DNA from: Armatimonadia bacterium
Lineage (GTDB): Bacteria > Armatimonadota > Zipacnadia > Zipacnadales > UBA11051
Direction: 5' to 3'
DNA: 34,444 nt
Assembly: GCA_039683575.1 (NCBI GenBank)
Contig: JBDKRC010000350.1
Coordinates: 1 to 34,444, forward strand
Shown here: in pieces, positions 1 to 34,444 of the stretch
How the letters are laid out: each line of letters starts with the position of its first letter
How positions within the stretch are numbered: the first letter of the stretch is position 1
Notes under the pieces: model-generated
The model's input: only the letters and a program-made list of their open reading frames with translations
What the model was told of the DNA's origin: nothing
Databases searched by the model: none
Program-made: the position numbers and the translations under genes

Positions 1-155
1 TGGTCGAACCCGTGGTCGAACCCGTGGTCGAACCCGTGGTCGAACCCGTGGTCGAACCCGTGGTCGAACCCGTGGTCGAACCCGTGGTCGAACCCGTGGT
101 CGAACCCGTGGTCGAACCCGTGGTTGAGCCCGTGGTTGAGCCCGTGGTTGAGCCC
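1..155 (+). repeat. 12-bp coding tandem repeat (VVEP), at least 13 units
   Basis: One partial unit (1-11), nine GTGGTCGAACCC units (12-119), then three synonymous GTGGTTGAGCCC units (120-155). Confidence 0.97.
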
Positions 156-905
156 GTACCAGAGTCTTCCACGGCCACGGCCGTCCGCGAAGCTCTCGTC
201 GCCGCGGCGCCCAGCTTGCGCCCGATGGTGTGGGAACAGCCGGGGCAGCCGCTGTTTGCCGCTCTGCGGAGCGGTGCCGATGTGCCTGGCGCCACTATCC
301 GATCATGTGCCGAAGCAGCCGTCGCCGCCGCCGTCGCAGCTCGAGGCGGCGCCGTGGAGACCGTCGTAGCCATGGCTGACGACAGGATGTCCGGGCTAGC
401 CTCGCTGGCCGGCGCGACCGGTAGCGCATACCTGCTCGCCGACCTGCCGCAGGCCGGCAACCTCGGCACTGCCACGCTCGGCCTCAAGCAACTCCGCAGC
501 CTGCTCGGTAGCCTGCAACTGCCGGAAGCTCAGATACCGCCCGCCTCCCCGGCGCCCGCACAGGCCGCCCGGGAGGGGGACCTGCCTCCGGCGGCAGTGG
601 CTGCGCTGACCGCGGATACCCGCCTGCAAGCCTACTCTCGCGAGGGCCTCATCCTGGTATTGCCCGCTCAGGCTGATCCCGCGGTCGTGGCTGGCGCGGC
701 CGAGTCGCTGCTCAAAGCATGGCAGGCAGTCGATGCAGATACCAACCGCCTCCTGATCACAGGGCCTACCGGTGGATTGGTGATCGCCAAACTGGCACAA
801 GGTCTCATCGCCGCCATGGTGGCCGCTACCCCCGGTGAGATTGCCGCACACAACGTGCACGTTAAGAAGCTGTTATCGGCAATCGGCCCGGAGGCTGGCG
901 CATGA
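3..905 (+). CDS. 5'-truncated protein: (VVEP)n linker followed by two degenerate roadblock/LC7 (MglB-like) domains
   Basis: The frame is open from the window start, so the true start lies upstream. The C-terminal part has alpha/beta segments ending AGNLGTATLGLKQL and LLITGPTGGLVIAKLAQGLIAAMV, resembling roadblock domains (recognised by eye). Its stop overlaps the next ATG (ATGA at 902-905). Confidence 0.6.
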   Translation, partial: VEPVVEPVVEPVVEPVVEPVVEPVVEPVVEPVVEPVVEPVVEPVVEPVVEPVPESSTATAVREALVAAAPSLRPMVWEQPGQPLFAALRSGADVPGATIRSCAEAAVAAAVAARGGAVETVVAMADDRMSGLASLAGATGSAYLLADLPQAGNLGTATLGLKQLRSLLGSLQLPEAQIPPASPAPAQAAREGDLPPAAVAALTADTRLQAYSREGLILVLPAQADPAVVAGAAESLLKAWQAVDADTNRLLITGPTGGLVIAKLAQGLIAAMVAATPGEIAAHNVHVKKLLSAIGPEAGA

Positions 906-1705
906 CTTTGGGACGCCGCGAATCATGGCCCTCGCTCATAATCCTCGGCGTGGGCTTGCTCACGCTGGCGCTGGTGCTGAAAGCGAATCAGCAGGACCTG
1001 CCGCTGCAGCCACCATGGCTCATGGCCATTCCCGTGGTGCTCTACGTGCTTGTGCAGGCAATCGCCCAGGGCCCCACCGTTGGTGCCTTGTTGGGCGTGG
1101 TAATCATGATTGTGGCACACCTGTTCCTGGCGCTGTTGATGGGGCTCGGCTACTCGGCAGTTGAGGGTCAGCCGCGGGCGGCATATGATGCGTTGCAGAG
1201 CGGTCTATGGGCTTACGTGCCGGGCACGGCGCTCCAATTTGCCTTCGCATGTCTCACCGGCGTAGTCTTCGCCGCCTGGCACACGAACCGTCCAGCGTCA
1301 GTGGTCCAGCCCCTGGAAGGGGCCCCGCAGCCGGTGCTGCTGCCGGATCTACAGCAGGCACCCACCGCGGCGGCAGCCGTTGCCACCGCTGCGGCGGTAC
1401 CGGGCGTGGGTGCGGCGTTGCTGGCCTCGGCCGACGTCGTGGCCGCCGGCGCGTGGGAGCGGGACCCCGGAGCCGCGCTGGCCCGCATACAATCCCTCGG
1501 CAGCCGCACCGGTCATGGACTGAACTCGGTCTCACTTGATCGTGTCTCCTTACTCGTCCGCTCGGAGCCAGGCAGGCTCGCGGCGCTCCTGGTTGGTAGC
1601 GAGTTGAGCCGCCCTGCAGGGAACGATCTGCTCCGCGATCACTGGGCTGCGGCAGAGCGGCTGCCCGAGCAGGGAACGGCCGAACAAGGAGGGGCCGAGC
1701 TTTAG
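902..1705 (+). CDS. Membrane protein (about 4 TM helices) with a C-terminal roadblock-like domain
   Basis: Four hydrophobic stretches in residues ~10-126. The C-terminal AVPGVGAALLASAD resembles the roadblock N-terminal pattern (xPGVxxAxxxxxDG). Translationally coupled to the upstream ORF. Confidence 0.65.
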   Translation: MTLGRRESWPSLIILGVGLLTLALVLKANQQDLPLQPPWLMAIPVVLYVLVQAIAQGPTVGALLGVVIMIVAHLFLALLMGLGYSAVEGQPRAAYDALQSGLWAYVPGTALQFAFACLTGVVFAAWHTNRPASVVQPLEGAPQPVLLPDLQQAPTAAAAVATAAAVPGVGAALLASADVVAAGAWERDPGAALARIQSLGSRTGHGLNSVSLDRVSLLVRSEPGRLAALLVGSELSRPAGNDLLRDHWAAAERLPEQGTAEQGGAEL

Positions 1706-1718
1706 CCGGCCCAAGGCG

Positions 1719-1895
1719 ATGAGCAAGCTACAACGCTGGTGGCAGCAGTGGCGCAGGCGTGCCAGGCAGCGCCTGCAGCAGATGAAGGCCCCGGGCAGGT
1801 TCCTGTGCGATAGCTGCCGGTATGACTACGGCAATTCCTGTCGCCGCCCCGGCCGCCCCAACGTTACGAATTGTCCCGACTATCGTAGAAGGTAA
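1719..1895 (+). CDS. Small (58 aa) basic Cys-rich putative metal-binding protein
   Basis: Own translation from ATG1719 to TAA1895: MSKLQRWWQQWRRRARQRLQQMKAPGRFLCDSCRYDYGNSCRRPGRPNVTNCPDYRRR. Has C-x2-C-x7-C-x10-C and fills the gap between 1705 and the rpe ATG at 1912. Confidence 0.75.
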   Translation: MSKLQRWWQQWRRRARQRLQQMKAPGRFLCDSCRYDYGNSCRRPGRPNVTNCPDYRRR

Positions 1896-1911
1896 CAACA
1901 CAAACAACGCT

Positions 1912-2580
1912 ATGCGCAATCTACTCATCTCTACCAGCATGCTGTCCGCCAATTTCACTGTCCTTGGCGAGGAAGTGAAGTCTCTCGAGGCTGCCGGCGC
2001 TGACTGGCTGCACTGGGACTGCATGGACGGGCATTTCACCGACCAGCTGACTCACGGGCCTCTCGTCCTCAAGGCCTTGCGGCCGCTGACTACCCTGTTC
2101 TTTGACGCCCACTTGATGCTCACCAATCCTGAGCCGCAAATACCGCTCTTCGTGGACGCCGGGGCAGACGGCATCTCCATCCACATCGAGACCACCGACG
2201 AGCCGGCGAGGCTGCTCGATGACATCCGGGCTCGCGGCTGCAAGTCCTGCCTGACCGTCAACCCACCGACGCCACTGGATGACATCGAGCGCTTGCTGCC
2301 GCACTCCGACGTCATCATGCTCATGGGAGTTATCCCGGGCTATGCGGGGCAGGCCTACCATCCCGAGACCACCGACCGCATCCGTCAGGTGCGCGCGCTG
2401 ATCGACAAAGCGGGACTGCCGACGATGATCGAGGTGGACGGGGGAGTGAATGGTACCACGGCGGACGAGGTGATCGGCGCTGGCGCTGATGTGCTGGTAT
2501 CGGCCAGCTTCGTGTTCAAGCACCCCGAAGGATACGGCGGGGCGATCCGGCGGCTGAGGGAGATTGCGGCGGGGCTGTAG
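1912..2580 (+). CDS. rpe: Ribulose-phosphate 3-epimerase
   Basis: Motifs SMLSANF, LHWDCMDGHF, DAHLM, MGVIPGYAGQ, IEVDGGVN. Start moved to ATG1912 because family homology begins there. Confidence 0.95.
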   Translation: MRNLLISTSMLSANFTVLGEEVKSLEAAGADWLHWDCMDGHFTDQLTHGPLVLKALRPLTTLFFDAHLMLTNPEPQIPLFVDAGADGISIHIETTDEPARLLDDIRARGCKSCLTVNPPTPLDDIERLLPHSDVIMLMGVIPGYAGQAYHPETTDRIRQVRALIDKAGLPTMIEVDGGVNGTTADEVIGAGADVLVSASFVFKHPEGYGGAIRRLREIAAGL

Positions 2581-2589
2581 TATTCCCTG

Positions 2590-2662
2590 CGCGTGGTAGG
2601 CATGCTCCGCATGCCGGACTAACCAAACGGGATTCCGGCATGCGGAGCATGCCTGCCACGCG
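2590..2662. repeat. Inverted REP doublet (REPIN-like)
   Basis: CGCGTGGTAGGCATGCTCCGCATGCCGGA (2590-2618) and its inverted copy (2634-2662), 28/29 identical. Each carries the hairpin GGCATGC-TCC-GCATGCC preceded by GTGG. Confidence 0.85.
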
Positions 2663-2679
2663 ATCCAAGCCCAAAAACA

Positions 2680-2713
2680 AAAGTGGGAGGGCTCCTCAGA
2701 GCCCTCCCACTTT
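2680..2713. terminator. Bidirectional intrinsic terminator between convergent rpe and oxidoreductase
   Basis: AAAGTGGGAGGGCTC-CTCA-GAGCCCTCCCACTTT, a perfect 15-bp stem with an A-run on the left and a T-rich run on the right. Confidence 0.85.
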
Positions 2714-2732
2714 CTCTATTGTCTTTGGAGCC

Positions 2733-3863
2733 CTACAGCAGTTCTTCCGGCTTCACATACAGCGGCGGAAGCGGGTTGGGCCGCACTAGCGCGCCACCAT
2801 TCTCGTAGGACTCGATGATCGCGAAGGTGTACTCGATCACCGCGAGAGCGTCCCGGCCCGAACCGCGCAGTTCGTGCTTCGGGACCTTGTTGGTGATGTC
2901 CTCGAGGAAGCCCGTGATGCGCCGGTTGAAGGTCTGGCCGAAGTCATGGGTCCCTGATTCGAAGATCTCCGGCGCGCCGGGCTCGCCAGGATTGATGAAG
3001 CCGGGCTTGCCGGGGCCGCGAGCCGCGTCCGGGGCGCTCCAGAAGGTCGTCCGCTCGATGCAGTTCTCGATACAGAACGTCCCCTTCGTCCCTGCCACCT
3101 CACAGCTCCACCAGCCGCCCAGGCCGTACGACGCATCCCCGCGCTGGCTGAGCAGATAGCCCACTGTGTCGTTAGCGAACTTCAGATGGATGCTCGCCGT
3201 TGAGAGCATCACATCGCCCACCGAGCGGCGGAAGCCCGGCCGGTTCAGGAACGCCTGCACATGCGTGACATCGCCGCAGAAGTGGCGCATGACGCTGAGC
3301 GGGTGAGTCAGGAACGCCTTGAGGTGGAAGTACGGGAAGTCCTTGATCTTGGGCGAAGTCGGGGCCGCCGCAGTCTCCGGCGCGCCGCCCTGGAAGCCCA
3401 TCTTGCACAGGCAGTAGACCAGTTCCCCAAGCTTCCCCTCGTTCTGGTACTGCTTGGCCTTCTCCGCCGTCGGGGTGAAGTAGTGGTTCAGGTCGCAGCC
3501 GAGGTAGACGTCCATAGCGGTGGCGACGTCCACCATCTCGCGCGCTTCTTCGATGTTGCTCGAGATGGGCTTTTCCACCAGCACGTGCTTGCCCGCTTCC
3601 ATCGCCTGCATGGCGGGCTCGTAGTGCCAGCCACCATTCTCCAACCCGCCCGTCGCACAGTCCACGACGTCCAGTTCCTCGTTGGCGAGCATGTCGTCGA
3701 GGCTGTAATACGCCTTGCACTTGAACTGCTCGGCAGCCTTGTCCGCGCGTTCCTTGACTGCATCGCAGATTGCGACGAGGTCAGCGAGGGGGCTGGCGAA
3801 ATGGGTGGGGGCATGTGAATAGCCAATGCCATTCATGCCGACAATTCCGACTTTGAGAGCCAT
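2733..3863 (-). CDS. Gfo/Idh/MocA family NAD(P)-dependent oxidoreductase
   Basis: Rossmann start KVGIVGMNGIG and the GKHVLVEKP motif. Start at ATG3863 with a GGAGA RBS; the 93-codon extension in the ORF track is not homologous. Confidence 0.92.
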   Translation of the reverse strand: MALKVGIVGMNGIGYSHAPTHFASPLADLVAICDAVKERADKAAEQFKCKAYYSLDDMLANEELDVVDCATGGLENGGWHYEPAMQAMEAGKHVLVEKPISSNIEEAREMVDVATAMDVYLGCDLNHYFTPTAEKAKQYQNEGKLGELVYCLCKMGFQGGAPETAAAPTSPKIKDFPYFHLKAFLTHPLSVMRHFCGDVTHVQAFLNRPGFRRSVGDVMLSTASIHLKFANDTVGYLLSQRGDASYGLGGWWSCEVAGTKGTFCIENCIERTTFWSAPDAARGPGKPGFINPGEPGAPEIFESGTHDFGQTFNRRITGFLEDITNKVPKHELRGSGRDALAVIEYTFAIIESYENGGALVRPNPLPPLYVKPEELL

Positions 3864-4130
3864 GGGATCATCTCCGTTAATGGTTGAGGCGTTGATCGCT
3901 AGTGAACGCTGAGACTGTGCTTGGTTCGCGCCCCGCGCGCCGAGTCCTTCTTTCGACAGCTGGAGGGGCTGAATGATCGCGCCGTTTGCGATCAGCCAGC
4001 CCGCGGGCCGGATGCAAGCCTGCGATCGGGCTGCAGTCTCGCCTTCGGCCCCTCCATGGATCGCGCCGTCTCCGACTACACGCTCGCGGGCCGAACCCCG
4101 AAAATGCGGCGGTAGACGCCAACAAAGGTA

Positions 4131-4160
4131 TTGACACCGCAAGGAAGCCTGATGTATAGT
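4131..4160 (+). promoter_or_regulatory. Sigma70-type promoter of the dcw operon
   Basis: TTGACA (4131-4136), 18-nt spacer, TATAGT (4155-4160), upstream of mraZ. Confidence 0.75.
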
Positions 4161-4170
4161 CAGGCGGCAA

Positions 4171-4195
4171 CGGGAGAAGTTGGGATTTTCTGGGC
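4171..4195 (+). promoter_or_regulatory. MraZ operator: three (T/C)GGG(A/C) boxes at 10-bp period
   Basis: CGGGA 4171, TGGGA 4181 and TGGGC 4191, just downstream of the -10 element. Matches the known TGGG[A/G] 10-bp-spaced MraZ binding repeats. Confidence 0.7.
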
Positions 4196-4228
4196 TATAA
4201 ACGGATCTATAACTCTCCTGCAGCCATC

Positions 4229-4702
4229 ATGCCTGAAACCATCGGTCCCGCAATCCAATCAGTTACAGATGGGCGCTTGACCTTCAAAAAAGCGCACCTG
4301 GAGTACCTTGGTAACCCCGAATGCGTGGACGTGACATTTGGCCCCGGTCGTAGCATCTTGATCCACAACCCGCAGCGGCGGCAGGAACTGCTCGACATGC
4401 TGCTGGCTGACGAGGAAGGGCTGCTTGACGAGGACCAGAACCAGATCGAGCTTCGGCTCGACAGTCTGGCCGACCCGGCGCCCGTCGATGAGCAGGGCCG
4501 GATGCGTATTCCGCCAGTATACCTCAATCGCCTGCGATTGCCAGAGAAAGGCGCAAAAGTTTATCTCGTGCCTCGGCGGCGCAACGGCTGGATCGAGGTA
4601 TGGAGCGAAGCGGAGTTTGACCGGATGATCGACGCGCCCGCGGATGTGTGGCAGGTAGCGCTGAACCGGTTGGTACTGCGACGGCGTGGCACGCAGGTGT
4701 AA
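4229..4702 (+). CDS. mraZ: MraZ family transcriptional regulator (divergent)
   Basis: First dcw gene, 157 aa. Second SpoVT/AbrB repeat VDEQGRMRIP and C-terminal IEVWS are present; the first repeat is degenerate (SVTDGRLTF). Confidence 0.8.
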   Translation: MPETIGPAIQSVTDGRLTFKKAHLEYLGNPECVDVTFGPGRSILIHNPQRRQELLDMLLADEEGLLDEDQNQIELRLDSLADPAPVDEQGRMRIPPVYLNRLRLPEKGAKVYLVPRRRNGWIEVWSEAEFDRMIDAPADVWQVALNRLVLRRRGTQV

Positions 4703-4717
4703 ACAAGACTTGATGGG

Positions 4718-5650
4718 ATGACAATGGTACAGCATCAGCCCTGCATGCTTGAAGAGACGTTGCAGTGGCTGGACCTGCAGCCGGGGCAGACAATCGTTGA
4801 CATGACAGTCGGGCTTGCAGGACATGGCCTGGCCATACTTGAGAAGATCGGGCCAGCCGGGCGGTACCTCGGACTGGAATGGGATCCGGAGACGCTGCAG
4901 CAGGCCCGCGAGAGACTTGGCGACGCGCCGAATGTGACCCTTTTCAACGAGAGTTTCACGGAACTGCCGGCCATCCTGACCGAAGCCGGCGTGGAGCAAG
5001 TCGATGGGGTGCTTCTGGACGCTGGAGTGAACCTCTGGCAACTCACGGCCCCGGAGCGGTCTCTGTCGCAGGACAGCGAAGAGGGCCTGGACATGAGGAT
5101 GCGGCGGGATCGGGGAGTGCCGGCGGGCGTGATTGTGAACGAGGCGAGTGAGGACGAGTTGCGCGGGGTGCTGCGGGCGACGCTGGAGGAGCGGGAGGCA
5201 CGGAAGATCGCGAGAGCGATTGTGCGGGCGAGAGAGCGAGAGCCGATCCAGACGACGCGACAGCTATCGTACGTGATCCTTGGCACACGGACGCCGGAGG
5301 CCAGGCGCAAAGGGCGGCAACCCGCACCCGCGCTGCTGGCGTTCCGGATCGCGGTCAACGCCGAGCTTGAGAACCTGGCCGAGGGGGTCAGGGTAGGGGC
5401 GCAGGCGTTGCGGCCGGGCGGCAGGCTCATAGTACTCACCTTCCATAGCGCCGAGTACCGGGTGGCGCGGGAAACGATGAGGGTCCTGGCCGGAAGGTGT
5501 ACCTGCCCACCGCGATTGCCGTGTGTATGCGGGGCGAAGGCGACGGTGAAGATACTCACACCGAAGCCACTGAAGCCCGAGGAAGCGAGTCTGAGGCGGA
5601 GCGGGCCACAATGCCGCAGTTGCCGTTTGCACGCAGCAGAGGCGATTTGA
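4718..5650 (+). CDS. rsmH: RsmH/MraW-family methyltransferase (16S m4C1402 family), strongly divergent
   Basis: Follows mraZ. Recognisable DMTVGLAGH, LDMRM, EEREARKIARAIV, RIAVNAEL, TFHS motifs and a CTCPPRLPCVC insert. Confidence 0.9.
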   Translation: MTMVQHQPCMLEETLQWLDLQPGQTIVDMTVGLAGHGLAILEKIGPAGRYLGLEWDPETLQQARERLGDAPNVTLFNESFTELPAILTEAGVEQVDGVLLDAGVNLWQLTAPERSLSQDSEEGLDMRMRRDRGVPAGVIVNEASEDELRGVLRATLEEREARKIARAIVRAREREPIQTTRQLSYVILGTRTPEARRKGRQPAPALLAFRIAVNAELENLAEGVRVGAQALRPGGRLIVLTFHSAEYRVARETMRVLAGRCTCPPRLPCVCGAKATVKILTPKPLKPEEASLRRSGPQCRSCRLHAAEAI

Positions 5651-5654
5651 CAGG

Positions 5655-6201
5655 TCTTTCGAGCTTTCTTAGCGCGTGGTGCGGGCTTCTCGCCCGCTCA
5701 ATGAGGCGGTACAAGCCGCTTTGTCCCGGCGGAAGATAACCGAAAGGTCACAGCTTAAGCCGAAGCACCAAACGCGGGCGAGACGCGCACATCACGCGGA
5801 GTAGAGAGTTTCTGGGGGGAAGGACAAACAGCGGGGGAGAGCACCTTCAGTTTTCCGGGCGCATACCTTGGCCGGAGGCGACCCGGAGTAGGGAAGGAGG
5901 GCAGATCAGGCAGAAGTCACGGTACACACACAACACACTACGGCAACAACCATCGCAGCCTACATCACAGCACTATACACCGCAACCTTCGTAGTCTTCA
6001 TCATAGCAAGTGCCGCCGCTACAGTCAACGCCAAGATCACAGCCCGTCGCGCCTCCGGGTGCGACAATCACACCAACATACCCAGCCTTGACCGCAGCAA
6101 CACTAGCAGCCAAACCGTGACCTGCTGACTGCCCTCCGTCGAATTCAACGGCCCGCTCCCATCTCAATGGTGGGGCGGGCCTGCCGCACTCAATACGCAG
6201 G
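5655..6201 (+). ncRNA. Putative large structured RNA / intercistronic element between rsmH and ftsL (unassigned family)
   Basis: Nested helices found by eye: 5688-5697/5774-5783 (perfect 10 bp), 5673-5681/5790-5798, 5661-5669/5803-5811, hairpins 5703-5722 and ACC-GAAA-GGT 5739-5748, 5854-5862/5878-5887, a ~24-bp helix 5896-5923/6114-6137, a cUCCGg hairpin 6046-6065, and 6151-6180. Mismatches are G-U on the + strand. Confidence 0.55.
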
Positions 6202-6216
6202 TGAGGGAGGGGCCCC

Positions 6217-6657
6217 ATGAACCGGAGCAATAGCCGTGCCAGGAGCATCCATCCCCCTGCCGCCACAAGGCGACCCGCCCCTGCACCGCGCCTATTCCCC
6301 AGACTGCTTCCCATCTTCATTCTCGGCGCCATGGCGATTCTGCACATCCTGTCACTGGCCAGGCTGTCAGAGCTCGAGTGCGAAAGCCGCCGGCTGGACC
6401 GCCTGATTCTGGAACAGAAGACTATGGAAGCCGAATTGCTGCGTGAGCACCGGGCGCTGGTGAGCAATGCCCGGCTTACTACCTACGCCCAGAGCAGGGG
6501 TATGGTCGCGCCGCAGAGTGTGAAGACGCTGCAGGTCGGGCTGCTGCCCAGCCCGCAGGTATACTGGCAGCTTCCAGAAGAGCCCGGGCGTGAGCGGCTG
6601 GGCGAGGGCCTACAGCTTGGTGCCCTCAGCGCTGCAGAGCCTCGAGAACTGCCTTAG
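6217..6657 (+). CDS. ftsL: Cell division protein FtsL-like
   Basis: Lies between rsmH and the PBP gene. Basic N-terminus, one TM helix, coiled coil, and an RLTTYAQSRGMVAP motif like FtsL's 'RIEKIAxxxLGM'. GAGGGAGG RBS. Confidence 0.75.
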   Translation: MNRSNSRARSIHPPAATRRPAPAPRLFPRLLPIFILGAMAILHILSLARLSELECESRRLDRLILEQKTMEAELLREHRALVSNARLTTYAQSRGMVAPQSVKTLQVGLLPSPQVYWQLPEEPGRERLGEGLQLGALSAAEPRELP

Positions 6658-6759
6658 CGGGGGGTAGTCTCAGCAAACCCATCTTCGTCAAGGAGCCACA
6701 TAACCATGCTTTGCGCCAGCAATGGTGTCGGTAACTACGGGCGGGTGGCTTGAGGAGGG

Positions 6760-8529
6760 ATGGCGTTGGCAGCCACGCAACCACGTTACCGCCCGGAGTT
6801 GGAGCGAAGCCGGTGGCTTTCTGGCCTCCTCCTGGCTGGTCTGGTCCTCGTCTTCCTTCGACTGTTTCAGATCCAGGTCCTCAAGCACGACTACTACGTC
6901 GCCGAGGTCGGCCCGAGGCTGGAGTCCAAATATGCGGCCCCGGCCCCCCAGCCGGGGTCCATTCTTGCTCGTACCGGCGAACCCCTCGCCGAGAGCCTGC
7001 TGCTTGATACCCTCTTCGCTGACCCCCTCTTCATGGCTCGCCACGAGCGGCGTGAGAGCCCTCAGGCCGTGGCCCAGCAACTCGCGCCGCTGATTGGCCG
7101 TCCCGCCGAAGACATCCTCGCCGACCTCACCCGCCGACAGGACACCAACTTTGTCGAACTGGCACGCTGCGTGCCGCACGATGTTTCAAGCCAGATTCGG
7201 GCGCTACGGATCAAAGGCCTCGGCCTGAAGCCTGAATGGAAGCGCGAGTACCCGCACGGCACGCTGGCATGCCACCTCGTGGGCGGGCGCGACAGGTCAC
7301 ACAATGCTCTGTCAGGGCTGGAGTATCGCTACCGGCTGATACTCGACGGCAATCCCGGGGCCAACCTGCCATCACAGGACCCGCTGGGGCTCGACAATGC
7401 TGAGAGCCGACGTGTCGGGGACTCGCCGGGCAAAGACCTGCTGCTGACCATCCACCCGGACCTCCAGCGGCAGGTGGAGCGCGAAATGGACGTGCTGTGG
7501 CGGCGTGAGCGGCCCAAGTGGACTGCCTGCGTCGTCGAGGACGTCACAACAGGCGCCATCGTCGCGATGGCGGCCCGTCCGGGATACGACCCGAATGACT
7601 ACGTAAGAGGCAAACGCGCCGCAGGCTGCAAGTGGTCTGTCGTGCCCGAGGGCGTGACCCGCAACATTCCGGTGACCGAGGCAGTGGAGCAGGGGAGTAC
7701 CTTCAAAATCCTGCTGGCTGCGGCGGCGCTGGACTCCGGGGCAGTAGTGCCCTCCTCCACCTTCCACTGCGGCGGGACCATCAACATGGGAGGCCGGCCC
7801 ATCAGTTGCTGGGGCGAGTGGGCTGCCAAAGGGCATGGCAGTCTGGATATAGGTGGAATGCTGGCCCAGTCCTGCAACGTCTGCGCCGCGCAGATAGCCG
7901 TGAGGCTCGGAGCCAAGCGATATTGTGAATTCCTGCGCAAAGCCGGTATCGGGATCGACCCCGAAGCGGGATTCTCAGCCGAGGCCAAAGGCCGTCTCAA
8001 GCCAGCCGAAGGCCTGCGCCGGCGCGATCTGGGGACCATGGGCTTCGGGCAGAACGTGAGTTGCAGTGGCCTGCAGCTCACTTCGATAGTGTCAGGAATC
8101 GTGAATGGCGGTATAATGAAGCACCCACACATCCTGGCGGCGGCCCTCAATCGGGATGGCACGGTGTTCCGCAAGACAGTGGTTTCCGAGAAGCAGATTT
8201 GCTCCCCGCAGACCTCAGCCATAATCAGACAGATGCTGGAGAACGCCGTCCAGAATGGCACCGGCAGACCGGTGAAGATGCCGGACTTCCGCGTGGGTGG
8301 CAAGACGGGGACGGCCCAGCAGTGGGACCCGCAACTGGGGCGGTACACCGACCGGTACATGATGTCCTTCATCGAGGTCGCGCCGATTGATGTCCCCCGC
8401 TATGTGATCTGGGTGGCCTGTAGCGACCCCAAGGTTGGGCGTCACGGTTCAGACACGGCAGCGCCGGCGGCCAAGCACATCGCAGAATATGCACTGCGAC
8501 AGCTTACGCCGCCACAGCCTGCGCAGTGA
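6760..8529 (+). CDS. ftsI: Class B penicillin-binding protein (FtsI/PBP3-like transpeptidase)
   Basis: N-terminal TM plus RLFQIQV; catalytic motifs GSTFK (SxxK), SCN (SxN) and KTGT; no PASTA domain. Confidence 0.92.
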   Translation: MALAATQPRYRPELERSRWLSGLLLAGLVLVFLRLFQIQVLKHDYYVAEVGPRLESKYAAPAPQPGSILARTGEPLAESLLLDTLFADPLFMARHERRESPQAVAQQLAPLIGRPAEDILADLTRRQDTNFVELARCVPHDVSSQIRALRIKGLGLKPEWKREYPHGTLACHLVGGRDRSHNALSGLEYRYRLILDGNPGANLPSQDPLGLDNAESRRVGDSPGKDLLLTIHPDLQRQVEREMDVLWRRERPKWTACVVEDVTTGAIVAMAARPGYDPNDYVRGKRAAGCKWSVVPEGVTRNIPVTEAVEQGSTFKILLAAAALDSGAVVPSSTFHCGGTINMGGRPISCWGEWAAKGHGSLDIGGMLAQSCNVCAAQIAVRLGAKRYCEFLRKAGIGIDPEAGFSAEAKGRLKPAEGLRRRDLGTMGFGQNVSCSGLQLTSIVSGIVNGGIMKHPHILAAALNRDGTVFRKTVVSEKQICSPQTSAIIRQMLENAVQNGTGRPVKMPDFRVGGKTGTAQQWDPQLGRYTDRYMMSFIEVAPIDVPRYVIWVACSDPKVGRHGSDTAAPAAKHIAEYALRQLTPPQPAQ

Positions 8530-8574
8530 CGCGCGGCTGGCCAATACTCACAGGGTTTTGAGGATTACCGCATC

Positions 8575-10047
8575 ATGAGGCTCCCTGAGCTGCTTGAGGG
8601 GCTGGCCGAGGGGCAATTGCCCGATGTAGAGGTTACCGCTGTCACCGCTGACAGTCGCGCAGTGACGCCGGGTTCGCTCTTTGTCGCCATCACAGGCACA
8701 GTCTCAGAAGGCCATGACTACCTGGCCGACGCGCTGAAGCGCGGTGCTGTGGCAGTGGTCTACCAGCGGCCGGAGTATGCCGCGCAGATACCGCAGGGCG
8801 TGGTAGCCGTGCAGGTCGCAGCCTCCCGACGCGCGGCGGCGGTGCTGGCGGATCGCTTCTGGGGCCATCCCTCGGGCGATCTGACCCTGGTGGCGGTGAC
8901 TGGAACCAACGGGAAGACAACCACGGTGCACCTGCTTGAGAGCATTTTTCAGGCCGCCGGTCACAAGACCGGAATGATCGGCACATTAGGCCGAAGAGTG
9001 GGGGAGGAGACTGTCGTAGCGTCTCGGACCACACCTGACGCCATTGAACTACAGGCCCTTCTCGCGCGCATGCGCGACGAAGGCATCACTCATGTCAGCA
9101 TGGAGCTATCCTCGCACGCGATTGACCTCGACCGCGCCTGGGGATGCAGCTTTGCCGCCGCACTGTTCACCAACCTCAGCCAGGACCATCTGGACTGGCA
9201 TCAGACCATGGACGCTTACCGGGGCTCCAAGTCGCGCCTGTTCAGCGAATACGCCGCCTTTGCGCCGCGAGAGATGGTAGGCGCCATCAATGTGGACGAC
9301 GAGGCAGGACGACTGATCGCGGCGGAGGCGAAGTGCCGGGTAGTGGGCTACGGAACCGGTTCTGAGGCTCAGGTGAGGGCGGAGGGCGTCGAGCGGTCGT
9401 GGGCGGGCACGCAGATGAACCTGGTGACCCCGACCTGGCAGACTCCCATGCGGCTGCAGCTTGTGGGGCAGTTCAATGTCATGAACGCCCTCGGAGCCGC
9501 CGCGTGCGCGTGGGGGCTCGGAGTGGAGCAGGAAGCCATCGTCAGTGGCCTGCAAGCCCTGGCGAGCGTGCCGGGCCGGCTTGAGAAAGTGAATCGTGGC
9601 CAGGACTTCGCCGTCCTGGTTGACTATGCCCACACACCTGACGCGCTTGAGAACGTGCTGCGGGCGGCGCGAGAACTGGAGCCGAGTACGCTGATCTGCG
9701 TTTTCGGCTGTGGCGGAGACCGCGACCGGACAAAACGCCCGCAGATGGGCAAAATCGCCGGCGACCTGGCCGACGTAGTGATCGTGACCTCCGACAACCC
9801 GCGCTCCGAGCGCCCCGAAGACATCGTTGCGGACATCACCGCCGGAATGGCGGGGACGCAATATGAGGTTGAGGTGGACCGCGAGCAGGCGATCCACAAG
9901 GCCATAGCCCAGGCTGGCGGCGGCGACATCGTGGTCATTGCTGGCAAGGGACATGAGGATTACCAGGAATTCGAAGGCGGGCGCAAGGTGCATTTTGACG
10001 ACCGCGAAGTGGCGGCGGAGGCACTGGACAAGCGTCCTTCACTCTAG
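8575..10047 (+). CDS. murE: UDP-MurNAc-Ala-Glu:meso-diaminopimelate ligase
   Basis: VTGTNGKTT, TTPD, ELSSH, DYAHTPD, FGCGGDRD and the DNPR motif typical of meso-DAP specificity. Confidence 0.97.
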   Translation: MRLPELLEGLAEGQLPDVEVTAVTADSRAVTPGSLFVAITGTVSEGHDYLADALKRGAVAVVYQRPEYAAQIPQGVVAVQVAASRRAAAVLADRFWGHPSGDLTLVAVTGTNGKTTTVHLLESIFQAAGHKTGMIGTLGRRVGEETVVASRTTPDAIELQALLARMRDEGITHVSMELSSHAIDLDRAWGCSFAAALFTNLSQDHLDWHQTMDAYRGSKSRLFSEYAAFAPREMVGAINVDDEAGRLIAAEAKCRVVGYGTGSEAQVRAEGVERSWAGTQMNLVTPTWQTPMRLQLVGQFNVMNALGAAACAWGLGVEQEAIVSGLQALASVPGRLEKVNRGQDFAVLVDYAHTPDALENVLRAARELEPSTLICVFGCGGDRDRTKRPQMGKIAGDLADVVIVTSDNPRSERPEDIVADITAGMAGTQYEVEVDREQAIHKAIAQAGGGDIVVIAGKGHEDYQEFEGGRKVHFDDREVAAEALDKRPSL

Positions 10048-10059
10048 ATTGGCAATACC

Positions 10060-11424
10060 ATGGAACTGACACTGGCGGAACTGGCTGCCATACTTGAGGT
10101 CCACCTGCCGCAGGGGCTGGACGATGGATGTCTCGTGTGCGGCGTCTCTACTGATTCGCGCACTATCGAGCAGGGAAACGTGTTCGTTGCCCTGACGGGC
10201 GAGAAGTTCGACGGCGCCGACTATGCCTCGCTGGCACTCGAAAGCGGCGCGGCCGTGGCCGTGGTGGAGCGTGAAGTGCCCGAGTTGGGCGAGCGACAGC
10301 TAATCGTCCCTGACACTCTGGCGGCGCTGGGCAAGATCGCCACCTGGTGGCGGCGGCGCATGGACGTCACAGTCATCGCCGTGACCGGTTCGGCGGGGAA
10401 AACCACAACCAAGGACCTGATCGCCCAGATCTGCTCTCAGTTTGAGCCCACCGTGGCCACCGTCGCGACCGAGAACAACGAGATTGGCGTGCCACAGACG
10501 CTGCTGCGCCTGACCGAACATGACCGCTTCTGCGTGGTGGAGTTCGGCATGCGTGGCCGGGGACAGATTCGCCAACTCGCCGAGATCGCGCGCCCCGACA
10601 TCGGCGTCATCACGGTCATCGGCGAGGCCCACATCGGCATTCTGGGCTCCCGCGAGGCAATTGCCGAGTCCAAGGCCGAGATGCTGCCGCTGCTGCCAGA
10701 GGACGGCACCGCGGTCCTCCCGGCTGACGATTTCTTCTACCCGTTGCTCAGGGGCATGTGCGGATGCAGAGTTGTCTCCTTCGGCCTCTCTGAAGAGGCT
10801 GAGGTCCGCTTGACGCAAGTTGCTCAAGAGACCCTGGCAGGAAGCACAATCGAACTGGCGATGGGCGAGGAGACGGTGGGGCTTACCGTGCCACTACCGG
10901 GACGGCACAACGTGCTCAATGCCCTGGCAGCGGCCGGGGTGGGGTATGCGCTGGGCTTCACCGCTCAGCAGGTCAAGTCAGGGATCGAGAGCTACGGGGG
11001 CATGAAGATGCGGGGAGAGATCCTCGCCGGTCCCTACGGCTGCACGATCATCAACGACGCCTATAACGCCAATCCGACCTCGATGGTAGCCGTGATGGAG
11101 ATGCTGCGGCCGATGCCCGGACGCAAGGTAGTGCTCTTCGCGGACATGCTAGAATTGGGCGAGGGAGCCGTCGCTGCGCACCGTAAGGTCGGAGAGGCGG
11201 TTGCAGAGGCCGGAGTTGGCTTACTCGTGACGGTGGGAGAACTTGCTGCGCAGACAGCGGAAGCGGCTGAGGAGCGTGGGGTCGAGGTGCGGGTGGCCAA
11301 CACCCCCGAAGAAGCGGCGGAGTTCCTGCACACCAAGCTGCGCGAGGGCGACATCGTGCTCATAAAGGGCTCGCGCGGCATGCAGCTTGAGCGGGCAGTG
11401 AAAGGTCTTCTAAATGCCGAGTAA
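10060..11424 (+). CDS. murF: UDP-MurNAc-tripeptide:D-Ala-D-Ala ligase
   Basis: VTGSAGKTTTK, NNEIGVP, NDAYNANP, DMLELG, KGSRG. Confidence 0.97.
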   Translation: MELTLAELAAILEVHLPQGLDDGCLVCGVSTDSRTIEQGNVFVALTGEKFDGADYASLALESGAAVAVVEREVPELGERQLIVPDTLAALGKIATWWRRRMDVTVIAVTGSAGKTTTKDLIAQICSQFEPTVATVATENNEIGVPQTLLRLTEHDRFCVVEFGMRGRGQIRQLAEIARPDIGVITVIGEAHIGILGSREAIAESKAEMLPLLPEDGTAVLPADDFFYPLLRGMCGCRVVSFGLSEEAEVRLTQVAQETLAGSTIELAMGEETVGLTVPLPGRHNVLNALAAAGVGYALGFTAQQVKSGIESYGGMKMRGEILAGPYGCTIINDAYNANPTSMVAVMEMLRPMPGRKVVLFADMLELGEGAVAAHRKVGEAVAEAGVGLLVTVGELAAQTAEAAEERGVEVRVANTPEEAAEFLHTKLREGDIVLIKGSRGMQLERAVKGLLNAE

Positions 11425-12424
11425 TATCGCTCCGATCCTCATCGCGCTCGCGCTCCCGCTCGGCCTGGTGCTGAGTGCCTTCTTCACCTGGATTGTCTGG
11501 CGACGCATGGTGGCCATGCAGATCGGCCAGACCGTGCGGTCAGATGGCCCCGAGAGCCACCTGAAGAAGATGGGAACGCCGACGCTGGGCGGGGCGGGTA
11601 TACTGGCGGCGCTGGTCGTGCTGTGCGGCCTGGTCGTTGCAGCCCTTAGCGCCAAAGGCGAGGCGCTTCCGGTGCGCATGCTGGCAGTGCTGGGGCTGGC
11701 GCTGGCCTATGGCGCACTCGGCTTTGCCGATGATTGGCCCAAGGTCCGCTACAAGCGCCCGCTCGGGCTGAAGGCTCGCGTCAGACTGCCCATAGAGTTC
11801 GCCCTGGCGGCGGCTTTTGCATATGTGATGGTCCGCACCGGCACGATGACCACCACGCCCTCCCCGCTGCAGATCATTCCTTTCCAGCCGGACCTTATCT
11901 GGGGCGCCTTCGTCCTGTTCGTGATCGTGGGCGGAGCCAACGCCGTGAACCTCACCGACGGCCTCGACGGCCTCGCCGCCGGCGTCAGCGCCATCGTCGC
12001 GGTCGGTCTGGCTGTCATCTGCACTGCCCTCGGCTATGCCGATCTCGCTGTCATGTCCCTGGCTGTGGCCGGGGTTTCGGCGGGATTTCTCTGGCTTAAC
12101 GCGGCTCCTGCCCAGATTTTCATGGGCGACGTCGGCTCACTCGGGTTAGGAGCGGCTTTGGCGGGAATTGCCGTCGCAGCCCGCGCGGAGCTCGTCTTCG
12201 GCTTCTTTGGCATCGTCTTCGTAGTCGAAGCAGTCTCCGTGATCCTGCAGGTGCTCTACTTCAAAGCCAGCAAGGGCAAGCGCCTCTTCCGCATGGCGCC
12301 CTTCCACCACCATCTCGAGCTCGGCGGATTGCCGGAAACCAAGATCACAGCCCGTCTGTGGCTCGTGACGGCCATGGCGGTCTCTATCGGCCTGGCAGCG
12401 ATCTGGATCATTGTTTCAAAGTAA
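11414..12424 (+). CDS. mraY: Phospho-MurNAc-pentapeptide transferase
   Basis: GTPTLGG, NAVNLTDGLDGL, FMGDVGS, MAPFHHH; multiple TM helices. Confidence 0.97.
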   Translation: MPSNIAPILIALALPLGLVLSAFFTWIVWRRMVAMQIGQTVRSDGPESHLKKMGTPTLGGAGILAALVVLCGLVVAALSAKGEALPVRMLAVLGLALAYGALGFADDWPKVRYKRPLGLKARVRLPIEFALAAAFAYVMVRTGTMTTTPSPLQIIPFQPDLIWGAFVLFVIVGGANAVNLTDGLDGLAAGVSAIVAVGLAVICTALGYADLAVMSLAVAGVSAGFLWLNAAPAQIFMGDVGSLGLGAALAGIAVAARAELVFGFFGIVFVVEAVSVILQVLYFKASKGKRLFRMAPFHHHLELGGLPETKITARLWLVTAMAVSIGLAAIWIIVSK

Positions 12425-12447
12425 CACTTCAGTTCGAGCGGACACAG

Positions 12448-13845
12448 ATGGCCTTACCCAACAGACAGCAACCCAGGGGGATGGACCTGCACGGACGCCG
12501 CGTCGGTGTCTTCGGCATGGCGCGCAGTGGCCTGGCCGCCGCCGCCTTCCTGAAGCGCAAGGGCGCGCAGGTCGTGGTATTCGACCAGAAACCCGCCGAA
12601 GCGCTCGCGAAGGAACTGGCCGAACTCGGCGAACTGGGTGTCGGAGCACTGGCAGGAGTACAAGAATACGACGAGCTGGGGGCACTGGAGACGCTGATAG
12701 TCAGCCCCGGCGTGCCGGTAGACCATCCCTTCTTGGCCCGGGCGCGTGGCGGCTGTGTCGAGATCATCAGCGAAATCGAGCTCGCCTGGCGTTTCTGCCC
12801 GGCCCCCATGGTGGCCGTTGCCGGGACCAACGGCAAGGGCAGCACCACCACCATCCTGGGCGAGATGCTGCGGGCTGGGGGCCTGAGCGTAACCGTTGCG
12901 GGCAACATCGGCACGCCGCTGATCTCTGTGGTGGAGGGTGACTGGGATGTCGTAGTGGCCGAGCTATCCAGCTTCCAGCTTGAGACTATCGCCGATTTCC
13001 ACCCGTGGGCAGCCATATTGCTGAACATCACACCCGACCATCTTGACCGCCACGGGACATTCGAAGGCTACGTGGCCGCCAAGGCCCGCCTGTTCAAGAA
13101 CATGCGTGAGGGAGATGTCGCGGTCGTTAACGTAGACAACGAGGCAGCGCGGCAAGTCGCCCAAAGCCTGCCCTTCGAGGCCCTCCGCGTCGCTGCTGCC
13201 TGCAAAGAGCCGCTGGCGGCTTGTGTTGAGGGCGATGAGCTACTGGTGCAACTGCCCTCCGAGCAAAACCCGGTGACGGTGTGCCGGCGCAGCGACCTGT
13301 CCGTTCGCGGGGAGCACTACCTCACCAACGCCCTCTGCGCGGCGGTCGTGGCCCGCTCCGCAGGCTGCACGGCTGACGCGATTCGAACCGGCGTACGCTC
13401 CTGGCGGCCTGTAGACCACCAGTTGACTGAAGTAGCCGTCATCAACGGCGTGCGCTACGTAGATGACTCCAAAGCCACGAACCCGGCCTCGGCTGTTGCC
13501 GATCTCAACACCGTCGAGGGCCCGGTAATCGTGATTGCTGGAGGCCTGACCAAGGGCCTTCGGATGCGTGACTTCGCTGAGGCACTGGCCCGGCGGGCAC
13601 GGGCCGCCTTTCTCATCGGCGAGGGTGCCGGCGAGATCGCTACGGACATCGCCGGACGCATTCCGGCCACCCTCAGCGGAACGCTCGAGGAGGCTGTGCG
13701 CGCCGCTCACGCGGTAGCAGAGCCCGGCGACACCGTCATTCTCGCTCCCGCCTGTGCCTCTTTCGACCAGTTCCGTGGTCAAGCCCAGCGCGGTGAGCGT
13801 TTTGCCGAGGCCGTGCGTGCCCTCGGCTCTGGCAATCAGGCGTAA
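12448..13845 (+). CDS. murD: UDP-MurNAc-Ala:D-Glu ligase
   Basis: GMARSG, VSPGVP, GTNGKGST, GNIG, ELSSFQL, DDSKATN, PACASFDQF. Start is either ATG12448 or ATG12481. Confidence 0.96.
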   Translation: MALPNRQQPRGMDLHGRRVGVFGMARSGLAAAAFLKRKGAQVVVFDQKPAEALAKELAELGELGVGALAGVQEYDELGALETLIVSPGVPVDHPFLARARGGCVEIISEIELAWRFCPAPMVAVAGTNGKGSTTTILGEMLRAGGLSVTVAGNIGTPLISVVEGDWDVVVAELSSFQLETIADFHPWAAILLNITPDHLDRHGTFEGYVAAKARLFKNMREGDVAVVNVDNEAARQVAQSLPFEALRVAAACKEPLAACVEGDELLVQLPSEQNPVTVCRRSDLSVRGEHYLTNALCAAVVARSAGCTADAIRTGVRSWRPVDHQLTEVAVINGVRYVDDSKATNPASAVADLNTVEGPVIVIAGGLTKGLRMRDFAEALARRARAAFLIGEGAGEIATDIAGRIPATLSGTLEEAVRAAHAVAEPGDTVILAPACASFDQFRGQAQRGERFAEAVRALGSGNQA

Positions 13846-13870
13846 TCACCACTCCCAAGCAGGAGCACTA

Positions 13871-15034
13871 ATGGCGCAACACGCCTTGGAGCTTAGGATG
13901 GCCGCCGAACCCAAACCCTCCTACGATGTCCGCTGGGTGACCCTGATCACCGGTATGGTCGTGCTCGGCCTCGTGATGGCGTTTTCCGCCAGCTATCCCA
14001 AAGCCAGCGCCATGACCAGTGACAGCGTGCCTGGCGACGCGCTCAAGTACTTCAAGCTCCACCTGATGTTCGTCTGCATCGGCCTCGCGGGCATGATCTG
14101 GGCCTCCCGCGTGCGGCCGGCTATGATGCAGCGCTACAGCGGCCTGGGGCTCTTGGTATGTCTGGGCCTGATGCTTGCCACGCTCGTCATTGGGATGGTA
14201 ACCGGCGAAAAGACCCGCGGAGCCATCCTGTTCATTGACATTGGCCCGATTCGCTTCCAACCTTCCGAGTTCGCCAAAATCTTCTTCATCGCGTTCCTCG
14301 CGGCCAAGCTCAGCCTGGGACCCCTCGACGGGAAGACCCTCAAGCGCGTCGGCTACCCGATTGCGTGGGCCACGGCGCTTTATTGCGGGATACTCTTGCT
14401 TCAAAGCGACCAGGGCATGATGGTCCTGGTCTTCCTGATCGCGCTTGCCATGAGTTACCTGGGCGGGCTCTCACTCGGGCGTCTCGGCACCATCCTCGGC
14501 GGCGCCGGAGCACTGGCCACCCTCGCGGCGGTCACCGATGCCGAACGTCTCGAACGTATTCGCGCCTGGATAGACCCGCTGAAGTACCAGGACAGCTCCG
14601 GGCGTCACATCCTGAGCATGCTCGTAGCCAGCGCCCGCGGCTGGATCGGGGGGCTGGGCCTTGGGATGTCTCCGGACAAGTGGGGTCAGATGCCGGAGGC
14701 TCACACCGACTCGATCTTCTGCGTAATGGCCGGCGAGCTGGGCCTCCTGGTCATGGGCGGCTTCCTGGTGCTCATCGGCGCCATCGTCATGCGCTGCTTC
14801 CAGACCGCTAAGTGGTCCTCGGACAGCTTCGGGTACTTCCTCGCCAGCGGCATCGGGATCATGCTCGGTACGCAGGCTCTCATCAATATGTTCGTGGCCA
14901 CCAATATGATGCCCGTGACTGGGCTGACGCTGCCCTACATCAGCTATGGCGGCAGCAGTCTGATCACTTGCCTCACCGCCGCAGGCATGGTGATGTCAGT
15001 ATATCGCCATGGAAAGCGCGGCGAGGGAGCATAG
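13871..15034 (+). CDS. ftsW: SEDS family peptidoglycan glycosyltransferase FtsW
   Basis: FQPSEFAK, PEAHTDSIF, GELG, PVTGLTLPYISYGGSS; AGGAG RBS before ATG13871. Confidence 0.95.
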   Translation: MAQHALELRMAAEPKPSYDVRWVTLITGMVVLGLVMAFSASYPKASAMTSDSVPGDALKYFKLHLMFVCIGLAGMIWASRVRPAMMQRYSGLGLLVCLGLMLATLVIGMVTGEKTRGAILFIDIGPIRFQPSEFAKIFFIAFLAAKLSLGPLDGKTLKRVGYPIAWATALYCGILLLQSDQGMMVLVFLIALAMSYLGGLSLGRLGTILGGAGALATLAAVTDAERLERIRAWIDPLKYQDSSGRHILSMLVASARGWIGGLGLGMSPDKWGQMPEAHTDSIFCVMAGELGLLVMGGFLVLIGAIVMRCFQTAKWSSDSFGYFLASGIGIMLGTQALINMFVATNMMPVTGLTLPYISYGGSSLITCLTAAGMVMSVYRHGKRGEGA

Positions 15035-15066
15035 GGGTTGGGCCACATGGTATGGAGCTACAAGAC

Positions 15067-16158
15067 ATGAAAGCGGCGTTCGCCGGAGGCGGCTCGGCCG
15101 GGCATCTTTGCCCAGCGCTGGCGGTTGCCCAGCGCTTTCTGCGTCTGGAAGAGGACAATGAGGTCCTCTTCTTTGGCGCCCAGAAAGACCTCGACCGGCG
15201 GATGCTCGAAGGCACGAACCACAAGCTGATCGCGGGTACTGGCTTGCCGTACGGCCGGTCGCTCAAGACCCTGACCTCGCTTCTGAAGCTTGCTCAGGGC
15301 GGCATGCAGGCGCGTGCGGCACTGAAGGCCTTTCGACCGCAGGTCGTGCTCGGCACCGGCGGCTACATCGCCGCTGCGTCGCTTACTGCCGCCGAAACCC
15401 TGGGCCTGCCGCTCGTGATCCACGCCTCCGATGCCTGCCCCGACCGCACCAACCTCAAACTGGCGGCGAAGGCCACGCGCATTACCGTAGCCTTCGAAGC
15501 GGCCCTGGAGCACTTCCCTGCCGACAAGGTAGTCGTAACCGGACAGCCGGTGCGGGAGGAGATCCTGCAGGCAGACCGCGAGACGGCGCGGGCGGAACTG
15601 GGCTACGGGCCCGACGATGTCGTGCTGCTGGTCACCGGGGGCAGCCAAGGCGCCAGAACGCTCAATCAGGCCACCGTGGGAGCGTTGCCGCAGCTACTCG
15701 GGGCCGGGCTGAAGGTCTTTCACCAGACCGGCAGCCTTGACTACGAACAGGTGAAGGCCGAGACCGATGCGGCGAACTGGGGGCCCGGCTACGTCTGCCG
15801 CGAGTTCATCCACGATATGGGCTCGGTGCTGGCAGCGGCGGACTTGTTCCTCATGCGCGCGGGCGCCAGCAGCCTTGCTGAAGCCGCCGCGTGGAGCCTG
15901 CCGATGATCGTGGTTCCCGGCGACTTCGCCCATGGGCATCAGAAGGTCAACGCCGAGGAAGTGGAGCGGCGCGGTGCGGCGGTGGTCGTAGCCAATTCTG
16001 AACTCACCCCCGGAAAGCTCACCGAAGTAGCCCTGGACCTCCTCCAGCGGCCCGACAAACGGGCAGCGATGGCGGCAGCGGCCCAGGCGTGGGGGACACG
16101 CGAGGCTGGCGAGAAGATCGCGCGAGTGCTCGCGGAGGTCGGATCCGGCAGATGCTGA
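15067..16158 (+). CDS. murG: Lipid II GlcNAc transferase
   Basis: GGGSAGH (canonical GGGTGGH), GTGGY, TGQPVR, GGSQGA, RAGAS, HQKVNA. Start is ATG15067 or ATG15052. Confidence 0.95.
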   Translation: MKAAFAGGGSAGHLCPALAVAQRFLRLEEDNEVLFFGAQKDLDRRMLEGTNHKLIAGTGLPYGRSLKTLTSLLKLAQGGMQARAALKAFRPQVVLGTGGYIAAASLTAAETLGLPLVIHASDACPDRTNLKLAAKATRITVAFEAALEHFPADKVVVTGQPVREEILQADRETARAELGYGPDDVVLLVTGGSQGARTLNQATVGALPQLLGAGLKVFHQTGSLDYEQVKAETDAANWGPGYVCREFIHDMGSVLAAADLFLMRAGASSLAEAAAWSLPMIVVPGDFAHGHQKVNAEEVERRGAAVVVANSELTPGKLTEVALDLLQRPDKRAAMAAAAQAWGTREAGEKIARVLAEVGSGRC

Positions 16159-16182
16159 GCAGCAATATAAGGCCCGCCTAAC

Positions 16183-16211
16183 TTGCCAAACACGCACCGG
16201 CTGCGTACAAT
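16183..16211 (+). promoter_or_regulatory. Internal sigma70-type promoter for murC-ftsQ-ftsA
   Basis: TTGCCA (16183-16188), 17 nt, TACAAT (16206-16211) in the murG-murC gap. Confidence 0.65.
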
Positions 16212-16242
16212 AGCGGGCGGTTGATGATCCTAAGGAAGCTTC

Positions 16243-17619
16243 ATGGAGTTACGACAGACCGACAAAGTGCATTTCATCGGCGTGGGCGGAGTAAGCATGA
16301 GCGCCCTGGCCCATGCCCTGGCCGATAGGGGATATAGCGTCAGCGGTTCGGATCGTGGTGACAGCGCCCGATTGCAGGAATTGCGGAATGCCGGCCTGAC
16401 CATCTGGGTGGGGCACGCCGCCGAGCATGTGGACGGCGCGGATGTGGTCATCTACAACACCGCCATCCGCGAGAACAACCCGGAACGCGCGGCGGCCGTG
16501 GCGGCCGGCAAGCCGCTCTACCATCGCTCGGAGATGCTGGCGTGGATGCTGCAGGGCAAGATCGGCCTTGCAGTAACCGGTACCCATGGCAAGACGACTA
16601 CCAGCGCCATGCTCGGGCACATCCTTGAGCAGGCTGGCCTCGACCCCACCGCCTTCATCGGCGGGGATGTCAATAACTGGGGCAGCAATTACCGGCTCGG
16701 TCGCGGCGAGCACATCGTGTTCGAGGCTTGCGAGAGCGACGGGAGTTTCGTGGCCTACCGCGGCTGCAACGAGATTATCAGCAGCATCGAGCAGGACCAC
16801 CTGGATCAGCACAACAGCATAGAGAAGCTCGAAGCGGCCTTCGCGAAGTTTCTGAGCCTCGCTGACCCCAACGGGTTCGTGGTGTGGGGTGCCAACTGCC
16901 CGCGCCTTACGCGCATGATCGGCGGCTCCCCCGCCCGCACCATCAGCTTCGGCGTTGGTGTCCCGGCCGACTATGCGGCAGGCGAGTTGCACCTCAACGG
17001 CGCCAGCGCGAAGTTCGAAGTACTCCGCAACGGTGCGCCTGCGGGCTCGATCAGCCTGTCGGTGCCGGGGCGACACAACGTGCTCAACGCCCTAGCGGCG
17101 CTGGCGGCAGCGGAGGCCGTGGGTGTGGCCTCAGAGGTCTGCCGGGAAGCCCTCGGAACCTTCCGCGGCACTGGACGGCGGTTTGAACTGCTTGGGCAGT
17201 GCGATGGCATCGCTGTCTACGACGACTACGCCCACCATCCGACAGAGATCCGGGCGACGCTGGCAGCCGCGCGAACCTTCGAGCCCAGGCGCGTCATCGC
17301 AATCTTTCAGCCCCACCTGTATAGCCGCACCCGAGACCTGGAGGAAGAGTTCGCACGGGCTTTTGGTGATGCCGACCTCGTGATCATCAACGACATCTAC
17401 GCCGCGCGCGAAGATCCCATGCCCGGAGTGACGGCGGAGCGTCTGGCGCAGAAGGTGCGGGAGCAGGTTGGGGATACCCCGGTGTGGTATGTTGCAAGCC
17501 AGGATGAGATCGTAGAGCGGATCAAGGCGCTGGCGCAAGCCGGTGACCTGATCCTGACCATTGGCGCCGGAGACATCCGCCAGGCGGGCGAAGAGTTGGC
17601 GCGCAGGATCTGCGGCTAA
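16243..17619 (+). CDS. murC: UDP-MurNAc:L-Ala ligase
   Basis: HFIGVGGVSMSALA, VSGSD, GTHGKTTT, EACESD, DDYAHHPTEI, FQPH. Confidence 0.97.
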   Translation: MELRQTDKVHFIGVGGVSMSALAHALADRGYSVSGSDRGDSARLQELRNAGLTIWVGHAAEHVDGADVVIYNTAIRENNPERAAAVAAGKPLYHRSEMLAWMLQGKIGLAVTGTHGKTTTSAMLGHILEQAGLDPTAFIGGDVNNWGSNYRLGRGEHIVFEACESDGSFVAYRGCNEIISSIEQDHLDQHNSIEKLEAAFAKFLSLADPNGFVVWGANCPRLTRMIGGSPARTISFGVGVPADYAAGELHLNGASAKFEVLRNGAPAGSISLSVPGRHNVLNALAALAAAEAVGVASEVCREALGTFRGTGRRFELLGQCDGIAVYDDYAHHPTEIRATLAAARTFEPRRVIAIFQPHLYSRTRDLEEEFARAFGDADLVIINDIYAAREDPMPGVTAERLAQKVREQVGDTPVWYVASQDEIVERIKALAQAGDLILTIGAGDIRQAGEELARRICG

Positions 17620-17640
17620 TCGGATACCGCTAGGATAGCC

Positions 17641-18348
17641 ATGAAGCAACATCATCGTCTCGGCATTCTGGTGTTGATCATCAGCCCGCTGCTGGGCTTG
17701 CTGGCGGGTGTCGGCAGTTCCCGGCTGATGGCGGTGGATAAGATCATTGTCATCTCGCCCAGGGCCAGTCTGTCCAGGGAAGTAGCACGGCAACTGGAGG
17801 TGCCCATCGGCGCCAGTATGCTGTTCTATCCCCTGAGCCGGATCACCGAGCAGGCGCAGCACTGCTATCGCGTCAAAGACGTTTCCGTGAACCGGGTTTC
17901 GCCTCACGAGATTGCGGTAACGGTGACGGCGCAGGAGCCCTACGCGGCGGTTCTGGTCGATGGTGAGTACACCGTAATCAGCCGGCAGGGGCTGTGCCTG
18001 TACCGCGAACGGTCCGCACCCCCGAAGCTGCCGGTGCTGATTGGCATGGCCGCGGGACGGCCGGCGCTGGGCACCACGTTCCCCGCCGACCGGATGCAGT
18101 GGGTACACGATGTTTTGGCCGGAGCCACGAAGGTAGCACTGCGCGAGGGGCTGGAGGTTGATCTGACGAAGCTGCACCGGATCACCGTGCGCGCCCAGGG
18201 GCTGCAGGGCACACTGGGGAATGTCAACAGCCTGACGCGCAAAATGACAGTACTCGGGCGGCTGATGGAGCAGTTGCGGGAGCAGGGCGTGCGCACCGCC
18301 GCAATTGATGTCAGCATTCCGGAAAAGCCGCGCTGGAGCGTTTCCTGA
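17641..18348 (+). CDS. ftsQ: Cell division protein FtsQ/DivIB-like
   Basis: Single N-terminal TM, a POTRA-like segment (RVKDVSVNRVSPHEIAVTV) and C-terminal IDVS; sits directly before ftsA. Divergent. Confidence 0.7.
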   Translation: MKQHHRLGILVLIISPLLGLLAGVGSSRLMAVDKIIVISPRASLSREVARQLEVPIGASMLFYPLSRITEQAQHCYRVKDVSVNRVSPHEIAVTVTAQEPYAAVLVDGEYTVISRQGLCLYRERSAPPKLPVLIGMAAGRPALGTTFPADRMQWVHDVLAGATKVALREGLEVDLTKLHRITVRAQGLQGTLGNVNSLTRKMTVLGRLMEQLREQGVRTAAIDVSIPEKPRWSVS

Positions 18349-18378
18349 GCCGGCTGATAGCGCATTAGAGGTATACGT

Positions 18379-19632
18379 TTGTCACGCGACGACTTCGTTA
18401 CAGGCATTGATATAGGCACCACGAAGATCTGCACGGTGGTCGGGCGGCCGCTCGAGGGCGGCAGCCTGGACATCATCGGCGTGGGTCTGCACCCCTCCGC
18501 TGGCCTCAAACGCGGCATCGTGGTAGACCGCCAATTGACCATTGAGTCGGTGCGCCAGTCTGTTGAGCAGGCGCAGCGCATGGCCAATGTGGAGATCAAG
18601 GCCGCCTACGTCGGCATCTCCGGCGATCACATCAACTCCACCAACGTCACCGGCCGCGTCCACACGGGCCCCCACAACGAGGTCACCCCCGAAGACGTCG
18701 AGAAGGCCATCCAGAGCGCCCGCGACAGCGTCTCGTTGCCCTCGGACCGTGAGATCATCCACACCGTGGTGCGCGAGTTCGCCGTGGACGGCCAGCCGGG
18801 CGTGAGTCGCCCCATCGGCATGAGCGGCCGGCGCCTCGACGTCGAGGTCCATGTGGTAACCGGCATGGCCAGCATCATCGCCAACCTCGAGCGCTGCGTG
18901 CAGGATGCTGGCGTGGCCGTCCAGGCGCAGGTCCTGGAGCCTCTGGCGACCTCCCTTGCGGTCCTTACCGAGGCCGAGCGCGACCTCGGCGTGATCCTCG
19001 TGGATATCGGCGGCGGAACCACTGATATCGCCGTCTTCCTCGACAATGCCATCTACCACACCTCCGCCATACCCGTCGCCGGCAACCAGGTCACGCGCGA
19101 CCTCGCCAAGCTTCTGCGCGTCAGCATGGACGAAGCGGAAGCGGTCAAGGTCCGCTGGGGCCGTGCTCTCGCCGCCTCCGTTCCGGGCGACGAGCAGATC
19201 ACCATCACCTCCGCCGACGGCGAGCACCGCGAGAAGGTGCCGCAGCGTTTGGTCAGCGAGGTCATCCAGTCCCGCCTCGAAGAGATCTTCGAGATGGTCT
19301 GGGCGGACGTAAAGCGCGCCGGCGTCGGCGATCTCTGCAGCGGGGGCGTCGTCATCTCTGGCGGTGGCTCGCAGCTTCCTGACACCGCCAAACTCTCCTC
19401 CGCAGTCATGGGTGACCTGTCCGTGCGCGTCGGCAAGCCTCGCGGCCTGACCGGCCTCGTCAAGAGCGTCAGCAGCCCCATCCATGCCACCGGCGTCGGC
19501 TTGGCCGTGCAGGCGGCAATCGACGGCGCCCACCTCCGCGAGCAGGAGCCAGAGAACCTGGTTGCCAAGGTCAAGACGTGGGTGCAGATGATCATGGGAC
19601 GCGTCTTGCCCCACACCCAGGCCCCTTCATAG
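18379..19632 (+). CDS. ftsA: Cell division protein FtsA
   Basis: GIDIGTTKI, GLKRG, VLTEAERDLGVILVDIGGGTT, VISGGGS, HATGVGL. TTG start after GAGGT. Confidence 0.97.
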   Translation: MSRDDFVTGIDIGTTKICTVVGRPLEGGSLDIIGVGLHPSAGLKRGIVVDRQLTIESVRQSVEQAQRMANVEIKAAYVGISGDHINSTNVTGRVHTGPHNEVTPEDVEKAIQSARDSVSLPSDREIIHTVVREFAVDGQPGVSRPIGMSGRRLDVEVHVVTGMASIIANLERCVQDAGVAVQAQVLEPLATSLAVLTEAERDLGVILVDIGGGTTDIAVFLDNAIYHTSAIPVAGNQVTRDLAKLLRVSMDEAEAVKVRWGRALAASVPGDEQITITSADGEHREKVPQRLVSEVIQSRLEEIFEMVWADVKRAGVGDLCSGGVVISGGGSQLPDTAKLSSAVMGDLSVRVGKPRGLTGLVKSVSSPIHATGVGLAVQAAIDGAHLREQEPENLVAKVKTWVQMIMGRVLPHTQAPS

Positions 19633-19672
19633 CCTCCCCGGCAGGGCCCCTCGAGATTAGTTTCTATTCGGC

Positions 19673-19699
19673 GAAACTTCCCCCGCTGGTGACTGTCTA
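19673..19699 (+). promoter_or_regulatory. Putative ECF-sigma promoter
   Basis: GAAACTT (19673-19679) then GTCTA (19695-19699): the AAC-N17-GTC layout typical of ECF promoters, upstream of an anti-sigma-like gene. Confidence 0.5.
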
Positions 19700-19836
19700 C
19701 TAACAGCCAGCATCAGTGCCACCGAAACTCCCCATCACTGTCCGGCGCTGAGTGAACTGCATAGGGCGCGGAACTGTGCGAGCGGCTTTGGCAGCCCGTG
19801 GTAACCGTGCTTAACAAGTTTGCCGGATGGTTGCGC

Positions 19837-21072
19837 ATGTGCCGATGTTGCGACGAATATCTCCTCCAGGCGTACGTGGACCGCGAGCTTGACCATGAGC
19901 AGGCCGAAGCGGTAGCGGCCCATTGTCGCGTCTGCGAGCCCTGCGGCAGGCTCCTGCGCGAGCTACGCGTCACCTGCCAGGCACTGCAGGTCGAACCCCA
20001 GGCCCCGCCCGCTCAGTTGCACGAGCGCCTGCTACAGGCAGTGGCGGGCCTTCAGCCCCTCGAAGCCATCTCATGCACTCAGGCCCAGGAATGGGTCTCG
20101 CTGCAGTTGGACGGCGAACTCACCCACGAACAGATTCAGCGCCTGCAGGCTCATCTGCTCGCCTGCGGCGCCTGCTACCGCGCAGCCTCCCAGACCGAGC
20201 TCGCGACCGACGTATTGCGGCAGGTAGTTGACGAGGCAGCCCCGGCCGATCTTCTCGACCGCGTGCAGGCCGCTGTCGCCCTAGCTTCCGGCCAGCCGCA
20301 GGCCCGGCCCACGGTCTGGAAGCGCTGGGGCCTGAGCCTCAGCGGCGTGGCGGCAGCCGCAGCCCTGCTGGTGGCGCTGCTGACGCGCGTGGGGCCCGCG
20401 CCGGTCACCGCTCCGATGGTAGCACAGCAGCCGACGCCCGCTCCGGTCGTGGCCGCAGCCAAACCGTCTACGCCTACCGCCAGCCGCGTCGCCGCCTTCG
20501 TCGCGAAGCTCGCCCCGGCCACCTCGGTGCCGGCAGTGCAGTCCCAGATGCGTGTGGCAGTCTCCACCTCGGGCCGCACGACAGTTACCTCGACCACCCA
20601 TATCGTCAGGCCGCGGACCACTCCGACGGTTTCGCCTGCGCTGGGTATCCCCGCACTCTCCGCTCCCATGACGCATGAGTCCCCCCGGCCGGTAGCGGTA
20701 GCCGTCGTTCCCACCGCTCCCGAACGTACTGCGGCACCTCACAACACTATCGTCGCCGCAATCCCCGCGGCCGAACCCGCGCCACGCGTGGAAGCCCCAA
20801 CGCCGCCGCCGGCGCACGAAGTCGAAGCGCCGCGGCCAACCCGAGTGGCAACCGCTGACGTGCCCTCATCGGCACGGCACCCGGAGTCTGCCCCTGTCAG
20901 GGTCGCTACCAAGGTCAGGTCAAGTTGGGTCAGCCGGGAAGCCGAAGATGATCGTGAAGTCTACGCCGCCTCCGAAGAGCCCGGCAACCGTCTGGCGTAT
21001 GCCCGCCGCGAGCTGACGCGGGACGTAACCACTATCCGCAACTCACAGGTCCGGGAGTTCGTCATCCGCTAG
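19837..21072 (+). CDS. Membrane-anchored anti-sigma-like protein with two tandem zf-HC2 (ZAS) domains and a Pro/Ala/Thr-rich extracytoplasmic tail
   Basis: LQAYVDREL...HCRVCEPC and VSLQLDGEL...HLLACGAC (HxxxCxxC twice), TM segment LSGVAAAAALLVALL, then low-complexity sequence. ATG19837 preferred over GTG19798. Confidence 0.85.
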   Translation: MCRCCDEYLLQAYVDRELDHEQAEAVAAHCRVCEPCGRLLRELRVTCQALQVEPQAPPAQLHERLLQAVAGLQPLEAISCTQAQEWVSLQLDGELTHEQIQRLQAHLLACGACYRAASQTELATDVLRQVVDEAAPADLLDRVQAAVALASGQPQARPTVWKRWGLSLSGVAAAAALLVALLTRVGPAPVTAPMVAQQPTPAPVVAAAKPSTPTASRVAAFVAKLAPATSVPAVQSQMRVAVSTSGRTTVTSTTHIVRPRTTPTVSPALGIPALSAPMTHESPRPVAVAVVPTAPERTAAPHNTIVAAIPAAEPAPRVEAPTPPPAHEVEAPRPTRVATADVPSSARHPESAPVRVATKVRSSWVSREAEDDREVYAASEEPGNRLAYARRELTRDVTTIRNSQVREFVIR

Positions 21073-21095
21073 GCGCGCGCTCGCACTGTCCCTTC

Positions 21096-21120
21096 AGGGC
21101 CCGCTTTGTCGGGCCCTTTT
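21096..21120 (+). terminator. Probable intrinsic terminator
   Basis: AGGGCCCG-CTTTGT-CGGGCCCT followed by a short T run, just after the anti-sigma gene. Confidence 0.6.
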
Positions 21121-21205
21121 CGATTCTGCGAGATACTTGCCTCAGCGGGAGGGGAGAGTTCACCCCGCGGCGAACGAGCCCTCAAGACGCCCCGGAGGTA
21201 GCATT

Positions 21206-22834
21206 ATGTCGGTGTTGAGAGAGCAGCTTCTGACGGACATGACCGTATGCGTAGAGCAAGCCCTGGAGCGCTACGACGACAAGACCGGCCGCTTCCTGAC
21301 GCAGCCGGATGGCCCGATCGCGCCAGGAGCCTCACCTGCTGACCTATATTGGTGCCCGATTAACCAGGACATCCTGTATGCCCTGGCCACCCTCTACGTG
21401 GCCGAGGGCAGCCCGTACCGCGGTAACGACAAGCTCCTGAAGATGGCTTGCCGCGCTGGCGACGCCATCCGCAGCTTCCAGTACCCCGACGGACAGGTTG
21501 AGTTCATCAAAGCCGACGGCAGCAAGTGGGGCCCGACCTACATGGGCTGGACCAACTATGCCTGGCTGGAGACCTATGCCCTCCTCAAGGATGAGCTGGG
21601 AGAGAAACGCCGCAAGGATTGGGAGGAGGGGCTGAAGCTCGCGCACGAGGGCCAGGCCAAGGAGATAGCAAGCGGCGGCGTCCACAACATCATGGCGTGG
21701 AAAGCCATGAGCTGCTATCGCGCCGGACAGCTATTTGACCGCCCGGACTGGCAGGAACTCGCCACCAGGGCCATGCAGCAGGTGGTGGCAACTCAGCGTC
21801 CCGGGGGCTATTGGCCGGAGCACGAAGGCCCGACGACCCTGTACAACCTCGTCTACGTTCACGCCCTCGGGCTCTACTTCATCTTCTCTCTGGACGAGAG
21901 TGTGCTGCCCGCACTCGAGGCCTCTGCGCGCTTCCATGAGACCTTCACCTATCCCGACGGCTCAGTAGTCGAGACCATAGATGGCCGTGTGAAGTACCAC
22001 CCCAACGTCAGCCAGTTCGCCCTCGTCAGCTTCTCGCTATTCCCCCATGGCCGCCGCTACGTGCGTTACCTGCTGGCCGTCATGAAGCCGGAGCGCGACT
22101 GCGCCGGGGTCCAGGGCGGCCTTCTGCCCTCCGCCTACCATCATCTGGTCGAGGGCGAGGAAGAGGCTGTCCCGCTGGACGAAGCAAGCTACAGCACCAA
22201 CTACCACGACATGGCACTGGTGCGGAGGGAAGAACCGTGGTTCGTCTGCCTGAGCGCTCTGGCCACGCCCGCCGTGGGCAGCCGCTGGGGGCAGGACCGC
22301 CAGAACTGCCTGTCCATCTGGCACCGTGACTGCGGACTGATCATCGGCGGAGGCAACTCCAAGGACCAGCCGGAATGGTCGTCATTCGTGGCTGGCGGCC
22401 GCTTCATCCCCGATCAGGCCCGGGTCGTGCCGGACGGCAACGGCGTGGCGTATGCGTACGGGCAGGTCTACACGCTGCTGGAGATCGAGGTTGAGCCGAA
22501 CTGGGTGACGGTCGTGGGGCAGGCTGAACAGGGGCCCGCTGTGCACCAGTTGGTGCTGAATCTGAAGAAGGGCCAGCGCCTCCGCACTGGTGCGGGCTTT
22601 GAGACCGTAGCTGGCGAGGACCCCATCTGGTGGGACTCAGCCAAACTGGGCGGTTGGCTGCAAATCGACAGGGTGAAGATCGAGTTGCCACACGGCGCAA
22701 GACTCCGGTGGCCCGTCATGCCCTTCAACCCCTACGCCATAGACGGCGCCCCGACCAACGGCAGCGAGATGGGAGTACTGGCCATAAACCTGGATAGCAG
22801 TTCGGCGCGATGGCGCATCAGCGTGGTGGGGTAG
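21206..22834 (+). CDS. Hypothetical cytoplasmic protein, heparinase II/III-like (alpha/alpha toroid plus beta-sandwich) fold suspected
   Basis: GGAGGT RBS before ATG21206. The helical N-terminal half has HNIMAW and GYWPEHEGPTTLY, reminiscent of polysaccharide-lyase-like folds; the C-terminal half is beta-rich; no signal peptide. Function is inference. Confidence 0.6.
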   Translation: MSVLREQLLTDMTVCVEQALERYDDKTGRFLTQPDGPIAPGASPADLYWCPINQDILYALATLYVAEGSPYRGNDKLLKMACRAGDAIRSFQYPDGQVEFIKADGSKWGPTYMGWTNYAWLETYALLKDELGEKRRKDWEEGLKLAHEGQAKEIASGGVHNIMAWKAMSCYRAGQLFDRPDWQELATRAMQQVVATQRPGGYWPEHEGPTTLYNLVYVHALGLYFIFSLDESVLPALEASARFHETFTYPDGSVVETIDGRVKYHPNVSQFALVSFSLFPHGRRYVRYLLAVMKPERDCAGVQGGLLPSAYHHLVEGEEEAVPLDEASYSTNYHDMALVRREEPWFVCLSALATPAVGSRWGQDRQNCLSIWHRDCGLIIGGGNSKDQPEWSSFVAGGRFIPDQARVVPDGNGVAYAYGQVYTLLEIEVEPNWVTVVGQAEQGPAVHQLVLNLKKGQRLRTGAGFETVAGEDPIWWDSAKLGGWLQIDRVKIELPHGARLRWPVMPFNPYAIDGAPTNGSEMGVLAINLDSSSARWRISVVG

Positions 22835-22839
22835 TAAGT

Positions 22840-22870
22840 CGCGTGGCAGGCATGCTCCGCATGCCGGAAT
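22840..22870 (+). repeat. Single REP copy (same family as 2590 and 32851)
   Basis: CGCGTGGCAGGCATGCTCCGCATGCCGGAAT between convergent stop codons. Confidence 0.85.
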
Positions 22871-22875
22871 CATGT

Positions 22876-23784
22876 TCAGTGAGCCCGGCATGGCTGGGAA
22901 CGCTCTCGCAGCAGGCTCAGCCAAAGGGGCGTAAACAGGAAGAGCACGTAGATCAGACCAAAGACAACGCTGCCGTAGTGCTGGCTACACCAGTACAGCG
23001 GCATCTCGAAACGCGAGGTGAGACTGGGATCGGCCTGCTGCCGGACCCTGGCAACCTCGCGCTTTTCTTTTGCCGAAAGACTCAGCGTCGAGGCTTGCCC
23101 CAGCAACGCGAGCGCTCCCGGGCGGTCCCGGCGAGCGATGTGTACCTCGCTCAGTCCCAATATGGATGCAAGGTGGCGCGGGTCGATCTGCAACGCGCGG
23201 CGAAAGAAACTCTCCGCATCGTCAAGCCTCTGCTCCGCCTCAAACGACCTGCCGAGCAGGTATAGCGCCTGCGGGTGCTCCTGGCGCAGTAGCAGCAGCA
23301 TCAGTTCGCGGCGGGCTGCGTCTGTCTGAGTGCCCTGCAGCCGGGTCTCCAGGAGCAGGATGCGCGCTTCCACATCATCGAAGTCAGCGCGTGCCCCCTC
23401 AAGCGCGATGCCCTCGGCACCGGCTGTATTGCCCGCCTGCATGAGTTGCCGTGCCGCCGCCATCCGGCTCCTGGCTATCGCGCGCAGGAGCGGCTGGGCC
23501 TCTGCCTTCCGGTGGTCCATCTGGCCCAGGCGGCGACGGTAGCAGTCCGCCGTGAGCAGGTGACAGTTGGCTGCCAGTCCGGGAAGACCGGAGCGTTCGG
23601 CGCTGCGGGCGATGGTGGTCAGAGCAGAGGGCACGTCGCCCCGTTCCTGCACGAGCACCAGCCCGAGCCACAGAACGAGTAGAGTGAGCAGCCCAAGAAG
23701 GGCCCAAAGGGGGCGCACAACGATCTGGGGCGTGGGCAAATCAGGCGCTCGGTCATTCGGGGTACAGGTAGGTGAAGCGACCAT
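22876..23784 (-). CDS. TPR-containing membrane protein (N- and C-terminal TM helices)
   Basis: TPR pattern ALYLLGRSF...AESFFRRALQIDP; hydrophobic helices at both ends. Start uncertain. Confidence 0.75.
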   Translation of the reverse strand: MVASPTCTPNDRAPDLPTPQIVVRPLWALLGLLTLLVLWLGLVLVQERGDVPSALTTIARSAERSGLPGLAANCHLLTADCYRRRLGQMDHRKAEAQPLLRAIARSRMAAARQLMQAGNTAGAEGIALEGARADFDDVEARILLLETRLQGTQTDAARRELMLLLLRQEHPQALYLLGRSFEAEQRLDDAESFFRRALQIDPRHLASILGLSEVHIARRDRPGALALLGQASTLSLSAKEKREVARVRQQADPSLTSRFEMPLYWCSQHYGSVVFGLIYVLFLFTPLWLSLLRERSQPCRAH

Positions 23785-23804
23785 CGGCGGCGAAACCTGC
23801 CATC

Positions 23805-24347
23805 ATGAATGTTGCGAAGTACTTCTCATTTGCCACTATCGTTGCCGCTTTGCTGCTCCCAGTGCTGGGATCTGCACAGGACCTGGAGATCTTCAACGGG
23901 AGCTTTGAACAACTTGATGCCAAGACCGGCTTGCCGCTGGGCTGGACGCCCTGGAACCCTCAACGAAATCTCACTGCGTTCACCCTCGGTGCCGCCAGCT
24001 CCGGAGTGGCCTCAGCCCTGGTCACCGACGACAACGCCACCGACTCGCAGGGCCTGCGGTCCCGGCCGGTCAAGATCGAGGGCGGCAAGACCTACGAAGC
24101 CTCCGTGCGCACAAAGGTGGAGAACCTGCAGGCCGGCGGCTTTGCCTGCTATCTGGAGTACTGGAACGGGACCGAGCGGCTCCTGAACAGTGCGGCGTCC
24201 ACGTCACAGGTCGGCGACTGGACTGACCTCAAAGTCTCCGCACAGGCCCCGGCTGAAGCAACCACCGCCACAATTCTGATCTACGGCTCAAGCGCCTCGA
24301 TCGGCGTAGCATACTTCGATGACGCTACTCTGAGGCTGCTTCCCTAG
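23805..24347 (+). CDS. Secreted stand-alone carbohydrate-binding (CBM4/9-like, galactose-binding fold) protein
   Basis: Signal peptide ending GSA-Q; NGSFE...PLGW start and YFDDATL end, typical of CBM_4_9-like modules. Confidence 0.75.
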   Translation: MNVAKYFSFATIVAALLLPVLGSAQDLEIFNGSFEQLDAKTGLPLGWTPWNPQRNLTAFTLGAASSGVASALVTDDNATDSQGLRSRPVKIEGGKTYEASVRTKVENLQAGGFACYLEYWNGTERLLNSAASTSQVGDWTDLKVSAQAPAEATTATILIYGSSASIGVAYFDDATLRLLP

Positions 24348-25113
24348 CAGGTCGCTCCGACTCGACCGGTTGCTCCGACGTTAGCATATCCTGTTTCCCC
24401 AGCGCCCGCTCCATATCCTGCACGACTTGCTCAATAACCTGCAGCCGTCCAAAACACTTGTCATTGGCCGGGATCAGATGCCACGGGCATTCCTTCGTGT
24501 CCGTCTCCTCAAACATTTCCTCGGCGGCCTTCTCGTACTCCGCACGCTTGCCCCGGTTGCGCCAGTCGTCTGGCGTGATCTTCCATGACTTGAAGGGGCT
24601 GTTCGCTCTCTCCTCAAACCGCCTGAGCTGCTCCTCCTCGCTGATGTGCATCCAGAACTTGAGCACCAGCGTGTCGTCATTCACCAGTTGCCGCTCGAAA
24701 GCGTTTATCTCCTCATAGGCGCGCCGCCACTGGTCCTTTGTTGCGAAACCCTCGACTCGTTCCACCAGCACGCGCCCATACCACGATCGGTCGAAGATGA
24801 CCATCTCCCCGCGCGACGGTGTCCGCGTCCAGAAGCGCCACAGGTAGTGTCGCCGCTTCTCCTCCTCGGTCGGGGCGCAGATCCCGTACACCTTGTAGCC
24901 ACGCGGGTCGAGCCGCTCGATCAGTCGCTTGATGACCCCGCCCTTGCCCGACGCATCCCAGCCCTCGAACGCGATGAGCACACTGTAGTGCGAACAGCGA
25001 AGCGCCTGCTCAAGGCTGAGCAGGCGCAGTTGCAGGTCTTTGAGACGCTTCTCGTAAGCTGATTTGCTCTTCACACGGCGCGACAGGTCAATGCCAGCCA
25101 GACGTGAGGACAT
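24325..25113 (-). CDS. ppk2: Polyphosphate kinase 2 family, single domain
   Basis: FEGWDASGKGG (Walker A), LDPRG, YLWRFW, FDRSWYGRVLVERV, KFWMHIS. GGAGGAG RBS before ATG25113. Confidence 0.95.
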   Translation of the reverse strand: MSSRLAGIDLSRRVKSKSAYEKRLKDLQLRLLSLEQALRCSHYSVLIAFEGWDASGKGGVIKRLIERLDPRGYKVYGICAPTEEEKRRHYLWRFWTRTPSRGEMVIFDRSWYGRVLVERVEGFATKDQWRRAYEEINAFERQLVNDDTLVLKFWMHISEEEQLRRFEERANSPFKSWKITPDDWRNRGKRAEYEKAAEEMFEETDTKECPWHLIPANDKCFGRLQVIEQVVQDMERALGKQDMLTSEQPVESERPAREAASE

Positions 25114-25134
25114 GGGTCTCTCCTCCAGCTTCGG
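25102..25134 (-). repeat. Direct repeat copy A (ppk2 RBS/start)
   Basis: ACGTGAGGACATG (25102-25114) plus TCTCCTCCAGCTTCGG (25119-25134). Confidence 0.8.
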
Positions 25135-25239
25135 TGAACAGTACGCGCCGGCGTTCGGGACTATCATTCTGCCGCGCGGTGGACATGCGAATCAGCGCCG
25201 CCGCGTGCGTGGGGCGGTCCACTGTTGGCGTTGTAGAGC

Positions 25240-25725
25240 TCATTTCTTCTGCGGGTTCTCCTCATTCCAGGCGACCGTAAACCTGTCCACCTGCTGCAGG
25301 ATTATGCTGCGGGCCAAGTCGCGGAAGTGCAGGCTGTCTGATGTGCCATAGGCCACCTCTCGCCATGTGCTCGCGAAACAGGTAGTTCTGTTCCAGAGCA
25401 CCACGTTCTGAAGTAGCTCCATCTCCAGCGTGTAGACGAACAGATTGTCATTTGGCAGCGGCAGGATGTTCAAGTTCAAGTACACTGTTGCGAGCCGGGG
25501 GCTCTCCCGGATGTTAGTTGCCCATACGGTCTTCGAACGCAAGAGCGCAGCCGAAAGAGTGTCTTTCAAGAAGGCTTCATCCACTCCGGATGACTTCTCG
25601 GCCTCGCCGCTGAGCGAGATCTGTGTTCCACAGGAAGTGATTCCTCCAAGCCCCCGCAACGGCTCCTCTCCCCACGCGATCCCAACAACGACCAACAGCA
25701 CAAGCACGGTATACAGATTCCGCAT
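25240..25725 (-). CDS. Hypothetical secreted protein (161 aa)
   Basis: AGGAGGGG RBS before ATG25725 and a signal peptide MRNLYTVLVLLVVVGIAWG. Visibly more A/T-rich codons than neighbouring genes. Confidence 0.75.
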   Translation of the reverse strand: MRNLYTVLVLLVVVGIAWGEEPLRGLGGITSCGTQISLSGEAEKSSGVDEAFLKDTLSAALLRSKTVWATNIRESPRLATVYLNLNILPLPNDNLFVYTLEMELLQNVVLWNRTTCFASTWREVAYGTSDSLHFRDLARSIILQQVDRFTVAWNEENPQKK

Positions 25726-25826
25726 AGTTCCCCTCCTAGTAGCAGTTCGGTATTGCCATGCTGCGGAGGCTCGGGAGACGGTCATCGTAGTGTGATCCAT
25801 CCCTCGCTGTCAGCCGCACGGCCGCA

Positions 25827-26057
25827 TCATCTCAATGTGGGGCGTCTTGGCCGGCGGCTATCGGTAGGTCTTCGATCACCCCCGCAGGACCATACACTAC
25901 ATTTCCTCGTTGACTGCTGTGATCGCTGCATCGGCTCGAGAAGCTGTAAGAAGTCAAGCATCTCCAGCGCCCGATCTACATCCTCGATAGGCCAGGGCAG
26001 TACCAATACGCGGAGCCGCTCGATATCGCCGTCGTCAACGTCGTCGGGCCCTCCCAC
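25827..26057 (-). other. Possible small ORF or gene remnant (76 aa)
   Basis: Amphipathic helix-like DIERLRVLVLPWPIEDVDRALEMLDFLQ. The strong RBS/ATG at 26067 is out of frame with it. Confidence 0.3.
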
Positions 26058-26085
26058 GCGAGGACATGATCTCCTCCAGCTTCGG
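26056..26085 (-). repeat. Direct repeat copy B (duplicate of ppk2 RBS/start; encodes MSSRGRARRR*)
   Basis: ACGCGAGGACATG (26056-26068) plus TCTCCTCCAGCTTCGG (26070-26085); 12/13 and 16/16 identical to copy A. Confidence 0.8.
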
Positions 26086-26108
26086 GTGCTCTGTGTGCGC
26101 CCATTCGG

Positions 26109-29024
26109 CTACTCCAGCGCCTTCAGGCGCTCCTGCGCCTTCGTCGCCCACTCCGTCTGTTCCTTGTACCGTTCCACCACTACCTTGTAGGCCTTCACTG
26201 CGTCCTCGATAGCCTGGGCCTGCTCATAGCACACGCCAGCGGCGTACTGCGAGCGCGCAGCCCACTCAGCGTCATTATACAGGATGGCGACCTTCAGGTA
26301 CTCCATGGCCGCGCCGCGCGGATCACCTTGCAGTCGGCGGGTCTCCGCCAACTCAAACTGGGCCTCCATCGCCGCCTGCGCATCCTTGGCGCCGGTTACG
26401 CGGGTGAAGGTGGTCGAGGCCTCATCGTACTTCTTGTCAGCCTTCTGCGCCCGCCCCAGCCCAAGCAGCGCCCGGGGAACCAGGGCGTCATCCTTGTACT
26501 TCGTCACGACTTCCTGGAACACGGCTGCGGCCTTCGCTGGCTCCTTGGCGGCCAGATACGACTGCCCAAGCAGCAGCAACAACCGCGGCGCCAACTCCGC
26601 CGGCGCGGTCGCCTGTACCGGCTCCAGAAGCTTCACAGCCTCCGCGGGCTGATTCTGGCGAAGCAGTATTGCCCCCGCTTGATAGCGTGCATCGGCCCCG
26701 ACAGAGATGTCACTGGCGCCCTCGGCAGCAGTGGTGAAACGCTTGAGTGCCTCTGCCGGCTGGTCCTGTTTCAGCAGCGTCCAGCCCAGCTTGTACGAGG
26801 CCTCGTCAACGAGGTCGCTCTTCGGATAATCTGCCAGCAGCTTCTCGTACGCTGCGCGGGCGGCCGGGTAGTTGCCCTGGTCGTATCGTAGCTCACCCAC
26901 ACGGAACGCTGCCTGCGGGGCATGCGGGCTCTTCGGCATCGTCGCCAGCAGCTTCTCAAACCGCCCCAGGGCCTCCAGAGGCTGCTTGAGGTCCATGTAC
27001 ACCCACGCGCTCTCGATCAGCGCATCATCGGCCAGGTCCCCCGTCGGGGCCGCCGCAAGCACCTCGTCCAGCAGCTTCAGGCTCTCCTGTGCCTGCCCCA
27101 GCTTCCCCAGTGACAGTGCCAACTGGAACTTCGCCAGCGGCGCCAGGCTCGAAGTCGCACTCGTCGTCAACACCGCGCGGAAGGCCTCAGACGCGGCCTT
27201 GTAGTCCCCCAGCCCGAACCGGCAGGCGCCGAGGCTATACTGGGCATACGGCGCCAGTTCCGCGCTCTTGGCTGCGACCACCGCCGCATAGAGATCGGCA
27301 GCGGCGGTGTAGTCCTTGGCCGCAAACAGAGCCTCCGCCAGTGCATACCGGGCGGGAGCGACTGCTTTCGATGATGGGTACTTCTTAACGAGCGTATCCA
27401 GCACAGCCTTCGCGTCCGCAACCTTGTTGCTGCGGGCATACATCCCCACCAGCGTCCCGGCGGCGTCGGCTGCAAACTCCGACTGCGGGAACTGCTCCAG
27501 CGCGCGCTTGCAGAACTCCTCGGCCTTGGCGGCATTCCCCGCCTTGTCATACGCCGTCCCGAGCAGGTAAAGCGCCTCCGCGGCGTTGGGATCCTGCGGG
27601 TGATGCTCAACCAGCGCCGACAGCAGTTGAATCGCGCGTGAATAGTCGTTCCGTGCCAGCCGCAGCTTCCCGGTCTGGTAGGCCACCTGCGCCCCGAGCG
27701 CCGTCGTCGGCTGCTCGTCGGCAATAGTCTCGATGGCCGCTAGTGCCGGCTCGCTCTTGGTGCGCTGGTAGGCAGTCCACGCCGCGCCATAGCGTCCCTG
27801 CATCGCCAGATCGGGGTCCTTTGCCTGCTTGGCGACCGCCTGATAGGACTTCTCCGCCGCCTCGAGTTGATTGGTCTCTACCTGCAGCGCCGCCAGGTGC
27901 AGCGACGCCTCGGCGAACCGCTCATGGCTCGGATTGGCCGTCAGGAACTCCTGGAAAGCCTTCATTGCCGCCGGCTTATCCGGCTTGCGTTCCAGCGACA
28001 TAGCCTGCCAGAAAGCCGCGTTGGGCGAGGCAGCCGTCTGCAGCTTGGCAATGGCGCCGTACGCCGTCGCCGCCTCGGCAAACTTGTTCATCAGAAACAG
28101 GCAGTCAGCAGCCCGCAGGGCCGCCTCCGACGCCAGCGCCTTATCGGAGCTCTTCTGAAGCTGCTGGAAAGCCGCCAGCGCCTCCGGGTACTTCTCCAGG
28201 TTCCAGTACGACCACGCCAGACCCGACTGCGCAAACGGCGCCAGCGTCGTGCCCCCGTACTCCTTGAGCACCTGCTGATACCTGCTGATCGCTGCCGGAT
28301 AGTCCGCCGCGGCATAGTGCGCCTCGCCGAGCCGGAACAGCACCTCAGGCTGCAGCGTGTGCTTCGGGTACTTCTGGAGTATCGCCTCCAGCCGGATGAT
28401 CGCGTCCTTGTTCTGCTTGAGCTTCAGCTTCGCCAGCGCAATGGAATAGGACGCATACGGTGCGTACTCGCCGTCAGGGCTGAGCGTCAGGCTGTTCTCA
28501 TACGACGCAATGGCCTCGGCGAACTGCCCCAGCCGAAACTGTGTCTCCCCCAGCCAATACGACGCACGCGAGGCCAGTGGCCCCTTCGGTGCCTTCGCAA
28601 GCACCCCCTGATACGCCTTCAGCGCCTCTTGCAGCTTGTCCTGATGAAAGTAGACATCCCCCGTCCGGTAGAGGGCTTCCACAAACGCCTCGGAGTTGGG
28701 GAACTCGTTCACAACCCGCCGGTAGTACGGCAAAGCCTTGTCCAGTTGCTTGAGGTTATAGTCGCAGTCCCCCGCGCGCAGCAGCGCAAACGGCAGGTTC
28801 GCATGCTGTGGAGCCGCCTTGATGAACTGCTCATAGCTCTGCAGCGCCGCCTCCCAGTGCTCCTGGTCAAACAGCCCGTTTGCCAGGTCGAAGGCCTGGT
28901 CAGGCCCCGTTGCGGGCGCCTGGGCATGCGCAAAGGCCGTGCAAAGCCCCAACAGGAGCAGCGCCGGGATAAGCTTCTGGTACGAAACGGGCGGGTGCAG
29001 CATCTGAATCATCCCTTCGGACAC
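26109..29024 (-). CDS. Large exported all-TPR protein (CpoB/YbgF/BamD-like repeats)
   Basis: Signal-peptide-like LLLLGLCTAFAHA-Q, then repeated units such as ALYRTGDVYF...ALKAYQGVLAKAP and YEKLLADYPKS over ~930 aa. Exact start uncertain. Confidence 0.9.
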   Translation of the reverse strand: MSEGMIQMLHPPVSYQKLIPALLLLGLCTAFAHAQAPATGPDQAFDLANGLFDQEHWEAALQSYEQFIKAAPQHANLPFALLRAGDCDYNLKQLDKALPYYRRVVNEFPNSEAFVEALYRTGDVYFHQDKLQEALKAYQGVLAKAPKGPLASRASYWLGETQFRLGQFAEAIASYENSLTLSPDGEYAPYASYSIALAKLKLKQNKDAIIRLEAILQKYPKHTLQPEVLFRLGEAHYAAADYPAAISRYQQVLKEYGGTTLAPFAQSGLAWSYWNLEKYPEALAAFQQLQKSSDKALASEAALRAADCLFLMNKFAEAATAYGAIAKLQTAASPNAAFWQAMSLERKPDKPAAMKAFQEFLTANPSHERFAEASLHLAALQVETNQLEAAEKSYQAVAKQAKDPDLAMQGRYGAAWTAYQRTKSEPALAAIETIADEQPTTALGAQVAYQTGKLRLARNDYSRAIQLLSALVEHHPQDPNAAEALYLLGTAYDKAGNAAKAEEFCKRALEQFPQSEFAADAAGTLVGMYARSNKVADAKAVLDTLVKKYPSSKAVAPARYALAEALFAAKDYTAAADLYAAVVAAKSAELAPYAQYSLGACRFGLGDYKAASEAFRAVLTTSATSSLAPLAKFQLALSLGKLGQAQESLKLLDEVLAAAPTGDLADDALIESAWVYMDLKQPLEALGRFEKLLATMPKSPHAPQAAFRVGELRYDQGNYPAARAAYEKLLADYPKSDLVDEASYKLGWTLLKQDQPAEALKRFTTAAEGASDISVGADARYQAGAILLRQNQPAEAVKLLEPVQATAPAELAPRLLLLLGQSYLAAKEPAKAAAVFQEVVTKYKDDALVPRALLGLGRAQKADKKYDEASTTFTRVTGAKDAQAAMEAQFELAETRRLQGDPRGAAMEYLKVAILYNDAEWAARSQYAAGVCYEQAQAIEDAVKAYKVVVERYKEQTEWATKAQERLKALE

Positions 29025-29048
29025 GCGCGTGCGCGCAGTAGCAGGCCG

Positions 29049-29363
29049 TCAGGTTTGCACTGGCTTCGCTGGCTCAGGCAGTGCTTCCCCATCCGGACGG
29101 TTCATGATCATCTCAAGCGTCAAATCGGCAAAATACTCGCGCAGCCACAGCCATAGCAGCGCCACCACCCAGCCGCCGATGCTGGCGGCAATCAGCCATA
29201 GAACCGGGCTGGTGCGTCGCGTCTGAGCATCCCGGTACACAAACATCACCGCTGCCACATGGGCCATCAGTATGCACGCGGCCAGCAAAATGGCCATGGT
29301 GCCCATGATCCACACAACATAAGGCGGTGCGCCCTCGATCGGCGGCGGCACGTATTTTATCAT
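29049..29363 (-). CDS. Small membrane protein (2-3 TM)
   Basis: Hydrophobic helices around VYRDAQTR...LWLI; co-oriented within the operon. Confidence 0.7.
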   Translation of the reverse strand: MIKYVPPPIEGAPPYVVWIMGTMAILLAACILMAHVAAVMFVYRDAQTRRTSPVLWLIAASIGGWVVALLWLWLREYFADLTLEMIMNRPDGEALPEPAKPVQT

Positions 29364-29382
29364 AGCGAAACAGTCTCTCTTA

Positions 29383-31563
29383 TCAGACGCGCGGGCGCCG
29401 GCGCCCTAACTCGGCACGGAAATCGGCATACGCGCGGTCCACTCCGGCCACGGTCTCCGGACTGGGAGTAACCGGTCCATACCGCGCCACAAGGTATTTC
29501 TCCGTGACCAGCCCGTAAGCCTCCCTGAGGTACTGCAGGTTGTCCGGCATGGCGGCCACAAACTCCCGCGGCGCCAGTGTCGGGTCATCCGGTGCCCCGC
29601 GTTGCACCAGCGCCCGTCGCATACGCAGATACGCTCGAACCACGCGAGCACCCGGCTCATTGCCCCGGTAGGACCACAGATACCGCCCGCGAACGTGCCA
29701 GACGCCCATCCCCGCCAACAGCGCCAGCCCCAGCGCGCCGACGACAAAGCTCAGCCAGTTCCGGCGCAACACGCCATATAGCGCCAGCCCGTTGGTGCGC
29801 GCTGACGTACTGATCTGCTTCCAGACCGCGGCAAAGGCCCCCGTCTCCTCCTCAGCCGCCGGCGTCGGCTCAAAGGCAATCCATCCCGCCCCCTTGAAGT
29901 ACACCTCCGGCCAGACGTGCGCATCCTTCTCGCGAACAATGTACACATCCGTCTGGCCTTCAACCTCTTCACCCCTCAGGTACCCCGAGGTCAAACGCGC
30001 CGGCAAGCCTATGGCGCGGCACATGATGACCATGGACCCCGCAAAATGGTGGCAGAACCCGCGCTTGCTGGTGAACAGGAAGTGGTCCACGAAGTCCTGC
30101 GGATACCCCGACGGCGCCTGCAGCGTATAGCGGTAGTTCCACATCAGGTGCTGTTCAATCGCCCGCGCTTTCTCATATGGATTGCGCGCGTCCTTGGTCA
30201 GCGACACCGCCAACTCCCGCACCCGCGTCGGTAGCGTATCCGGTAGCTGCAGATCCTTCTCAAGTAGCTCCTGCGGGAACTCAACCCCGGCTCGCTTCAG
30301 CGGCAGGACCGGCTGAATGTACGAGATCACCTTGAAGCTCTGCCCGCGGCGCACGAATCGCGGTATGCGCAGGCAGTAGTCGGGGTCATAGCGCACCCGC
30401 AATTGCTGAACTTGCACCTCGACCGGCACGAACAAAGAGGGCAGGAGGCTCACCAGCCCCTTGTAGGCGGTGAAGGACTGCTCCACGCGGTTGGCGCTGG
30501 TACGCGAAGCGCCGCTGCCGGACAGCGGAATCTGCCAGGTATCACCACGCCCAACCGCTATTTCGGTCGTGTGTGAGTCGGTACGCCACCAGATGCCGGT
30601 GTACGTATGGTAGGCGCCTAGCCGGTAGTTGCCCGGGAACTTGGACTCCACTCGGAACACCGGCCGGTCGCTCTCCGGCCACGATGACAGCCGGGCGAGC
30701 GAGACAGCCGTATCCGGCATGACATAATTGTCGTGCGGTGCCATCCACGCCAGTACCTGCCGGGCCAATGTATATCGCAGGTAGTCACCCCACCCGCCCG
30801 AAAGCTCCGACCGCGCCGCCACATACGCCATCAGCACCGCGCCAATGAGTACCACAGCATACAGCGTCGGCCACGAATAGAACGCGCCCGCCCGCCGGCT
30901 CGACTGCGTGTGCGTCAGCGCGGCCACAGGATAGTGATCGCGCCGCGAAAACACCTTGTGCTCAGCCGCCAGCAGTGCCAGCGCCCCCAGTACCACCAGT
31001 GCCACCGAGGCCAGCGCCGCGGAGTTGGGGCGAATGACCAGGGTGAGCAGGATGATGGACCCGCAGGGCAGGATCGTCTCCACCAGATCCCGCACCGTGC
31101 GCAGTGCAAAGGCCCGGAAAGCTGTTATCCACATGAAGCTCGTGACCAGGAAGGCCATGAACTCGACGTTGTCGGCCGCATAGATCCCCTCACGTAGCGG
31201 CCATAGCCCCCGCAACTGTATGAAACCCAGTATGAACGCCGACGAGAAAGTCAGCCAGTTGACCAGCAGCCTGGAGGTGCGGCTGAAGTGCAGCTTGTAG
31301 GAAACCGGCAGCGAGATGACCAGCAGCAGCCCAAGCTCGACCGTGATCAGTAGGTTGCGACTGATCAGCCACATGCACAGCAGCGAGGCCCACATCATCA
31401 GCCATGTCGCCAGCGCCAGCCACCGCCATCGCCCTATACCCTCGCGCGCCACTTCCGCCTCCGGGTCATACGGCCAGTAAGGCAACCGGAAGAACCGTGC
31501 CACACGCTGCAGGCGGGCCTCGACGCGCCCAATCAGGTTTGTCGCTCCGGTGGCCACCATCAC
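29383..31563 (-). CDS. Membrane transglutaminase-like protein (TgpA/DUF3488 + transglutaminase core + DUF4129-like)
   Basis: Multi-TM N-terminus, then FVDHFLF..KRGFCHHFAGS (catalytic Cys), AHVWPEVYF..GWIAFEPT (His, acidic residue), a C-terminal TM and an ARYG motif. Confidence 0.92.
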   Translation of the reverse strand: MMVATGATNLIGRVEARLQRVARFFRLPYWPYDPEAEVAREGIGRWRWLALATWLMMWASLLCMWLISRNLLITVELGLLLVISLPVSYKLHFSRTSRLLVNWLTFSSAFILGFIQLRGLWPLREGIYAADNVEFMAFLVTSFMWITAFRAFALRTVRDLVETILPCGSIILLTLVIRPNSAALASVALVVLGALALLAAEHKVFSRRDHYPVAALTHTQSSRRAGAFYSWPTLYAVVLIGAVLMAYVAARSELSGGWGDYLRYTLARQVLAWMAPHDNYVMPDTAVSLARLSSWPESDRPVFRVESKFPGNYRLGAYHTYTGIWWRTDSHTTEIAVGRGDTWQIPLSGSGASRTSANRVEQSFTAYKGLVSLLPSLFVPVEVQVQQLRVRYDPDYCLRIPRFVRRGQSFKVISYIQPVLPLKRAGVEFPQELLEKDLQLPDTLPTRVRELAVSLTKDARNPYEKARAIEQHLMWNYRYTLQAPSGYPQDFVDHFLFTSKRGFCHHFAGSMVIMCRAIGLPARLTSGYLRGEEVEGQTDVYIVREKDAHVWPEVYFKGAGWIAFEPTPAAEEETGAFAAVWKQISTSARTNGLALYGVLRRNWLSFVVGALGLALLAGMGVWHVRGRYLWSYRGNEPGARVVRAYLRMRRALVQRGAPDDPTLAPREFVAAMPDNLQYLREAYGLVTEKYLVARYGPVTPSPETVAGVDRAYADFRAELGRRRPRV

Positions 31564-32810
31564 ACCACCACCTCGTGTGCCACGTCCTGCTCCGCCAGGC
31601 GCCCCAGCGTCTGCGGCAGCTCCCGTCGGCTATGCGCCACGCCCACAGGTATGCCGGTATGCCTCAGCCGGTCAGCAAGCTGGGTCTGCCGTGCCCGCTG
31701 CTCCTCAGTCATCCCGGCCTCCGGAGCCAGCAACAGGCATCGCAGCGCAATTCCCCGCGAAGCGGCTGCCAACAGCGGCTGCTCCAGCCCTGATTCGAGG
31801 CCCGACGTAATCACAACCGCGGTCAGCCCCGGCCGCGCATCCCGCGCCTGCTCGGTCACCAGCGCCCCAAATGGGCGGCCGTTAGTCGCCTGGACCTCTG
31901 CCAGCGCCCGCACCGCTCGCAACGCAGCCGCCTCGCCTCGCCCCTGTGCTCCCAGCGACAGTGGCAGCCCAACACCAACGACCGATACCGCCTGATCCAT
32001 GTGAATCAGTGCTGGAACCAGTGAGGCCGCCATGCTGATGCAGTATTCCAGGCTCGATTCACTGCCCTCGCCGGCGATATTGGCGGAATTCAGGTCCAGC
32101 CAGATCGCGGCCGCCAGCTCCCGCCCCCGGGCGTACTCCTTCACCACCATGTCGCCGCGATGCGCGGTCACCTTCCAGTGCACGTGCCGCAGATCATCCC
32201 CCGGCTCATGCTGCCGAATCCCCCAGAACTCCCCGCCATGCCGCGTCCGCGCCCGCGCCATCTGCCGTGCGGCCGGGGACAGCAAATCGCGGCGCCACGT
32301 CCATGGAACCTCAAACATCTCGGGGAAAGCCAGCAGGGGTTGTGAGTTGGATTCCGGACCGGGACGATGGAACATCCCCAGGGGATCGGTGCCAACCAGG
32401 CGCGCCGGGCCGATCTGCCACCGTCCCCGCGCCGGCAGGGCGATCTCGATGGTGGCCTCGGCTTCTGCCCCCGAGGCCAGGGCCGGCAGCGCCACATCAT
32501 AGGACAATGTCAGGCCGGGGATGCTAAGGTCATGAAGCTGGAGAGTGACCACAGGCCCCGGTCGCGATATTATCCCAATATTGCGCAAGACAAGCCCGAC
32601 AGGGCTCTGGACATGAGCCTGCACTTCCGCCCGAGGCAGCCGCACCTCAAGCGCCAGCCCCGCCACCGCCAGCCGCGACAGCCAGTAGCACCCCGCAATG
32701 ACCGCCAGACAGATACCCGCAAGCACATAAACAGCCGCCGCATCGTTCATCACGCCGATGAGGTAGAAGATGATCGCGGCACCGATGAAAAGACGGAGAT
32801 TACGGGTCAT
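31560..32810 (-). CDS. DUF58 domain (VWA-like) protein
   Basis: DPLGMF, EFWGIRQHEPGDDLRHVHWKVTA, MVVKEY; lies between MoxR and the transglutaminase gene. Confidence 0.92.
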   Translation of the reverse strand: MTRNLRLFIGAAIIFYLIGVMNDAAAVYVLAGICLAVIAGCYWLSRLAVAGLALEVRLPRAEVQAHVQSPVGLVLRNIGIISRPGPVVTLQLHDLSIPGLTLSYDVALPALASGAEAEATIEIALPARGRWQIGPARLVGTDPLGMFHRPGPESNSQPLLAFPEMFEVPWTWRRDLLSPAARQMARARTRHGGEFWGIRQHEPGDDLRHVHWKVTAHRGDMVVKEYARGRELAAAIWLDLNSANIAGEGSESSLEYCISMAASLVPALIHMDQAVSVVGVGLPLSLGAQGRGEAAALRAVRALAEVQATNGRPFGALVTEQARDARPGLTAVVITSGLESGLEQPLLAAASRGIALRCLLLAPEAGMTEEQRARQTQLADRLRHTGIPVGVAHSRRELPQTLGRLAEQDVAHEVVV

Positions 32811-32850
32811 ATGCAAATATCGGCCACGAACGAATGATCCCTCTCTCTCC

Positions 32851-33100
32851 GCGTGGTAGGCATGCTCCGCATGCCAAAACTCGCCTCATAATGCCCGCCG
32901 CCGTCTCTACGGAACGCGCGGTAGGCATGCTCCGCATGCCGGAACTCGCCTCATAACGCCCGCCGTCGTCTCCACGGAACGCGCGGTAGGCATACTCCGC
33001 ATGCCAAAACTCGCCTCATAATACCCGCCGCCGTCTCCATAGAACGCGTGGTAGGCATGCTCCGCATGCCGGAACTCGCCTCATAGCGCTGGCCGCCGTC
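32851..33100 (+). repeat. Tandem array of four 65-bp REP-containing units
   Basis: Units start at 32851, 32916, 32981 and 33046. Each has GCG(T/C)GGTAGGCAT(G/A)CTCCGCATGCC followed by a near-identical AACTCGCCTCATA...CCGCCG(C/T)CGTCTC tail. Confidence 0.92.
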
Positions 33101-33133
33101 CGCTCAGTGCTACGTGCTGTGTCACCGTCGTCA

Positions 33134-33215
33134 GGCCCGAAGGGCCGTCAGCTTCTAGCCAGGGCCGCAAGGCCCTGGTATGTCACGCACCCAGACCCCA
33201 GAGCCCCGAAGGGGC
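33134..33215. repeat. Second palindromic element: three short hairpins
   Basis: GGCCC-GAA-GGGCC (33134-33146), CCAGGGCC-GCAA-GGCCCTGG (33159-33178), GCCCC-GAA-GGGGC (33203-33215). Confidence 0.7.
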
Positions 33216-33225
33216 GGCAGCAGCC

Positions 33226-34167
33226 CTACACCGGCACCGGCAACCGGTCCAACAACTCCTGGACGATCTGGTTCGTCGATACATCCCCCATCCGCGCCTC
33301 CGACGATAGCAGCACGCGATGCGCCAGAATCGGCACCGCCAACTGCTTCAGATCGTCCGGCTCCACATAATCCCGCCCCCGAATCGTCGCCAGCGCCTGC
33401 CCGCACCGGATCAGGGCCAGAGTCCCGCGCGGGCTCGCCCCCAGATAGAGCGTTTGCGACTTCCGCGTCGACTCGACCAGCGCCAGCACATAGTCATAGA
33501 GCGGCTCAGCCACATGGCAGGCCGCCGCGACCTGCTGCAGTTCCACCACTTCCTCCGCTGAGGTCACAGGCTCCAGCGCCTCGATTGGATGCGCCTGAAG
33601 CTGTCGCACCACGACTTCCTTCTCGGCCTCGCGCCCCGGATAGCCAATTCTCTGCCGCATCAAGAACCGGTCCAACTGTGACTCCGGCAAGGGATACACA
33701 CCCTCATACTCAATGGGGTTCTCCGTCGCAATCACCATGAATGGCCGCGGCAGCGTATGGGTAATCCCATCAACGGTAACCTGATGCTCCTCCATGGCCT
33801 CCAGCAGCGACGACTGCGTCCTCGGAGTCGCCCGGTTCACCTCATCCGCGAGCAGAATATTGGCAAACACCGGCCCCTGCCGGAAGCGGAACTCCCCGCT
33901 CTTCTGGTCATAGATCGAGACCCCGGTGACATCCGAGGGCAGCAGATCGGGCGTGAACTGTATGCGGCTGAAGCTGCAGCCAATCGTCCGCGCCAATGCC
34001 CGCGCCAGCATCGTCTTGCCAACCCCCGGCACATCCTCAAGCAGAATATGCCCGCCCGCGATCATCGCTACAAGCGTACGCTCAATCACGTCCCGCTTCC
34101 CGACAATGACGCGTTCGACATTGTCCATGATGTGCTGGCAAAGCTGCGAAGCATCCTGGTGGGTCAC
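33226..34167 (-). CDS. MoxR family AAA+ ATPase
   Basis: GHILLEDVPGVGKT, RIQFTPDLLPSD, LADEVNRATPRTQSSLLEAM, ATENPIE, GASPR; GTG start after GGAGG. Confidence 0.97.
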   Translation of the reverse strand: MTHQDASQLCQHIMDNVERVIVGKRDVIERTLVAMIAGGHILLEDVPGVGKTMLARALARTIGCSFSRIQFTPDLLPSDVTGVSIYDQKSGEFRFRQGPVFANILLADEVNRATPRTQSSLLEAMEEHQVTVDGITHTLPRPFMVIATENPIEYEGVYPLPESQLDRFLMRQRIGYPGREAEKEVVVRQLQAHPIEALEPVTSAEEVVELQQVAAACHVAEPLYDYVLALVESTRKSQTLYLGASPRGTLALIRCGQALATIRGRDYVEPDDLKQLAVPILAHRVLLSSEARMGDVSTNQIVQELLDRLPVPV

Positions 34168-34320
34168 GGTGAGGCCTCCGTGCAGCGCGTGTGGGGCGGA
34201 TTGGGTGGTGGTGCTTCAAGAAGACAACAAAACCACGCCGGCAGAAGTTGCACCGACATGGCATAACCCGATGAAGATTAGGCGAATTGGGGGGAAGCGT
34301 CAAGCTCCAACAGGGCGGTC

Positions 34321-34444
34321 TGTCGCTGCCAAGTAGTAATGTCCCTCTTGTGCAAAGTAGAAATGTCCCTTCGGCGAACTGAAGGGTATGAAGTTACTGA
34401 TGAGCCACAAGGAACGCAACTACAGCAAGGTACTCGAGCAGCTT
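34321..34444 (+). mobile_element. Left end of an IS1202/ISNCY-like insertion sequence (truncated by the window)
   Basis: Starts with TGT at 34321. Two subterminal direct repeats, AAGTAG(T/A)AATGTCCCT (34331-34346 and 34355-34370), precede a transposase-like start. Confidence 0.7.
34388..34444 (+). CDS. Transposase N-terminus (partial), IS1202/ISNCY-like
   Basis: ATG34388 after GAAGGG gives MKLLMSHKERNYSKVLEQL..., resembling the MSxKExxRxxVL start of these transposases. Only 19 codons are visible. Confidence 0.6.
   Translation, partial: MKLLMSHKERNYSKVLEQL

Follow-up and report, generated by a model that had tools for sequence, protein, structure and literature searches.

The best reading of positions 5851-6137 of the window (the whole stretch of DNA analysed, 34,444 nucleotides) is that they form a gene-like element for a structured, plus-strand RNA of about 290 nt, previously undescribed, which lies between rsmH and ftsL in the dcw operon and consists of a hairpin (P1), a long-range closing helix and a repeat-bearing loop. 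We lean, without great assurance, toward the view that this element gives a new abundant and stable RNA, made from the division operon and placed under antisense control. If this is true, a highly expressed RNA gene is retained between rsmH and ftsL throughout a clade whose members are mostly uncultured, and a new RNA family can be searched for in metatranscriptomes. Moreover, the repeated word, the closing helix and the antisense promoter would then offer a testable link between division genes and RNA-based control.

The rsmH-ftsL Gap and Its Coding Content

The genes around the element are laid out as follows.

4229-4702, plus strand: mraZ
4718-5650, plus strand: rsmH, 16S rRNA methyltransferase gene (310-aa ORF)
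5651-6216, plus strand: rsmH-ftsL gap (566 nt)
6204-6213, plus strand: Shine-Dalgarno sequence of ftsL, GAGGGAGGGG
6217-6657, plus strand: ftsL-like gene (146-aa ORF; small single-span membrane protein with a coiled coil)
6760-8529, plus strand: ftsI/PBP

The rsmH gene was detected in 30 of 31 relatives at E<=0.001, and the conserved element always follows it directly. Because a Pfam search gave no match for the ftsL-like gene, this gene is named from its position and architecture; tblastn found relatives of it in 15 of 29 loci, the window's own locus excluded.

The sequence-only reading had seen no convincing start-codon gene in the 566-bp gap, and this still holds. The largest plus-strand start-codon ORF wholly contained in the gap has 42 aa (5676-5804, inside the repeat pair described below), and the stop-to-stop frames of 78-110 aa have no start codon. 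Four gap ORFs searched against Pfam gave no match, and the spacers of relatives carry 1- and 2-nt indels, with stops in every frame. A protein-coding gap was rejected on these grounds: no plus-strand start-codon ORF exceeds 42 aa, frames are unconserved and Pfam matches are lacking. The 5851-6137 region is non-coding for protein.

A Dispersed Repeat at the Start of the Gap

Folding of the gap begins with a long rod, called Domain I in the sequence-only reading and taken there as part of one large structured RNA. Its arms hold two copies of a repeat.

5661-5697 with 5774-5811, plus strand: rod (Domain I) in the minimum free energy (MFE) fold, including TCTCGCCCGC paired with GCGGGCGAGA
5673-5697, plus strand: first copy of a REP-like 25-nt palindromic repeat, in the 5' arm of Domain I (2 mismatches to the modal 25-mer)
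5774-5798, minus strand: inverted, degenerate copy of the repeat, in the 3' arm (4 mismatches out of 25 to the reverse complement of the modal 25-mer)

The modal 25-mer, a palindrome with a 7-bp stem and a 3-nt loop, occurs 86 times exactly in the genome and at 171 sites on 84 contigs when up to 3 mismatches are allowed. Elsewhere in the genome, 8 other inverted pairs and 31 direct pairs of the repeat lie within 200 nt of each other. The spacer between the two copies of the window (5698-5773, 76 nt) is unique, with no second genome copy. When the gap was used as a DNA query in 40 relatives, only the 25-nt repeat was matched, and Domain I as a whole is unconserved there. Thus, 5661-5811 is a lineage-specific inverted doublet of a REP-like dispersed palindromic repeat, which would have been inserted directly after rsmH in this lineage. 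The doublet is structured, yet it stands outside the conserved RNA, and the inclusion of Domain I in that RNA is not borne out.

In its properties, Domain I agrees with REP, REPIN and BIME elements: the unit is a short imperfect palindrome of 25 nt in many dispersed copies, found single, in tandem or as inverted doublets that fold into long hairpins, as the pair of the window does with its rod. Unlike in those systems, the repeat flanks no Y1-transposase locus (none of the 7 PF01797 loci of the genome has the 25-nt repeat within 1.5 kb) and the unique spacer of the window doublet, at 76 nt, is unusually long.

These repeats raise the question of whether the entire gap is mobile DNA, a MITE or a REP cluster with incidental folding. 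The two 25-mers do belong to a 171-site repeat, and other short repeats, of several families, form tandem arrays in this genome. Outside the two 25-mers, however, nothing in the gap recurs in the genome, which refutes the idea for 5812-6216, and 5851-6137 is orthologous and syntenic in relatives; we regard mobile DNA as an explanation of the whole gap as extremely improbable. The many genome-wide copies that the sequence-only reading had named as a sign of a MITE are therefore present for Domain I, and are not found for 5812-6216. Genome scans call for caution here: the hairpin that stands out most in this gap is a mere genomic repeat.

Folding of the Gap

The extensive pairing reported from the sequence alone was recovered. 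The plus strand of the gap has an MFE of -224.3 kcal/mol (z -5.05; none of 100 shuffles folds as well), with all the features that had been named present in the MFE fold; the minus strand folds with z -2.49. For 5846-6140, the plus-strand z is -3.56. Downstream of the repeat doublet, the following parts are distinguished.

5853-5888, plus strand: hairpin P1 (Domain II of the sequence-only reading) in the MFE fold, preceded by a conserved U-run (5851-5854)
5896-5923, plus strand: 5' arm of the closing helix, forming about 24 pairs with 6114-6137 in the MFE fold; G-rich, Shine-Dalgarno-like
5924-6113, plus strand: loop of about 190 nt, G-poor and C/A-rich, with AYCRCAGCA words
5954, 5966, 6038, 6093 and 6105, plus strand: starts of the NRCAGC cores in the loop
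6028-6000, minus strand: predicted sigma-70-type promoter, with -35 TTGACT (6028-6023), 17-nt spacer, TG extension and -10 TATGAT (6005-6000)
6114-6137, plus strand: 3' arm of the closing helix, C-rich, containing CCCUCC
6150-6181, plus strand: variable hairpin of the MFE fold, between the element and the ftsL ribosome-binding site

The sequence of the 6150-6181 hairpin is unconserved in relatives. The CCCUCC of the 3' arm could alternatively pair with the ftsL Shine-Dalgarno sequence (6204-6213). Taken alone, the best contiguous long-range helix of the window is unexceptional, being reached by 5 of 30 whole-spacer shuffles, so that the weight of the argument rests on the comparison with relatives.

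Conservation and Covariation of the Element

Among 37 same-order genomes, 34 have the element layout downstream of rsmH (one of the others is partial and two are unclear); so do 3 of 11 genomes from other orders of the same class and none of 20 from other classes. It is thus conserved across an order-level clade and three further families. Spacers measure 360-525 nt in 12 of the 13 family-f1 relatives in which ftsL was found, that of the 13th (G009) being ambiguous owing to upstream in-frame starts. The element is single-copy in its own genome: a scan for second copies, in the form of YRCAGC-rich or G-poor windows, led to nothing but antisense strands of genes and tandem repeats of other kinds. 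A search with the RsmH protein returned only distant RsmH genes from many phyla, at 44% identity or less, with no usable spacers.

In cross-family comparison, where the best helix was picked at each locus and the counts carry that selection bias, the closing helix was found in 26 of the 28 same-order loci scored first (25 clear, plus G023, partial, with the helix and few repeats; two family-f7 loci are unclear). It has 8-23 contiguous pairs and encloses a loop of 130-245 nt with 15-29% G. It is also present in all 9 further same-order loci. The sequence of its arms varies by genus and their complementarity is kept. When whole spacers were shuffled, the top helix beat all 30 shuffles in 14 of the 28 loci. 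A hairpin is found at the P1 position in most relatives.

The formal covariation test rests on five related sequences (g1/g2), because MAFFT left P1 out of register across families; in those cross-family alignments the arms were out of register as well, and RNAalifold returned 0-6 pairs. Among the five, 84.0% of the cells are paired versus 70.8% in shuffles, a value that none of 500 shuffles reaches, and 16 pairs are changed on both sides versus 6.8; slid controls give 35-49% paired. P1 contributes 9 pairs, of which 6 have both partners changed (89.7% of cells paired), and the closing helix (helix 3) contributes 11 pairs with 4 double changes (90.9% paired). In g3/g4, 5 of 13 predicted pairs are compensatory. 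In these alignments, P1 and the closing helix covary. A covariance model built from the five g1/g2 sequences recovered those five and one weak match.

Domains II and III, proposed earlier as an RNA element, thus survive comparison, with no match in Rfam 15 and with compensatory changes in the relatives that keep them. The sequence-only reading had asked for the spacers of related genomes to be aligned; this comparison gave a layout kept in 34 of 37 same-order genomes and helices that covary among five sequences.

Repeated Words in the Loop and Strand of the RNA

Across 38 loops, the plus strand carries 194 NRCAGC words versus 14 on the minus strand, with a median of 5 and a maximum of 12 per loop. 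Their spacing peaks at 12 nt (35 cases, versus 11 at 11 nt, 9 at 13 nt and 9 at 24 nt). Loop base composition is A.31, C.33, G.21 and U.15. Predicted unpairedness at the repeats is not above that elsewhere (0.47 vs 0.46). The 12-nt phased repeats are absent from the sequence-only reading. MraZ was considered as a binder of the loop repeats and rejected: the three repeats of the mraZ promoter region read (C/T)GGGN, are spaced by 10 nt and bear no likeness to the loop word.

The count of G-U cells (17) versus A-C cells (8) favors a plus-strand RNA. So does the 69-nt stretch upstream of the 5' arm, which holds P1 and is more stable as plus than as minus strand in 22 of 27 loci, though mostly no more stable than shuffles (mean z -1.18; z<-2 in 6 of 27). 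The closing helix is without strand bias, the plus strand being the more stable in 11 of 27 loci.

It could be argued that the loop is a coding relic, that is, a decayed duplicate of the ftsL 5' end (leader, N-terminal tail and membrane span) whose helix and period were inherited and which is functionless beyond transcription. One frame of the window's loop indeed reads hydrophobic, and the 12-nt period equals four codons. Moreover, in G094 and G118, which belong to other classes, AUCGCAGC-like words occur in the membrane-span codons of the real ftsL, and a long helix (13 bp and 17 bp, respectively) pairs the start region of that gene with those codons. A relic is nevertheless hard to reconcile with a layout maintained over at least 10 families without an open frame, with compensatory changes in the helices, with a promoter conserved within the loop and with very high RNA accumulation (see below); we judge it very unlikely.

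A Predicted Promoter on the Opposite Strand

The sigma-70-type promoter at 6028-6000, also absent from the sequence-only reading, matches the consensus at 10 of 12 positions and is the sole promoter-like site in 5550-6300. Its predicted start lies near 5993, reading towards rsmH. Equivalent predicted promoters score at least 10 in 23 of 38 loops, versus 16 of 1900 shuffled loops, with spacers of 17 nt (18 loci) or 18 nt (5 loci) and a TG in 22 of the 23. All 14 family-f1 loops have one. It is missing in 15 of the 38 homologues, namely in families f3, f6, f7 and f10-f12 and in part of f4. As judged from these patterns, the window's family and several others probably have a near-consensus sigma-70 promoter within the loop, on the opposite strand.

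The functional product might then be a G/U-rich small RNA of the minus strand, starting at about 5993 and covering, in complement, the repeats, the 5' arm and P1; proteins would then bind the DNA at the repeats that lie upstream of the promoter. The extended -10 promoter with its fixed 17-18-nt spacing, so rare in shuffled loops, speaks for such a product; a strong promoter would also account for high RNA levels, and in both RNA runs the depth peaks in the bin that directly follows the predicted start (5919-6025). Several points make it quite unlikely. The 15 homologues that are devoid of the promoter still have the closing helix and, for the most part, P1 and the repeats as well, and a transcript from 5993 would contain one arm only of the covarying closing helix. 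Deep RNA contigs also cover 6000-6103, upstream of the start. The transcript from 5993 to 5840 folds no better than shuffles (z -0.89) and no terminator follows, a scan of 5550-6300 having given no terminator-like site. Finally, the G-U versus A-C counts and the stability of the 69-nt P1 stretch favor the plus strand.

RNA Abundance

Abundance was read from RNA runs X3 and X4, from one wastewater sample, and DNA runs X1 and X2, as the summed depth of assembled contigs. In X3 and X4, this depth, which gives neither strand, ends nor true level and may include RNA of close relatives, is 1,171 and 2,326 for 5812-5918, 9,293 and 12,431 for 5919-6025, and 6,550 and 9,053 for 6026-6132. The repeat pair and the genes mraZ, rsmH, ftsL and ftsI have depths of 0-23. 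The DNA runs are flat (3.6-8.5). RNA-run contigs lying wholly within 5950-6103 have depths of 326-4,584, and one at 5881-5940 has a depth of only 16. The deep region spans both sides of the minus-strand promoter, and neither strand alone explains it neatly. Adapter-like loose ends of contigs (5822, 5862, 5991-6004 and 6084-6121) were rejected as RNA ends, since they occur likewise in low-depth sequence, at 4714 and 5133.

In this one RNA sample, the RNA of the element accumulates far above its neighbors, which fits a processed non-coding RNA better than a plain leader. No plus-strand promoter was found in a scan of 5550-6300; a depth hundreds-fold over rsmH therefore needs either very unequal stability or an unrecognised promoter.

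A cis-acting leader or attenuator of ftsL, whether a regulatory 5' UTR, a Rho loading site or a switch masking the ribosome-binding site, would explain the abundant fragment as a stable product of decay or termination, trimmed to the closing helix. Wherever the element occurs, it directly precedes ftsL; its 5' arm is Shine-Dalgarno-like, and the complementary 3' arm could pair with the ftsL Shine-Dalgarno sequence; the start-region helices of ftsL in G094 and G118 point the same way. A U-run follows the 3' arm in G002, G003 and G014. Rho utilisation sites are C-rich and G-poor, as is the loop (C.33, G.21), in which a pyrimidine-C step recurs every 12 nt. Against these points stands a loop depth hundreds-fold over both rsmH and ftsL, above that of a usual leader fragment. 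As for an attenuator made of a hairpin and a U-run, 5550-6300 has no terminator-like site and the U-run follows the closing helix in some relatives only. Specific AYCRCAGCA words, and not composition alone, are conserved. We hold a leader to be improbable, while giving it some weight. Of the two roles offered by the sequence-only reading for control of the division genes, a new cis-regulator or a processed non-coding RNA, the second is thus strengthened by the depth in the RNA libraries, and a plain leader fits less well.

Proposed Mechanism

For the stable RNA that we favor, it can be proposed that it is made within the dcw operon transcript, then cut out and trimmed back to P1 and the closing helix. 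Cleavage by RNase III at the closing helix, or a cut of the RNase E type at the U-run, would fit. The excised RNA would persist as a stable RNA and could act as a multivalent platform for many copies of a factor that binds single strands, much as CsrB and CrcZ do among sponge RNAs. This RNA may be tuned by the antisense transcript, whose sequence is the complement of P1, the 5' arm and the 5' half of the loop. If the closing helix opens, its C-rich 3' arm may also become available to cover the ribosome-binding site of ftsL.

As to the bound factor, CsrA was rejected: it is found in none of 14 family-f6 genomes, where the RNA is present, versus 3 of 4 family-f15 genomes, where the RNA is absent, and the loop word is not GGA. 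Hfq appears to be the only partner candidate with any support, as a weak lead. The presence of the RNA tracks Hfq (PF17209) across families: among 46 genomes, whose relatedness makes them non-independent and the evolutionary events few, 31 have both, 8 neither, 6 the RNA only and none Hfq only. The distal face of Hfq recognises ARN triplets. A conserved motif of this kind was rejected, as the window's loop has no run of three or more ARN triplets and 16 of the 38 loops have none.

A more specific and distinctly tentative proposal, which we think improbable as a whole, is that this class-wide, very abundant dcw-operon RNA is a multivalent decoy for Hfq or another global RNA-binding factor, presenting up to a dozen AYCRCAGCA sites in 12-nt phase within one closed loop, with an antisense promoter as a switch in many lineages. 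If it were true, the dosage of ftsL and the divisome would be tied directly to global post-transcriptional control.

Comparison With Known RNAs

What is known of how the dcw cluster is regulated concerns mainly MraZ and promoters. At the level of listings and abstracts, the literature gave no paper on an RNA between rsmH and ftsL. With Rfam 15, no part of the gap matched at gathering score, the best rows at E<=10 having 12-20 bits versus thresholds of 41-59, which is chance level, and the loci of 20 relatives gave no match. The element belongs to no Rfam family of that release, in keeping with the earlier failure to match it to known RNA classes. The actinobacterial mraW motif (RF01746) is also an RNA motif at the mraZ-rsmH end of the dcw cluster; unlike the element, it lies upstream of mraW, and it has no match in the gap or in the 20 relatives.

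In type I toxin-antitoxin modules such as hok/sok, a long-range fold-back helix closes the sense RNA and a strong antisense promoter lies in its 5' part, two traits that are found in the element. Unlike them, the element is chromosomal, sits in a division operon and has no conserved toxin frame: the hydrophobic frame of the window has no start codon, and the relatives have stops and frame shifts. Moreover, the antisense promoter is absent in 15 of 38 homologues.

The element also resembles 6S RNA (RF00013), which is abundant, stable and structured, with a closing stem around a large open region, and its own open region holds promoter-like hexamers. It was rejected as the 6S RNA of this genome, since a canonical 6S RNA is encoded at another locus (G000:C254:1058-1254, 66 bits); a canonical SRP RNA is likewise encoded elsewhere. 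Unlike the element with its loop of about 190 nt, 6S RNA is a rod with a central bubble. Moreover, the hexamers of the element read properly only on the opposite DNA strand and have a fixed 17-18-nt spacing, which points to a real DNA promoter.

CsrB and RsmZ titrate CsrA, and CrcZ titrates Hfq/Crc. These sponge RNAs use a GGA or A-rich motif instead of AYCRCAGCA, and many small hairpin loops instead of one large closed loop with words in 12-nt phase; the element, in contrast, resides within the dcw operon with an internal antisense promoter. What they share with it is to be abundant non-coding RNAs carrying many copies of one short word, and the combination of features in the decoy proposed above would be without a described counterpart among them or elsewhere.

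Organization of the rsmH-ftsL region

The operon is carried by the + strand, where genes and gap are arranged as follows.

4229-4702, + strand: mraZ
4718-5650, + strand: rsmH
5651-6216, + strand operon: gap of 566 nt between rsmH and ftsL
6217-6657, + strand: ftsL-like gene
6760-8529, + strand: ftsI

ORF scanning and a Pfam search revealed no convincing ORF in the gap. The ftsL-like gene is named from its position and architecture; Pfam gave nothing for its protein at E<=0.01, and counterparts in relatives were recovered by tblastn. The region upstream of mraZ (4131-4195, + strand) has a sigma-70-like promoter (TTGACA at 4131-4136 and TATAGT, with 18 nt between them) and, beyond it, three direct (C/T)GGGN repeats spaced 10 nt apart (4171, 4181, 4191), which resemble the MraZ-binding repeats of E. 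coli.

The sequence-only reading had proposed that the whole gap encodes one large structured RNA. Its observation of a structured gap stands, and all the structures that it named were recovered in the predicted + strand fold (MFE -224.3 kcal/mol, z -5.05 versus shuffles; z -2.49 for the - strand).

5661-5697 with 5774-5811, + strand: rod (Domain I)
5853-5888, + strand: hairpin (P1)
5896-5923 with 6114-6137, + strand: long-range helix of about 24 pairs (closing helix)
6150-6181, + strand: hairpin

Domain I is a genomic repeat

When the gap was searched against its own genome, matches were only 25-30 nt long, at many sites, and short BLAST matches covered only 5673-5699 and a weaker patch at 5771-5791. 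The repeat unit, a palindrome of 25 nt, has a 7-bp stem and a loop of 3 nt. The modal 25-mer has 86 exact copies, and 171 sites on 84 contigs lie within 3 mismatches. Two copies fall in the gap.

5673-5697, + strand: repeat copy, 2 mismatches to the modal 25-mer
5774-5798, - strand: inverted repeat copy, 4 mismatches to the modal 25-mer

Elsewhere in the genome, neighbouring 25-mers are paired in inverted (8) or direct (31) orientation. The Domain I rod thus represents an inverted REP-like doublet whose two copies flank a unique spacer of 76 nt. None of the seven Y1-transposase loci of the genome is flanked by the 25-nt repeat, so that the term REP refers to form and copy number only. The rod was not found in relatives, where the first part of the spacer has other, unrelated hairpins. 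Thus, one third of the supposed large RNA is a common repeat. That the locus is repeat DNA and nothing else, as this doublet could suggest, is already excluded for 5812-6216, and we give this view practically no credit.

Several further short repeat families form long tandem arrays in this genome (contig C63, 16180-16404 and ~34200-34440; C81, ~870-1090; C196, 76706-76924). Some are arrays of the same 25-mer, repeating every 44-64 nt, and one is built of a CCGCCCTACAGC-type 12-mer.

A conserved element downstream of the repeat

rsmH was located in 30 of 31 relatives, and ftsL and ftsI were mapped beside it. The rsmH-ftsL spacer is likewise long in family f1: of the 13 relatives with ftsL found, 12 have 360-525 nt, G009 being ambiguous. 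From 5' to 3', relatives' spacers share a variable part, P1 (with UUUYCCG...CGGA at its base) and a G-rich arm, then a G-poor, C/A-rich tract of 130-245 nt in which AYCRCAGCA words abound, and finally a C-rich arm, the complement of the G-rich arm. Arm sequences vary by genus and complementarity is kept. With a simple helix finder, 26 of the 28 loci from the same order showed an uninterrupted helix of 8-23 pairs enclosing the G-poor tract, G023 having this helix and few repeats; the two f7 loci gave no clear picture.

The element also occurs in 9/9 further same-order genomes (one with a bulged helix, seen by eye) and in 3 of 11 genomes from other orders of the class (families f10-f12). The other eight have a short rsmH-ftsL gap without the element, as do 18 of 20 genomes from other classes of the phylum. 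The remaining two, G094 and G118, have a perfect 13-bp helix (L157, 113-253) and a 17-bp helix (L160, 132-283), respectively. These pair the true ftsL ribosome-binding/start region with membrane-span codons, with AUCGCAGC-like words between, and may hint at the element's origin; the closing helix may have an ancestral or a parallel counterpart here.

In the window's genome the element is single-copy. It is non-coding: relatives' versions carry 1- and 2-nt indels and stops in all frames. That the element represents a degenerate duplicate of the 5' end of ftsL seems to us very improbable.

Structure and strand

Covariation of P1, the closing helix and one inner hairpin was assessed on five sequences of genera g1 and g2, aligned by sequence. 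Paired cells reached 84.0%, versus 70.8% in shuffles (0/500 reach 84.0%), and 16 pairs were changed on both sides versus 6.8 in shuffles; with partners slid by 1-3 columns, 35-49% were paired. In genera g3 and g4, RNAalifold gave 13 pairs, 5 of them compensatory. In whole-spacer shuffling (30 shuffles per locus), the top helix outdid every shuffle in 14 of 28 loci, the window not among these. A fixed-window duplex test gave z<-2 in 27/27 loci, a result biased by our own choice of windows. For the P1-holding stretch of 69 nt upstream of the 5' arm, z<-2 was reached in only 6/27 loci, most being no more stable than shuffles. Moreover, cross-family alignments did not keep P1 in register, and a small covariance model did not generalise. 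From these mixed results, the closing helix is well supported and P1 is probable. Comparison of relatives' spacers divides the RNA first proposed: outside Domain I the element is shared and its helices covary in g1/g2, whereas Domain I is absent.

An inner loop hairpin (6043-6066, + strand, GUCGCGCC/GGUGCGAC) has both sides changed in 5/8 pairs among g1 species and is absent from genomes G004 and G001. In g3/g4 (L018-L025, L034), a conserved word, GAACCTTGACAGATAG, lies about 25 nt upstream of P1. It contains a -35-like TTGACA with no matching -10, and part of it pairs with sequence just past the 3' arm, adding an outer helix with covariation between species.

G-U cells outnumber A-C cells (17 vs 8), the P1-holding stretch is more stable on the + strand in 22/27 loci, and folding 5846-6140 on the + strand gives z -3.56; the closing helix is unbiased as to strand (+ more stable in 11/27). 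Taken with the operon orientation, these tests moderately favour a + strand RNA. The counts and the P1-stretch stability argue against a minus-strand RNA as the real product, which we regard as improbable.

RNA abundance

Part of the window is contained in 24 public runs. The best DNA runs contain 0.71 and 0.64 of sampled words and the best RNA runs 0.44 and 0.42, all from one wastewater study. These four were compared over 4100-7300, the two RNA runs representing one sample. DNA depth is flat (3.6-8.5). RNA-run depth is 0-23 on mraZ, rsmH, the repeat pair, ftsL and ftsI, and reaches 1,171/2,326 at 5812-5918, 9,293/12,431 at 5919-6025 and 6,550/9,053 at 6026-6132, these values deriving from assembled contigs in which strand, ends and true level are unreadable and to which RNA of close relatives may add. 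Single contigs wholly within the loop have depths of 4,584 (6000-6103), 3,922 (5950-6011) and 326 (6024-6094); contig 5881-5940 has 16. The contrast with both the flanks and the DNA runs indicates that RNA of the element accumulates far above the operon mRNA. Such accumulation could also concern a mere fragment of a cis-acting leader or Rho site, a reading that we consider rather unlikely.

An internal antisense promoter

Within 5550-6300 a single promoter-like site occurs, on the minus strand, with 10/12 consensus matches.

6028-6023, - strand: -35, TTGACT, then a 17-nt spacer and TG extension
6005-6000, - strand: -10, TATGAT

Read on the + strand, these hexamers are the two best-conserved loop words. 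Equivalent sites score >=10 in 23/38 loops versus 16/1900 shuffled loops; family f1 has them in 14/14 loops, and others fall in f2, f5 and some of f4. Of these 23 sites, 18 have a 17-nt spacer and 5 an 18-nt one, and 22 carry TG, whereas distances to the helix arms range from 34 to 162 nt. A fixed spacer with a variable arm distance is the pattern expected of a real DNA promoter. Transcription from the site would begin near 5993, giving an RNA antisense to P1, the 5' arm and the 5' half of the loop. The site is absent from 15/38 homologues that keep the rest of the element (f3, f6, f7, f10-f12, part of f4), and is therefore an accessory feature. Since RNA is deep on both sides of it, the promoter alone cannot explain the abundant RNA.

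Loop words and candidate partners

Across 38 loops, NRCAGC words number 194 on the + strand and 14 on the - strand. Their spacing peaks at 12 nt (35 cases, versus 11 at 11 nt, 9 at 13 nt and 9 at 24 nt), with a unit of roughly A-N-N-A-U-C-R-C-A-G-C-A. MraZ is an unlikely binder of these words, the mraZ promoter carrying (C/T)GGGN repeats at 10-nt spacing, and CsrA does not co-occur with the RNA. Among 46 genomes, related to one another, 31 have both Hfq and the RNA, 8 neither, 6 the RNA only and none Hfq only. ARN-triplet runs are not conserved in the loops. Hfq is a lead as candidate partner, no more.

In a class-level sample of 61 genomes, Hfq (PF17209) occurs in every sampled RNA-bearing family except f2 and genus g7 of f4, and in 0/8 genomes of f8, f9 and f13-f15, which are without the RNA; CsrA has no such pattern.

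On balance, we lean towards a gene, embedded in the operon, whose + strand RNA is stable and abundant. P1 and the closing helix would bound this RNA, many copies of one single-stranded word would be presented to a putative binding factor and, in many lineages, the internal antisense promoter would counter it. In addition, opening of the closing helix might free the C-rich 3' arm to cover the ribosome-binding site of ftsL. Processing, binding partner and any influence on ftsL are what we infer.

Comparison with known RNAs

As the sequence-only reading anticipated, Rfam 15 matched no family in the gap at gathering scores (chance-level rows only at E<=10), nor anything in 20 relatives' loci. The sole gathering-score match in the window is an Acido-Lenti-1 RNA (RF01687; 33133-33178, - strand; 40 bits, threshold 37). 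Literature listings and abstracts yielded no account of an RNA located between rsmH and ftsL. Canonical 6S and SRP RNAs sit elsewhere in the genome. The claim of a new RNA fails for Domain I, a common repeat, and holds for the part outside it, which is conserved, apparently abundant and free of Rfam matches. The finding was partly right: this remainder represents an RNA locus of the division operon that is new, widely conserved and, it appears, very abundant, and is of more interest than a leader.

Follow-up and report, generated by a model that had tools for sequence, protein, structure and literature searches.

A helix-clamped array of short sequence units between rsmH and ftsL points to an abundant, previously undescribed RNA in one bacterial order

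The regulatory RNAs CsrB and RsmZ display many copies of a GGA motif in hairpin loops, and the same motif is present in the leaders of target mRNAs (CsrA/RsmA). In the hok/sok system, a stable RNA is closed by pairing between its 5' and 3' ends and has a strong antisense promoter of the constitutive type inside it. A small RNA associated with the dcw cluster is UpsM of Rhodobacter sphaeroides, which its report describes as coming from the dcw 5' leader, upstream of mraZ, as ending at a Rho-independent terminator, and as undergoing RNase E cleavage with Hfq (PMC5089854). Apart from UpsM, no RNA was found for the rsmH-ftsL spacer or the dcw cluster in literature listings. Finally, two sources on Rho put the spacing tolerated between its primary sites at 9-13 nt of linker, or at 12-13 nt for each subunit (PMC6144790; PMC13613805), and one adds that predicted rut sites usually lie downstream of a steady-state 3' stem-loop rather than within it (PMC13613805).

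The window analyzed here, by which we mean the whole stretch of 34,444 nucleotides, contains an element in the rsmH-ftsL spacer that can be compared with these systems. Its parts and neighbors are as follows.

4718..5650, + strand: rsmH (mraW), the ORF upstream of the element, used as synteny anchor
5855..5886, + strand: P2, a small hairpin (inverted repeat) just 5' of the big helix
5862..6134, probably + strand: extent of the abundant RNA, from metatranscriptome contigs
5896..5923, + strand: 5' arm of helix P3, G-rich, carrying a Shine-Dalgarno-like GGAGG (fold, covariation)
5924..6113, + strand: loop poor in G and rich in A and C, made up of repeated ~12-nt units whose core is UCRCAGCA (autocorrelation, position weight matrix)
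5942..5976, + strand: three consecutive units common to all seven families (alignment columns, nhmmer profile)
6000..6028, - strand: predicted sigma-70-type promoter on the opposite strand (promoter scan, family invariance)
6046..6065, + strand: internal loop hairpin, genus-specific (6046-6053/6058-6065; RNAfold)
6114..6137, + strand: 3' arm of P3, C-rich, carrying CCUCC (fold); the abundant RNA has its right edge in this arm
6150..6181, + strand: hairpin downstream of the element, ahead of the ftsL ribosome-binding site (inverted repeat I13)
6217..6657, + strand: ftsL, an ORF named from position and topology

Relatives of rsmH are present in 63 of 67 genomes of the order and in 119 of 121 genomes of the phylum sample, and a search for related loci anchored on RsmH returned only distant matches from mixed phyla (<=44% identity), with no close relative among them. 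The FtsL protein has its own tail and a membrane helix and matched no Pfam family, and tblastn detects relatives of it beside rsmH at 14 of the 15 loci of the family. Relatives carry hairpins of differing sequence at the place equivalent to P2, and the abundant RNA has its left limit (5862) where the P2 apical loop starts.

An initial annotation of the sequence had proposed a ~24-bp helix in this spacer, and every pairing it named is found where it was placed. RNAfold closes 5896-5923 with 6114-6137 in a duplex (P3) of 24 pairs, none of them G.U; the arms contain bulges. Over 5890-6145, the minimum free energy is -75.7 kcal/mol compared to -58.1 +/- 4.4 kcal/mol for dinucleotide shuffles (z = -4.0), and 0/200 shuffles were as good, which also holds for the fold of 5860-6140 (z = -3.4). 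The AAGGAGG at 5894-5900 was likewise described correctly as partly buried in the stem with no ATG, GTG, or TTG behind it. Across the family, the 5' arm is generally rich in G and has no conserved ORF behind it.

The expectation that the stem should covary in relatives while the loop retains its composition has been borne out. P3 arms pair with each other at -38.9 kcal/mol versus -23.1 kcal/mol with the arms of other genomes, and the own arm is the best partner in 8 of 13 cases. In the family designated f6, pairing reaches 94.3% over 14 pairs, 8 of which carry changes on both sides, a result matched by 0/500 shuffles, with slid controls at 36-59%. Across 34 sequences from all seven families (f1 to f7), aligned by fitting to the model and thus leaning towards structure, double changes occur in 14/14 pairs and 94% of positions pair versus 44-49% in slid controls. 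Overall, these results support P3 as a real, selected structure that displays an unpaired, G-poor segment.

The loop enclosed by P3 is A/C-rich as had been noticed (31% A, 39% C, 17% G, and 14% T), with a GC skew that falls to -0.30 to -0.38 within it, and its single small hairpin (6046-6053/6058-6065) is confirmed. The idea that relatives would keep only the composition of the loop was correct for composition but missed sequence motifs and a 12-nt period that are retained as well. Among 51 candidate elements, autocorrelation is 0.351 at lag 12 compared to 0.272 after shuffling, with further peaks at lag 24 (0.327) and lag 36 (0.298). A position weight matrix of the unit built from 252 sites has the core UCRCAGCA, and each element contains 3-11 exact CAGC cores in the 12-nt period within an unpaired segment of 120-250 nt. 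The top match in the own genome of an nhmmer profile made from the three universal units is 5942..5976. The loop also has a period-3 signal. The leader of mraZ contains classic direct repeats at 4172-4196, and these are GGG-type repeats unlike the UCRCAGCA units, so the possibility that the units serve as an MraZ operator was rejected. Besides the units, the initial annotation had missed that the opposite strand carries a predicted promoter, that abundance is high, and that the element is conserved throughout the order.

This conservation is tied to a single locus. In 45 of the 47 spacers of the order that were examined, representing all seven families (f1 14/14; f2-f7 31/33), the helix and low-G segment lie right after rsmH, and the position between rsmH and ftsL is fixed in every genome carrying the element. 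From its 3' end to the ftsL start there are 80 to >300 nt, with other hairpins between. The element was not found in 40 rsmH-ftsL spacers of 34 other families of the phylum, a judgment based on how the ORFs are spaced and on searches with the unit profile and the covariance model; a filter for stem plus composition alone is unspecific, passing 15 sites in 12 of the 40 control spacers. Weak model matches from outside the order (L189 with 17.6 bits, L171, and L174) correspond to the FtsL N-terminal coding region and were taken as chance, and one off-locus model match is a coding repeat rich in Ser, Gly, and Tyr.

The element is also single copy in its own genome, where the family profile matches only 5895-6121 (E 1e-29), BLAST finds the element itself only, and shared 11-mers reveal no long match or complement elsewhere. 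In f6, 16 of 18 genomes give a single strong match, always adjoining rsmH, in covariance searches whose f6-based model is weak for other families. Genomes of f7 carry the element in 2-3 tandem copies, which the covariance model recovers independently.

Metatranscriptome contigs indicate that this locus is prominently represented in RNA. In all four runs, which come from one study with at most 3 samples, contigs within ~5862-6134 have depths of 300-4500 versus 2-25 on rsmH and ftsL (X1 447; X2 3922 and 326; X3 4584; X4 614 and 961), with the proviso that depth taken from assembled contigs is a poor measure of level and is unable to rank genes. Adapter-tagged contig ends occur at 5862 in 3 of the 4 runs, and the opposite contig ends with adapter are located at 6134, 6121, and 6112; this edge is flush with the stem. 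Because these deep contigs are confined to ~5862-6134, they point to a discrete, stable RNA of ~275 nt. With both arms included in them, the helix belongs to the species that accumulates, and the earlier proposal of an RNase III stem that frees the loop is not supported.

The contigs carry no strand, and several features suggest that the abundant RNA is the + strand. The fold z-score is -3.4 for the + strand versus -2.1 for the - strand (7/200 shuffles as good), the internal hairpin contains a G.U pair when read as the + strand in 3/3 genus members, and strain variants at 6053, 6060, and 6064 seen in RNA contigs keep its pairing on the + strand only. A U-tract directly 3' of the 3' arm in 2 genus members also favors the + strand, and the 3' end flush with the stem base was counted in the same direction. 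The closing helix has no strand preference (25 versus 25 by energy; G.U 68 versus 84; alifold undecided).

Searches with Rfam 15 at the gathering threshold identified only Acido-Lenti-1 (33133-33178) in the window. At E up to 10, the region 5500-6400 gave only chance-level matches of 12-17 bits, and at E up to 1 the loci of 15 relatives gave a single unrelated weak match. An identity as 6S RNA was rejected, given that the canonical 6S RNA is on another contig (66 bits) and the element has no 6S match. The helix-clamped RNA matches no described family and is, in this sense, previously undescribed. A promoter scan of the + strand of the window found neither a promoter nor a terminator of the RNA's own.

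Sequences resembling the units are also found elsewhere, in twos or threes within leaders. Leaving the element itself aside, 6 of the best 10 two-unit clusters of the own genome precede ORF starts in sense orientation, an enrichment in leaders that was assessed by eye and lacks a matched control. The genes behind unit-bearing leaders encode SepF, three SdrD_B surface proteins, and an NAGPA lipoprotein, and three other genomes have similar leaders behind sigma-70-like promoters. The two-unit pattern is ~2x as frequent as its reversed control across five genomes (101 vs 47), and many unit-like matches are simply signal-peptide coding sequence.

An abundance hundreds-fold over the neighboring mRNAs, combined with units in leaders of genes for the envelope and for division, leads us to the tentative view, held at somewhat less than even confidence, that a helix-clamped, unpaired, multi-site RNA serves a unit-reading factor as platform or decoy. 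The RNA might be cut out of the dcw operon transcript or arise from a start not located, and P3 would clamp both ends of a segment that is kept near G-free. Because it is almost free of G, this segment should be unable to fold on itself, and many copies of the leader motif could thereby be offered to a reader that would be buffered or titrated. Candidates for the reader might include a new RNA-binding protein, Rho, ribosomal protein S1 or the 30S subunit, and an antisense RNA; we infer that such a reader exists, what it might be, and that the RNA acts in trans. The initial annotation had listed a displayed single-stranded protein-binding region among its options, of which the display of an unpaired segment is supported and the binding part comes close to the platform or decoy favored here. 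A more elaborate version, which we regard as doubtful though deserving of attention, is Csr-type post-transcriptional control with new parts. Here, a clamped RNA with up to a dozen UCRCAGCA units would titrate a new RNA-binding protein or Rho that reads envelope and division leaders (SepF, surface proteins, and pilins), and the antisense promoter would provide tuning in four families.

That promoter also forms the basis of an alternative. On the opposite strand of the loop, the scan predicts a -35 element at 6028-6023, a 17-nt spacer, and a TG-extended -10 element at 6005-6000, for 10/12 matches plus the TG and a predicted start near 5993 that is directed towards rsmH. In the f1 alignment, the invariant columns are the key positions of the -35, TG, and -10 elements. 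The pattern is present in 28 of 51 candidate elements (f1 14/14, f4 7/9, f5 5/5, and f2 2/2), and a scan of relatives from f1, f2, f4, and f5 found one site in each of the four, antisense and with TG, where shuffles lead to an expectation of 0.0-0.4. It is missing in f3 (0/1), f6 (0/11), and f7 (0/9), in which the helix and units are kept. The most conserved block of the loop in four families is this opposite-strand promoter, for which a decoy model has no need.

The element might be a sense/antisense module in which, in f1, f2, f4, and f5, an antisense RNA transcribed from the loop promoter is the functional product or one part of it. Such an RNA would be complementary to the three universal units and to the 5' arm, and its pairing with the sense RNA might open the clamp or trigger cleavage and so set ftsL expression. 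Alternatively, it might pair in trans with unit-bearing leaders, leaving the abundant sense RNA as a sponge. We judge this explanation unlikely, yet still worth serious consideration. Conservation of the predicted promoter in four families, including that of the window, and terminator-like hairpins on the antisense strand downstream near the rsmH stop in 2 of 4 relatives are in its favor, but no antisense terminator was found in the window and three families retain helix and units without the promoter. Furthermore, deep contigs span the predicted start (5862-6056, 5956-6134, and 5950-6011), and depth is equal in the halves upstream and downstream of it, so the abundant species is not initiated there.

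Two further explanations appear quite unlikely, and to a similar degree. In the first, the C-rich array would be a cis-acting platform that loads Rho, causing termination before or in ftsL, after which exonuclease trimming to the helix would leave a stable stem-loop. The genome has a Rho gene, the RNA stops flush with the stem on its 3' side, and a 12-nt period would provide one YC-containing unit per Rho subunit. Published criteria for rut sites call for ~60-80 nt of unstructured RNA with more C than G and with YC dimers 9-13 nt apart (PMC6144790), and the loop has C in excess of G (39% versus 17%), little predicted structure, and a 12-nt period. Typical rut sites are not sequence conserved, however, as these units are over seven families, and they need no clamp. 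The array also lies inside a stem-loop rather than at the usual downstream position (PMC13613805). Moreover, the depths of rsmH and ftsL are alike by the crude measure of contig depth (X2 11-21 vs 16; X3 7-15 vs 19-25). The suggestion in the initial annotation that a Rho site gates read-through into ftsL therefore appears weak, in that composition and period fit, whereas the lack of a depth drop and the sequence-specific units do not.

In the second, the RNA would be a stable fragment with a local role or none, such as a 3' guard of mraZ-rsmH or a 5' guard or translation leader of ftsL. Accumulation would result from nuclease resistance, and the units would be an unstructured spacer or a landing pad for S1 or the ribosome ahead of ftsL. 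The fixed rsmH-ftsL position agrees with this explanation, as does the lack of a + strand promoter or terminator in the window; the 3' arm (CCUCC) can alternatively pair with the ftsL ribosome-binding site (inverted repeat I22), and two of the unit-bearing leaders elsewhere lack a Shine-Dalgarno sequence. A guard hairpin would not require sequence-specific units in seven families or the tandem copies of f7, however, and a role at ftsL must contend with a distance of 80 to >300 nt to the start codon, intervening hairpins, and an abundant species that ends before the gene. A very stable, functionless processing fragment would yield an identical depth profile.

A DNA-level element, either an inverton with a flippable promoter or a MITE, is very improbable. 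Inverted repeats of ~24 bp do flank a promoter-bearing segment in four families, and the helix has no G.U bias for either strand, but the arms are bulged, the helix is kept in three promoter-less families, and the stretch between the inverted repeats is itself the abundant RNA. All profile matches in spacers of the order share one orientation, that of rsmH and ftsL, and 4 RNA runs contain zero strand-switch joints. An identity as a MITE or REP repeat was rejected on the finding of a single copy per own genome. Least credible of all is that the element encodes a small hydrophobic protein or a type I toxin whose ribosome-binding site is sequestered and whose antitoxin is an antisense RNA: a 78-codon stop-free frame (5892-6129) encodes a membrane-helix-like peptide, the loop has its period-3 signal, and the 5'-3' pairing, buried Shine-Dalgarno sequence, and antisense promoter recall hok/sok, yet that frame has no ATG, GTG, or TTG, open frames are not above composition-matched shuffles (mean P 0.46, 50 elements), ORFs in the unit frame vary in length, often break after the units, and share no common start, and the unit frame shifts within the element. 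A protein-coding function was rejected, there being no start codon and no conserved ORF.

The dcw cluster is among the most conserved and most studied bacterial operons, and a whole order has a large, covarying, and apparently very abundant RNA within it. If the platform or decoy interpretation is true, the RNA would represent a new class of regulatory RNA and would point to a new RNA-binding protein that regulates genes of the envelope and of division. Were Rho the reader, this would be, to our knowledge, the first RNA of such a kind for Rho. If a Csr-type system operates, then envelope expression would be tied to transcription of the division operon. On a more modest reading, the element is a new RNA family with a testable structure that can serve as a marker of the order in metatranscriptomes, and it is unusual in that a consensus promoter lies antisense within a structured RNA.

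Each of the known systems shares some features with this RNA. Like hok/sok, it is an end-paired, stable RNA with a buried sequence resembling a ribosome-binding site and an internal antisense promoter. Of the features expected for a type I toxin-antitoxin system, long-range pairing and the antisense promoter (4/7 families) were found and a conserved hydrophobic ORF was not; unlike hok/sok, the element has no conserved toxin ORF or start codon, and three of seven families lack the antisense promoter. It resembles 6S RNA as an abundant RNA of ~200 nt with a long closing stem, here with a promoter sequence embedded in the RNA. However, there is no double-stranded body with a central bubble, and the promoter block in the + sense is the template-strand version. 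With rut sites it shares the excess of C over G, the unstructured character, and YC dimers spaced for the six primary sites of Rho (PMC6144790). Rut sites differ in being degenerate, in having no enclosing covarying helix, and in not leading to RNA accumulation, and the present element has no drop in contig depth downstream.

The resemblance to UpsM involves an untranslated origin in the dcw transcript and restriction to a single taxon (PMC5089854). The present RNA instead lies between rsmH and ftsL and has another architecture, with no sequence or Rfam relation to UpsM. From CsrB it differs in its motif, which is UCRCAGCA and not GGA, in having one long unpaired segment with a 12-nt period clamped by a single helix, in being encoded inside the dcw operon, and in a reader that is hypothetical; there is no Rfam match. 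Nevertheless, many motif copies in unpaired RNA and high contig depth, as expected of a CsrB-like sponge, were found here, and the likeness to CsrB and RsmZ extends to an abundant noncoding RNA whose many short motif copies are unpaired and whose motif may also mark the 5' leaders of candidate targets.

The initial annotation had proposed a long helix that loops out an A/C-rich, G-poor segment upstream of ftsL, and all of the pairings that it listed are present in the window sequence. RNAfold pairs 5896-5923 with 6114-6137 in a helix of 24 pairs, none of them G.U, closing a 190-nt loop (A 31%, C 39%, G 17%, T 14%). The minimum free energy of -75.7 kcal/mol was not equaled by any of 200 shuffled sequences (-58.1 +/- 4.4; z = -4.0). 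No Rfam family matches the element in the window or at the loci of 15 relatives, and the stretch occurs once in the 6.2-Mb assembly, which rules out a dispersed repeat. The features of the locus are as follows:

4229-4702, mraZ, where the dcw cluster starts in the window
4718-5650, rsmH, next in the dcw cluster after mraZ
566 nt, the rsmH-ftsL spacer, site of the element
6217-6657, ftsL, after the spacer and followed by ftsI and murE
6028-6023 (-35) and 6005-6000 (TG-extended -10), 17-nt spacer, minus strand, antisense promoter predicted by a promoter scan

Several other features were recorded nearby. At 4131-4196, a sigma-70-like promoter for mraZ (11/12 matches) is followed by three direct GGG-type repeats, spaced by ~10-11 nt, that resemble classic MraZ operator boxes. 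Just past the rsmH stop, a G+C-rich hairpin (5670-5700) belongs to a dispersed REP-like repeat with at least 17 near-identical copies elsewhere in the same genome (90-96% over 25-35 nt) and further copies in three others (G002, G017, G024). The C-rich 3' helix arm (6132-6140) is complementary to the ftsL ribosome-binding site (6203-6211) over 9 nt (89%), and this predicted pairing could be a switch. In one genus (g4; loci L110, L112, and L114), an outer helix P1 surrounds both the small hairpin P2 (5855-5886 in the window) and the closing helix P3, a conserved hairpin lies immediately before the ftsL ribosome-binding site, and a conserved minus-strand -10-like block is found ~100 nt past the element. 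The window's sole Rfam match over the gathering score is an Acido-Lenti-1 RNA (33133-33178, minus strand, 40 bits).

RsmH served as the synteny anchor for locating equivalent spacers. It is present in 15 of the 16 genomes of the window's own family, f1 (the missing genome is 66% complete), with ftsL 400-700 nt 3' in 14 of the 15 loci, and in 63 of the 67 genomes of the order, where 33 of the 48 non-f1 matches were examined over the 1.3 kb downstream of RsmH. Among the 47 spacers from the seven families of the order (f1-f7), 45 carry a strong long-range stem that starts 100-200 nt past rsmH and encloses 120-250 nt with a G fraction of 0.16-0.28 and an A/C fraction of 0.56-0.73. One of the two exceptions is a contig ending after 229 nt, and in the other the loop G fraction is 0.30. 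Relatives keep the low-G, A/C-rich composition, and the helix covaries. In f7 genomes (L148, L149, L151), the whole stem-loop occurs in two or three tandem copies between rsmH and ftsL.

Stem and composition alone are unspecific as a filter, since 15 sites passed in 12 of 40 control spacers, which represent 34 families elsewhere in the phylum (two belong to the same class). Three additional criteria were therefore used: ORF spacing, a unit profile, and a covariance model. In the 40 control spacers, an ftsL-like ORF begins 30-220 nt past rsmH, and the array of short repeated units described below was not found. A profile of the three units kept in all families matched none of these controls at E < 0.01 (best 0.012). 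At that cutoff it matched 33 of the 47 spacers of the order, in every case on the rsmH strand, a positive side that is circular because the profile was built from those same spacers. A covariance model built from f6 alone recovers the element in each of the other six families, in the expected position and orientation (17-37 bits), and also the f7 tandem copies. Within f6, it yields one strong match (124-214 bits) adjoining rsmH in 16 of 18 genomes, the remaining two being 83% and 59% complete. Its weak matches outside the order fall within sequence encoding the FtsL N-terminus and are taken as chance.

The arm sequences vary between genera while pairing is retained. Arms pair with their own partners at a mean of -38.9 kcal/mol, vs. 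-23.1 for arms from other genomes, and in 8 of 13 cases no foreign arm pairs better. In a MAFFT alignment of ten f6 elements, pairing across the 14 pairs amounts to 94.3%, compared with 36-59% when the partner is slid by 1-3 columns, and 8 of the 14 show changes on both sides, which none of 500 shuffles reach. Across 34 sequences from all seven families, double changes occur in 14/14 pairs (94% paired vs. 44-49% slid), a figure that leans toward structure because the alignment was fitted to the model.

Within the loop, the unit (A)UCRCAGCA plus about four free bases recurs. Spacings of 12 nt dominate between CAGC cores, with 11, 13, and 24 also common, and autocorrelation over 51 candidate elements is 0.351, 0.327, and 0.298 at lags 12, 24, and 36 (shuffles 0.272), accompanied by a smaller period-3 signal. 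All families retain a run of three consecutive units (window positions 5942-5976), and the remaining loop is lineage-specific: the window's genus has an internal hairpin there, and f6 a different invariant block. A stop-free frame of 78 codons spans the element in the window and contains no ATG, GTG, or TTG. Over 50 elements, one spurious candidate being left out, open frames do not exceed those of composition-matched shuffles in length (mean P 0.46). Furthermore, the units change reading frame within elements, and the unit-frame ORFs of relatives have no common start or end. The element does not code.

Parts of the stretch are present in four metatranscriptome runs (X1-X4) from one study with at most three samples. 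Contigs within ~5862-6134 have k-mer depths of 447 (X1), 3922 and 326 (X2), 4584 (X3), and 614 and 961 (X4), vs. 2-25 for rsmH and ftsL contigs. Adapter-bearing ends lie at 5862 in three runs and also at 6134, 6121, and 6112, and contigs 5862-6056, 5956-6134, and 5950-6011 cross the middle of the element. This is strong evidence for a discrete, stable RNA of ~275 nt, comprising the entire stem-loop and ~35 nt upstream, but it is not final because contigs are an unreliable guide to strand, ends, and level. A canonical 6S RNA is found at another place in the genome. Contig depth is about the same on rsmH as on ftsL and therefore no attenuation is visible across the element.

The closing helix is undecided on strand (energies 25 vs. 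25, G.U counts 68 vs. 84), and alifold likewise gives no preference. Five observations favor the plus strand for the RNA. The fold z-score is -3.4 on plus vs. -2.1 on minus; in all three genus members with an internal hairpin, that hairpin contains G.U in the plus sense; strain variants at 6053, 6060, and 6064 in one RNA contig preserve hairpin pairing on the plus strand, and two of them would yield A.C mismatches on the minus strand; two genus members have a U-tract immediately 3' of the 3' arm; and the 3' edge of the RNA is flush with the stem base.

The best-conserved loop block of f1 reads on the minus strand as the sigma-70-type promoter (10/12 matches), and invariant alignment columns coincide exactly with the key positions of its -35, TG, and -10. 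The pattern is present in 28 of the 51 candidate elements (f1 14/14, f4 7/9, f5 5/5, f2 2/2) and missing from f3 (0/1), f6 (0/11), and f7 (0/9). A promoter tool found one antisense TG site in each of four relatives (f1, f4, f5, f2; expected 0.0-0.4) and none in one f6 and one f7 spacer. Two of these four relatives also have a terminator-like hairpin downstream on the antisense strand, close to the rsmH stop. The embedded predicted promoter shows the locus to be a sense/antisense pair in at least four families. The unit on the minus strand resembles an extended -10 element lacking its key A, from which the promoter may have originated. This promoter alone does not account for the abundant RNA, since contigs run across its predicted start and are as deep on the upstream half as on the downstream half. 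The antisense RNA could itself be the reader of the units, could switch the clamp open, or could act as a distinct regulator. Elements of f6 have their own invariant 10-nt loop block (columns 140-154 of the f6 alignment A3) at the position that the antisense promoter occupies in four other families.

Units also occur elsewhere, in leaders judged by eye without a matched control. Of the 12 best two-unit clusters in the window's genome, two belong to the element itself; among the other ten, six are sense-oriented upstream of ORF starts and one is in a signal-peptide coding start. The genes 3' of clusters encode SepF, three paralogous SdrD_B surface proteins with long leaders, and a NAGPA lipoprotein, and a seventh site, from profile matches, precedes a weak OMP-like protein. 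A Shine-Dalgarno sequence is missing from two of these leaders. Counts of the two-unit pattern in five other genomes total 101, vs. 47 for a reversed control, and three of the exact matches are in leaders behind sigma-70-like promoters or near a start codon. Many other matches simply code for hydrophobic signal peptides. In an f7 genome, three units lie immediately 5' of the ribosome-binding site of an SLH protein. The three SdrD_B secreted-protein genes stand in a row (locus L197, contig C345, 14900-21300), each after a ~200-nt leader that combines two units with a small hairpin and a terminator-like hairpin plus U-run, a possible attenuator or small RNA gene. In genomes of two families (G021, G006), a conserved two-unit stretch at the extreme ends of several contigs (L220, L213, and others) may mark the border of a repeat or rRNA operon at which assemblies break.

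The RNA could have a purely local role, or be a stable fragment without function. An RNA that displays many copies of the leader motif to a reader, and would thereby buffer that reader, fits best because of the covarying clamp, the unpaired periodic 8-mer array, the very high steady-state level, the occurrence as one copy at one site within a single order, and the motif's presence in envelope and division leaders. Rho is a concrete candidate for the reader, since its six primary sites take YC dimers with 9-13-nt linkers, according to the accessible portion of PMC6144790, and the genome encodes Rho. The unit is sequence-specific, which favors a reader more selective than Rho. The accessible portions of the literature searched contained no account of an RNA in the rsmH-ftsL spacer. 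The closest published case there is UpsM of Rhodobacteraceae, which is described in the consulted portion of PMC5089854 as lying upstream of mraZ, whereas the present RNA lies between rsmH and ftsL.
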